A stretch of DNA of 64,000 nt from NCBI RefSeq assembly GCF_009914755.1, contig NC_060940.1; one strand, written 5' to 3'. Shown in pieces: positions 1 to 64,000 of the stretch (positions are counted from its first letter, which is position 1; every line of letters starts with the position of its first letter). The notes under the pieces are model-generated. The model was not told the origin of the DNA. It saw only the letters and a program-made list of their open reading frames with translations, and did no database searches. Both the position numbers and the translations under genes were made by a program. The stretch is from the human T2T-CHM13v2.0 reference genome, Homo sapiens.

Positions 1-2140
1 TGCAGGTTTGTACATTTGCAAGGGCATGGGTATAACACGCTTTCCATTGTATCCGACTATGAATATGAGTGGTTAATATTAATACATCTCTTACTATATA
101 CAAGGAGATCTAAGTGCTTTATGTATATCTCACCTAATCCTCACAACAAGGGAGATTTTCATTATTTCCATCTTCTAGAAGAGGAAACCAAAGTACAGGG
201 AGGTTAAGCAGCATGCCCAAGGTCACAGCTACCCTGGGATGTGAACCCAGGGCCCTGGCTCTTAACCATGACCCTAATACTGCCTCCTCAAGTAGGTGCT
301 CAGCAAATGTTTGAGGAACTGAATTATGTGGGTCCACACATAAGAGAAAAAAAAAAAAAAGAGGGAGCAAAAGTAGGTGCACCTGTTCATCTTGAGATTC
401 ATCCTGGGCCCCACTGTGTGACATGCTCCACGCCCTTAGTCACTGTTTCCTGGATTGGCGTGTGGGGAACACATGTGACCACATGAGAATGGCTGAGAAA
501 GAGCAGGACTGACTACCGGCGTTCCCCTGCTTATGGAAAGGGGCCTGGAGATGAGGCTCGGTCAGATCATCTTGAGGTCTTTCCTGGCGGCTTCCCTGCT
601 GCTAGCTACCCCTCTCATACCCTGGGGTTCTGAGCTTCCTCGGCACTTGGGGGCAAGGCCTCCTTGGCTTGGATTTGAGGGTGGGGAGGAGGGAAGGCTG
701 TGCATGGCTTCCACCACTTCTCCAGGCCTCCCCACTTCCCAGGGTCAGGCCCTGACACCCCGAGAGCTTTGCAAGGGTGTCCCTGAGAGATATTTCCTGG
801 TGTTTCTGCTTAAACAGCGTTTGCTGCAAAATATGTCGAAGCATTTGGGATTCAGTTTTTAGTTCAGAATATGCCAATGTTTTCATTTGGAAGGGGAAGT
901 GTTTCTGTTGATGTGGTAAAGAGATAAAATAAGACGTTCCTCACCAAGTTACACTGCTTCAAAGTCAAATGCTTGGCTTGGAGACAGGGATTTATCTTGG
1001 GATCGCAGGCCCTTAGCACACGGCCTGGCAGAAGAGCAGGCAGGGTCAAAGTCTGTTGAATGAGTGAGTGCATATGCAAAGGGCCTAGACACAGGAGTGC
1101 GATACAATCAATGCTCAGTACAGATTTTGAATGGATTCCATAGGTTCTACTTTTGAGAGTTGTTCTCAGTCTGTTCATGTTTCTCTATCTTCACTAAACT
1201 CCCCTCATCCAAGCCTCTGTCACCTCTGGCCTGGACAACTAACAGCATCTGAGGTGGTGGCCCTGCTTCCCCTCTTACCCCTCAGCTCATTCTGTCCACA
1301 ATTGCCAGAGTCATTTTTGCAAAATGGGAATGGGATTGTGTCATCTCCTGCCTAGAACCTTCCAATGGCTTTCCACTGCTCTTGGCTATGGCCTTCCAGG
1401 TCCTCCATGGTATGGCTCCCACCCACCTCACTGACCTTTCCTGGGGCTGTTCTCCAGCCACATGGGCCTCCTTTTGGTTGCGGAAAAACCAACTCTCTCT
1501 CACCTGAAGGTCTTGGCACCACTGATTCCCTCAGCCTGGACTGCTTTTCTCCAGATCCTTCTATCAAATTAAGGCTCAGCTCAAAAGCATCATCTCCTTA
1601 GAGAGGCTTTCTCTGACCCCTCAGCTAAAGCAGCCCACCATCTCTATCCTACCGTTTCACTTCTGTTTCACTCCATGTCTACACCTACAGAGACCGTCTA
1701 CTAGAGGCCAGGCACAGTTTTAAGTGTTGAGGACATGGCAGTGAACACAACAGGGAAGCTCATGTCCTTCTTGCCTGCCTTCATAGTTCCGAAAAAATCT
1801 GATTCTCTTGTTTGGGTTCCTACTAGTCTTCCTCACCAAGTGCCAAAGGGCCAAGGCTTGGTCTGTCTTGTTCACTGTGTTCAATCACCAGGCACTGTAC
1901 TGAACCAACAAGCATTCATTCTGTAAAAGAACGGACGGATGGATGGCAGGCAGGCAGGCAGGCTGGGGAGGTGTGCAGAGCACCTGGCACACACTCCCCC
2001 TGGCACTTGGTTCTCGCTAAGATGTTACTGAGCTCAACTGAAGCTTTTTCTTCAAAGAAATCTCACTGTGAACCCATTAGGAGAGCCCTCTGCCGCCAGC
2101 TATGCTGTCAGTAGGTCCTACCCCACCCTGTACCACCATC

Positions 2141-2353
2141 TGCAACAGACTCAATGTTTGTGTCTCCTCAAACTTCATATGTTGAAACTCTGATCCCAAA
2201 TGATGGTATTGCGGGGTGCGGCCTTAGGGAGGTGATTAGGTCACGAAGGCAGAGCCTTCATGGGTGGGATTAATGCCCTTATAAGAACAGTAAGAGATAA
2301 ATGTTTAAGTCCCCCAGCCTATGGTGTTCTGTTATAGCAGACTGAACTAAGAC
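2141..2353 (+). mobile_element. MaLR LTR fragment (MLT1A-like)
   Basis: aatgtttgtgtctcctcaaacttcatatgttgaa...ggtgattaggtca...gttatagcagactgaactaagaca. Confidence 0.75.
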
Positions 2354-3539
2354 ACCCTCTGCCTGTGGTTGTCTTGGCAAAGCCAGGTAATGCAGGAGAG
2401 GGGTGGACTCAGCCTGCTTGCGGTGAATGGCATTAGTGTCCATTTTCCTAAAGGAGCCCTTGCCCACCATATCTCAGCATCCCCTCTTCATTGCCACTTA
2501 GACCCTGTGCCCAGTGACACTCCAGTACTGTCCAGTCTCAGGGGCTGAGCCAAGGCGTTCCTGCCTGCCCTGTGACCCTCACCAGACCTGGCAGCTGCCT
2601 GACAGCTTGTCTGGCTCACGTGTTCTCTCTAATTGAGTCTAGCTGCCTCTCTTCCTTGTGACTATGACCAAGTCTTACTCCTTCCTGGACCTTCATTTCC
2701 CTACCTCTCACATACACAGTGGGCTGGATGCTGGATGCAAAGCTCCCTCGTCACAGCCCCAAAGACAGGACTTGACCATCTCAGTGCAATGACCCTGTGG
2801 TGCCTTCTCCCGAGGACCTAAGAGCCCCCTGAGCGCTTGCAAACACTGCAGACAAAGCGAGCCCTGGCACCAGCTCCCTGCCTGCCTGTTCTGTGAAGGG
2901 AGCCTACAAAACTGGCAGCCCCTGCAGTTCTGAGCTGCAGAACTGATGAGCTGGGGCACCCTGAAACCTGACTCCAAAATAGCAGCAAACCCAAGGCCAA
3001 AAGGAAGTACGGGCTTCTTTGCTTGCGATTTCTCCTCTCACAGCTTTGGCCTGGAGCCCCTGCACTTAATCCCCACCCGGCTACCCCAAGGGCCACAGTA
3101 CAAAGGTGATTCGTGCCTGGCTCCCTGTGTCTTCTGACACCCCTAAATCTTTATCCTTCTAGGACAAGCGAGAATCCCCCAAAAGCCAAGGTCATCATCA
3201 AGCCAGGATGAGGACTGGAGGAGGAGCTGACAGCTCTGCCTCAAATGGATTTGGGAGCGAAGGCTTTTTCCATAAGCTTTGGGGGTAAGTCACAGAGCTA
3301 CCCCAAATGTAACTTAGTCTCGGGGTCTCCTTCCTTTTCACCAGCTGTCCCCTTTGCTGGAGGAAGCTTTCCAGCCCAAACGAAGGGCTTAAGAGGAGTC
3401 TGGCCATTCCTGGCATCCAGTTAGACCTGGAGGAGGTGAACGGAGGAGAAGCCTGAGGGAGGGGTGTGTATCCGGCCTGGGAATTCCTCCCTCTCCCTTG
3501 CTAGCGCCCCAACCCGCCCTCATCCTGTTCAGAGAGGGC

Positions 3540-3548
3540 ACTTACAGG
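3540..3548 (-). other. DEXI: DEXI exon 1 splice donor (CCT|GTAAGT); last exonic base 3546; intron lies in the 3' UTR and probably runs off the left edge
   Basis: Plus strand ACTTAC|AGG is a consensus donor on the - strand, 149 nt after the stop codon. Confidence 0.8.
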
Positions 3549-3694
3549 CCTCGGAGGCAGGGGAGGGTCTCCTCCTGGGGAACCATCCCCGTCCAGATGG
3601 TGCCCCCAACCAGCTGCGGCGGCATGATCTGGGCGGCTGGTCCAGGGCATGGGTTGCGGATCGTGTAGGGAAGAGGGGAACAGCAGTCGAGACC

Positions 3695-4024
<330 letters not shown>

Positions 4025-4476
4025 TCAGCCGCTGCGGCGCCCGGGCGGCCGGCGAGGGCACAGCGCAGCCATCCAGGGGTACCCTGGAGCCCGACAGAAG
4101 CAGGGCCGGGCTCCAGATGTCCCCTGGCAATTGCGCCCCGACCCCCGAAATGCGCCGGGCGGGTCACCGCACCCCGAGATGTGCCCCCAAGGATCTCTCG
4201 ACCGCCCGGGCGGCGAGGCGGGCCCCCCTGAAGTGGCCCGCGGCTGCCCGGCTCCCTCGTGGCGCCTCCCTGGCGCTCGCAGGGCCTCGCAGAGCCGGTG
4301 GGGATCCCACCGCGGCTCAGTGTCTAGGGCCGGTCCCGGCAGCCTTCTCTCCCGCCCCGCCCCGCAGGTCCTCGCGCACCCCCCGCGCCCCCGCAGGCCC
4401 AGCACCCATGGCTGCAGCCGCCGCGTAGCCCTCCCGGTGGCGCTCGGAGCTCCGCCTCCCGAGGGGCCCCGAGCTC

Positions 4477-4555
4477 ATTGGCAGGCCGCCCCCTGCACGC
4501 GCTAATTGGCCGGCTCAACGCCCGCGCTGATTGGCTCCGGCCGCCAGGGGGCGGG
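4477..4555 (-). promoter_or_regulatory. DEXI proximal promoter: three CCAAT (NF-Y) boxes plus overlapping GC-box/CTCF-like motif
   Basis: ATTGG at 4477-4481, 4505-4509 and 4530-4534; GGCCGCCAGGGGGCGGG at 4539-4555. Confidence 0.7.
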
Positions 4556-4958
4556 TACCGCTTCGCTCCGCCCCTCGGGGCCCTAGCGTCTGAGTTGCTT
4601 TCCTGGTTCGGGTCTGCCCTCAGATCTCAAATCGAATTCGCTCTGCGTATCGAATAGGGGGAGGTAAAAGAGACTGAACACAGTTCAAACCTAGACATAA
4701 TGCTAAGGCCGCAAAAGCCGAAGGAAACCCGGGCTACCGCTGCGCCTTGCTGCATGCCTCTTTGGGACTCCGTTTCTCCTTTAAAAGGAGGCGGGGTCGG
4801 GGAGGGGCGACGGACGGTTGCCCTGGAAATTTTGGACATTCCCAAAGCGCCAATTTTCATGGTGGAGATCCACCAGTGTCCCCTTCGCTTCTCCAAACTC
4901 TGGTTGCTGGAAGGTCCGCCCACTACGGAACCTGCATCCTAGAGTTAAGGAACACCTG

Positions 4959-4964
4959 AATAAA
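4959..4964 (+). terminator. Candidate plus-strand polyadenylation signal
   Basis: AATAAA followed about 40 nt later by a U/GU-rich tract (ccttttgtttctttttactttgtg). Confidence 0.45.
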
Positions 4965-5867
4965 GAGATTCCGAGGTAGTTCAGATCTTCAACCATAAGG
5001 ATGCCTTTTGTTTCTTTTTACTTTGTGAATCATGTTTAAAAGCAATAATACACATGGCTAAACATTCAAACAACCGTGAAGTACACAGAAAAGTGAGTCT
5101 CTCCCACCCACTGGTTCCCCTGCTCTTGGGTAACCGTTGCATGTCTTTCAGGAAAACATGATCTCGCCCAAAGAGCCTTCCAAAGCAGTTCAAGAAACCT
5201 TTAAATCTCAGGCCACACTGAGCTGAGTATTTTACATGCATCGCTTAATCGGAGGTATACAAGGCAGTGTAGTATGTATGTGCGTACTTTTTACAGATGA
5301 AAAATACGAGCCCAGGGATCCTACATTTCTGAGCCTGGGTGTGTTTCTTTGGAGGCCAGATCCTGTTCTTTTTTGCTCCATGACTTTGTCTTGCCCCACT
5401 CTATATGAATTACAGGACAAACCATTAACTCTCCACTCTTATCCATTTCTCCAACTGCTGAAGGTGAAACAAACCTTTACTCATTCATGCACTCTACCAA
5501 TATTTGTTAAACACCTGCTATGTGCCAAACCTTGTGCTAGGCACTGGGGAGAACATTGGCCTCTGGCCCAGTTCTTTCTTGAGCAGAGTTAATGGGACAC
5601 AGTGGACCTTTAATAAGGTTGATATGTAGAAGTGACTGAATGAATGAATGGATGGTAAACTTGAGAAGTCTTGCCCACACTGAACTTACCACTTCTAATC
5701 CAGGGTAGAAGTTAGATATATTCTGGCTCATGCAGAAAGTTGGGTGTTTCCTTTTTCATTTTAACGTGGTACTTTGGGAAATAGCATGGATTCTGGCTGA
5801 AGACCAGAGGAATCCTCTGGAAGTACAAAATGTTCAGTTTGGTGCATTGTTGCATCCAGCCTTTTCC

Positions 5868-5868
<1 letters not shown>

Positions 5869-5918
<50 letters not shown>
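5869..5918. repeat. (AC)25 microsatellite
   Basis: Pure dinucleotide run read directly. Confidence 0.98.
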
Positions 5919-5920
<2 letters not shown>

Positions 5921-6395
5921 AATTGAAGTGGAAAAAGAAAAAGGCTGTCAGGACAAATAAGGTTGTTATCTAGTGCCGTTTTGGTTTATAAAGGGAATGA
6001 AAAATAAGGGTGCGTGCGTGGTTATGAACCCTGGTTTTGCCACTTGTTAACTGCATGATCTTGGGTAAGTCAACCTCTCAGTGACTCCGTTTCCCTGATG
6101 ATAAAATAGGTTCGATAATAGTACCCAATTCATAGGATGGTTGTGAAAATTAAATACCTTAATATGTAAAGCCCTTAGGATAGTGGCTTTGCATAGTATA
6201 CACCATCCAATACTATTCTTATTCTTATTATAAATCTAGTAATTGTTACTACAGTGGTGACTTTCCTTGACCCATCTACGCCGATTCCCTCTCCGGGACT
6301 GCGCCCAAAGCTTCCAATTCCCGCCCACCCGGAGGATTCTGCGGTCGCTCCTCCTCTCGCCCCGCCTTTTGTGGATGGCCGTAGGCCCGCGGTTG

Positions 6396-6484
6396 CACGA
6401 TGCATGCCGGGCCTTGTAGTCCGTTCGCGGAGTCCTGCCGCCGAAGGCCACGCGGGTGAACTGCATTTCCCAGCGCCCCACGCG
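6396..6484. promoter_or_regulatory. Two divergent ZNF143/SBS (ACTACAnnnCCCA-type) motifs
   Basis: Minus strand GGACTACAAGGCCCGGCATGCATCGTG (6396-6422); plus strand GAACTGCATTTCCCAGCGCCCCACGCG (6458-6484). Confidence 0.65.
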
Positions 6485-6688
6485 GCGGCGGCCGTAAAGC
6501 GCGGCGGTCGAACGGCCGGTTCCGGCTGAATGTCAGTGCTGGGCTGTGGGCCGGGGAGGAAGGCGGCTCGCGGTTCCTCCACCGCCTCCGCCGCCGCATC
6601 CTCCGCTTGTGCTACCGCCGCGGGCGCTGGGCCGCTCTGCTGGTCCGGCATGAGACCGTGAGACGAGAGACGGGTCGGGGCCGCCGAC

Positions 6689-6768
6689 ATGTTTGGCCGC
6701 TCGCGGAGCTGGGTGGGCGGGGGCCATGGCAAGACTTCCCGCAACATCCACTCCTTGGACCACCTCAA
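6689..6768 (+). CDS. CLEC16A: CLEC16A coding exon 1 (80 nt; MFGRSRSWVGGGHGKTSRNIHSLDHLK)
   Basis: gccgccgacATG start; donor AA|GTGAGT; peptide recognised as the CLEC16A N-terminus. Confidence 0.96.
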
Positions 6769-6884
6769 GTGAGTGTGGGGGGCGTAGCGGGAGGCCTCGG
6801 GGCTGGACAGGGGGACGGGGCGCCGAGCTCCGGGTCGGGGCTCTAGGAGGCGTGAGAGCGGCGGCGAAGGGCGCCCGGGGAAGC

Positions 6885-7030
6885 CCGTGTGGTGGTTAAG
6901 AGCGAGGGCTCGGGAGTCAGGGCGCCTGGGTTCGAACCCTGACCCCGTCGCTCTTGGCTGTGTGACCTTGGACAAGTCGCTTAATTTCTCAGAGTCTCCG
7001 TATCCCCACCTGTAAAGCGAGAGGATGCGA
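6885..7030 (+). mobile_element. MIR SINE with intact B box
   Basis: gtggttaagagc...ctgggttcgaaccct...gctgtgtgaccttggacaagtcgcttaa...ctgtaaa matches the MIR head and core. Confidence 0.85.
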
Positions 7031-9613
7031 TTTCAGTTTATGGACACAGACTTTGTTCTTGACGGTGTCCACCAAGTTTCCTGGCGGGGTACTTCTTAAA
7101 CTGAACAGCTTAGAGGGTCAAAGGCCTGGGTCCTGGAGTCGGGCAGATCTGGGTCCGAATCTATCTGTGTGAATGTAGGCCTCAGGTTCCCCACTTGTAA
7201 AAAGAGTAGAGTGACAGCACCTGCTTCCTGCTATTGTGTTGAGAGTTGGTTGGATAAGAGAATGAACGTTAAGCTCAGAACACGTACAATTGCTCATTAA
7301 ACGGCATTAATTATTATAAAAGAACAGATTATTTTCCGAGGGGAGTCTAAGCTGGGGGCATGCACGCTGAGACCCAGGATTTTGGGGCGATTGGGGAGGA
7401 TGATGAAAAATAGAGACCTCTGAGGAGGGAATGACTCTACAGCTCTGGGGGAGGACAGGTGGCAGATAGGGTCTTGGGACCAGGAGTGCAGAAATTAAGA
7501 GGCTGGCTTTGCAGCCACACCTGCGTTCAAATCCTGAAACCACCATTTACTGGCTGTGTGACCTTGGGCAAATTACTTCACCTCTCTGAGCCTCCAGATT
7601 CCCATTTGCAAATGGGGATCGTGAACATTGTAATGGAAATGGAAGGTGACTGACCCAGTAGGTACATAGTAGGTGGCCAGTAGTGGTAGCTGTGTTTATT
7701 ATCAGCTCAGCGAGGCCTTCCCAGACCACCCTACCTAACGTGCTCCCCCCATCCCAGTTCCTATCCATCACATCTTTCTCTTGCTTTCATTGAGTGCTTC
7801 TCCACTGTCTGCGATTATTCTTTATTTTTTATTTATACTTATTTTCTGTCTTCTGTTAAACTGGCACTTCACGAGGGCACAGACTGCTTGGTTTGTTCAC
7901 AGTTGTATTCCCAGCATCTAGGACTGCTCTCTGCTTACTTAAAGAGTGGAAAAATGAATGATTGAATTGGGGAGAGATGAAGAGCATGCAGGCCAGGACC
8001 CAGGATTTGGGGGCAGGTGTGGAGGATGATGAAAAATAGAGATCTGTATGAAGGGAAAGGCTTTAGGGAGGGAAATGGCGGGGATGCTGAAGAGGGGAGT
8101 AGACAAATCTTCAGTGTCAAGAAATAGGCAGGTTTCCAGAAGGAGATCCTGAGACTACTAATGGGAAAGGAGGAAGATAGGGTTAGGGATATGGTGGGAA
8201 GTAGTGGAAGGGAGACGGGGCTGTGGAAAGGATTGGTGGGAGGGAATTAGATAGGGACTTCTCATGTGTCCCCGGGAGTGGGGTAGGGGTAGTGGCAGGG
8301 CCACAGTTCTCAGCTGTGACCTTTCTAGCATGGAGCAGCATTTAGTAAACGTTTGTGAGTCTTGAAGAGTGGGGAGCAGGAGGGTTCACTATGTGGTGAG
8401 GGGCACTTTTAGAGCAGGAGGTGGTGAGAGAAGACAAGGGGAGGAAAGAGGCCCAGGACAAGTCTGGGGTGGGTAGGGAGGTGGGGATCTTAGATGGGAG
8501 GGCAGCTGGCCGGGAAAGGGAGTGGTTGAAGGATTTCAGGAATTTATCGAGTGGGCGGAGGTGGCTGAGGAGGGGAGGGGAGTTATCCAGAGAAGGTTGG
8601 GCCTCCTGCCGGCATCCAGGTACCTCCAGGTTCTCACCTAACTCTGCTTAACTCTGGCCCTTTTAAATTACCTTAATTTATTAATTTATCGAATGCATTA
8701 TTCTGTACCAGGTATTTGCTAAGGACTGCCTGTGTGTTATTTCCCTTAGTCCTCACAAGTCTGAGTTACAGGAACCATTATTGTTTCCATTTTACGGAAG
8801 TGGAAACTAAGGTTCAGGGGGCTTCAGTGACTTGCCCCCAGGTGTCAGCAGCTGAAGGGTACCAGAGGCAGGATTTGACTCCCGAGCTTGTGCTCATTAT
8901 ACTGTCTTTCTGAATAAAACTTCCCAATAAGTCTGTTTGAGAACACTTTTGACTTGGCTGAGTCTCATCGCCAATGGGGCATCTTTGCCAGCCAGCAGGG
9001 AATGGTAAACGGTCTCTGGTTCCTTTGCAGTATCCTGGGAACTGCCTGGGTTCATTGTTTAGATCACATGTCTATCGGATGCTTCTTTGGAAACCCAAGT
9101 TGCCTGCCCTGAATCAGGCAGATCAGCTTAATCCATATTACAGCCCCAAGAACCTGAGATTTGTGTATTGGTGGGGGGGTTAGAAGATCCCCCAGTGACT
9201 TGGAAAAGAGTTTTGTAAACAGCCAGTGCCCACCCTGGGGCTTGTGCCACTCTGCATTTGGCTCTGTTGGTAAACATCTTGGGTCTTGGGTACAGAACAG
9301 CTCGTTCCCTGAGGGAGTTTGCAGGCTGGTGGGGGAGACAGCTGTAGAGCCAGTGACTGTACAGTGTGATAAGTGCTGAGATCGCCATGGACCCAGGGTT
9401 CTGTGGGAACCCTTATTGGGAGCTTTCTGGAGGAGACAACACCAGCGCGGGTTCTCCAAGAATGAACAGAAGCCACCATTGGGGGGCAGCAGGGGCGGGA
9501 GGCGGAGCACTGTGACCAGGACCCTGCGGGTTTTGTGGCATGTCCAGGTGGGGGCTGATAGCTGTGGGAAACAAGGCTGGAAGTAGGAAGGGGCTTGGGA
9601 TTTATCTGACACT

Positions 9614-9726
9614 TCGGGTGACCAACCGTCCTGGTTTGCCTGGGCTGAGGGGTTTCCCAGGATATGGGACTTTCAGTGCTAAAACTGGGAAAGTCCTGGA
9701 CAAACTAGTATAAACTGGTCACCCTA
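9614..9726. mobile_element. MER81-like hAT DNA transposon (MITE)
   Basis: Terminal inverted repeats GGGTGACCA...TGGTCACCCTA; internal GGGACTTTCAGTGCTAAAAC; about 113 bp. Confidence 0.8.
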
Positions 9727-9870
9727 CCAGTGACAAGTGACAGTTCTTAATACACTCTTACCTTGACCTAGAGCAGTATGGATGGAGAGGGAAAGTTTAA
9801 GATAGTTAAAAGAATTATTTATTTATTATTATTATTTTTTAAATACACAAGGCATCTGGAAACCCTCTTC

Positions 9871-10163
<293 letters not shown>

Positions 10164-13100
10164 TAGACTTTACTTTTTTAGAACAGTTTGAGATTTACAG
10201 AAAGGTTGAGAAGATAGCACAGAGAGCTGGAAACTGTTTTTAGCTTCATTATTCTTTGTAACACTCCCAGCTTGCAAACTGGAAAGGAATTTTCCTGTTA
10301 GGGTTTTACTTTTGCTAAATGGTAGAAAACTTCATACCTGTGGTCTCTGTCTGCTGAACTGAGTTAGTGATTTAGCTCAGGCAGATTGAAGTAGTCAAGA
10401 GGTTATTTGCTACACACCATGGGTGGTTTATTGTCCAGATTAGTGGCAAGGCTGTGACATTGACTGACAAATGTCCACCACCAAGCGGAAGCCTGAGTGA
10501 TGGAATCGTTTGATTGCTACTGAAACATCATCTTTACCAGGGACTGCAAGTCTGCGGCTGGTAGAAATTGGTCGTTTTTGTATTGTGGCCTTCATTCTGG
10601 TCCACTTTGTGTGGGGGTCAAGATTTTTGGTTCCAGTGACAGAAACCCAGCTAGAATTGCCTTAAGCCTCAAATGGATTGAATAGCTCATGTCACTGAAT
10701 GGTCTGTCCCCGCTAAACCATGGCTGAATCCAGGTGTTTGGAGCCGTCAGAAATCGGCCTTTTTCCACCTTTCAGCTCTACCTTTTTCCTGTTGGTGTCA
10801 TTTTCAGGCAGGCTGCAGGCTTACATCATATCAGCTTAGCATTCCTGAGGAAAAAGAGAGCTTCTTTTCTCAATATTGCCAGCAGAAGTCCAGAATTGAG
10901 ATTGAGTATCCCTGGACCAGCAAGGTCTCATGCCACCCCTGAACTGTCACTCTGGCCAAAGGTATAGGGGGATCTGATTGGCCATTCCTCACTCATATTC
11001 CCTTCCCTGGAGCAAGAGTGGGATTAGCTCCACTCAAGCTAGTGGAAAAGAATGAGAGAAAAGGGTGGTTCCCCATGGGAGAATCAGGGGTTATTGCCCA
11101 AAGAAGGCGGAGAATGGATCCATGGCAGGTAGACAGACGCACACCTACTCTTGGTGCTTTCAAGTTTTGGCTAAGGTGGCACTGACAGTGTTAGAGCTTG
11201 GGGTACAATATTGCCATGTTGATTTTCTTAAAATATCGTCTTCACCATGCCACATATTATGGGTCCTAGGCTCCCACTATGTCACGTCTAAGTTCTTCCA
11301 GGCCTTCCCACCATCTAGTTTGGGAGCACAGGGAGTTAGGAACATCCTTGTTAGGCAGACGCTGTTTAAATGGAGACCAACGGGGTGAGTCGTTGTTACC
11401 AGGCAGCGGGGTGTCAGGTGGAAGGAAGGATGTTTCAGGCAGAGGAAAAGGCATTTGAGAAAGCCTAGTGGGGCAAGGGGAGCAGTGCACATTGGCAGAA
11501 CTCACGTGGTTCAGCAGGGGAGTGTTCACTGGGTGAAGAGGAAGTGAGGACCCAAGCTCAGAGCCATGCTTGGCAGAGTCTCCAGAGGCCAGGTCCCCTG
11601 GGGCCCTGTAAATCACTTTAAGGAATTCAGACTATGAGTGAGAACAGTAGGGAGCCACTGAAGGTTTTTTAACTACAGAAAGGCTGTGGTCTGGCTGAAG
11701 CTGGCAGAATGGATTGGATGAGGGGCAGACTGGAGGTGGGCCTCCACATGTGTTGGTGGGGCGGGGAGCAGGGGCTCTGCTGCCGTCCCCTGGTGAGTTA
11801 CGGTAGCAGCTGCTGTCATCCAGGTGTATCTCCTGTTGGTGGTCCACTCACACACATACCTCGCCTGCCCACTTGAGGTCCCCTGCTCTTTTCCTCCTGC
11901 CCATCCAAATCCCTAGCTCTATCCCGAAAATGCCAGTTCTTCCCTAAAAATTGCCCTGGTGACTTCAGCCAACAAGAGTTTTGCTGTCTTCTCTAACTTC
12001 TTCTGTGCCTGTTCACACTGTCCCACACAGTTAACACATTATTATATACTTCTCATCGCCAAAGAGTGGGTCGGCTGTTAGCTCCTGTGCGTTCTTAAAG
12101 TTTCATCTCGGCCTTGAGTTAGACCCTCAGGAAGCTGGCCGGGGTTCCTGTCCTTTGGCTATCAGACATTGTCTTCCTTTGTTACATATCTTTTTTGTTG
12201 TTTTCTCCCAATTTGAACATAAGAATCATGAAAGCCTGTATGGCTTGTTCAGCTGGGTACTGGTATGCCAGCACAGGACGTGGCAGATAGTAAGCAATCA
12301 ACAAATATTTGTCACAGGATGAACGAGAGGCAGACCTCTGTTTTCAGAAAAGGCCAGTCTTTTCCCAACAACTGCTTGTTCTCCCCAGTTTAGTCACAGC
12401 ACCTGTGCCACAGCCATGACTTTCTCTAGGGCTAAAGCCCTAAAGAAAGCTAGGGTATAGCCCTGCCTATACCCTACACATCCCCGGCCCAGCCTCACTT
12501 GCCGGCCCTGTTTGACATCTTTGGGGGATGATTCACCAGGGGAAGCACAGCCTGTGAACACCTTCTCTAATCCTCTAGCCTGATTCCACCCTCCGTGAAG
12601 CTTCTCCTTGTCCTGCTGGCCAGAAGGCTGAACACTGACCAGATGGTGGTTTTCAGGGCACAGAGTGGGACACACTGGGGAACGTCTGCAGGGCCTCTGC
12701 CCGAGTGCTGAACAGGCCAGACAGATACAGGCTCTGTGTCTCCCATCCCTCTACCACACCTGAGACATTGTTATTTGGAGCTGTGTGGACATTGGGGGGT
12801 AAATTTCTAACCCCCAGACCTCCTATCATTCTGCTTATCCTTTCTCATGCCCCACCTTGCAAATGTACATTTCAAAATCTTGAAGGAGGAGCATCCTAAT
12901 AAGCTCATTATGGTGCAAGGCATAGCACGTGCAGAAAATGCTGTCACTGAAATGAACTTGGACCTAGTATTCCTGTCTCTGAAATGGACTGAATTGCTAA
13001 TTTTTGAAGGATATGGGGCATTATTAACTGTAGTGGTTTAACCTGTGAAATTAGTGACTCTTGAGAAAGCAGAGGCTATTGAGGCCAGATTTGTTTACGT

Positions 13101-13913
13101 CTGTCATCCTTGGTGATGCACCTCGAGTGTGTTGGTTACAGTTTCTCTTCTCCAGGCATTTCAAACTCTGAAGCTCATCTGTCGGTGGAGAGTTAGCTAA
13201 CAGGCAAAGCTCGGATATTGAGACTGCATCTGCAGAGCTCCTGCTGGGGATATGAGAATACTGGCTCTTTTCCAGACAAATGGGAGTTAGAGCCTTTTAT
13301 AAGGACTTTCCATAAGATCTGATAGTATTTTCATGCCTTTTTGGTTTATCTATTTGGTGTTTTTTTAATTTATTTTTTGTGTGTTAGGCATTCATAACCT
13401 CATGTAAATTCTTGGCCAATAAAATTGTTGCTTACTTCATTGTTTGCATTTCTGTAGTCCTAGAAGGGTTGTAATCATGGGGTCTGGAGTTCAGTCTGCC
13501 TGGTTGTAACCTAGGCACCTCCTGTGCTGCACCAGGGCCCTGGGCAGATGCCTCAGCTCCCAGAGCATCATCCCCAAAGGGTCGATTGTTTCTGGGATTA
13601 AACGAAGCACTCAGACAGAGACTGGCAGTAATAGGAAGCTTCATCTGTTTTACTGAGGTACATACATAGTTTGAGAAAACACGTTGTCATTCTAACAGTG
13701 GTTATCATTGTAAGAGAAACATTTTAATTTGCTGCCGTTAAGTAGCAAGGTAATTATTCTGTCCTTTGAAACTTTTCTGAGATAAAGACACAGCTTTCCA
13801 TACAAAGATGGTCATAGCAACATTGTTATCACTCACACAATTAGGAATCTTAATGCCCTTCAAAAGAGTTGCTACTGTGCTTGTCCTTTCAGTGTCATAC
13901 TGTGTAGCCATTA

Positions 13914-14528
<615 letters not shown>

Positions 14529-14739
14529 CTAATCTTCCAAAGCCCTGGAATTAGATACACCATTAAAACATTAAATCTTAATCCATTCAGCCTTTCCCCC
14601 CATTACATTCAAGCAAATGTATATTGAGCATCTCTTCCTAAAACACTGTGTAAAACGGTGTGCCAGGGCATTGTGGGACAGAAAGACGAGCAAGGTGAAG
14701 GTGTAACCCTCATTGAGCTTTGGAGCTTGCAGTCTACTG

Positions 14740-16030
<1,291 letters not shown>

Positions 16031-18765
16031 GGCACCCGGTTTCACTACTGGAAGAAAGCCCCCACGCAATATCACTGCATACCCAGCAGATGGCGCCACC
16101 GACCAGGGCAAAGAACACCAAGTATTGAGAGGCCAAGAAACAAATGGAGTTCTCAGACCTTTCTTCCTGGCCACAGGTCTGTGGGCGAGCTACTGAACGT
16201 CGCCAAACCTCACTTGCTGTCTTGTCCTGTGCAGTGGCAACAGTGTGCACATCTTCAGGTTACTGTGAGTCTGTAGGTCACATGAAGCCCTCGCAGAGAA
16301 CCAGGCACGTGGGGGCTCCTAGAATCTTTTTTTCAGGACTTACCGCCCTGCCCTCTCTGCCTATAAGGGCCTTCTGGTAGTTACTAGGTCTTTTTCCCCC
16401 AGAAATTATTTAATAAGGGCAACAATAACAATAGCTAGCACTTGTATCATACATAGTAACTGCCAAGTTAGTTATCTGTTATCTCCCAACACCACCAAAA
16501 TAGGTAGATACTAAAGTATTCAGGTACCATTGCTGTTTACATTTTACTGGTGAGACAACTGAGGTGCACAGAGGGAAAGTAACCTGCTCAGGATCACCCA
16601 GCTAATAAGTGATGGAGGTGTGCTCAGACCCAGGCATTCCAGTGTCTGTGATTAACCCTATGTTCTAATTATACCAGTGTTTGTAATTAACCATATACTC
16701 TAGTGCCTCTCAGGAAATACCAGACTTTCTCTACTTCCTGCTCTGGTTTCGCTGAACCTTCCCATCACGACTCCTGCCCTGAAGCCCTCTTTCCCTGTTT
16801 GAATCTAGCCTGATCTCTTTTCTACCTTCCTGGAATATTCCTTAGATAATGTAGTAATAATGTGAATAACGGCCCCCACCACAATGACCATAATCTAATC
16901 ACCATGGCAGCCAAGCCTGCTTCTGTTGAGCCCTTGCTCTGTGCCAGGCGCTGTGCTTGGCTCTTTCTGTGCATGGTCACGTTGCCTCTCTGGAACAACC
17001 CAGTGAGGAAGCCTTGACTGTTCCCACCACTGTGTAGAATCTGAGCTGCAGAGAGGTGAAGCGCCTTGTCCAAGGCCACAGTTAGGAGGTGGCAGGGCCA
17101 AAGGTCAAGCCCAAGTCTGTCTGCCAGACTCCGAAGCCTGACCTCTTCACCAGAGCTCTGTGCTGTCACTTGCCGTGTCTGGCGTTTGGATCCCTGGCTA
17201 TGTTCAGTCGTGTATGCTTTGATCTAAGTTATGTTTACAAAGACCATCCCCTGCCCCATTCAGCATTTATTGAACACCTGCTGTGTATCAGACATTTGGA
17301 GTGTATTGGGGTCAGCAAGATCAATAAGGTGATGGTGCTGACCTTGAGGAGCTCAGGTCTAGTATGGGAGGCAGATCTTTGCAAATGAGGGTGGGCTGTG
17401 CAGTAGCAAATATGTGTGGGTACAGAGGTGCCAGTGAGGAGGGAACAATTAAATCCACCTGGGAGGGGGGCATGGGGAACGCTTTACCAAGAGATGCCCG
17501 AGCTGGGTTTTGAAATGTAAAAGTTTGCTGGATGACAAGGACAGCAAGGGCATTCTAAGCAGAAAGCCCCATCAATTGAAGTCATGTGGTCCTAAAGAAT
17601 TTAAAATTTCTTCTTCTTGTTGGGGATCTTCAGAGCAGACCCACCCACCTAAGCCACCGTCTCCCATTGACCAGGAGTATGATGTGTGATGCTAATAGAT
17701 GTACACAGAAGAGAGGAGGGAGAATCTGCCCTTCTCCCATATTGCCAACGATGTCTTGTCACTGGCAGGGTGTCAGGCACATGGGGGCCTGCGTGGAGAG
17801 TGTCACTGATGGCCACAGCTGGAGTGGTGCGGTGACTGTCAGACTTCAGTGGGATTGGGGCCCTGCACCAAAAGTCCAATTCAATGGGTCTGGGACAACT
17901 TACAAAGGTGATTCTGATGCAGGATGCCTGGGAACTGCAGTTTGGAAAACTCTGCCGTTTGAAACTCTTGGGGAAGATGCACTTGAGGCAAGATGAAGAT
18001 GTAGATTTGGGAGTGGGTCCTCCAATGATTCATCCCAGGGTGGTTCAAGTGCTGTTTGAGTTACCTAATTATAGAGGGAAACTGGGCCCATGCCCCCTCC
18101 CGCAGCCTTTTGGTAGATTTGGGTACAAGTGGTTGAGGATTTGTGTTTTTTGAGGGCTCTTCTAATTACTGCATATTAAAAATTACATGCAATTTCTAAT
18201 AAATTAATTAAATGCTTGATTATACTAGGTCTTTAAAGCATAACAAACAGTATTCGTAAATAAACCCTAGCCCCTTTAAATAGCAGATTGTTCTTTATTG
18301 TTTCATCTTCAGGCTGCTTCCTCTTTATGTCTTACCCGTTTTTAGAGATTGTAGATGGGACAATCCTATCTAGACGTTTCCTTCCTTGCTCTCACCAGAC
18401 CCCCAGCCCTGAAAACTGAAGTTAGCCATAAAAGAAATCAGGAGAGGAGGGCCCTTTTCCTGAGTCACTTCCTCTTGGTGTCTGCTTTTCCTTCTCAAGC
18501 CTGAGCTCCCTTGACAGGTGAAGTTACCTGGGGCTGTGGGCCCTGGAGAAGCCATCTTAAAAGCCGTGCCCGGTGGCACTCCCAGGGCATCCAGCTAGGC
18601 TTCTGGTCCCCGCGCTGCTCAGGACTGGCCTCGGTGATTCTTTTGGTCTCCCCCACCAGCAAAGAGGCCTTGAGGACTGGAAGGTGTCTACCTGTCTCAG
18701 CTCCAGCACCTGGCATTCAGGCCTGTTTGGGTAGATGAAGTACAGCACCATAGCCTCTGCAGCCC

Positions 18766-19084
<319 letters not shown>

Positions 19085-19753
19085 TGAATTTAACAATCTG
19101 TTCTCAGCAAATAAGACCATTGCCCTTGGGCTGCAAACCACCCAGATCATTTGAGCCATAAGTTCTGATGGGCTCACTGCACTTGAGAAGGATTGTGAGC
19201 ATTCCAAGGGGAATTGCATGTGATTTTTGTCCCAGCAACTGCTGTGGGACCCAGCCTTCCTAAGCTGTGGCTCCATCTCTCTAAACCTCAACATTAGCCT
19301 GGCTGCAGGCCCCGTGTTAGGCATCCAGCCTGAGCTGTATGTCCCCACTTGCTCTGAAGGCATCAACATGATGGGAAGCATATGAAACAGGTGGCTACTT
19401 GCTCTTCTCTCAGTCCTGCTGAATCTGAATTTCCGAGGGGGCTCCAGGAGCCCCCACTTGATTCAGTTCTCCGGGTGGTTCTCTTGCACACTGCAGTTTG
19501 AGAGTAGTTGACTTCAAGGGTTTGACGATTTTCTTGTCTCCGTCTGGGTTGGTGTGTCCTTGGTTTAACCCTTCAAAGCATTGTCTGCTATTTTTCTGGG
19601 GTTGTGAGTTACATCTAATCTGAATGGGAAATTGCATTACCCAAACCTGAAAAAGCATTGCTGCATTGTCTCCAAAATATTGCTAATGGTCATGGAACTT
19701 GGCTTGCATTTCAGTTGGTAACCTTTAATTTCCTTTTCTCTCATTTCTCTCAG

Positions 19754-19882
19754 GTATCTGTACCACGTTTTGACCAAAAACACCACAGTCACAGAACAGA
19801 ACCGGAACCTGCTAGTGGAGACCATCCGTTCCATCACTGAGATCCTGATCTGGGGAGATCAAAATGACAGCTCTGTATTTGA
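19754..19882 (+). CDS. CLEC16A: CLEC16A exon 2 (129 nt; YLYHVLTKNTTVTEQNRNLLVETIRSITEILIWGDQNDSSVFD)
   Basis: Polypyrimidine tract + CAG acceptor; GA|GTAAGG donor; phase 2-2 continues exon 1. Confidence 0.96.
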
Positions 19883-20421
19883 GTAAGGGTTTCTAATGAT
19901 TGCTGTTCTTTGATTATTCTTCTTTGAATGTTTTTCTAAATGTATACTATGAGTCATTCTGGATGATGTCAGGATTTGACGCTAATTTGATCTTGCCTAG
20001 ATATCTATCTCTGTCTAGCTGTAAAAAAAAAAAAAAAATGCCCTTGAAGCACTATAGAAATGCAAGCCAAAAATGGGGAAGTTATGGAAATGAGTGTCTC
20101 TAGAAAACCTGAAAATGTCATGGGTAATTTTCCTTCAGGTTGTGTCTGATTATTTTCCCAAAGGAAGGAGAACATGTCTGGTGGTTAGATTTGACATGAA
20201 CAGAAGGCCTGTGCCCTGGGGGAGTCCCTGAGGGCTCCCAGTTACCATGTTTACTGATGACCAGGCACAGGGCTGAGCTCCTGATGAGATGGTCCACCTA
20301 AGTTTCCCACCCACCCCATGGTAGAGGCCCTGTTGGTGTCCCCTTTTTTGCTCAAGGTCACATAGCTGGTAAGCGGTGGAAAAGTGACACACCCAGAATC
20401 AGTGAGGGGTCCCGCAACTCA

Positions 20422-20908
<487 letters not shown>

Positions 20909-20984
20909 CTACCTCCCTAATAGATCTGCCTTGATGTCTTAGTGCAGAAGGATTTGGGGCTGGGTTATGACAACCACTAAACAC

Positions 20985-20986
<2 letters not shown>

Positions 20987-21024
<38 letters not shown>
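20987..21024. repeat. (GT)19 microsatellite
   Basis: Read directly. Confidence 0.97.
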
Positions 21025-21025
<1 letters not shown>

Positions 21026-21273
21026 TGTATTATAAATACTGAGGCCACTTTTAAAACTCATTTTTGAAAAGTAAAAGTGTTCTATTTTTAACCTGGTTTC
21101 TTATTAGATATCCGAATAAGAAGGATATTACCTTTTCATGGATTCAGACAGAATTAGGCAGCACTGAGCAAGTTCCTGAATATAGGTTCAGGGTAGCTTT
21201 ATATTTTCATCAGCAAGGTTATCCAATAAAGCTACTTGTGGAAATGCAGACTCTTTAAAATGCAAACCTGTAA

Positions 21274-21884
<611 letters not shown>

Positions 21885-22019
21885 TAGAACGGACGTGTCA
21901 TTCTAGGTCCCAAGATGACACCCTGTCCATCTGTCATCTTAGAAAAGCTGCTGAGCTCTTAGGGTCTCCATGATTCTTAAACAGTTATCCAACAAAGTCC
22001 CTAAGAAAATTTTGTTTTT

Positions 22020-22960
22020 ACTACATTTTAAAATTTTGGAATAATTTTAGATTTATAAAATAGTTTCGAAGATAGTATAGAATGTTCCCATTGTAAGTGT
22101 CTTACATTACTGGGGTGAATTGGGCAAAACTAAGAAACTGACATTGGTACAGTATTGTTGAGTCAACTTCAGCCCTCATTTGGATTTTGCCAGTTTTTCA
22201 TTAATATCTCCTTTCTGTCCTAGCATCCCATCCATGTTCCCATAGTACATTTTGTTGTCGTATATCCCCAGCCTCTGATCTGTGACTCTTTTTTAGTCTT
22301 CCATTGTTTTTGCCACCCTGAAAGTTTTGAGAAATGCTAGCCAGGTCTCCTGTGGAATGTCTCCCAATCTGGGTTTGTCTCATGTTTTTCTCATGATTAA
22401 ACTGGCAGTTAAGGGGAAGAAAGCTATAGGAGTAAAGTTCCCCTCTCTTGCCATCATCACAAGGCATTCACAATATCCACATGACATCCTGGTGATGTTA
22501 CCTTTATCACCTGGTTAAGGTGCTGTCTGCCAGGTTTCTCTACTATAAAGCTACTGTCTTCTCCTTTCCCCACACTGTTCTTTAGAAGAGAGTCACCAAG
22601 TCTACCCCACGTTTTCATGATGAGGGGGTGGGGGTTAAGGTCTACCTTCTAGAAGGGGGCAGTATCTACATGTATTATTTGAAATTCTTCTGCATGGAAG
22701 ATTCATCTCTTCTCTCTCATTTATGCAGTCATTTGCTTATATTAATATGGACTCGTGGATATTTATTTATACTTTGGGCTATAATTCAGTATGTTGTTAT
22801 TTTATTGCTCAAGTTGTTTCAGCCTTGGCTATTAGGAGCTCTTTCAGGCTGGTTCTTGTATCCCCTCGATATGCTCTCTTCCTTTTGTTTTTTGAGCACT
22901 TCTTACTTCCTGGTACTGTAAAATGCTCCAGTCCTACAATCACCCTTTTTTCCCAATGAA
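22020..22960 (-). mobile_element. Ancient L1M (L1MC-like) 3' fragment
   Basis: ggaataattttagatttata, aactaagaaactgacattggtacagta, tattttattgctcaagttgtttcagccttggctatt. Confidence 0.65.
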
Positions 22961-23922
22961 TTGCCCACTCCCCTATGGAGTTTTAAAAAATCTAGGTTCA
23001 TGGATTTTATGCTAGACCTACCCTGTCAATCCCCGGGGCAAGATCTAGGTACAGGCATTTTAACAAGTTCCCAAGTTGGTCACAGTGCGGCAGTGAGTTT
23101 GCTGGTGGCCCTTAGGAGTCACTGATTTATGCAGCTTGAACTGAAGGTAGACAAAAATAGGCCAAATGACAGAAATACTCTGGAGGTCAACATGAATGGC
23201 ATTTACAGGCAGATGGGCCTCCGAGTTGGAGAAGATTGTAAGGGTCTTTTTTAGGCCATTTAAATTTTTTCATTTATCCGTTCATGGATTCAGACAGAAT
23301 CAGGCAGCACTGAGTAAGTTCCAGGCCCATGACCTCACCACTGTGGAGATGCCAGACGAGGACAGAGAGGCACCCACAACTGAGTCAGCCCGCAGGCACA
23401 CCTCATTTCTTCCAAGTGTCCCAGATGCAAGATTATCTGGTGTTAGCTTGAGTACAGAGAACACATAACTAGAAACGTCATTCTCTTCCTTTAGAGAAAG
23501 GCACTGGATGGTCTGTTTCCTTTTCAAGACTGAAAGAGCCAACGTGTACCCCCAGAAGCCAGTGCCGCTAGGCTGTGTACAGACAAGTATCCTATCCACA
23601 AGGAGAAAGGCAGAAACAGACCTGGGGATGGGTTAGTAGGGTTTCTCCACCACATCAGTACCTGTGTATTTCTTTCTAGTTATTTTCCCCTAGAACTTGA
23701 CAATTTGGGAGCCACAGTACATTTGGTTGTCATATCTCCCCAGCCTCCTCTGTTCCGTGACTCTTTTTTAGTCTTCTGTTGTTTTTACGACCCTGAAAGT
23801 TTTGAGAAATGCTGGCCAGGTCTTCTGTGGAATGTCCCCCAAAATGGGTTTGTCTCACTTTTCTCATGATTAAACTGGCAGTTAAGGGGAAGAAAACCGT
23901 AGGGCTAAAGCTTTTTGGGAAC

Positions 23923-24217
23923 TTTTTTTTCTTTTTTTTCTTTTTTTTTTTTTGGCTCTGTCACCCAGGCTGGAGTGCAGTGGCCTGATCATATCTCACT
24001 GCAGCCTTGAACTCCTGGGCTCAAGCGGTCCTCCCACCTTAGCCTCCTGAGTAGCTGGCACTTCAGGCATGCACCACCGCCTAATTTTTTTTTTCTTCTC
24101 TGTAGAGGTAGGGGTCTTGTTATTTTGCCCAGGCTGGGTCTTGAACTGGCCTCAAGCGATCATCCTGCCTCAGCCTCCCAAAGTACTGGGATTGCAGGCA
24201 TGAGCCACTGTGCCCAG
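23923..24217 (-). mobile_element. AluJ
   Basis: Antisense Alu, ctcctgggctcaagc J-type pattern. Confidence 0.88.
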
Positions 24218-24425
24218 ATCTAAAACTCATTTAATACTCATAATTATATCTTATTCCTTTGCTGGGAATTCCAGTTGTGGCGGGTGACAATGGGTGGCAT
24301 GACCTGTGCAGATACCTTGGGGGAGAGGGGTGAATCTAATACTTGTGTTGTGAATGAAACCAGATAATAATTTCTGTTTCCACATGTGGAAGCAAGCCAC
24401 TGATGCTTTTCCATTCTCTCCCCAG

Positions 24426-24559
24426 CTTCTTCCTGGAGAAGAATATGTTTGTTTTCTTCTTGAACATCTTGCGGCAAAAGTCGGGCCGTTACGTGTGCGT
24501 TCAGCTGCTGCAGACCTTGAACATCCTCTTTGAGAACATCAGTCACGAGACCTCACTTT
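24426..24559 (+). CDS. CLEC16A: CLEC16A exon 3 (134 nt; FFLEKNMFVFFLNILRQKSGRYVCVQLLQTLNILFENISHETSL)
   Basis: ttccattctctccccag acceptor; T|GTAAGG donor; frame consistent; FPL-domain region. Confidence 0.96.
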
Positions 24560-24644
24560 GTAAGGACATTCCTTGGTATTTGCCTCTGTGCTGCTGTGCA
24601 TGTAGCAGGGTGAAGTTGGGCGTGGTTTTCTGTGTCTGCGCTTA

Positions 24645-25350
24645 CTATTCGTCGGCTCAGGCTATCCTAACAAAATACCATAGACTGAGTGGGTTAAACA
24701 ATAGAGATTTGTTTTCTCACTGTTCTGGAGCATTGAAGTCCAAGATTGGCCAGGCATGGTATCTCATCCCTGTAACCCCAGCACTTAGGAGGCCAAGGTG
24801 GGCAGATCACTTGAGCTCAGGAGTTTGAGAACAGCCTGGACAACAAGGTGAAACCCCGTCTCTACAAAAAACCACAAAAATTAGCTGGGTGTGGTGGTGT
24901 GCACATGTAGTCCCAGCTACTCAGGAGGCTGAGGCAGGAAGATTGTTTGTCAAGGAAGTCGAGGTTGCAGTGAGCCGTGATTGTGCCACTGCACTCCAGC
25001 CTGGGTGACAGAGCAAGACCTTGTCTCCAACAACAACAAAAAAAAAAGTTCAAGATCAAGTTGCCAGCAGGGTTGGTTTCTAGTGAGGGCTCTCTTCCTG
25101 GCTTGCAGACGGCCACCCTCTTGCTGTGCATGGCCTTTCATCTGTGTGTGAGTGGAGAGAAATTGAGAGAGTGCTAGCTGGTGTCTCTTCCTCCTTCTAT
25201 GGGGACGCCAGTCCTATTGGATGAGAACCCCCACCCTTATGACCTCATTAACCTTAATTACCTCGCCAAAGGCCCTGTCTTCAAATACAGCCACAATGGG
25301 GGTTAGAGCTTCAATGTAGGAACCTGAGGGAGACATAGTTCAGTCCCTAA
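24645..25350 (-). mobile_element. MaLR LTR (MLT1A/B-like) split by a plus-strand Alu (about 24748-25047)
   Basis: taacaaaataccatagactg...gttctggag...aagtccaagat [Alu] aagttcaagatcaag...gtgagggctctcttcctggcttgcagacgg. Confidence 0.8.
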
Positions 25351-26709
25351 GCCTGTGTTTGTTTCTGTGTGGTGGGTACTATCAGAGGGTTCCCCTCTGC
25401 TGATGATGCTGGGGGTGTTTGCAGTTCTTCTTTATGACTTGCTATTAAAGAGTTGGGGTCGCTGAATCATCAGCCAATGGAATAAGCACTGGAAGAAGTA
25501 AGACAAGGAAGATCTCTGCCAGAGGGCAGGCAAGGGTGTGTGCATTGGTACCAACCCTCCTGCTTCAGTCCCTCCACCCAGCTAGTGAGTGTGTGACTCC
25601 GAACTTCTTACCTGCCCTCACTAAGCCTCAGTTTCGTCATCCGTAATAACCACCCCTGAGAGGCAGGTGCCATCAGTGCTTTCATTTTAACACCCAGGCG
25701 CCAGCTCTAGCAAAGCCAGAATAGAGAAGGGGTTTCATCCCAGGCGATTAGCTCAGTGGTCTTCAGTGAGGGGACATTTGGCATCATCTAAAAACATTCT
25801 TGGGGGTGCTGCTGACATCTAGTGGGTAGAGGGTAGGGGTGCTGCTAAGGACAGGCCCCCCACAACAGGGAATTACCCAGCCCAAATTGTCCCCAGTGCC
25901 GAGGCTGAGAAACCCTGGTTTGGTTCCTAATCCTCCACGCTAGACTGCTAGCTTTGTTATTCCAAGGTGACTTCACCAAGCCCGGGCCCTGCCCGCCAGA
26001 AGTGGGGGACAAGTGGCCAAATGTCTATATCAGAGGCAGGCTCTAAGTCCCCAGGACAGGTCTGAAAAAAGTCTGCAGTGGGCAGAAAGAGGTAGAGATG
26101 GTGGCATTCCTCTGGCCAAGAGGGAGAGGTGAAAGGGCTGCTGAGTGATGGCTCTCGCAGCCGCCGCTAGGTGGTGCTGCTGCCTCAGAGACGCCTTATG
26201 CTTCCCGGTGACCGCAAGTTGACAAATGTGGGCCGACTCCTGTCTCCCTAAATGGTTTCCCTTGTTACCAGCGCCTGTTTCACTGGATGTGAAATGACTG
26301 CGGTTTCTAAAAGCTCTGAGGGGAAGATCCAGCTCAGTGGCACAGGCCCTTGACTCAGACTGAACCAGGTCCCAGGCCCAGTTCTGCCCCACACTGGCTC
26401 CCTGCACGTGCCTGGACAGTGAAGGCTCCGAGCTGCTGTTTGTGCATCTGTCAAGAGGAGAGCACAGTGGCTGCAGCATAGAGTGGCTGGGCGTGAGCGT
26501 GAGAGCAGGTGTTCAGAGCGAGGCACAGGGTCTGGCAGATAGGACATGGCCATGGTGTCGGTTTTATCCTTTAAGGCAACATCACCCTCAGTGTCCCTGC
26601 CCTGGGAAGCCTCTCAAAGTCCAGCTAGGCACGGGGTGACTGGATTGAGATGGGGGTGGGGCGATCAAAACTTACGGCTTTTAGAGTGTTTCTCTGAATT
26701 ATGTGGCTT

Positions 26710-27125
26710 TTAAAAATTGTATATATTTAATGTGTACAACTTGATTTAATATATACATATACACAAAAAAATGTGTACATTGTGAAATAATCACGGCAAT
26801 CAAGTGAATTAACATATCCATCACCTCACTTTTGTGCGTGTGTGTGGGTGGGGGTTGTGTGTGCACCTTGGGTGATGAAAATATGCAGTAGATCTGTTAG
26901 CAGATTTCAAGTCTGTAACACAGTAGGATGACCTGTAGTCACTGTGCTGTACATGAGAGCTCCGGAACTTACTCATCGTGCGTCGTACCCTTTGATCAGC
27001 GTCTCCCCATTTCCCTCCTCCCCAGTCCCTGGTAACCACCCTTTGACTCTCTGCTTCTATGAATTTGACTGTCTTAGATTCTCCCTGTAATTGAGATCAT
27101 GCAGTATGCGTGGCTTTTCTTGTCC
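26710..27125 (-). mobile_element. L1MA-type 3' UTR fragment
   Basis: cattgtgaaataatcacggcaatcaag...ccctggtaaccacc...tgagatcatgcagtat. Confidence 0.75.
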
Positions 27126-28522
27126 TGGCACCGAAAAGGGTGCCCTGCTGTGGGAAACCCAGGCAGATGCCCCTGGCTTTATAGCCCCTTCACCACAGTG
27201 CTTTTATAAGCCCTGCAAAAAGGGTAGAAATCATTGCACGTTTACAGAACTTGGATTTGTAAGGGGTGAGGAGGATAGAAGACCTTTGCTTTTATTTTTG
27301 TTTTCTAATCACAGAAGAAAAAATGTCCTCATTGTTAAATAACGAAAAGCCAAATGTTAGAAAAATGTAAAGTCAAGTTTCTGCAGAATTCAACCCTAAC
27401 GATCCATTGTGCACCAGCCATTCTGCTGTTTGCTTTTCTTTTTCCCACCTTCCCAGTGTATCCTAGATCTCATTGTCCCGTTCTGTAACCCTGCCTGGTT
27501 TGGTTTAGGAGTGGCAGCTTGTTGTGCTATAATCTATTTAACCTGACCACGGGCATTTAGGTGGTTTCCAGCTTTTCACTATTACAAGCTACCATTTCAC
27601 AAATGCACCTGTTGCCTGTTGGGGTTAGTGACCTAAGTGACAGAGTCCCGAGAGACTGAGATTACGTACAGGCTCCCGGGTTTATTAGAAAAGGATACCA
27701 CAGAAAGTCAGCCACACAGTGAGGGGGTAGTAGAAAAATCCCAGCCTGATAATAGAGGCACCTCCAACTGTCCTATGGTGGCCCCCCACCACCCACAGAG
27801 TCATCTCTTGGAGGCCCTGGAAAAGTCCCTGCTGGGGAGTGGAGGGAGCCTGTCGCTGTTCCAGCTCCAGGGTACAGCTGAGAGACTCACAGTTGCACAT
27901 CTGAAGCTCCCAGTATGGTGTCTGTGCTGCTGGTGGTCTGGAAGCCACTAGCCAGTCACAGCAGGGCTCAGTAAGACACCCCAACAGCTCCTTATCCTGC
28001 CAGCCCATTACCCCTCCCTACTTCTCCCCCAGCAAGAGCCAGAATGACACAGAAAGAAAAAGAAGTGCTCTGGGTATCAGAATCACCTGGGTGACACGAT
28101 ACCCATGTTAGACTCCAGGTGGATAAATAAACTGTGGACTATTCAGAGAATGTACTACTATATAGCAAAAAAGAAAAGAAAAAGGAAAAGGAAAGAAGGA
28201 ATGAACTACTACCATTGCATACACAGCAACCTGGAAAGCCCTCAGATGTGGTAATAAGCGAAAGAGGCCAGACATAGGAAGTGTGCGTACTGTCTGCTTC
28301 CATTAGATAAGGTTCATGGACAGGCAAAACGAGTCTGATGTGCTAGAAGCAGAATAAGGGTTGCATTGGGGTAGCGGGTACTGACTGGGCAGGGGCATGA
28401 GGAAGTCTTCTGGAGAGCTGGGAATGTCAGATTTGGGATCTGGATGGTGCTTACACCGTGTGTATATGTAAAAATTCATCATGCTGGGCACTTAGGGTTA
28501 TGTATCTATGTGTTTTATACGT

Positions 28523-28866
28523 AGATATACCCGAGGCTGGGTACTTTATAAGGGAAAGAGGTTTCATTGACTTACAGCTCAGCACTGCTGGGGAGGCCTC
28601 AGGAAACTTACAATCATGGCAGAAGGTGAAGCAAACACATCCTTCTTCACATGGCAACAGCAAGGAGAAGAATGAGTGCTCAGCAAAGGGGGAAGCCCCT
28701 TACAAAACCATCACATCTCGTGAGAACTCACTATCACGAGAACAGGATGGGGGAAACCACCCCCATGATTCAATTATCTCCACCTGATCCCTCCCACAAC
28801 ACGTGGGGATTATGGGAACTACAATTCAAGATGAGACTTAGTTGGGGACATAGCCAAACCATATCA
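28523..28866 (-). mobile_element. THE1/MST-family MaLR solo LTR
   Basis: ggggaggcctcaggaaacttacaatcatggcagaagg...attcaagatgag...ggggacatagccaaaccatatca. Confidence 0.88.
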
Positions 28867-31131
28867 TACATATATGTGTGTGTATATTTCCACATATGTC
28901 AAGCTGTCCACTTAGGATTTGTGATATACATAACCCCATCTTTAAAAACATTAAGATTCCTAAGATTCTGCCTTAGACCCATTGACTCCTTGCTTGGAGG
29001 GATCCCCAAGCACTGCCTCAGTAGTGTTATGAGCAGGCGATTTTGAAAACTGCTCTTCTAAGACTACAAACCGCACAGCCTGTCTGCCATGCCTGCTCAG
29101 AGTGCACAGTGGCTTTTCTGAATGCAGTGGCTTTCCCGGAGAACTGACTTCCAAGGAGGACCACGCCACAGGCCCACACTGTGGCTTCCATCACGATCCC
29201 GGGCTCCCAGATTCCTCTTTGTGGTGTTTTTGATGATTCCCAACAGACTGTTGAGTTTGACTTTGATCGACCTCAGTTAGGTACCTCGACGGCTCCAAAT
29301 AACTTAATGGTTTATTTCCTCTTCACCCAAGAGCAACTGTTTTCAGTCCTGGAATATGGTAGAGATTTTCTTTGTTTGTTTTGTTTTTAGAGACAGGTCT
29401 CACCCTGTCGCCTAGGCTAGTCTCCAGTGATACGATCATGGCTCACTGCAGCCTTGAACTCCTGGCCTCAAGCTGGGACCACAGGTGCACACCATCACAC
29501 CTGGCTAAAGCTGAGATTTTGAATCTCCGAATAATAGTAATAATAATAAGAAGAATGGCAGTTAACATTATCGAGTGCTTGCATTGCGGCCCATGCTGTC
29601 CATTCACACAGCCAGTGAATCAGTGACTACTACTACTGTCCTGAGTGCTTTCTGTGCATTTTCTCCATTAACTCTTACCACTACTTCATGAGGAAGTTTT
29701 GGCTTCATGAAACTGGGGCGTGGGGAGGGTCAGCAGTTTGCCCAAGGTCACAGCACAGCTAGGAAGTGGCAGGGGCGAGATGTGGACACAAGCAGGCCAG
29801 TCCAAGTCCACGATTAAACCCAGAGCTTCCCAAACACTAGCACGCATGGGGAGCCCTGCACACTTCTCACATGCAGAGTGCTGGGCCCACCCCTGGAGAT
29901 TCTGACTCCGTGGCGCAGGGCCGGGGCCCAAGATCCTACAGGTCTGACAAGCTCCGGGGTTGCTGTGCTCCCCATCTGAGGACAAGACTCTGAGTAGCGA
30001 GGCTCCAAACCATGCCCCCAGCAGGTGTGAATCGTGTTCTGCCTTTAGCTGTCCTGGGGGCCGGGCAGGTGAGCTGGTGCAGCACTCACACAACATTCCA
30101 AAGGACAGGCGATGGGACAGCAGTGCCTGCCTTGCAGGGTGGCTGGTAAGAACACAGAGGGAAATATGCCTGGCAAGGGCCCAACACTGAGATATCAAAC
30201 TGCAGGCCATAGGCTGCAGCTGGCTAGTAGACATGTTTTTGCCGGCCAGCACAGCTTTAAAAGCTAGTTGATTTCAGTGGCAAACATGTCAGGATCAGGA
30301 GATGCAGTGTTGGAATCTGGTTTTGCCTCTCTTCACTGTTGAAAGCCCTCACCATACTGGCCTGCATTTCTGCAGGGCCAGGCGCTGGGAGCTGGGGAAT
30401 GGGGTTGCTCTTCAGTTGACCCCAGTGCCCTTGGGCCCTCATCACCCAGTTTTCATTGTTGGGCCCCCATAATGCATGACAAACTCTGACATCAGACCTA
30501 AGTTTGAATCCCTTCTCTGTGACTGTCTCTGTGCACGGGTAAGTTAACATCTCCGAGATGTTTTTGCTCATCTGCAAAATGGGAAGAATGAGCAGGATCA
30601 TGTGATGGTTAATGGTCATGTAAAGCACTCAGCCTAGTGGCCGGCATGTAGTAGGGATTCAGCAGGAAGGGACCTTTATGCAATCATGTTGCTATATAAG
30701 GAGGAAAAAAACCCTACTGTGGCCTTCAGAGTTGATGATGTGATTTGTGATGGCAGAAGGGGGCAGCTTTTTACCCTCATTCATGGGTGGTTTGTGAAAA
30801 TGCCCACACACCAGCTAATCTCCCCCTACTCCCAGCTCTTTGTTGCACTTTGCCATCAATGAAAAGAAAATGTTGGAGTGTCTTTTTTTTATTTGGTGTG
30901 GGAGGGCGGGGAAGGGCTGTTCTCTGGTGATGCCTTTGAACTTCCTGGTGACTGTACATTGAAGATGATCTCTTTGCTGGTTAAAAGTTAAGCTCTTCCC
31001 AGTTAGTGTGTTTAATCCCAGCAACCCAGAGGCTTACCTGATTCAAGTACATTAACGTGGTCATCTGCTTGTTACCTGGCTTATCTTTCCTCCAGCATGA
31101 GTTAACCTGTTTTGTTTTTTTCTCCCTCTAG

Positions 31132-31280
31132 ATTATTTGCTCTCAAATAACTACGTAAATTCTATCATCGTTCATAAATTTGACTTTTCTGATGAGGAGA
31201 TTATGGCCTATTATATATCGTTCCTGAAAACACTTTCGTTAAAACTCAACAACCACACTGTCCATTTCTTTTATAATGAG
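31132..31280 (+). CDS. CLEC16A: CLEC16A exon 4 (149 nt; [50 protein letters not shown])
   Basis: Polypyrimidine + TAG acceptor; GAG|GTAAGT donor; frame consistent. Confidence 0.96.
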
Positions 31281-33095
31281 GTAAGTAATTGCCAGAGGGG
31301 CACGTGTGGGTGTAAAGCCACACGTGGCTTTTTTTTTTTTTTTTTACGGCAGCGCCTTATATCTGGATGGTCTTGTGTCTGTTTACAAAGCTCTTATATG
31401 CTTGTTATGATTTTCATGGCAACACTTTTGACTTTGGCATGTTTAAAAAATTTTTTTAATTAAATAAGTTACCTTTCTATTAAAAAAATGTAATTCTTTG
31501 TAGAGACAGGGTCTTACTATGTTTCCCAGGTTGGCCTTGAACTTCCGGGGCACAAGCGATCCTCCTACCTTGGCCTCCCAAAGTGTTAGGATTACAGGCA
31601 TGAGCCACAGCACCTGGCCAGCCTTTCCATTGTTAATGTAAAATTCAGTTTGTTCTGAGAGCTTTATACTTGGTAGAGAGGAGACATGCCCAGATGTTGT
31701 CTTGGGGAAGTGTTGCCCTGTGGGAAAAACAGGAACTCCAGTCAGGGCTGGTTTTGTCACTTCCCTGCTGTGTCACCTTAAGGAAGTCCCAGTCCCTTTC
31801 TGAACCTCAGTTTCCTCATCTGAGAAATGGGGATAAGAATATACATCTTGTAGGGTTATTAGGGGTTAAATTAAATGAGATGATGTCTTCAAAGTGCCAG
31901 TATGTACATAGCTCCCTAAAAGCATAGACGTTGCTATTGTTGATAAGATAATGTCCCTGACATTCTTTGGGAGAATTATTAAAATGAACAACTTAAATAA
32001 ATAAATTGCTCCTGTCCTCACACCTAAAAGGGGTTTGAACAATAGGGTCAATGTATCACCCACACCAAAAGGTCCAGGCACTGGTCGTGCTGGGGCTGGT
32101 TCATCCTGTGGTTCAACAGTATCAGCGAGGACCCAGGCTTTCCCATCTTGCTGCTCTGCTGACTATACAGCTGGCATCCATCCTCAGGTTCAACCCCTCA
32201 TGGTCACAGGTTGGCTGCCACTGCCAAAATGCCTGATGAGATCACTTCCCTTCTTGTGTCCCTTTTTAACTTCCAAAGAAAACTTTCTCAGAAGGTTCTC
32301 ACCAGCCTTCCCCTCATGTTTCCCTGCATCCCACTGAGTACTTCTTAGGTGTCAGGTGCTGGGATAAGCACAAGACCAGAAATGATCTCATTTAATCTGG
32401 AAACCATAAAGTAGATGTTATTATCCCCATGTTATAGATGTAGAAACAGAGGTTTAGAAATACTGCATTGCACAGGTTAGAAGTGGTAGAATGGGTAATG
32501 AACCCAGGTCTGACATTATCTGGACTCATTTTCTTTTTAATTATAATTTTCAAAGTAGAGATGAGGTCTCGTCACATTGCCCAGGCTGGTCTCAAAACTC
32601 CTGACCTCAAGCAATCCCCCCTCCTTGGCCTCCCAAAGTGCTGGGATTCTGGGCATGAGCCACCACTCCCAGCCAATCAATCAGTGATTACTACTACTAC
32701 CACTACTACTGCTCTTTTTTCTTTTTTCTTGTTTTGAGACAGGGTCTTGCTCTGTTGCCCAGCCTGGCGTGCAGTGGCACGATCACATCTCACTGCAGCC
32801 TCCAACTCCTGGGCTCAAGCCAACCTCCCACCTCAGCCTCTCCCAAGTAGCTGGTACTATGGGTGTGCACCACCACACGGACTTGGACTCTTCTGTTTCT
32901 TCCATGGCTTTGCCTTCCTGTCCCTTTCTACATGCCCCATTGGGAATGAACCACTGACTTACGGTTCACATTGGCAACATTTTTTTTTTTTTTTTTGTCT
33001 TTTTCTGAAGTCTCTGATGGAATTCAGAGAGTTGGGGTGGGGCCAGGCCTGGCTTATGGGCTTATAATTTGTTTTCGTTATTTCTTTTGTTTTAG

Positions 33096-33201
33096 CACAC
33101 CAATGACTTTGCCCTGTACACAGAAGCCATCAAGTTTTTCAACCACCCTGAAAGCATGGTTAGAATTGCTGTAAGAACCATAACTTTGAATGTCTATAAA
33201 G
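33096..33201 (+). CDS. CLEC16A: CLEC16A exon 5 (106 nt; [35 protein letters not shown])
   Basis: tttcttttgttttag acceptor; AAG|GTAAGT donor; frame consistent. Confidence 0.96.
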
Positions 33202-34524
33202 GTAAGTGTCCTCATGGGCTTGTGTCTCGGCTGATTTCTGACTTGGCAGCAAGCACTCACTCCCGTGTGTGTGCGTACAGTTCTCCGATTGTCACGAGGG
33301 AGCACATTGATGATGAGCCGTGGCAGCTTCTCTCATGAAAAACTTGGAATCCCCTAGCATTTAGCTGGCCGCTCATGGAAATCCTTGCCTTCTCCAGGCA
33401 TGTCGAAGTCTTGCTCATGCTGCTACATAGAAGTAGGATGTCCTGAGAGGCACGTGTGGGATTCAGAGTGGCTATGTTTTAGAATTTGAGAAAGCAAAGT
33501 TGTCTTTTTAATGTGTCATTTAAATTTTTGTGTCTTGGCTTGTGAAATATACTTTAATACAGCTAAGGGGTAATTTGACTTTTAAGTAATATATAAAAGC
33601 ATGTCACATTGTGAACAGCAGGGGGCAATGTTGTATTCCCAACAGGCTGCAAAGCCCAGCACTAACAATTCCTCCTTTCCCTCAAGATGTTCTTAATGCC
33701 CAAAACATTGCCCCAGGGAAAAAGCCATTCCCCCACTCTCCGCTGCACTGACACAAAGGCTGCCTGGCCACAAGTTTCCTGAACTGGAATTGCCCTTCCA
33801 AGGCGATGCTTGGAAGTTCTCTGCCTAATTCCTGGGTTATTTTCCCCGGAGTCACCACAGTGGAGATGGGACTATTTTCTCAGGGATGAAAGGGCTTTGA
33901 CTTTCATGAGCCAAAATGTTATTACTCCCTAATGAGGGTGGGGGCTTCTCAGGGACTCACTCCAGCCTAGCACTGGGCTTACATTAAATTTAAGAACCTT
34001 TCTAAGAGCCCAACTGGACCCACCCAGGGGTCGCAAACTGAGGACCTGTGGGCCATATCCAGCCATCAGACATGTTTTAACTGGCTTAGTTTTTGAAAAA
34101 ATGTGTAGTTGCCAGTATTTAAAAATTGGGAGATCTTCCATGATAATCTGGATTTGCACCTTGAAGATGTAGATTTGGCTAGTCAAGGCCCACAGTCCTG
34201 CAGTTGGGGGGGTCAGCTGGCACAGAAGCAGCTGCCCCTTTGGGGTCAAGGCCCGTGCTCCCAGGTCACACGCTGGACCTCTGGCAACTAGCCAACGTGG
34301 CAGGCTTGTAAGATTGTGACCCTGGTCCAAGCCACAGTTGGTTCTGCTGCCTCCTGCTCTGTTTTCTCCTGTCTCCTTCTAACCTTATCTCTCTGTGCAG
34401 ATGCCTCCCACCCTAGTCTCTCTCCCTCTGAGCAGCTCTCTCACCTTCCCAGGTCCTAACCCTGTTAACTGTTGTCTGTTTTTTGCTTTTCCTTCAATGA
34501 CGATTCCTGTGTTCCTTATTCCAG

Positions 34525-34530
34525 TGTCAT
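34525..34530 (+). CDS. CLEC16A: CLEC16A exon 6, 6-nt microexon TGTCAT (inserts Ser-Leu)
   Basis: ttccttattccag|TGTCAT|gtaagt; gives VYKVSLDNQ as in the CLEC16A sequence I recall; phase 1-1. Confidence 0.88.
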
Positions 34531-34908
34531 GTAAGTTATTAACCTCTGGTTTTCTGCTTTCTTAATCTACCCTTATATGTAAATACCTTGCTTGAGAATG
34601 GTGTAATTCTCAGTGTAGTCTAGCTCAGTCTGCTACTGATAAGTAGGCTCTCCCATGCACCATTAATGTTTAGCCCAACTAATTTATTTTTAAGTATAAA
34701 ATATCATAAGAACTGCCTTGATGACTATAGTTTTATGAATAAGATAAACATTTTTAAGTATTTCCAGGAAAGACAGACAATTTCAGATTATAGCAGAGGG
34801 CTTTTTCATTGTGGTTTTTGGGTTTTGCTTTGTTTTTGTTTTTTTTTTAATCTTCCCCAAGTTATTTTTGGTAGCTTGACTTTTTTTTTCTTCTGTGAAT
34901 TTTCTCAG

Positions 34909-35032
34909 TGGATAACCAGGCCATGCTGCACTACATCCGAGATAAAACTGCTGTTCCTTACTTCTCCAATTTGGTCTGGTTCATTGGGAGCCATGTGATC
35001 GAACTCGATGACTGCGTGCAGACTGATGAGGA
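34909..35032 (+). CDS. CLEC16A: CLEC16A exon 7 (124 nt; DNQAMLHYIRDKTAVPYFSNLVWFIGSHVIELDDCVQTDEE)
   Basis: ttttctcag acceptor; GA|GTAAGT donor; frame consistent. Confidence 0.96.
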
Positions 35033-35542
35033 GTAAGTGACACCCCCAGGGCCACTCAGTAGATAGACAGGGTGGTTAGGGGAGAATTCTGTTTTCATCA
35101 AGGAAAAATAAACACAAGAACCGCACTTCCCTACCTCTGTGTAGGCAGAGCATGGACTTCCGTACTGTAAAAGGTCCTGCTCACCTATTTGTAATAATGA
35201 AATGCTGGAAACAACTCAGACGCCTCCCAGAGCAGGCGGGGTAAATCAATTCAGTACAGCCATAGATGGGGCTGCTACGCAGCTGGTGAGAAGGTCAAGG
35301 GGCTCTGTCAGCTGATGAATGCATTAACAAAATGTAGTCTGTCTGTACGATGGAATAGTGTTTGGCGATAAAAAGGAATGAAGTGCTGACACTTGGTGTG
35401 GCGTAGATGAACCTCAAAAGCATTATGCCTAGTGAAATGCCCAGAATAGGTGAATCTATAGGGGCAGAAAGTAGATTCGTGGTTTCCTAGGGCTAGGATG
35501 TTGTGTGGGGACATAGGAAGCAACTGCTAATGAGTATAGGGC

Positions 35543-35853
35543 TTTTTTTTCTTTTTTGAGACAGAGTATTGCTCTGTCACCCAGGCTGGAGAGCAGTGGG
35601 GTGATCATGGCTCACTGCAGCCTTGACCTCCTAGGTTTAAGCATTCCTCCTGCCTCAGCCTCCCAGGTAGCTAAGACCACCAGGCCTGTGCCACCATGCC
35701 CAGCTAATTTTTTTGATTTTTAGTAGAGATGGGGTTTCGTCATGTTGCCCAGGCCAATCTTGCATTCCTGGGCTCAAGCAATCCTCCTGTCTCGGCCTCC
35801 CAAAGTGCTAGGATTACAGGTATGAGCCATACATCCGGCCAAGTAAGGGGCTG

Positions 35854-35889
<36 letters not shown>

Positions 35890-36168
35890 AGACAGAGTCT
35901 TGCTCTGTCTCCCAGGCTGGAGTGCAGTGGTGCAATCTTGGCTCACTGCACCTCTGCCTCCTGGATTCAAGTGATTCTTCTGCCTCAGCCTCTGGAGTAG
36001 CTGGGATTACAGGCATGCACCACCACGCCTGGCTAATTTTTGTATTTTTAGTAGAGACAGGGTTTCACCGTGTTGGCTAGGCTAGTCTTGAACTCCTGAC
36101 CTCATGATCCACCCACCTGGGCCTCCCAGAAGTGCTAGGATTACAGGTGTGAGCCACTGTACCCAGCC
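35543..36168 (-). mobile_element. Tandem AluJ (about 35543-35840) and AluS (about 35858-36168) inside an L1M 3' fragment (about 35170-36330, +)
   Basis: Two antisense Alus; flanking L1MB-like tracts (aaaaggaatgaagtgctgacac; gtgaattatacttcaataaa). Confidence 0.87.
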
Positions 36169-36379
36169 ATAAGGTGCTTTTTTTTGCAGGGGGGATAACA
36201 GTGTTCTAAAATTGACTGTGATCATGGTCAGGCAACTATGTGACTCTACCAAAAACCATTACATTGTGTACTTTAAATAATTGAATGTTATGGAATGTGA
36301 ATTATACTTCAATAAATCTCTTTTAAAAAACAGATTAGGATGGTGGTTTTGTCCTCAAAGGGATGATTAGAAGTTCCAG

Positions 36380-36600
36380 AGCAGGATTTCTTTCCCTTGG
36401 CTCTATTGACCTCTTGAACTGGGCACCATTGTTGGGGGGGCTGTCCTGTGCGTTGTAGGATTTTTAGCAACATCGCCAGCCTCTCTACCTGCTAGATGCC
36501 AGTAGCACCCCTCCCCAGTCGTACCAACCAAAAATGTCCCCAGACATTGCCAAATGTCCCCTTTAAGGCAAATTCACCCTCACTTGAGAACCACTGCTCC
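36380..36600. mobile_element. MER20-like DNA transposon (similar copies at about 25755-25920 and 43780-43997)
   Basis: ctagatgccagtagcacc...aaaaatgtcccagacattgccaaatgtcccct...ttgagaaccactg. Confidence 0.75.
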
Positions 36601-37031
36601 AGGGTGACAGCTTTGCCCAGGCCTAGTGAGAGGTGCACCTAGATGGGGTCAGGATGCTAAAGGGACCAGGGCAGACCCATTGGAGCAATTGGGAAAGCTA
36701 GAAGCCTTATGGATTTAAACAGTCATGGATGCGAGACATAATGAGACACTTAACTATAGAAAGAACAAAGTTATACAAGCAAGGAAATGAAATCATAGTC
36801 CTCTATTTGGCTCCACAGGGAATGTTATGACATCAACCCCAATTACTGATAACTACTTGTGGGGAAGGGGCAGAGAGAATGGAAGAGTTCTGTCATAACA
36901 GGAGGTCAATAGATAATACCTAAAATGGCTCAATTGCAAAATAGGAGTCCATGCAGATTTTCTAGAAATATGGGAGGAACTATCTGCAGAAACAAGTAAC
37001 TGCCTCTGGACAGTGAGGAGAAGTAGAGGAG

Positions 37032-38265
<1,234 letters not shown>

Positions 38266-39195
38266 GGAATAATTATCCAGAATTATGTAAAAGAAGCAGA
38301 ATTGATCTTGTTTTTACTTTTTTTTTTTCAAGTATATACAGTTAGACGGATAGAAATGTGACATCTATATTTTAGATGTGACTACTACTAGGAGAGGTAA
38401 AAATGTAGAAAAAACAGACATTAGGGTTATAAGTCCCAAAATGTTAATAGTGGATATTTGTTAGTGGTGGGTTTGAGACTTTGAATTCTATTTGCTTTTA
38501 TATTTTAATTTGCTGTTGTCAAAAATGATCATCTATCAGTTGGGTAATAACAACAATACAAACAAAATGCCTAGCTAGCATTTGCTGCATACTCCTTGGG
38601 GGTGGTGAAAGCATCCTCACCAGCTGTTTCTGGAGTGTGAGACTGACTCCACCCAAGAGACATTACCCCCTGGCCCCCCATCCCCAGCATGCTGTTGCTA
38701 ACTGCTGGGAGACGGAGACCTCCAGGGCAGGGGCCTGGGGGAGGGGTGTCATGTCTTTGCTCTATGTCTGCATGTCGTCAGGGCCACTGGGGTGGCCACG
38801 GCTCTGGAGGCCTGCTTTTCTCTTTAGAACTCCTCTGGAGCATTTTAATTACAGTGGATTTATTGCTCCATTAGTGCTGCTTATCTGGGGAGCCAGGGGA
38901 TCTTGCCACAGTGGCTAGTAGCTGTGCTTATGCAGTGGCTTGCTGGAAGAGTTTAGCAGCATTTTGCTTTGTTTACCTCATTCTGGGAGACCCCAGCAGT
39001 CCCCTGAAATTGATTTTAGTAAACCTGCCCATTTTCCCTTGTATATCTCCCCAGTAGGGGCCAGGATAAGTGTCTCTTGAGACTAACTCAAATATGTGGA
39101 TGAACTCACAGTGACCTAAGTCTCAGGCCATTGATGTTAGGCTCAAAGGCTCCTAGTGTTGGCCTCCAGGCTGAGGTGGTCATTTCTCCTGGCAG

Positions 39196-39767
<572 letters not shown>

Positions 39768-40482
39768 CAGAACTGAGGTTTTGAGCCCAAGGGAGATTCC
39801 TTTCAAAGCACACTGGCTTTCCTTTCCTTTCCTTTCCTCTTATTTCCTGAGACAGAGACAGAGTGTGTGTGTGTGAGAAGACTATAAAAGTGAATGAGAA
39901 AAGATTACCGACATCAGGAGGAAACAGGAAACATCTACAAATGTAGGGTTTTGGTTTCTGTGCATCCTTCCCTGAAGTGTTCTCCTCCCCAGTAACTTTT
40001 CCTGGTAGTTGCCAGAACCCACTGATTTGGAGAAGATACAGACAGCGACAGAACTTGCGCAGCATGGAGGGAAGGGATGGAGCACACTCAGGGAACGGTC
40101 CCAGGGTGGTGACTGTCCACTGTTAGCAGGCCCCAGAGGCCTGTGGGGATGACGGCTGGTAACATGCAGGGCCTCAGGACCAGGAATCTGCATGTCTCAC
40201 CTATCCCTCAGGTGATTCTGATTCTGTGCTGCTGGTTCTCAGGGCCCCCCTGTGAGGAATGCTGCTTCTGGAGGGGAGGCCTCTGTGCAGTTCCTCCGGA
40301 GGTAAAAGGGCCTCAGCAGGAGGCAGGACAGAGCCAGCTGGTCACCATGCAGAGGTGCTCCAAGGGGATGGAGTTTTCAAGATTCTCACTACAGATGAGT
40401 AAATAAAAGAAAGTGTATTTTTAGTAGAAACGGGGTTTCACCATGTTGGCCGGGCTGGTCTCAAACTCCTGATCTCAGGTGA

Positions 40483-40653
<171 letters not shown>

Positions 40654-41299
40654 TAAAGGTGAATAAGCGCCTTAGCTTTACCAGAGGCAGCTCTGGGAGG
40701 CAGAGACAAAGTATGAGAATTGGAGTTTTCAGACCTGCATTCAAATTCTGCCTCTTCCCTTTCCTAACTCTGTGACCTAAAGCAGTTAACCTGAGCCCGT
40801 TTCTTCGGCTGCAAAATGAGGGCCTAACTATTCTTCTCTAACAGGGTGGGTGTGAAATGGAGCATCTTGAAATTCATTATAAACGAGGGGCTTTTCCAAG
40901 GCCAGAGTGCCCTAAACCTCCTCCCCCATGCTTTGAAAATAACTTCCCAAGAACAGGCCTCCTGGAGGCCTCTCCTGCCGGGGCGTCCAGTGCCCCAGCT
41001 GGTACAAATGAACGTGCTTGGTAACTTAAGGAGCAAGTTCTCGTGGGTCAGCCTCTCATCCGTGAGTAATGGTGAAAGGTTTCTCAGATGGAAAAATAGT
41101 GTCCTTGCAAACAGTATTGAGTGGGATTTTGCGGAGTGGACTTTTGAGTAGCACCAAGAAAGGACAGCCCTAGGGCCGTGGAGGAAGTCAGTGGGACAGG
41201 ACGCCTTTGTTCACACAGAAGGCTTTTGGCTTTGTGTATTTTGTGCTGCTCGCTTGTGTGACCTGATCTCTCTCTCTCTCTCCTGCCACCCTGCACTAG

Positions 41300-41353
41300 G
41301 GAGGAGAACGGCCGAAAATTAGCCTGCCGGTGTCTCTTTATCTTCTGTCACAG
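41300..41353 (+). CDS. CLEC16A: CLEC16A exon 9 (54 nt; GGERPKISLPVSLYLLSQ)
   Basis: (TC)n tract ... TAG acceptor; CAG|GTATGC donor; phase 0-0. Confidence 0.93.
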
Positions 41354-44300
41354 GTATGCTTGATCATTCACCAATGTCCCCACTACATTTGGGGTCCCTT
41401 GGCGTGCCACTGCCTTGAAGAAAATCCCCAGGCCTTATCACCCCATCTTCTCTGTCCCCCCCATGCTGGAGTAAAATAACAGCAAAACAGAAGGGGCTTT
41501 CTGTTTTCCAGGTACTAAATAGAGGTAGTGTGTATCTTTTTCATGGTAGGAGATGGAAATCCAAAGAGAAATGAAAAATAAACCAAACCTAACTTGTATA
41601 GTTGATTTTTACCATGAAGACTGAGGTTTCCAAAACAACTGAGGAGTGCTTGAAATGCCCTGGAAATGTGGGCTGCATCGCTTTTACTCCTGCAGCTTTG
41701 AATGAAGCCCCACACTGCAGAACCCACAGCGTGCATACACACAGCAACCTTGGTGTAACAAACTTCCTGAAATGAGTCTATTGTTAAAGGGCTTTATCGC
41801 GGTTCTAGTTCCCAGATTACCGTGTGGAAGGAATCTTGTAGCAACCTTAGCTCTCAGATTTGTGTCTTGAGCCAATTTATCTCCCTCCCCTCCTTCAACA
41901 AGTGTGTTTCCTTCATGTAATTATGTAATATTTACAAGAAGGGAAAAACTCCATGGCGACCCAGTTACATAACTTTAAAAATATTTTTATTACAAGCAGT
42001 CCAGACTCTCAGGGCATCTCATTAGACTATTAAGTAGTCCAGCATTTACCCAGAATTCTGTTTCCGCTTTTGCAATGGCACAGGTATTTATTTGCTTTGA
42101 TGAGGAACTGTCCTTCTGACTTGATCCCCAGCTGTTTTGAATTTGGGGCGGGGCTTTGTCTTTTTGGCCCAAGAGGAGAGGTTCAGAGGCCACCTCCTCC
42201 CCGGCAGGTAGGCCAATCCGGACATGTCCTGACCATCACTCACAGCCCAGAGTCCTATTCTGGGGCTATTTGCTCAGAGCTCTGCACGAGGCCAAGTTTG
42301 TCTGAATGCCGCTCTGTACGACGGCGCTGAGCATAAACCCCAGCCTCTCCTGGCAGCTTTTTTCTGCTGCCTCTTTCCAAGTCTGCCGGCATCTCCTGCT
42401 TGAGATTCTGAGAGTCCAACAGGACCCAAGCAAGCCAGTTCTCAGCCCCAGGAATCATATGGAAAGCATCCTCAGGACCCTTCAGCTGTTGGAGCATTGC
42501 CCGGGCAGGGTCTCCTCCAGAGAGCATGGCCGCCAACTGCCCACAGCGGGAACGTCAGTGGAGAGAGTTAGGACTTTTCTCTGAGACTCCTCCCTCACCG
42601 GTTTGCTTTGTAAAGGACCAGTAGCCCATGCACCCAATTACTTGTTTCAGTATCTCACAGAAAACATAGCTTGTAATTCATTGTTCCTCAAACTTGAGTA
42701 ATACATCCCTTTTAAAGATAAACAACCTGAAGCCCTGTTTCCCCCTGCATTTTCATTTAGCTTAATGAAAATGTGACCTAAATGTGTGAAAAACCTAAAA
42801 TCAGGTATAAATCCTGTGTCCTGAAAGCCCCTACTTCAATATAAAATCATTGCATACTTGCAAATTATTTTACAAGCATAGCTAGAAAACCATGAAAATT
42901 TTTATGGATGACGTTAATTTGGTGTGACAGGTGATGCTGTCCTCCTAAAACCAAACTGCTAACAGAGTGTGGTGTAGGCAGCTGGGCCCAGCTTTTTGAG
43001 TCTGGCCTGCACGTGCTTCCACGTACCTTACAGTTACTCACCCTCCCTCTTTTTTGGGTTCAGAGCCAGGGAAATGAGCACTGTGTGTGTCCACAGGCAG
43101 GAATTGGTTGCTTTGTTCAGGGGGGCCTTTGTAGGTGCTCACTGAATGCTTGTGGACTGAAAAGAAGGAATAAATGATCAGTTAAGGCCGCATTCATTCA
43201 AGGTACGTAACGGATATTTGAGAATGAATGACCACAGTGATTGGTGTTTTGTGTTGTTGGTAGAGTGATGTGTGGCAGTAATTCGGCCATAAGGAAGGTG
43301 AGAAAAATCATCATTGCTAACATTTAAGGGCCTGCCAAGCCTTGGACGTGGGTTAACTCATTGAATCATACTATGTGGTCTCTGTGATAGAAAAGGTTCC
43401 CAGTATTTTTTTAAAAGATGCAATTTTTTATAGGGAGGTGCCACATGGCCATTCTGCCTGTACCTTTTATCTAATTTGAATTCTATGTATTTGTTAGAAT
43501 AATATATTCCCCTTGTTCAAACAGTACAAAACATGGCATGTGAAAAGTCTCTCTCACTCTATACCCTGAGCACCCAACTGCACTCCCCAGAGGCAGCCTG
43601 TGTTGATTTTTGCCTTCACTTTTTAAAAAATAATTTTTTTTAAACAACGTTTTTTAAAGTTAAAAAGTTCAAACATGTAAAAACCGGGTTTCTGTTCTAG
43701 TTTTGTTCAGGCTCCTGACTTCTATCCCCAGAGACAATTAGGGTTACAGGGTTCTCGTATGTCCTAACAGAGACATCTGTCAGGGGTTCTTAACTAGGGG
43801 CAATTTTGCCCCTCAGGGGATACCTGGCAGTGTCTGGGGAGATGCATTCAGTTGTCATGACCGAGGCTGGGGTGCTACTGACATCTAGTGGGTGGAGGTC
43901 AGGGATGCTGCTCACCAGCCTGCAGTGTCTGGGACAGCCTCCCTCCATACTCAGTTATAGCCCAAATTGTCAGCAGTGCCAAGATTGAGAAACCCTGGCC
44001 TATGCATATGTAAATAAGCAAATACAAACATGCACACGCTTTTCTATGCAAATGGTAGATAAGCCACACCCTGTGCTACACCCTCTTGCCTTTACATTTT
44101 AAAACAAAATAGCAGGCATGTCTAGGCCAGCTTTGCAAGACAGTTTTGAATACCCTGATTCTTAAAGCTGGTCCTCTGAACATTGGGCAACAGGTGTGGG
44201 AGCAGGGCCAGCTTAGCCCAGAGGCAGCCCTCTGATTTTGCATCCTGGCCCACCTGGGTTTGCCTCTGTCTCGTGTGATTTTCAGCCCCGTAGTTCACAT

Positions 44301-44848
44301 ACCTCCTGACGATGCTGTGGAATCCCCGTGTGCTAAAACCCACCACAGGGTCAGAGCTCCCTCCCGTGATGGAATCTCTGTGTAGCCAACCCTCTGCCAA
44401 GTCCTTGATTGGAACAAAACTCTCCGGCCCCTTCTTCTTGTATCACTAAAGTATTGGGACAGTGCCTTCTAGTCTTCTCATAACCAAATTTGACACTAAA
44501 ATGCCCATGGAAAGGAAGGAGTGTGCTGGTTTGGCTGTTCTTTCCCGCATTGCTCCACTTCAGCCGGATTTGGCTTCACCCAGCCATGAGGGACAGTCTC
44601 GCATTAATGCACTTCCTTCCGAGGAAGAGCAGCCAGCCAAATAGGCAACAGTCTGAAGGAGAGACTGACCTTACAAGAGTGGAACCGAGTCCTGCTTCCT
44701 GTGGCTCATTCTTTGAATTTTGCATCGTAGGAATTGCTGCTTAATACAGGACTTAGGTAGCCCAGCCTGGTCGCTTCTGATCCAGGAAGCAAGAGGTTGA
44801 AAATACCGCACACTTTCATGCAAATCCCGTTTCTTTTTTTTCCGCCAG

Positions 44849-44962
44849 GTCTTCTTAATTATACATCATGCACCGCTGGTGAACTCGTTAGCTGAAGTCA
44901 TTCTGAATGGTGATCTGTCTGAGATGTACGCTAAGACTGAACAGGATATTCAGAGAAGTTCT
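44849..44962 (+). CDS. CLEC16A: CLEC16A exon 10 (114 nt; VFLIIHHAPLVNSLAEVILNGDLSEMYAKTEQDIQRSS); gene continues beyond the window
   Basis: tttcttttttttccgccag acceptor; TCT|GTAAGT donor; phase 0-0; no further recognisable exon up to 64000. Confidence 0.95.
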
Positions 44963-45826
44963 GTAAGTCATTAGCTTCGGGACTGACCTTAACAGGAAAC
45001 CATTGCTCATTTTGCTAATCTGTGTGTTTCTCTAAAATCAGAAACTAACATTCTGAATATATAGCAGTGATGATGCATAAGCTGGTCCGGGATTCAGTGA
45101 ACCTAATCAGAGTCTTGATTGCATACCCAAGAGAAGCTGGGATCAGGGACCACCTGGATTTGATTGATTGTGTGTTCTTAAACATGGAATTGTACCACTC
45201 CGGGCCTTAGGTTGCATATCTGTGAGACACTGTTATCGGGACACAGTGAGAAAATGCCTTATCAGAGGAACTAATGTCTACAGAAGTTGGGCGATGAACA
45301 TCCATGAATGACTCAGGCCCCAGGTGAGGGCAGTAGAGAGTGGCGAGGGGTGTGGCAAATTGGAGAGTGTATGCCACCTTGGCGAGCAGCTCCTGTTCTA
45401 CCCCAGGCTGCTGCTGTTCTGCAGGAATATGGATGTAGGATTACTAGGTTTTTTCATGTTTCTAGAGAAGCGGGAAAAACGCATTGTTACGTGTAATCTC
45501 TAGTTTTAAATGATCATCAAGCTTTGGACTAAGTAGCATGTTTGTGGTCTGCAGGAAGGAGCTTTGGCGTTCCATTTGGTACACTGCTGAGGGAAAACAC
45601 CTGATGGCCAGTGTTGTGACTTCTCTTGAAGCTTTTCCATCTTGTCCTCTGTATATCTCTGCTGTCATCTCTCAGATCCTGCTCACATGTCCTGAGCTCC
45701 AGCTGCCTTAATCCTGGTCTGACTTGCTTTTCCCCCAGCATGTCCAGCATTTGTGCCTTTGAACCTGCGCCTTTACCGTACCTACAGCCTGGTTCCTGAT
45801 GCACCTGGTTCCCTCTTTTCAAAGGT

Positions 45827-45985
45827 CTTACCCACTCTAAGCTCCTTATGGCAGGGATCTCACCTGTCACTGAATCAGCTGCAGTCTGGGCTGCACAAAT
45901 GCTCATCTCACTTATGCGGAGCCCAGGCTGCAGCTGATTCAGTGACAGGTGAGATCCCTGCCATAAGGAGCTTAGAGTGGGTAAG
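45827..45985. repeat. Inverted repeat with 66-bp arms (45827-45892 / 45920-45985) and 27-nt spacer
   Basis: Arms are reverse complements at 65/66 positions; the ORF track shows the same peptide AADSVTGEIPAIRSLEWV on both strands. Confidence 0.97.
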
Positions 45986-46890
45986 TGAGATGAGCATAGT
46001 GCGTTTTATACAAGGGCTGTTTCATAAAGGTTTCCTCTCTGCAGCCAGGTGCTCAGGCAGTGGCCAGGCTGGTAAAAGGGCCAGCTCGCCCTGGGGTAGT
46101 AGATTTGCTGCCCCACCTACATGAATGGGTGGAATGTGACCCTGTGGATGAAAGGCCACCACTGCATGGAGTACAATTACAAGAGGCCCCTGCCCTTCCA
46201 CTGGTTTTGGTGTATGATGGTCTGGCCAGGTCATTTTGTTATTCAGGGGAGCATTAGCGCCTCTGAAAAGCTTCCCAGAAACTCTGTCCTTGTTAGTGGT
46301 GGTGGCATTAGTGAATTGATTGGGGCCTTTTCATGGCCCCTGTCTGGCCTATCCCTTTCTTGATTCATTCAGCAGTGTTGATGGAGCTCTTTCTTTGGGC
46401 CAAGTATCATGCTAGTTCTGGGGATACACAATGTCATAAAGAGTCTGTGCCATATTCGAGCTTTACAGTACAGTAGAGAGGTGGACATGGATCAGATATG
46501 CAAATAACTCACTGTCTTAACTCTTATAAGCGCTCTAAAGGGAAGAAGTGTTTGGTGAGAGGCTTTGGCCTAGAGGTGACAGGGGTGATGTGTTAAAGAT
46601 TTTCCTAGTGGTCCATCTCATGACAACACACGGTCTGGCAAATGTACAGCTGACTCAGAGTTTATGGGGCCCTAGATATTTCTCTGCAACTTTCTTAAAC
46701 TAGCGTTTGCTAAATGAATGTAAGTCACGGAAGGCTGAGTCAGCAGAATCAGCAGGGCCTCCAGTTAGAGGTGCAGAGTGCCCTGCCAGCCACCTGGTCT
46801 CGGGCAGGTTGTTTCACTCCATTTAGAAAACAGGCAGCGCAAGCCCTGCTCTAGAGAGCTGATGGAGATGGGGGCAAAATATAAAGTGCC

Positions 46891-47277
<387 letters not shown>

Positions 47278-47596
47278 TTAAAAGAAAATTTTCTGAATTG
47301 CCAACATTAAAATTTAGGAAGAAAAGTCCAGATTTTTGGAATCTTCTCCAACAGTCAGAAGATCTGGTCCCCATCAATGCACGTTTCTACGGGAAGCTTC
47401 GCAGAGCCTGCCCCCATCAGATGAGGCGTGTTTACCGTGAAACCTGCCCACTGCTAACTGGGACTACATTGATGTTAATATGTTAATAGCAACTGGAGAT
47501 GTACTGGGTCCCTCGGGACTTTTTTTTTTTTTAGTTGCATGATTTCCAAGCCTGAGGATAGCTGCCGTGGCTTCATCTCAGATTGTCTTACTGTAA

Positions 47597-48282
<686 letters not shown>

Positions 48283-48289
48283 TGCTGCA

Positions 48290-48690
48290 TTTTTAGAGTT
48301 GTGATAAGAACACAACATGAGATCTACCCTTTTAACACATTTTTATTTGTATGGTTAACATTATTGTTGAGTGTAGGCACAGCATCATTCAGCAGATTTC
48401 TAGATCTCATTTATCTTGCATACTGAAACTTCAGAAGTACAATGTGCTATCCATTGCTCTGTGGAGTCACCTGCATGACTGATACTTCATACCCACTGGA
48501 CAACAACTCTCCATCCCCCCAGCCCCAGCAATCACCATTCTCCTCTCTGCATGAGCTTGACAATTTTAGATACCTCGTATAAGTAGAATCGTGCAGCATT
48601 TGTCTTTGTCACTGGCTCATTTCACTTAATGTAATGTCCTCGAGATTCATCCATGTTGTCGCATATATCAGAATTTATTTCTTTAAGGCT

Positions 48691-48730
<40 letters not shown>

Positions 48731-49119
48731 CAAGAAATATACCACATTTTCTTTTTCTTTCTTTATCCATTTATCCATCATTATGCAGTTTTAGTTTTTT
48801 TGATTTTTTTTTTGGTGTGTTTTGTTTTGTTTTGTTTTTGACAGAGTCTGGCTCTGTCGCCCAGGCTGGAGTACAGTAGCGTGATCTCGGCTCACTGCAA
48901 CCTCTGTCTCCAGGGTTCAAGTGATTCTCGTGCCTCAGCCTCCGAATAGCTGGGACTACAGGCATGCACCACCACACCCAGCTAATTTTGTTTGTATTTT
49001 TAGTAGAGATGGGATTTTACCATGTTGGCCAGGCTGGTCTTGAACTTCTGGCCTCAAGTGATCTGCCCGTCTTAGCCTCCCAATGTGCTGGGATTACAGG
49101 TGTGAGCCACTGCACCCAG
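48290..49119 (-). mobile_element. L1MA-type fragment (about 48290-48780) containing (GT)18 at 48693-48728, then AluS (about 48797-49119)
   Basis: caacatgagatctaccct...ttcatccatgttgtcgca; Alu consensus. Confidence 0.82.
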
Positions 49120-51089
49120 CTTTTATGCAGTTTTTTTTTTAATTGAAATTTTTTACTGAGATAATTATAGATTTGCGTGCAGTTGTAACAGATAATACAG
49201 AGAGATCTTCCTCAGTTTCCCCCAGTGGTAACATCTTGCAAAACTCTAGTACACCCTCACAAGCAGGATATTGACAGTGATACATAGGATTTATGTTTGA
49301 GCAAAAGCAAACTGCGGGTTACTGGCAACCTCTCAGTTTAGGACACTGGCTGTAGCTGAACCATTTAGTCAGGGGAAGTGTTTAGGAGATCTGTCCTCTC
49401 TCCTGATATGGCCTCTTCTTAGGATGAAGGTCTCACCTCCCTTGTGAGAGACACACAAACTGCCTTTGGGATGTAAGAGCCAGTTGTGGTGGACACCTGA
49501 ACTGAAAATGAGACTCTGTAGCGTGGAGGGAATTGCTAGCCCACATGTGTCGGCTTTCTGCTTCCAGTTACTACCTTTCTCTCAGTGTGAAGTTGAAGTT
49601 GGTTGTAATCTGATGACTATCGTTCAGGTTTGGGAAGAGCACAGGCTGAATTCCTTCTGTGACTTGTTTGATAATAGTCCTGGTACGATTTACCTTCCTT
49701 CCCTATGAGCGAGAACAGACTCCTATTGTTTCCTGCCCAACTCGGATGTGGTTTGATTATACTTGTTTTAAGTTTCTTGGTCTTTTTTAACCTACTTTCT
49801 CCTTCCCGTAATTTGTAGATAAGTTACTGGTATTGCCTCATTTTTACCAGCAGACCTTTCACAAAACCAAACCAAAATTGAAGAGAGAGAAGCAGAGGGG
49901 AGATCACAGTTATTTGAAAGGACTGTAATTTAGGGTTAAATGGAAAACACATCAGCATGGTTAGATGAATGTCTAATTGAAATTCATCTGTGCGTTAAAA
50001 TCATATGGTTCCTGCTAAAGGCTAATTCTTGCTATAATTCGAATGCAGAGCAGATAGTGTTTCTTGTGTGGGGAAATCGAGTAGGACAACACTAATTCTG
50101 AAACTGCTAACATCTCGTTGTTTTTGCAGAATGAACATATAGATTAGAATTTGGGATATGCATCATTACTTGTAGGTACTTTTTTTAAAGGACTTTTTTT
50201 TCCTCTTGGGTTTCTGTGGAATGGTTTCCTTCATTTTTGCATTCATTCATTTATTCATCTATTCATCCATTCCTTCAGCAGCCATCTGTTGTGTACTTGT
50301 GCTGAGAGATGAGGGATGTGGTGGTGCACTGGAACGACCTGACCCCTGCCCTCCCTGGGCTTCCCTCCTCCCATGAGGACAGGGACCATGTCTCGGAGAT
50401 GCCTGTGCCACCTGTGCCATCATGGGGCTTGCCAGAGATGCCCAGGGAGGTGTTCGGTGCAGGAGTGAATGACTCAGTGGGTGAAGTGGTAGCAGAGTCA
50501 CAAGGGCTCTCGTGACATTCTTGTAATGACTCTCAGAGCAGAAGTCACTTCCTAGCCTGCCCCTTGAATGCTGCCTTCTCTTTGCCTCAGTGGCTGGGTT
50601 TGCAGTGGGCTGCTTTTGGTGCTGTTCCATGTTCCACCTCCAGAGGCAGCCTTGTGGAGTGGGTGCTGTAACCAGTTTCCCTGGGCTCCTCAAATCGTGG
50701 TCCCTGATTTTACTAGGTGTTCCCGGGCCTCAGTTTCTTACCTCTCCAGTGAGAATAGCAAACATGGGTTTATGATGAGAATTAAGTGCCGTGTAAAGTG
50801 CTTACTCCAAAGCCTTTTTATGTACACAGCAAGTGCATAAATATTAGATGTTATCATTATAATGACCTTAGTTCCTAAGGCTGCGCAGTGACCTTCCACC
50901 TCCTACCTGGGACCTTCTTCCCTGGGCTTACGAGCTGTCTCTGGACTGATGAATGTGGAAACAGACACCATGCGCCCTTCAGGGGGGTGGCTTTTGAGCA
51001 GACACCAAGGCACAGAGGGAGAAGTGTTAGTAATAACAGTGATGATGAAACACCAATGTTAGCCATTGCCATTGAGTGATGGTAGGTGA

Positions 51090-51500
<411 letters not shown>

Positions 51501-53304
51501 GAAAGTATAAATACTTAACTGCTAATGTGGGTTCATATGGTTGGCTGGTTGTGAAGTCAGGGTCTGAGGATTCTGGGGCAGAATAGGCTTGCTTATCTCC
51601 ACATAAGGACATTGACAGTCTGTCTGTAGATACCAGTTTAGCAGTTAGGATGGTTTCCAGATGAATCTCTGGACACCTGTCACTTCTAGTAGCAGGACTC
51701 TCTGCCCAGCCGGATACTCCCCCAGGATATGGTGTGTGGAGCCAGTGGCTAGGAAAGTAGCAGCCTTGCTTCTCTGGGTTGTGTGTTTGCAGATTCAGAG
51801 CATTAATCGTTGACTTAGCTCCCCTGGTCGCTGCTGCAGGGCTTTCTTTACAACTCAAACTTGTATCCGATGTCAGCCGAGTCTCCCGTGTGCTGAATGC
51901 ATCAGGCAGGATAGCACCCCTTCCGGCCAGGATTAGAGTTCCTGAGTCTTTTAGTGACCCTGACTGTACTCATGATCCCCCAGCTAATCAGTGCTGGTTC
52001 CAAGGCGCGCACATTCTTCTTCCTGAAAATGCTAATAGGCTTCTGGGAGAAGGTTGATTGTGAATATCAAAGGGTAAAGATAGACTTCTATAAATTAAGG
52101 GCCTTAATTGACCCATTGCAGACATTCCCACAAGGGAATTAGAGCTTGGTGTATATTCTCCCTTTTGGCTTTGCCATTGAGGTCTATCCCCTAATCCCTC
52201 ACTGCAGTTACGGCTCTGAGGTGCCATTCTTGCCCACCGAAGTATTGAATGTGGCAGCTCTGGTCTATGTTTAAGAGGATTTGATATAATCAAAATCCAG
52301 AGTGCAACATGAGGTCCGGTACTAAGGAGCGTATCGTTGTCTGAGAAACAGTTGCGTCTCTCTGTTTCCTGGGGCAGAAGGTGGGCTGGACAACTGAGGA
52401 GGGTCTCAATGTCCCTTAGTACTTGAGAAGGGAGCAGGCTTTAGCCAGGGCCGCGGGTGACTGTGACCAAAGGCCCGGGGTTTTGGCCTTGGGCCAGCTA
52501 GCCAGAGAAGGGGCAGGTGCCTTCATTGCTACATCCTGGAGAAGCCAATTGGTAACAATGGAGTGGGCACAGTGGGCAGGGATGGGAGCAGGAGGCAGAT
52601 GGGGAAGAAGCCTTGTGACTTAGACCCTAGCTGGCTTTTCTATATCTGTCCTGCAGTGTGTGACACAGAATGGGCTTGGGGCAGCCACAAGGCTGGAGGC
52701 AGCTCCATGTAGAATGGGGACCTTTTCTGATTGCGTTGGGCCATTGGTGACTTCTTCTGGGTTTCAATTAAAATCAGAAAATTGAGGGTGAGGACAGACA
52801 AATGAGGTACGTGCCACTTCTGGCCTCTGTCCCCTGTGGCATTGTTAGTTTTCATGAGTGGGCCAGCCTCTTCGGATATTTGTGATTTTTAACCTGATTT
52901 TGAGTTACCTGAAGCCAGGTCAGTATTATTTATTCAGATATTCAGCAGATAATTATTGGGTATCTGCCGTATGCCAGGCACTGTTCTAGGCCCTGGAGAT
53001 ATATACCCAGTGAGCAAAACAAAAACCTTGACCTCCAGGAACTTGGGTCTCATGCAGAGAGACAGAGGAACAATAAAGCAAATAGTAACATCAGGGCACG
53101 TTAGATGTGAGAAGCCCTGGGAAAACAGTAGTGAAGCAGAGGATGGACATGGGCAATGCTCGGAGGCTGGAGTGTTACAGTTCTCAGTAAGGTGGCTGGG
53201 GTTGGCCTTGTTGGGAAGGTGAGGTGGAAGCACAGACTCAAAGGAAGCAAGAGAGTGAGTCATGTTGGTATCTGGAGGAAGAGCATTTTGGTCATAAAGA
53301 ACAT

Positions 53305-53412
53305 CGTGAACCTGGGAGGCGGAGCTTGCAGTGAGCCGAGATCATGCCACTACACTCCAGCCTGGGCGACAGAGCAAGACTCCGTCTCAAAAAAAAAAAA
53401 AAAAAAAAAAAA
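53305..53412 (+). mobile_element. 5'-truncated AluY inside an L2 fragment (about 52930-53510)
   Basis: cgtgaacctgggaggcggagcttgcagtgagccgag...poly-A; TSD aaagaaca. Confidence 0.85.
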
Positions 53413-54119
53413 GAACAGCCAGTGCAAAGGCCCTGCGGTGGGATGGTGCCTAGTGTGTTGGAGGAACAGCAAAGGGCAATGTGGCAAGGGGATGGGAAGT
53501 AGGAGATGAGGTTGGAGAGAACAAGTGTCCAAGGGACATGGCACCTATGTGCCATTGGAGGACTCAGGAGTTGCTGTGGAAGGAGACTGGAACCTCTTCG
53601 TCTTTGTGTCCCCATGTCTAGCATGGTTCCTGCAGTCAACGTTGATTGTCTTGATGTGACAAGTCTCGGTACGGGAATCAAACACATATCTCTAATGAGC
53701 GGTGGACATCCGGTCTTGGCCAGTGTCAGAGTCCTTGAAACTGGTTTTGCTGCGGGATGCTTTGCCTGATGGGAGCCTGAGGGCTGCACTTGAGCAAGAA
53801 GGGAGCATTTTGCTCACTTCTCAGAGACCCCTGCCCTTTCTGGGCATTCCAGCAGAGTTCACAAGAGTGGCTTGGTGGTGTGAGTCATTCGTTTCATGCC
53901 TGAGGGCAGTGCAGCTCTCATCCCTGGAGGTGATTAATGAGTGGGAGTTTCCCTAGAGAGTTCTGAGGCCAGTTGAGTAGCAGATCCTGGCTGGCCTGAA
54001 ATTGATTGCCTGCTGACCACTTGCTGGGTTGCTTATAACCTGGCCCCAGGACAGCTTCCTGGTAGCCTCCAGATATGCACGGGGACAAATTTGTTAGTTT
54101 CATGGGCAAAGAGAAGAAA

Positions 54120-54510
54120 AAATACAATACCTTACTGTTAACCACAGTCACCCTTCTGTGCAATAGAACACCAGATCTCACTCCTCCTGTCTAATTGGAA
54201 CTTTGTACCTGTTGACCACCCTCTCCCCATCTTCCCCATCCGCATCCCTGCATCCCCTCCCTGCCCAGTCTCCTGTAACCACTGTTCTCCTCTCTACTTC
54301 TATGAGATCAACTTTGTTTAGATTCCACAAGTGAGATCATGCTGGAAGACAGAGTTTTGAATGTTCTCACCACAAAGAAATGATAAATACATGAGGCGAT
54401 GGATATGCTAAGTACCCTGATGTGATCATTACATGACGTACACATATATTAAAACATCAAATTGTACCCCATAACCATGTACAATTATAATGCATCCATT
54501 AAAAAATAAA
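54120..54510. mobile_element. L1MA-type 3' end with 5' inversion
   Basis: 54120-54342 is antisense L1MA 3' UTR; 54341-54510 is the sense continuation up to the A-rich tail. Confidence 0.75.
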
Positions 54511-54516
54511 AAAGAA

Positions 54517-54851
<335 letters not shown>

Positions 54852-55388
54852 TTATTCACTCAAATAATATTGTGCTGGGTGACACTTGAGTTCTGGGTGG
54901 GTCATTTTCTGACATGAGCAGAATGTGCTCCATCTGTGAGGCAGAGGCTGGCTGCCATACTTACCCTTGTGCACTCCCTGCCTCGAGTAATTGTTGAGCC
55001 CCTACAAGTTGCAGGCAGGTGCTGTGAATGAACAAGACATCTGTCCCTTCCCTGATGATCTATTTGTGGGGGATAGACAGTAAGCCAGCTCATCCTCACA
55101 AATTTAAGATTTGGATATGGGAAGGAAATAGAAGCAACTTTGGGAGGTATGATGAGGGAAGCCCTCTAAGGAGGGAGCCTAATATTGAGAACTGAGGTCA
55201 GGGAGCTAGGCCTGCTGAGAGTTGAGGGGTTGGGTCGGGGGGCGTGGCCAAAACATGAGAAATGGTGAGTCAGAGGCCTCTGTGGGAAGGAGTTGGGTGT
55301 ATATGGGATCAGGAGAGAGGCCAGCATTCAAGAAATATCCTGGGTTGGTGGAAGAGAGGGACGGTTTTCGTTTTATAGAAGATGAACC

Positions 55389-55693
<305 letters not shown>

Positions 55694-56787
55694 TCATTGA
55701 ACATCTCATTTCACGCTCATAATGAAAGAGAGCGAGGTGGTGTTATTGTCACACGCTCCCCATAAGGAAGCCAAGGTTCCGTGATTGTTCCTTTGGGATT
55801 GCAGGTGACTAGCCCCAAATCTCACACTGTTTCTATTCCAAGTCTTTTTATCACCACTTGCAATTATGTTTTCCAGTTTGGCATGAGATGTCAGGGCAGT
55901 GTAGCATTTTGGGCTGTTCTGAGTAACAGAATAACCAGTGTTTCACAGTTCATCTTTTTCAAAATATAGTAAAATACTCTTTCCAAAGAAATACCAAATA
56001 AGTGCTTGGTTTGTCATTGTTTAGTAAGGGAGTGTGAGATGCCTCATTTTGTGTGATTGAAGAGGCCTGTTCAATGCTCGTGATGATCTTGCAATTAATT
56101 CATCCCACAAGCATTCCCTCTTGATTGAATGCCAGAGACAGTGCCAGACATGCTGCTTGGCATTGAGAGGGACAGAGAAGGTGACCTGGGATGGGGAAGG
56201 CAAGGGAGAGGAGGCTGGCCCCCTACAGACTTAGTGACACGCCAGAGGTCACTTTCCAAGAGGAAATTGCAGCACCATCTTGACGTTACCTGCTCCTCAT
56301 CTCAGCGTCAAGTGCTGAGCACGCGGCTGCAAGAGGCCTGTGAGTGCTGTGAGTCTGTTCCAATTCCTGAGAGATGGACATTTCCTTGCTTTACGCCTCT
56401 GCAGCTGCAACACTTGATAACTGGTAATTCATGGAGAAGAATGCCGTGTTCTCCTTGTTAATGGAAGCGGCCTGCTACCTTTGCATGTTCCCCACTCCAT
56501 AGCATTCATTTTCTCCTTTACATTTCGGCAGTGCCGTCAAATCGCCTCACTGATGTTGCAGCTGTGCATTCTTCATGCATGTTGGGCTTTGGTTCCACAG
56601 CTCCACGCGGCTCCTGGATTGGCGAGTAAGGCATATGTCTATACATCACCCTGGGGTACATCACCCATCTGGTGCTTGCTTGCCAATCACCTCCTTCTGG
56701 ATGAGAACAGGTTCACTCTGCTGCACTCATCACCCGGCTTCCTTTTTCAGCCAGTGGCCAAGCCATGTGCTACAGTGCTGTTGGTTA

Positions 56788-57003
<216 letters not shown>

Positions 57004-59012
57004 TCACATTATAGACAACCATATAATTGTCAGGCTAGAGGACCACCTGTTGAGTGATGCATAAACTGTCACTGCATTTTTGTTGCAAAGAGCTACTGTT
57101 TCTCTGATTAGTGTGACGTCGGCATGGCCTAGTCTTTACATCAGTGCTCCCGGGAGGCTGGCCCAACGTTGGGAGGTGCAGCAAATGCATATGGAAGGGA
57201 ATCGTGTTTGAGCCATGTGGCAGGAAGGTTGTGCACCTGGGCACTGGGGCTAGTTTATTCCTGGGTTCAAATCCTGCCTCTGCCTCTCACTAGTGGGTGA
57301 CCTTGGGCAAGATCCTCACCTGTGTAGTTCCTTGCCCCATTTGGTTATTTGTAGGATAAAGCAAGACAGTGTATATAAAGTGTTCAGAGCCATGCTGGGC
57401 ACATTTTAAGTGTTCACTGAGTATTCAGGATGGCTGTTATTACCTGGAAAGAGTAACAAGAGTGTGCCATCTCTTGGCACCTCTCAGCAGCACTGTTGGG
57501 GAGATGCTAATATGATGCCCATTGATGGCTGTGGCAACTGAGACCTATAGAGGAGAAGGTAGGAAGCAGTGGAGCCAGGACTGAAACCACGGTGGATGGG
57601 ACCCTGGGCCTCTGAATCCCACCCTGGCTTTGTACCTTGCTGTGTACCTTGCCAGTCCTGGCGCCTGAGGCCGGAGATGGGGAAGGTTAGCCAGGGGCCC
57701 AGGAGCATGTTGGGGAGGCTGAGTCTAGCCCACTAACAAAGCAGAAGGCCAGCGAGCAGTAAGTTGCTGGGAGCTTGGGAGTCAAGTTTAAAGCATAGAA
57801 CATGACTGTTCTTTAAAAGCCCCTCCCCTGCCCTCTCTTCCATCCTCGTGATCTATTTGCCAGGGGGTTGAAGGGCAATGAAAATTTCTCTGGTGCCCCC
57901 TTGTACCAGGCATTTTGCCTGTTGGATCCCACACTACCCCCATGGTGGCGTGTGATATGGAACTACTCTTGTCTCTGTTTTACAGATGAGGAACTGAGGC
58001 TCCTGTGGTCAGGGTCGCTTGGCTAGTAGAATGTGGGTCTCAGACTTGGGGCCAGGTCTGCCTGGGCATGTTTTTTGTTAGTCACCATGGCCTGTCTCCT
58101 TTCTTAAGGGGAAAACCTTTCTCCTACTTCTCAAATCGCTTAGCAGAGCTGTTTGAGGAAGCATCCTCAGAGGGTGAGTAGGCTCGGCCTAGGAGAGCCT
58201 GGAAGGGTCTTCTTAGCTTGATTATCACAACAGCTTTGATAGATTCAGACAGAATCTCAGGCCCTGGAATCTCTCCTTCCTTTACCTGATGCCTCTGGCC
58301 ACCGGTCTCTCTTTCCTTCGTGCTCAACCAAGATTCTTCCCTGGGCAGGCTGCCTGGTGCCCTTACATCCCCTTTCCTGGTCACTCGCCAACAACTGCTT
58401 TCTCCCCTCCCTGCTGCCCCACTGAATAGATGCTGAGAAACCCACTCAACACGTTGCATCTATAGGGCATTGAGTCAAGGTATCTGATATCTCTTCTGAG
58501 GCTGTGAGCCTGAAGAACCCCTTTGTGAGCAGCACGGGCTAGTGCCTGACTGAGAGGCTACTGGCTGGCCGGGGACCACTGCCCTGACTTCCTGCAAAGT
58601 CCAGCGGCTGTGCATCTGCCCCTACCTGGGGAGCTGGCCGAGCACCTTGGGTCCAAGGGTACCACCACTGTCACCAAGCACCAGCCCCAGGTGACCTAGG
58701 CCTTAGCAGAAGTAAAAGGTGAGTGGCTTCTGGGCACACCTAGAGAGCTGGCTCCTCCTGGGCTCTGAGCTGGCTTTCCTACTATTCTTTCCTTCCTGAG
58801 CATGCTGCTGAAGTCCTGTTGACATCCAAGACTTGTATCAGTCATTTCCTCCTCTATCAAGCCGTCCTAAGCTCCCCCTATGCCTCCCAGCCCTGGCGCA
58901 TTTTCCCTCCCTTCCTCTGCGGCCCCATCACTCTTGTGTGAACCTCTTCTCTTCCAGCGTCTGCATGGGCCATGTGGCAATAAATGCAGGATTCACCAGG
59001 ATTCACCTGTCT

Positions 59013-59095
59013 GGGGTGGACTGTGGGCTCTGAGAGGGGTGGACTGTGGGCTCTGAGAGGCGTGGACTGTGGGCTCTGAGAGGCGTGGCCTGTGG
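59013..59095. repeat. 23-bp minisatellite, about 3.6 copies of GG(G/C)GTGGACTGTGGGCTCTGAGA
   Basis: Read directly. Confidence 0.93.
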
Positions 59096-59113
59096 CTTCC
59101 TGCGCTTACCTGA

Positions 59114-59596
<483 letters not shown>

Positions 59597-62114
59597 TAGT
59601 AATCTTAGATGTACTGCTTGATGATTTTGTGCACATGATTATATTCATGTATAATTCGAGTCAAGATGGAAAACATTTCTGGTATTCCCATAAAGCCCCT
59701 CCTCAGTTTGTAACCCATACCTCCACCCCACCCAAGAGAATCACCATCCTAACTTATAAACTTGCCTTTTCAAAGTTTTTTAAATTGTGATAAAATAAAC
59801 ATAAAATTCACTCTCTTAACTATTCTTAAGTGTTCAGTTCAGTGGCATTAATGCGTTTTGTAAAGATGTTCTTTACGTGTAAATAGTGCTGGTAATAAAA
59901 GTTTCTAGTGCTGGTAATATCTAAATAGTGCTGGTAATAAAACAATTGAGTGATGTAGACGCAGGTAGAGCAGAAAGTGAAAGGTCCTCCAACCTCAGTA
60001 TCTTCCTCAGAGGGAACCACTGTTCTCAGTTTGTATATTCTTCCAGACCTTTCGCTGTGTATTTTCATGTAAGTATCAACCCAGGAATACATGATATGCA
60101 CTTATGTTTCAGCCCTATAGTTTTGGTTTTATTTTAACCATAAACTGAATCATTAATTGTTGATTGATTGCAACTTGCTTTTTCTTGTGCAGCCTGTGTC
60201 CAGGTCTTTGTAAGCTGCTGTACCCACACCTGGTGGAACATGTTTGTTTGACATCTGTCTTCTCAGCCATGTGTCTCCTCTCGTTCACTCAGGCACCCAG
60301 TCTTTGGTTGTTTCCATCCTCCCTCCCATCCCATTGCTGCCCTTTGCAGTTTCTGCACACAGATTCCTCCATTCCATGAAAGATTGATCCCTGGGGATTC
60401 ACCTTTCCCAAAGTGTTTGACTTTTGAAAAAGCAAGGACCAAAGCCTCAGGTGAAGGGGTTCAAGGCTGATGGAAGACGTCATTAACCAGCAGGCAGGTG
60501 CAGACGCTTAGGGAGTAGTTAGGCCCCGGGGCACCTCTAAAATGTAGTTGCTGACTGTTAGCTGGCCCTCACCCCAGAAGCCAGCCCAAATATTCAGCTG
60601 CAGAGCTCAGGGCTCCCTTGTGTTTCACTGCAGTCAGCAAAGAGGCTCCTTCCCTTCATGCTCCTCCTGTAGCCCAGCCTCAGGCACCTGGGAGATGAGC
60701 GCGTGGTGAAACCTAAACCTGTGGCATTTGGGACATGTAGACCTTCTTTGCAGAATACTTTTCCCTGGGGCATGTGTTGTGTACTTTCTTTATGAGAAAA
60801 TCAACCCAAACGCCTTGTGATTTCTTACTCTGAAGTGGGCTTTTCCACTTCTGGTTAGTTTGGGTGAGCTTGCTCTTTCATTCTGCTACGTTTAGCTCCT
60901 GAGAAAGTTTGGCTTTTTTTCCCCTTCTTTCCCTCCCTTCTCCTTCTTCTCCTTTTTTCATCATTCTGTCTTGCCCTTTGGGTACAGCCTGGTACAAACA
61001 TTCATTCCTACAGCCATGAGCTCACTCAGCAGCAGCCTGTCCGCCCCTGCTCTGGTCCAGGCACCGTGGGGTAGAGATGAGAGCACAGTGGCGAGAGGAG
61101 GGACAGGGGCCCTTCTCCTAGGGGCTTCAGACTGGAGCATCCTTGGAGGCTGGCAGCCAGAAGCAGGGTGACCGGAGCAACAGAAATGGTCACAAATCTC
61201 TGCCCACATTTCCCAGCCAAATTCTACCAGCCTCTGCATGCTAACTGTGATGTTTTGGTGTTAGCTTTAAGAAAAAACAAAAAACAAAAAACAGGTTTTT
61301 AAAATATAGAATAAAAGGGAGCAAAAATAGTCCTTAGTCCCAATGTCCAAATGACCCCTGCTGAATTTGTATTATGTATCTATTTATATGTATATGTTTA
61401 GAGACAGGGTCTCACTGTGTGGCCCCGGCTGGTCTTGAACTACTGGGCTCAAGGAATCCTCCCATCTCAGCCTCCCAAAGTGCTGGGATTACAGACATGA
61501 GCTCCACACCCAGCTGAATGTTTAAAATAAAGTTAATATATGTTCATGATTAGAAATCTCAAACCAAAAGGTATAAAATAAAAAAAGTGTGCTTGTGTGG
61601 GTGTGTACACAGTGCCACTGCTTTTTTTAATTCCCCCAAGATGCCAATACATTCTTAGGCATCTTTCCAGGAAAAGTCGCATTTACACCATCACGTATAG
61701 CCTTTGAAAAGCTTTACTTGAAAGGGACCCTACTGCCTACTCCCTTCCTGCATTTTCATCCTGGTGCTGAGTCTGCATCAGTTTATTTAGGAATAAAAAG
61801 GCCCCAGTCTTCTTAGATTCCCACCCTTTGGACAAACAGATCATAATTACCTAACAACTCCCCTATCAATGGACATTTAGGTTATTTCCAGTTGTTTACT
61901 GGAAGGTCGTGTTATAAAGGTTTGAAATTTCCCCAGTAAGCATGCCCTCCCACACCAGACACCTGATCACTGAGAAAAGTAGATCCCTTTGGAAAGTTTT
62001 AAAATTCATTCTTGCAGCTGATTTTTTTTTTCTTTTTTTAGATGTAAGCAGGAAAAGAAGGTAATGTTTTGTGTTGGATGTTCACCGTTTCGGCACTCTC
62101 TGAAGGAACTTTAT

Positions 62115-62454
<340 letters not shown>

Positions 62455-63373
62455 TAGGGGGCCAGAATTACTCTCCATGTTTTAGAACAGGAACCTGAGG
62501 CCTAGGACAGGCCAGCTGGGTTGGGTTTCAGACCACTCTGGCCAGCCCCAGGCGCTGAGCACTTTATTTCACTTCGTCAGTTCTGCCAGTTTGTTCTGTA
62601 TGTCTGAGTCCACACAGAGCTTAGGGAGGGGTTCTATATCTGTCTGTGTGAATTTCTGCTCTTAATTTCAAACTAGGGGACGTTTTGCCCTGCGCTTGGT
62701 CTCTATTTTCTGTTTCTGAAAGCTTTGATTGCTGTGTGGCCGGCTCTGAAATTCACTAGGAGTTGGCAGTGATGGGAGGAAGCTAACTTCCTGGGTTTGG
62801 ATGCTTCAGGAGAAGATGAGAGGGCGACTAGGCTGCATTCGATCACCCGGCATCCTAAGTGGGCTCTGATGGATGCTGTCTGTCAAGCAGTGCATTCTCA
62901 GAACGCTCCCATCTGGGGGCCCTCGGTTATTGGCGTCTGTAATACGCTATCTGGGTTTCCTGGACAGTAGAATCATGCAGCAATTTATGTGTCATTTTTT
63001 TGTGGTTGAATAATCCACAGTGGGCAAATAAAAATTAATGTTTATATTTGGATGCTAATTCACCTTTCAATTAGGTTTTGTTTTGAGCGTTATTGAAATT
63101 AATCTGTGTTCCTTGAGCACATTTCCATTTATTGGCAAGGTACGGTGTTCCCCAGCATATAATTGGTGGTCGTTTGGGGTAAATTCAGATGGATAATCTA
63201 TATCAAGATAATGGAAAAGTTTATTTTGAAACTTTTTTTAAATTACAAAATGATATCTGAACATTATTTCAGACTCTGATAAGAGAAAAACACTTCAATC
63301 AAAATCCCGCCCTAAACAAATCAATTTTCTTCTGTCTTTTGTGCCTTTCTAGTCTGTTTGCATGTCTATACCC

Positions 63374-63664
63374 TTTTTTTTTTATTTTCTTTTTTGAGAC
63401 ATCTCACTCTGTCTCCTGGGCTAGAGTGCAGTGGCGCCATGTTGGCGCTCTGCCTCCTTGGCTCGAGCGATCCTTCTACCTCAGCCTCTGAAGTAGCTGG
63501 GACTACATGGGCATGCCACCATGCCCAGCTAATTTTTCTATTTTTTGTAGAGATGGGGTTTTGCCATGTTGCCCAGGCTGGTCTTCAAATCCTTGGCTCA
63601 AGTGATCCTCCCAGCTTGGTCTCCCAAATTGCTGGGATTACAGGTGTGAGCCATGTGCCTGGCC
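63374..63664 (-). mobile_element. AluJ
   Basis: Antisense Alu consensus. Confidence 0.86.
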
Positions 63665-64000
63665 TTCCTCTTTAAAGAGCATTAAATGTAGAATTAAGTT
63701 TTAGCTCCTGGTGAAACACTGTTCTTTTAGGAAGAGTGTGAGCTTTGGAATTGGCAAGCCCCAGTAAGCCCCAATTCAAATTCTGACTCCAACTCAGTAG
63801 CTGTGTGACATTGGGCAAGTTATTTAACCTTTCTGCTCCTCTATTTTCTCAATGATAAAAATGGGACTGATAATTCCTATATATTATGGTTGTTATAAAG
63901 ACTGAGATATACTAATATGAAGCATGAACCACAGTTGACACTAGCCTCATTCTGTCGCCCAGGCTGGATGGAGTGTAGTGGCACGATCTCGCTCACTGAA

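What the first reader, a model, noticed from the sequence alone, without database searches (positions are those of the whole stretch)
45795..45986. The hairpin coincides with an in-frame, stop-free 156-nt candidate cassette exon whose donor is buried in the stem
Seen: branch-like CCTGAT (45795-45800), pyrimidine tract and ttccctcttttcaaAG|G give an acceptor at 45824/45825, two bases before the left arm. A consensus donor TGG|GTAAGT sits at 45980/45981, at the end of the right arm. The 156 nt between are phase 0-0, matching intron 10, and encode 52 residues without a stop (VLPTLSSLWQGSHLSLNQLQSGLHKCSSHLCGAQAAADSVTGEIPAIRSLEW). A second strong donor CAG|GTGAGA (45948/45949) is also in the stem. 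A stronger acceptor upstream (tctgacttgcttttcccccAG, 45738) would instead give a poison exon (TGA at codon 8). Inference: the stem may silence these cryptic donors, making a structure- or editing-gated splice switch. Chance co-occurrence cannot be excluded.
Basis: partly seen in the sequence, partly recalled or inferred. Interest (0 to 1): 0.7.

Follow-up and report, generated by a model that had tools for sequence, protein, structure and literature searches.

The report
Hairpin-locked pseudoexon in CLEC16A intron 10
A unique, almost perfect 71-base-pair hairpin in an intron of the autoimmunity gene CLEC16A is bracketed by good-looking splice signals, but nothing found here shows it is ever spliced in, so it is best read as a silent decoy exon locked in double-stranded RNA.

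Summary
This covers the acceptor at 45824/45825, the donors at 45948/45949 and 45980/45981, the 156-nt phase 0-0 stop-free frame, and the TGA at codon 8 from the upstream acceptor. The hairpin is real: 71-nt arms, 58 bp perfect, -156.5 kcal/mol, z -18.8. It is single-copy in the genome.

Both donors pair well with U1 (-11 kcal/mol), but opening them costs 16.6 and 26.5 kcal/mol, against 6.7 for the real exon 10 donor. Masking is therefore plausible.

I found no sign of use. The 52-residue peptide occurs in no CLEC16A isoform in a library that holds 1820 CLEC16A proteins. Its only hit is a colinear gene-caller artefact. Four literature searches found nothing on it.

Three things are new:
- A second 16-bp helix (45899-45914 with 45982-45997) re-masks the 45980 donor if the left arm is destroyed.
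- The donor that would actually be freed (45948) gives a 124-nt frameshifting exon.
- One poor titi-monkey gene model uses the upstream acceptor.

Verdict: a structure-masked pseudoexon, a known kind. The regulated-switch idea is unsupported.

The parts
44849..44962 (+). CLEC16A exon 10 (real), donor TCT|GTAAGT; the coding sequence ends in phase 0
   Evidence: Hub table. GT/AG boundaries and the coding sum of 1071 nt were checked. U1 duplex is only -5.4 kcal/mol and opening energy is 6.7 kcal/mol.
45719..45738 (+). Upstream acceptor ctgacttgcttttcccccAG; an exon starting at 45739 meets TGA at codon 8
   Evidence: matrix score 6.12. The orthologous acceptor is used in one titi-monkey gene model, P0021.
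45723..46121 (+). Stop-free stretch of 133 codons in the cassette's frame, running past both candidate splice sites
   Evidence: The same frame, read with TGA as W, gives database protein P0002.
45795..45800 (+). Branch-like CCTGAT, with its A 25 nt before the acceptor G
   Evidence: Opening energy 5.6 kcal/mol.
45805..45824 (+). Pyrimidine tract and AAG acceptor (A at -3, an uncommon base there)
   Evidence: score 6.14; real acceptors score 1.26-11.01. The tract plus AG opens for 3.3 kcal/mol.
45825..45980 (+). 156-nt pseudoexon, 52 codons, no stop
45827..45897 (+). Left arm (P) of the inverted repeat. It starts with CTTACC, the complement of the 45980 donor
   Evidence: Its first ~24 nt, with the left flank, are matched by the titi model.
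45899..45914 (+). Q: a 16-nt segment in the loop, perfectly complementary to 45982-45997
45915..45985 (+). Right arm (P'), holding both donors
45946..45954 (+). Donor CAG|GTGAGA in mid-stem. With the 45825 acceptor it gives a 124-nt frameshifting exon
   Evidence: score 7.13; opening 26.5 kcal/mol, or 5.6 with the left arm shuffled; U1 -11.6
45978..45986 (+). Donor TGG|GTAAGT at the base of the stem
   Evidence: score 4.59; opening 16.6 kcal/mol, still 12.4 with the left arm shuffled; U1 -11.1
45982..45997 (+). Q': the partner of Q. It overlaps the last 4 nt of the right arm and positions +2 to +6 of the 45980 donor

Best explanation
The locus is a single-copy, near-perfect palindrome in CLEC16A intron 10. 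It most likely arose by replication template switching, that is, by inverted copying of adjacent sequence. It happens to sit just behind a usable acceptor, and its right arm carries two strong 5' splice-site motifs.

The two arms are only 17 nt apart, so the RNA should close into a 71-bp duplex as soon as the right arm is transcribed. That locks both donors, and essentially the whole 'exon' body, in double-stranded RNA, where U1 and single-strand-binding exon-definition factors cannot bind. The result is an unused pseudoexon, not a cassette exon.

The donors are simply the reverse complements of U1-like left-arm words (CTTACC, CTCACCTG). If the right arm is the copy, they were created already paired to their template.

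Shown here: the anatomy, the thermodynamics, uniqueness in the genome, and absence from annotated proteins. Inferred: masking in vivo, the template-switch origin, and the lack of any regulatory role.
For: Hairpin: 71-nt arms, 96% complementary, 58 bp perfect. Free energy is -156.5 kcal/mol against -69.9 +/- 4.6 for shuffles, and 0 of 200 shuffles fold as well. It is the only near-perfect, closely spaced inverted repeat in the window: 4 pairs were found, and two of the others lie in masked repeat sequence.

Single copy: only the two self matches in the 3.1-Gb genome, and both flanks are unique too. So it is not a transposon family.

Masking: opening energies are 16.6 and 26.5 kcal/mol, against 6.7 for the real exon 10 donor. 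The U1 duplexes are -11.1 and -11.6 kcal/mol.

No use seen:
- The cassette peptide hits 1 of 1,835,955,588 representative proteins. That hit is the colinear translation of 45687-46412 with seven TGA codons read as W.
- The word-indexed search gave 15 candidates and the same single hit.
- As a positive control, the exon 8 peptide finds 1820 CLEC16A proteins, including human isoforms X3-X9, X13 and X32 and ape isoforms.
- Among the 120 listed, 79 carry the exon 10 anchor. Of these, 77 continue into exon 11, 2 continue otherwise, and none has the cassette.

Published precedent for unused 5' splice sites held in stems: PMC1935003 (abstract). For template switching making perfect intronic hairpins, with repeated events at one locus and inverted fragments of 28 to 83 bases: PMC10710096 (abstract and section 5).
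Against: By the crude matrix, the splice sites are as good as the median real CLEC16A site, and only 1 of 9 real internal exons beats both thresholds. Four of the five best pseudoexon pairs in the window fall at this one locus, so the clustering of signals is more than a typical intron stretch shows.

Protein libraries cannot reveal low-level or NMD-degraded inclusion, and no RNA-seq junction data were available.

One gene model in a New World monkey does splice exon 10 to the upstream acceptor.

The order P-Q-P'-Q' is not what a single inverted duplication gives, so the origin story needs at least two switches and is untested without outgroup genomes.
Confidence: 0.72

Rival explanations
1. 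A latent cryptic or poison exon. It is normally masked, but spliced in at low level, or when the duplex is unwound, edited or disrupted by a variant. It would give mostly NMD substrates (45739 start with TGA at codon 8, or the 124-nt frameshift through donor 45948) and rarely the in-frame 156-nt form.
For: The donors have strong U1 complementarity and the acceptors score in the mid-range of real ones. With the left arm shuffled, donor 45948 opens for 5.6 kcal/mol, less than the real exon 10 donor. A titi-monkey gene model uses the upstream acceptor. PMC1935003 shows that such masked donors can be activated (abstract).
Against: There is no human isoform or paper with it. The titi model is a poor one: only 2 of the 10 window exons are matched exactly or nearly, and the rest is Alu-like peptide. 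No other protein shares that exon. Donor 45980 stays masked by the Q:Q' helix.
Confidence: 0.15
2. The hairpin matters for its own sake, as an ADAR substrate or a precursor of small RNAs made from the intron, and the splice-like motifs are irrelevant bystanders.
For: It is a long, near-perfect intramolecular duplex. Rfam gives sub-threshold matches to several miRNA-precursor models on both strands. Intronic template-switch hairpins have become miRNA genes (PMC10710096, abstract).
Against: None of the 14 Rfam matches reaches its gathering score; the best is 51.2 bits against 81. The stem is about twice the ~35 bp preferred for pri-miRNAs, a figure stated in PMC10710096. No miRNA gene is listed in the hub table. 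No small-RNA or editing data could be consulted.
Confidence: 0.08
3. A genuine regulated in-frame cassette exon that inserts 52 residues after residue 357 of CLEC16A, gated by the stem.
For: It is phase 0-0, stop-free, 156 nt, with usable splice-site motifs.
Against: The peptide matches no Pfam family and occurs in no CLEC16A isoform. The open frame is one of 32 of that length in the window and runs past both splice sites. A near-perfect palindrome codes its two halves from one sequence, which is not how conserved protein segments look. In the titi model the stretch between AWFL and KGLTHSKLLM differs in length and frame from human, so the acceptor context is not conserved as such (inferred from protein).
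Confidence: 0.02

Closest known systems
Pseudoexons whose 5' splice sites are held in RNA stems (ATM and CFTR pseudoexons; Buratti et al. 2007, PMC1935003, abstract read)
   Same: Pre-existing donor-like sequences lie deep in an intron, sit in stem structures and are not used. Exposure by changing the structure is the proposed route to inclusion.
   Different: In those cases activation was shown experimentally in patients and minigenes; here nothing is shown. This stem is far longer (71 bp, near perfect), covers the whole exon body, and has a second back-up helix over one donor.
Template-switch mutations that create perfect hairpins in primate introns (Monttinen, Frilander and Loytynoja 2023, PMC10710096, abstract and section 5 read)
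   Same: A reverse-complement copy of adjacent sequence, near-perfect pairing, an intronic site, and possibly more than one event at the same locus. The fragment length lies within the 28-83 bases they report.
   Different: There is no outgroup reconstruction here, so the event itself is not demonstrated. The P-Q-P'-Q' order needs two switches. The locus is not mentioned in the one supplementary file held.
Known CLEC16A alternative splicing: three splice variants of 24, 23 and 21 exons (PMC10179542, passages) and the alternative 5' splice sites of exon 11 that lie 48 nt apart (PMC9670805 and PMC10325915, passages)
   Same: Same gene; the neighbouring exon 11 is alternatively spliced.
   Different: None of these events involves intron 10 or the hairpin.
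Inverted Alu pairs in introns, the usual long intramolecular dsRNAs of human pre-mRNA (recalled general knowledge)
   Same: A long intronic duplex, which is expected to be a substrate for dsRNA-binding proteins.
   Different: This one is single-copy, not repeat-derived, shorter, far closer to perfect, and has a 17-nt loop. A typical inverted repeat pair lies in the same window at 37810-38066, at 81% complementarity.

Membership tests
Alternative cassette exon of CLEC16A | Acceptor and donor motifs at both ends, frame kept, no stop | tested here: met
Alternative cassette exon of CLEC16A | Present in transcripts or annotated isoforms | tested here: not met
   None of the library proteins carrying CLEC16A sequence has the 52 residues, and the positive control gave 1820 CLEC16A proteins. 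The hub table lists no extra CLEC16A exon. RNA-seq junctions could not be tested.
Alternative cassette exon of CLEC16A | Conservation of the exon and its splice sites in other species | tested here: inconclusive
   Only one titi-monkey protein model covers 45739 to about 45851. The start of the left arm is conserved, but the acceptor context differs in length and frame. No primate DNA was available.
Structure-masked pseudoexon | Donor-like sites lie inside a stable stem | tested here: met
   (opening 16.6 and 26.5 kcal/mol against 6.7 for a real donor)
Structure-masked pseudoexon | Inclusion when the stem is disrupted, and loss again when it is restored | not testable with these tools
   In silico only: shuffling the left arm frees donor 45948 (5.6 kcal/mol) but not donor 45980 (12.4 kcal/mol).
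Poison (NMD) exon | Inclusion brings a premature stop | tested here: met
   A 45739 start gives TGA at codon 8. The exon 45825-45948 is 124 nt, a frameshift.
Poison (NMD) exon | Evidence of inclusion, typically raised when NMD is blocked | not testable with these tools
   Only one low-quality titi gene model uses the upstream acceptor.
Template-switch-generated hairpin | Near-perfect reverse-complement copy of adjacent sequence | tested here: met
Template-switch-generated hairpin | Explained by one switch-and-return event | tested here: not met
   The order P-Q-P'-Q' is not the reverse complement of any contiguous neighbour. At least two switches are needed. The 7-nt and 4-nt microhomologies were noted by eye.
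Template-switch-generated hairpin | Absent from the ancestral or outgroup sequence | not testable with these tools
   No primate genomes are held. The titi model shows only that the left arm start with its left flank is old.
miRNA precursor | Match to a curated family, or a stem of about 35 bp | tested here: not met
   The best Rfam score is 51.2 against a gathering score of 81. The stem is 71 bp.
Palindromic transposon (MITE-like) | Other copies in the genome | tested here: not met
   Only self matches. The tool notes that its counts are lower bounds.

The most novel reading that the evidence does not exclude
A primate-lineage template-switch event copied U1-like left-arm words into two strong 5' splice sites that were paired to their own template from the moment they arose. 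This would be an exon 'born masked'. It would be double-locked by a second 16-bp helix, and would be released only when the duplex is unwound, edited or broken by a palindrome-prone deletion. CLEC16A, an autoimmunity and Parkinson's risk gene, would then gain a 52-residue insert or, more likely, an NMD isoform.
Probability: 0.08. Interest if true: 0.55.

Novelty: new member of a known kind. Interest (0 to 1): 0.25.

Why it matters
If the masked exon can be released, deep-intronic variants or small deletions in this palindrome could lower CLEC16A output or alter the protein. That would bear on how non-coding variation at 16p13 is interpreted.

It would also be a clean natural example of one mutation creating splice sites and their silencer together.

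As the evidence stands, it is mainly a caution. A very good-looking in-frame pseudoexon can be fully explained by a local palindrome plus chance. The obvious minigene test also needs redesign because of the second helix.

Tried and rejected
- **Known RNA family:** rejected. There were 14 Rfam matches at E up to 10, all below their gathering scores and all generic hairpin look-alikes.
- **Repeat family or transposon:** rejected. Only self matches for the hairpin and for both flanks.
- **Protein-domain meaning of the 52 residues:** none. 0 Pfam families at E up to 10.
- **The single library hit P0002 as evidence for a coding exon:** rejected. It is the colinear translation of 45687-46412 with seven TGA codons read as W, so it runs straight through both splice sites.
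- **Orthologous or independent DNA from contaminant contigs:** a 24-mer of the arm gave 0 matches in genome contigs. The tool notes that records close to the window's genome may be left out.
- **Supplement of the template-switch paper:** 1 file held, with no CLEC16A or chr16 entry. Its datasets S1/S2 were not visible and could bear on whether this locus was catalogued.
- **Other proteins sharing the titi exon:** none among proteins of 393-1253 residues.
- **Splice-site scoring:** MaxEntScan and SpliceAI are not available. The matrix used instead rests on frequencies recalled from memory and only ranks sites within the window.

Full report
**The observation**

- CCTGAT lies at 45795-45800.
- A 12-pyrimidine tract ends in caaAG|G, with the AG at 45823-45824. 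This is the only AG after the branch-like A at 45799.
- The donors are CAG|GTGAGA at 45948/45949 and TGG|GTAAGT at 45980/45981.
- A second acceptor, ...ttttcccccAG, ends at 45738.

The ten annotated CLEC16A exons in the window all have GT/AG borders, and their coding parts sum to 1071 nt, so intron 10 is phase 0. An exon from 45739 has TGA at codon 8.

**The hairpin**

The arms are 45827-45897 and 45915-45985: 71 nt, 96% complementary, 17 nt apart. The first 58 pairs are perfect. A T.G pair, 7 more pairs and a ragged end near the loop follow.

As RNA, 45790-46010 folds at -156.5 kcal/mol. Shuffles average -69.9 (sd 4.6), giving z -18.8, and none of 200 folds as well.

The hairpin is single-copy. 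The 3.1-Gb genome gives only the two self matches, and both flanks are unique too. Rfam gives 14 weak matches, none at its gathering score. Among closely spaced inverted repeats in the whole window, this is the only near-perfect one (4 pairs listed).

Q (45899-45914, in the loop) pairs with Q' (45982-45997, just past the right arm, overlapping it by TAAG). The order is therefore P-Q-P'-Q'.

**Is the exon-like arrangement more than chance?**

*The open frame.* It is unremarkable. In these introns 9.7% of 52-codon windows are stop-free (5306 of 54511). The frame here is open for 133 codons (45723-46121), running 34 codons before the acceptor and 47 past the donor. The window holds 32 open stretches of that length.

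*The splice sites.* No MaxEnt or SpliceAI is available. I ranked sites with a position-weight matrix whose frequencies I recalled from memory, so only relative ranks within the window mean anything.
- The candidates score 6.14 and 6.12 (acceptors) and 4.59 and 7.13 (donors).
- Real CLEC16A sites in the window score 1.26-11.01 (acceptors) and -0.06 to 8.56 (donors).
- At the candidate's own thresholds there are 35 decoy donors and 28 decoy acceptors in 56,221 intronic bases. There are 3 pseudoexons of 50-300 nt, and only this one is both a multiple of three and open.
- Those thresholds were set after the fact. At looser cut-offs the numbers grow as follows:

| Acceptor / donor threshold | Real internal exons passing (of 9) | Pseudoexons | Multiple of 3 and stop-free |
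|---|---|---|---|
| 6.1 / 4.5 | 1 | 5 | 1 |
| 5 / 4 | 2 | 16 | 1 |
| 4 / 3 | 4 | 49 | 3 |
| 2 / 1 | 6 | 304 | 11 |

So this is the best-looking pseudoexon in the window, and 4 of the top 5 site pairs fall at this locus. Even so, it is the sort of object long introns contain in numbers.

**Would the stem hide the donors?**

Yes, on thermodynamic grounds.
- In a 501-nt context, making the 9-nt donor windows single-stranded costs 16.6 kcal/mol (45980) and 26.5 kcal/mol (45948). The real exon 10 donor costs 6.7 kcal/mol.
- Pairing with the U1 5' end (a recalled 11-nt motif) returns -11.1 and -11.6 kcal/mol. The real exon 10 donor returns -5.4 and the best real donor -12.5.
- The pyrimidine tract and AG stay accessible at 3.3 kcal/mol.
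- The whole exon body would be duplex. By general knowledge, that should also deny single-strand-binding exon-definition factors their sites (inference).

A new point concerns what happens when the left arm is shuffled (10 shuffles). Donor 45948 drops to 5.6 kcal/mol, but donor 45980 stays at 12.4. The reason is that Q:Q' closes over it, which the fold of 45898-46010 alone shows directly (-44.3 kcal/mol, z -3.75).

The donor that would be freed gives a 124-nt exon, which is a frameshift, not the in-frame 156-nt form.

**Is it used?**

I could not see RNA-seq junctions. The proxies are negative.
- The 52-residue peptide hits one protein among 1.84 billion representatives, and the same single protein in the 5.8-billion library (15 candidates).
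- That protein, P0002, equals the straight translation of 45687-46412 with seven TGA codons read as W. It is a gene-caller product on genomic DNA, not a spliced isoform.
- The control works. The exon 8 peptide finds 1820 CLEC16A proteins, with human isoforms X3-X9, X13 and X32 and ape isoforms held separately.
- Of the 120 proteins listed, 79 contain the exon 10 anchor. Of these, 77 run on into exon 11, and 2 (non-primate-like variants) continue differently and were not examined. The other 41 lack the exact anchor. None of the 120 has the cassette.
- The hub's table lists extra exons of other transcripts for CIITA but none for CLEC16A. I read this as none of the 40 RefSeq transcripts having an exon here.

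Papers:
- CLEC16A with 'cryptic exon' gave 2 papers, neither on this site.
- With 'poison exon' it gave 0.
- With 'pseudoexon' it gave 1, which concerns the alternative donors of exon 11.
- With 'intron 10' it gave 8, none on splicing here by their listings.
- With 'hairpin' and 'intron' it gave 9 (8 listed), none relevant by their listings.
- A review names three CLEC16A splice variants (PMC10179542, passages).

**A result partly against my reading**

One listed protein, P0021 ('Protein CLEC16A, partial', Plecturocebus cupreus, 716 aa), joins exon 10 to HVQHLCLRTCAF... This is the orthologue of the exon starting at the upstream acceptor 45739, and the human TGA codon is an R there.

The model runs on to ...KGLTHSKLLM, which matches human 45822-45851 in another frame. 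After that it turns into Alu-like peptide.

The model is poor. Of the ten window exons, only exon 8 is matched exactly and exon 10 at 37 of 38 residues. The rest looks repeat-derived. No other protein of 393-1253 residues shares this exon. I take it as a gene predictor liking the same acceptor, not as transcript evidence.

It is still useful in two ways.
- The start of the left arm together with its left flank (K-G = AAAGGT) exists in a New World monkey. So the left arm is old, and the right arm is the likelier copy.
- Between AWFL and KGLTHSKLLM the two species differ in length and frame (a 7-residue gap in tblastn). This is inferred from protein, not DNA.

**Origin (inference)**

The locus is a unique, near-perfect inverted copy of adjacent sequence, which fits replication template switching. 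That process is reported to have made thousands of intronic hairpins in primates. Inverted fragments of 28 to 83 bases and second events at the same locus are described (PMC10710096, abstract and section 5).

One switch cannot give P-Q-P'-Q'. A fold-back primed on AGCCCAG/CTGGGCT (45920-45926 with 45886-45892), followed by a second jump at the shared TAAG/CTTA, would give it.

There is one mismatch (T.G) in the ~59 best-copied pairs. With recalled primate substitution rates this puts the event at roughly ten million years ago, with very wide limits. It could be ape-specific or older.

If the right arm is the copy, both donors are reverse complements of left-arm words and were paired from birth.

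**Verdict**

The cassette-exon and regulated-switch half has no support.

The kind is known: unused donors held in stems (PMC1935003, abstract). Interest is modest unless junction data or outgroup alignments show use or constraint.

Noticed in passing
window 45899-45914 and 45982-45997: A perfect 16-nt inverted repeat interleaved with the main arms (order P-Q-P'-Q'). On paper this is a pseudoknot-like topology. In practice it is a back-up helix over the 45980 donor, and a clue that more than one template switch made the locus.
   Followed up: yes
window 45687-46412: A public protein library holds a 242-residue 'protein' (P0002) that is this intron translated straight through, with seven TGA codons read as tryptophan. 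It is a gene-calling artefact on human DNA.
   Followed up: yes
window 45739-45851 (protein P0021): A titi-monkey CLEC16A gene model splices exon 10 to the orthologue of the 45739 acceptor and then into Alu-like exons. The human TGA at 45760-45762 is an arginine codon there.
   Followed up: partly
window 37810-37921 and 37955-38066: An inverted repeat of 112 nt, 81% complementary, 33 nt apart, in intron 7. It lies inside two stretches masked as repeats (37598-37928, 37948-38276). It is probably an inverted Alu pair, the usual kind of intronic dsRNA.
   Followed up: no
window 34525-34530: Exon 6 of the selected CLEC16A transcript is a 6-nt microexon with a CAT|GTAAGT donor. A 2026 preprint on neural microexons mentions CLEC16A (PMC12871342; search listing only).
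   Followed up: no
window 6914-6953: A short overlapping palindrome around GGGTTCGAACCC, just downstream of exon 1.
   Followed up: no
window 44960-44968: The real exon 10 donor TCT|GTAAGT has no exon-side match to U1 (duplex -5.4 kcal/mol). On that measure it is weaker than both masked decoy donors about 1 kb downstream.
   Followed up: partly
window 45789-45813: CCTGGTTCC occurs twice, 15 nt apart, just upstream of the acceptor. The titi model differs in length exactly here, which suggests a small lineage-specific indel in the branch and pyrimidine region.
   Followed up: no

What the first reader, a model, noticed from the sequence alone, without database searches (positions are those of the whole stretch)
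45827..45997. Non-Alu 66-bp near-perfect hairpin in CLEC16A intron 10 with a templated spacer
Seen: arms 45827-45892 and 45920-45985 are reverse complements at 65/66 positions. The one difference is a G-U wobble in the sense pre-mRNA, so the RNA stem would be 66 bp without interruption. Seen: 16 nt of the spacer (ATGCTCATCTCACTTA, 45899-45914) are the exact reverse complement of 45982-45997, which runs past the end of the right arm. Inference: this looks like the scar of a multi-step replication template switch (FoSTeS/MMBIR-type fold-back), and the high identity suggests a recent origin or selection for pairing. Established: uninterrupted dsRNA of this length can be an ADAR substrate and may feed Drosha/Dicer or PKR; the DNA could form a cruciform. 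I do not recognise it as a known repeat or miRNA.
Basis: partly seen in the sequence, partly recalled or inferred. Interest (0 to 1): 0.8.

Follow-up and report, generated by a model that had tools for sequence, protein, structure and literature searches.

The report
Intronic hairpin left by template switching
A real, single-copy, near-perfect 66-bp inverted duplication in a CLEC16A intron is most likely the harmless scar of a DNA copying slip (a template switch), a known kind of mutation, with no sign so far that it has a function.

Summary
Arms 45827-45892 and 45920-45985 are complementary at 65 of 66 positions. The one difference (45885 T / 45927 G) is a G.U pair in the sense RNA. The 16-mer 45899-45914 is the exact reverse complement of 45982-45997, and with one indel this second repeat extends to 45893-45914 / 45982-46002.

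The structure folds far better than shuffles (z -16.8) and is single-copy in the assembly. It reaches no Rfam gathering score and is neither an Alu pair nor a multicopy palindromic element. Only a 26-46 nt core of each arm matches an old dispersed repeat.

The layout (arm, inverted copy of downstream sequence, spacer, inverted arm, downstream sequence) is what the published four-point template-switch model calls type 3-1-4-2. One switch-and-return from a hypothetical ancestor rebuilds the locus except for three positions. A two-excursion version rebuilds it except for one.

Which parts are ancestral is unresolved because no outgroup sequence was available. Near-identity needs only a recent origin, and a single wobble is expected by chance about one time in three. 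Function (editing, small RNAs) is untested, and published base rates are about 1%. This is an ordinary new member of a known kind.

The parts
45827..45892 (+). Left arm (66 nt). It begins with the 4-nt word CTTA that recurs at 45911-45914.
   Evidence: 65 of 66 positions complementary to 45920-45985. A 39-nt core, 45834-45872, matches an old dispersed-repeat profile at 12.1 bits, E 2.9e-5.
45893..45919 (+). 27-nt spacer, the loop of the hairpin. It contains the 16-mer 45899-45914, extended to 45893-45914, which is the reverse complement of sequence just past the right arm.
   Evidence: 16 of 16 exact. The extended alignment has 20 matches, 1 mismatch and 1 gap. The spacer's own weak quasi-palindrome is not better than shuffles: 22 and 25 of 200 shuffles fold as well.
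45920..45985 (+). Right arm (66 nt), the reverse complement of the left arm. It ends in TAAG, which is shared with the second repeat.
   Evidence: The profile core match on the - strand is 45978-45950, 12.0 bits.
45982..46002 (+). Right-hand copy of the second inverted repeat. It is exact over 45982-45997 and continues to 46002 after a T-versus-AA discrepancy.
45885..45885 (+). The only arm difference: T here against G at 45927. This is G.U in the sense pre-mRNA and A.C in antisense RNA.

Best explanation
This is a single-locus scar of local template switching during DNA synthesis, at a replication fork or in repair synthesis. A polymerase left its template, copied nearby sequence in reverse-complement orientation, and returned.

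Two reconstructions fit, and they cannot be told apart here.

Model E is one switch-and-return, the four-point type 3-1-4-2. The ancestor is the left arm, then the reverse complement of 45911-45919, then 45986 onward. The derived block is 45893-45985. The return is guided by the 4-nt TAAG microhomology.

Model A is two excursions. The ancestor is everything up to 45919 joined directly to 45998 onward. The derived block is the 78 nt 45920-45997, copied first from the left arm and then, after a jump at CTTA/TAAG, from the spacer 16-mer.

In both models the left arm is ancestral. A mirror model with the right arm ancestral needs 6 untemplated bases.

The near-identity reflects youth, not constraint. 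From one difference in 66-82 paired sites and recalled human mutation rates, the age is of the order of 5-15 million years, with a 95% range of about 0.2-70 million years (inference).

In the CLEC16A pre-mRNA the arms should snap into a 66-bp stem with a 27-nt loop. That stem is structurally a good nuclear ADAR substrate, and it leaves with the intron. No function is implied.
For: Shown:
- The inverted repeats are real and far beyond chance.
- The locus is single-copy in the 3.1-Gb assembly. The 221-nt and 280-nt queries hit only the locus itself.
- Applying the models in silico over 45700-46100 (401 nt), model A leaves 1 mismatch. Model E, with the second switch point 5 nt past 45997, leaves 2 mismatches and 1 gap column. 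The mirror model B leaves 1 mismatch plus 6 unexplained bases.
- No direct-repeat target-site duplication is visible at the arm ends (reading).
- The loop 16-mer and its partner lie at opposite ends of a 66-bp stem, so they cannot pair while the stem stands. This marks the second repeat as a scar, not a design (inference).

Base rates from Monttinen et al. 2023 (PMC10710096, section 9 read): 53,666 putative template-switch mutations in genic regions on the primate-to-human lineage, 31,007 making a new RNA stem, 6,054 miRNA-sized, and 57 of those 6,054 (0.9%) annotated as miRNAs.
Against: - No outgroup or second human assembly could be consulted, so the ancestral state and the polarity are inferred from parsimony only.
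- The attempt to fix polarity by colinearity with the old repeat family failed. A small 13-copy profile favoured a + oriented element spanning both flanks, at 33.0/30.4/25.9 bits for left-arm-ancestral reconstructions against 21.5 for the mirror. The better 43-sequence profile matched only the core on both strands, at 11.8-12.9 bits for all models. None of 8 flank-versus-consensus shuffle tests was significant, with p from 0.09 to 0.70.
- The first jump has little microhomology: none in model E (reading of the printed sequence, not a count), and 3 of 5 partial pairs in model A. The 3 of 5 is my reading of the 5 extra positions in the 71-nt arm report.
- Model E needs a T-versus-AA discrepancy. 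Model A treats the extra 4-nt match at 45893-45896 as coincidence.
- The copied tract, 78-92 nt, is longer than the 'few tens of base pairs' the 2017 paper speaks of.
- The locus was not found in the readable supplements of two catalogues. That test is weak because my GRCh38 coordinate was estimated from memory and the largest files could not be read.
Confidence: 0.8

Rival explanations
1. The hairpin is a functional RNA element kept by selection. It could be a young intronic miRNA or endo-siRNA precursor, a dedicated ADAR target, or a structure that regulates CLEC16A splicing.
For: - It lies on the sense strand of an expressed gene's intron, where Monttinen et al. report that template-switch-born miRNAs are enriched (passages).
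- The stem has 58 uninterrupted Watson-Crick pairs and a short loop. This matches the preference for more than 30 contiguous bp and small loops reported for edited non-repetitive dsRNAs (PMC11838218, passages).
- The single difference keeps pairing in the sense RNA.
- The stem buries a consensus GTAAGT donor.
Against: - No Rfam family reaches its gathering score. The best hit is 51.2 bits against 81, and the sub-threshold hits fall on both strands and to unrelated hairpin models, so they are generic.
- The stem of 66-71 bp is about twice the roughly 35-bp stem preferred for pri-miRNAs (PMC10710096 passage).
- The published base rate is 0.9%.
- One wobble is expected by chance about one time in three (inference).
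- Four literature searches gave no paper on a hairpin or dsRNA at this locus: the 15 listed rows each had 0 CLEC16A occurrences, and searches found none that concerns this site.
Confidence: 0.05
2. The same templated inverted insertion arose during repair of a double-strand break, by polymerase-theta-type snap-back synthesis in end joining, rather than at a replication fork.
For: The product is a reverse-complement copy of immediately flanking sequence, with 4-nt microhomology at a junction and no loss of flanking DNA under model A. Such end joining is known, from memory, to leave products of this kind.
Against: Templated insertions from end joining are, as I recall, mostly much shorter than 78-92 nt. 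Nothing in the sequence tells the two settings apart.
Confidence: 0.15
3. The structure is a palindromic miniature transposon or another known repeat with terminal inverted repeats.
For: Its shape is two long inverted arms around a short spacer. The arm core resembles an old dispersed repeat.
Against: - Whole-genome searches with 221 and 280 nt return only the locus itself.
- The 23-mer core with up to 3 mismatches has 5 matches in 3.1 Gb: the 2 arms and 3 others. Those 3 loci share only 23-24 nt with the region.
- No target-site duplication flanks the arms (reading).
- The tool warns that it skips very common words, and no Dfam library was available.
Confidence: 0.02
4. The structure is an assembly or sequencing artefact, such as a chimeric fold-back read.
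For: Only one assembly could be examined.
Against: The arms are not identical: there is 1 difference. The block also has a two-part templated structure with a second repeat reaching into unique flank. A simple fold-back chimera does not predict that.
Confidence: 0.02

Closest known systems
Template-switch mutations under the four-point model, type 3-1-4-2 (Loytynoja & Goldman 2017, PMC5453318; passages seen)
   Same: A reverse-complement copy of adjacent sequence. Two inverted repeats around an inverted spacer. The layout X, Y', S', X', Y. One switch-and-return rebuilds the locus to within 3 positions.
   Different: [quoted passage not shown] The ancestral state is not observed here. A two-excursion alternative fits slightly better, with 1 difference.
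Template-switch-generated RNA hairpins and de novo miRNA precursors (Monttinen & Loytynoja 2022, PMC8794818, search listing only; Monttinen et al. 2023, PMC10710096, passages and section 9 read)
   Same: A perfect stem created in one event, in a host-gene intron on the sense strand.
   Different: The stem is 66 bp rather than about 35 bp. There is no miRNA annotation or family match. The locus is not in the paper's readable spreadsheet.
FoSTeS/MMBIR complex rearrangements
   Same: Serial microhomology-guided template switches. This corresponds to model A, with three jumps and a 4-nt junction.
   Different: Those terms describe kilobase-to-megabase copy-number rearrangements. This event is confined to 171 nt and changes length by 72-78 nt.
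Inverted Alu pairs and other repeat-derived intronic dsRNAs
   Same: Intramolecular intronic dsRNA that is a potential ADAR substrate. Examples in this window lie at 37235-38066.
   Different: Those arise from two independent insertions, are about 300 bp long and are 71-85% paired. This one is a local self-copy, 66 bp long and 98.5% paired.

Membership tests
Template-switch mutation (four-point model) | The derived segment is a reverse-complement copy of sequence close by. | tested here: met
   65 of 66 and 16 of 16 positions match, all within 171 nt.
Template-switch mutation (four-point model) | One switch-and-return from a reference sequence reproduces the observed sequence. | tested here: inconclusive
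   From a hypothetical ancestor, 2 mismatches and 1 gap column remain over 401 nt. A two-excursion model leaves 1 mismatch. The ancestor is assumed, not observed.
Template-switch mutation (four-point model) | A related genome carries the unswitched ancestral state. | not testable with these tools
   No primate or second human assembly is held. The readable catalogues had no entry, but my coordinate conversion was from memory and the largest files were unreadable.
microRNA gene | A match to a curated miRNA family at its gathering score. | tested here: not met
   0 matches at gathering score. The best sub-threshold hits are 51.2 bits against 81 and 37.8 against 74, and they occur on both strands.
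microRNA gene | A stem of about 35 bp with an apical loop of 10 nt or more (criterion from the PMC10710096 passage). | tested here: not met
   The stem is 66-71 bp. The loop of 17-27 nt does meet the loop criterion.
microRNA gene | Small-RNA reads with defined ends, or Microprocessor dependence. | not testable with these tools
   No expression data were available.
Palindromic miniature transposon | Many dispersed copies of the whole element. | tested here: not met
   Only self-hits were found in the 3.1-Gb assembly. The tool skips very common words, so this is not absolute.
Palindromic miniature transposon | A target-site duplication at the ends. | tested here: not met
   The flanks next to 45827 and 45985 share no direct repeat (reading).
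Old dispersed repeat family (I recall its consensus as the 3' end of LINE L2 / MIR tail; the name comes from no call) | A profile match colinear beyond the core. | tested here: inconclusive
   A 43-sequence profile matches 45834-45872 (+) and 45978-45950 (-) at about 12 bits, E about 3e-5, and nothing in the flanks. The flank shuffle tests gave p 0.09-0.70.
ADAR-editable dsRNA | A long contiguous duplex with a small loop (more than 30 contiguous bp preferred; PMC11838218 passage). | tested here: met
   58 contiguous Watson-Crick pairs, or 66 counting the G.U, with a 27-nt loop.
ADAR-editable dsRNA | Observed A-to-I editing. | not testable with these tools
   No editing catalogue was available.

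The most novel reading that the evidence does not exclude
The template switch created, in one step, a young functional element in an autoimmunity-risk gene. One possibility is a long intronic hairpin that is heavily A-to-I edited or diced into small RNAs. Another is a stem that masks a ready-made cryptic exon. The stretch 45825-45980 is 156 nt. It follows a pyrimidine tract and an AG, ends at a consensus GTAAGT donor formed at the arm/second-repeat junction, and is open in the frame set by exon 10. A presence/absence or spacer-inversion polymorphism could then change CLEC16A splicing or dsRNA load.
Probability: 0.05. Interest if true: 0.55.

Novelty: new member of a known kind. Interest (0 to 1): 0.25.

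Why it matters
On its own this matters little. It is one more of tens of thousands of template-switch scars reported in human genes, and about 99% of the miRNA-sized ones have no annotated product.

It is a clean and unusually long textbook example. The copied tract is 78-92 nt, the stem has 58 uninterrupted pairs, and the second interleaved repeat records the path of the polymerase. With primate assemblies it could therefore serve as a dated test case for one-excursion against two-excursion switching.

It lies in CLEC16A, a gene that the papers listed describe as an autoimmune-disease locus. A quick look in editing, small-RNA and pangenome resources is cheap and worth doing.

Tried and rejected
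1. Polarity from an old repeat family.
- I collected 13 copies, then 36, and finally 43 aligned sequences in an iterative nhmmer profile.
- Before building I dropped L001-L006 (the locus itself), L022-L024 (identical duplicates of L021) and L015/L018/L040 (the same places as other loci).
- The small profile suggested a + oriented element running through both flanks.
- The better profiles matched only the core, equally on both strands.
- None of 8 flank shuffle tests was significant.
- I therefore rejected this as evidence.

2. The spacer's own 9-bp quasi-palindrome (7 Watson-Crick pairs, seen in the antisense fold) as a nucleation site. It is not better than shuffles: 22 and 25 of 200 fold as well.

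3. Published catalogues. There was no CLEC16A or chr16 entry in the spreadsheet of PMC10710096, and none of five Rfam-hit miRNA names appeared there. The two readable files of PMC7954356 had no CLEC16A and no coordinate starting 10982, 10983 or 10984. The PDF appendices and one large text file could not be read and may hold the locus.

4. Literature. Four searches found no paper on a hairpin or dsRNA at this site. In some searches only the top 15 of 391 and 9,678 papers were listed, and all of those had 0 CLEC16A occurrences. PMC10325915 concerns an alternative donor of CLEC16A exon 11, which is unrelated.

6. Soft-masking. The window file is all one case, so it gave no repeat information.

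Full report
**1. The observation**

The sequence is as described.
- 45827-45892 and 45920-45985 are reverse complements at 65 of 66 positions. The single difference is T at 45885 against G at 45927.
- CLEC16A is on the + strand, so this is a G.U pair in the pre-mRNA and an A.C mismatch in any antisense RNA.
- The Watson-Crick runs are 58 and 7 bp.
- The spacer 16-mer 45899-45914 is the exact reverse complement of 45982-45997. That stretch overlaps the right arm by the four bases 45982-45985 and then runs 12 nt into the flank.
- With one mismatch and one gap, this second repeat extends to 45893-45914 against 45982-46002, giving 20 matched positions.

The fold is far beyond chance.
- Sense RNA of 45800-46020: -154.2 kcal/mol against a shuffle mean of -71.1, z -16.8, 0 of 200 shuffles as good.
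- DNA: z -17.2.
- Antisense RNA: -159.2 kcal/mol, z -20.0.

A scan of the whole window found 6 close inverted repeats.
- Three lie at 37235-38066, inside stretches that the hub table lists as masked repeats, and are 71-85% complementary.
- Two are short weak pairs of 26-28 nt (75-77% complementary), at 56885-57286 and 6914-6953.
- This one is the only near-perfect pair.

The site is 865 nt past the end of exon 10 of the selected transcript (hub table).

**2. What it is not**

- It is single-copy. Queries of 221 nt and 280 nt against the 3.1-Gb assembly returned only the locus and its own palindromic self-match. Nothing else in the window resembles it.
- No Rfam family reaches its gathering score. 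In the permissive search, the 13 matches with E up to 10 include several miRNA hairpin models. All are well below threshold (51.2 against 81, 37.8 against 74, 32.2 against 100 bits), and two of those models (MIR845_1, mir-1538) hit on both strands. That is what a generic long hairpin gives.
- I see no target-site duplication at the arm ends.
- It is therefore not an Alu pair, not a multicopy palindromic element and not a known miRNA.

**3. Relation to an old repeat**

The arm core (23 nt), searched with up to 3 mismatches, has 5 matches in the genome: the 2 arms and 3 others. The reversed control pattern gave 0. Those three loci share only 23-24 nt with the region. Their own flanks show that they are copies of an old dispersed repeat.

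A second pattern gave 11 matches. A 310-nt copy used as query gave 40 scored matches from 126 candidates. I recall this consensus as the 3' end of LINE L2 / the MIR tail. That name comes from memory, not from a call.

An iterative profile of 43 sequences matches 45834-45872 on the + strand (12.1 bits, E 2.9e-5) and 45978-45950 on the - strand (12.0 bits). It matches nothing in the flanks. So the arms carry a fragment of an old repeat, but the palindrome itself is a local, later product.

**4. Anatomy and mechanism**

Name the parts as follows.
- X: the left arm.
- Y': 45893-45910.
- S': 45911-45919.
- X': the right arm.
- Y: 45986-46002.

The order X, Y', S', X', Y is what the four-point template-switch model produces when the switch points lie in the order 3-1-4-2. 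[quoted passage not shown]

I applied the models in a script over 45700-46100, 401 nt.
- Model E is one excursion. The ancestor is the left arm, the reverse complement of 45911-45919, and 45986 onward. With the second switch point 5 nt beyond 45997, it rebuilds the observed sequence except for the arm substitution and a T-versus-AA discrepancy at 45897-45898.
- Model A is two excursions. The ancestor is the sequence up to 45919 joined to 45998 onward. The 78-nt block 45920-45997 is copied from the left arm and then, after a jump at the shared 4-nt word, from the spacer 16-mer. It rebuilds everything except the arm substitution.
- The mirror model, with the right arm ancestral, leaves 6 bases untemplated.

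In both E and A the 4-nt TAAG/CTTA overlap is a microhomology junction.

I put template switching of some form at about 0.8. Within it I give model A about 0.4, model E about 0.35, and the mirror or other paths the rest. Whether synthesis was at a fork or in break repair cannot be read from the sequence.

**5. Attempts to fix the polarity**

If the old repeat ran colinearly through one arm and both flanks, that arm would be ancestral.
- A 13-copy profile pointed that way. It gave a + strand hit over 45793-45915, only the arm on the - strand, and a weak + hit at 45991-46033 with E 0.44.
- With that profile the reconstructed ancestors scored 33.0, 30.4 and 25.9 bits, against 21.5 for the mirror.
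- The better profiles did not reproduce this. All models scored 11.8-12.9 bits.
- None of 8 flank-versus-consensus alignments beat shuffles, with p from 0.09 to 0.70.

I treat polarity as unresolved.

The spacer also has a 9-bp quasi-palindrome that shows up in the antisense fold. It is no better than shuffles.

**6. Age and selection**

One difference in 66 arm pairs, or in 82 pairs counting the exact 16-mer, is about the human-chimpanzee level of divergence.
- With recalled mutation rates of 0.5-1 x 10^-9 per site per year acting on both copies, the point estimate is roughly 5-15 million years.
- The Poisson range is about 0.2-70 million years. This is inference, and it ignores any conversion between the arms.

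A single substitution in a Watson-Crick pair yields a sense-strand G.U in about one case in three: half of transitions do so, and transitions are about two thirds of changes (inference). The wobble therefore says nothing about selection.

**7. Likely behaviour**

In the pre-mRNA the arms are 27 nt apart and should pair as soon as the right arm is transcribed.
- The duplex meets the structural preference reported for edited non-repetitive dsRNAs, namely more than 30 contiguous bp and a small loop (PMC11838218, passages).
- It is far below the 300 bp or more given there for MDA5.
- Being intronic, it should stay nuclear and be degraded with the intron (inference).
- It is about twice the stem length preferred by the Microprocessor, which is about 35 bp (PMC10710096 passage).
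- The loop 16-mer and its partner sit at opposite ends of a 66-bp helix and cannot pair while the helix stands. The second repeat therefore has no structural role in the RNA (inference).

The base rates argue for neutrality. Monttinen et al. 2023 (section 9 read) report:
- 53,666 putative template-switch mutations in genic regions on the human lineage;
- 31,007 of them making new stems;
- 6,054 of miRNA size;
- 57 of those 6,054 (0.9%) annotated as miRNAs.

**8. Is it in print?**

Four full-text searches found no paper on a hairpin, palindrome, template switch or dsRNA at this site.
- paired CLEC16A with dsRNA, RNA editing and inverted repeat. The 15 of 391 papers listed all had 0 CLEC16A occurrences.
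- paired CLEC16A with 'intron 10' and returned 8 papers. By title and abstract start, none concerns this site.
- paired CLEC16A with hairpin, palindrome, template switch, cruciform and intronic miRNA. The 15 of 9,678 papers listed all had 0 CLEC16A occurrences.
- paired CLEC16A with 'inverted repeat'. It found 4 papers and listed 2, both unrelated.

The readable supplements of two template-switch catalogues do not list the locus. However:
- my GRCh38 coordinate was estimated from memory;
- the PDF appendices and one large text file could not be read;
- the list of 53,666 genic events was not among the files held.

**9. Verdict**

The structure is real and was correctly seen, and its origin was mostly correctly read. 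It belongs to a known and numerous class. No function is indicated and none could be tested.

I rate the interest at 0.25. The boldest reading still open is a young functional dsRNA, or a stem masking a cryptic exon, in an autoimmunity gene. I give that about 0.05.

Noticed in passing
window 45823-45986: The hairpin coincides with an exon-like unit. A pyrimidine tract and an AG end at 45824. Then come 156 nt (45825-45980) that translate without a stop (52 codons). A consensus GTAAGT follows at 45981-45986, formed at the junction of the right arm and the second repeat. The coding parts in the hub table sum to 1071 nt up to the end of exon 10, so the frame would be kept. An open frame of 52 codons has about an 8% chance. 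Both splice-like sites sit at the base of the stem, and the donor is paired with the left arm. The hub table shows no such exon.
   Followed up: partly
window 46363-46486, - strand: A second, better-preserved fragment of the same old dispersed repeat lies about 380 nt downstream of the hairpin in the opposite orientation (13.7 bits, E 9.4e-6, profile positions 155-288). It has its own core and is not the source of either arm.
   Followed up: partly
window 37235-38066: Three overlapping inverted-repeat pairs have arms of 84-112 nt and 71-85% complementarity. They lie in stretches the hub table lists as masked repeats, between the exons at 34909-35032 and 39196-39370. This looks like an ordinary inverted pair of interspersed repeats, a conventional intronic dsRNA candidate.
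   Followed up: no
window 6914-6953: A 26-nt overlapping palindrome with 77% complementarity lies just downstream of CLEC16A exon 1. I did not examine it.
   Followed up: no
loci L021-L024 (G000 contig C1, around 120.3-120.6 Mb and 145.6-145.9 Mb): Four copies of one old-repeat fragment gave identical or near-identical scores. They therefore lie in large, recent segmental duplications. I kept only one of them for the profile.
   Followed up: no
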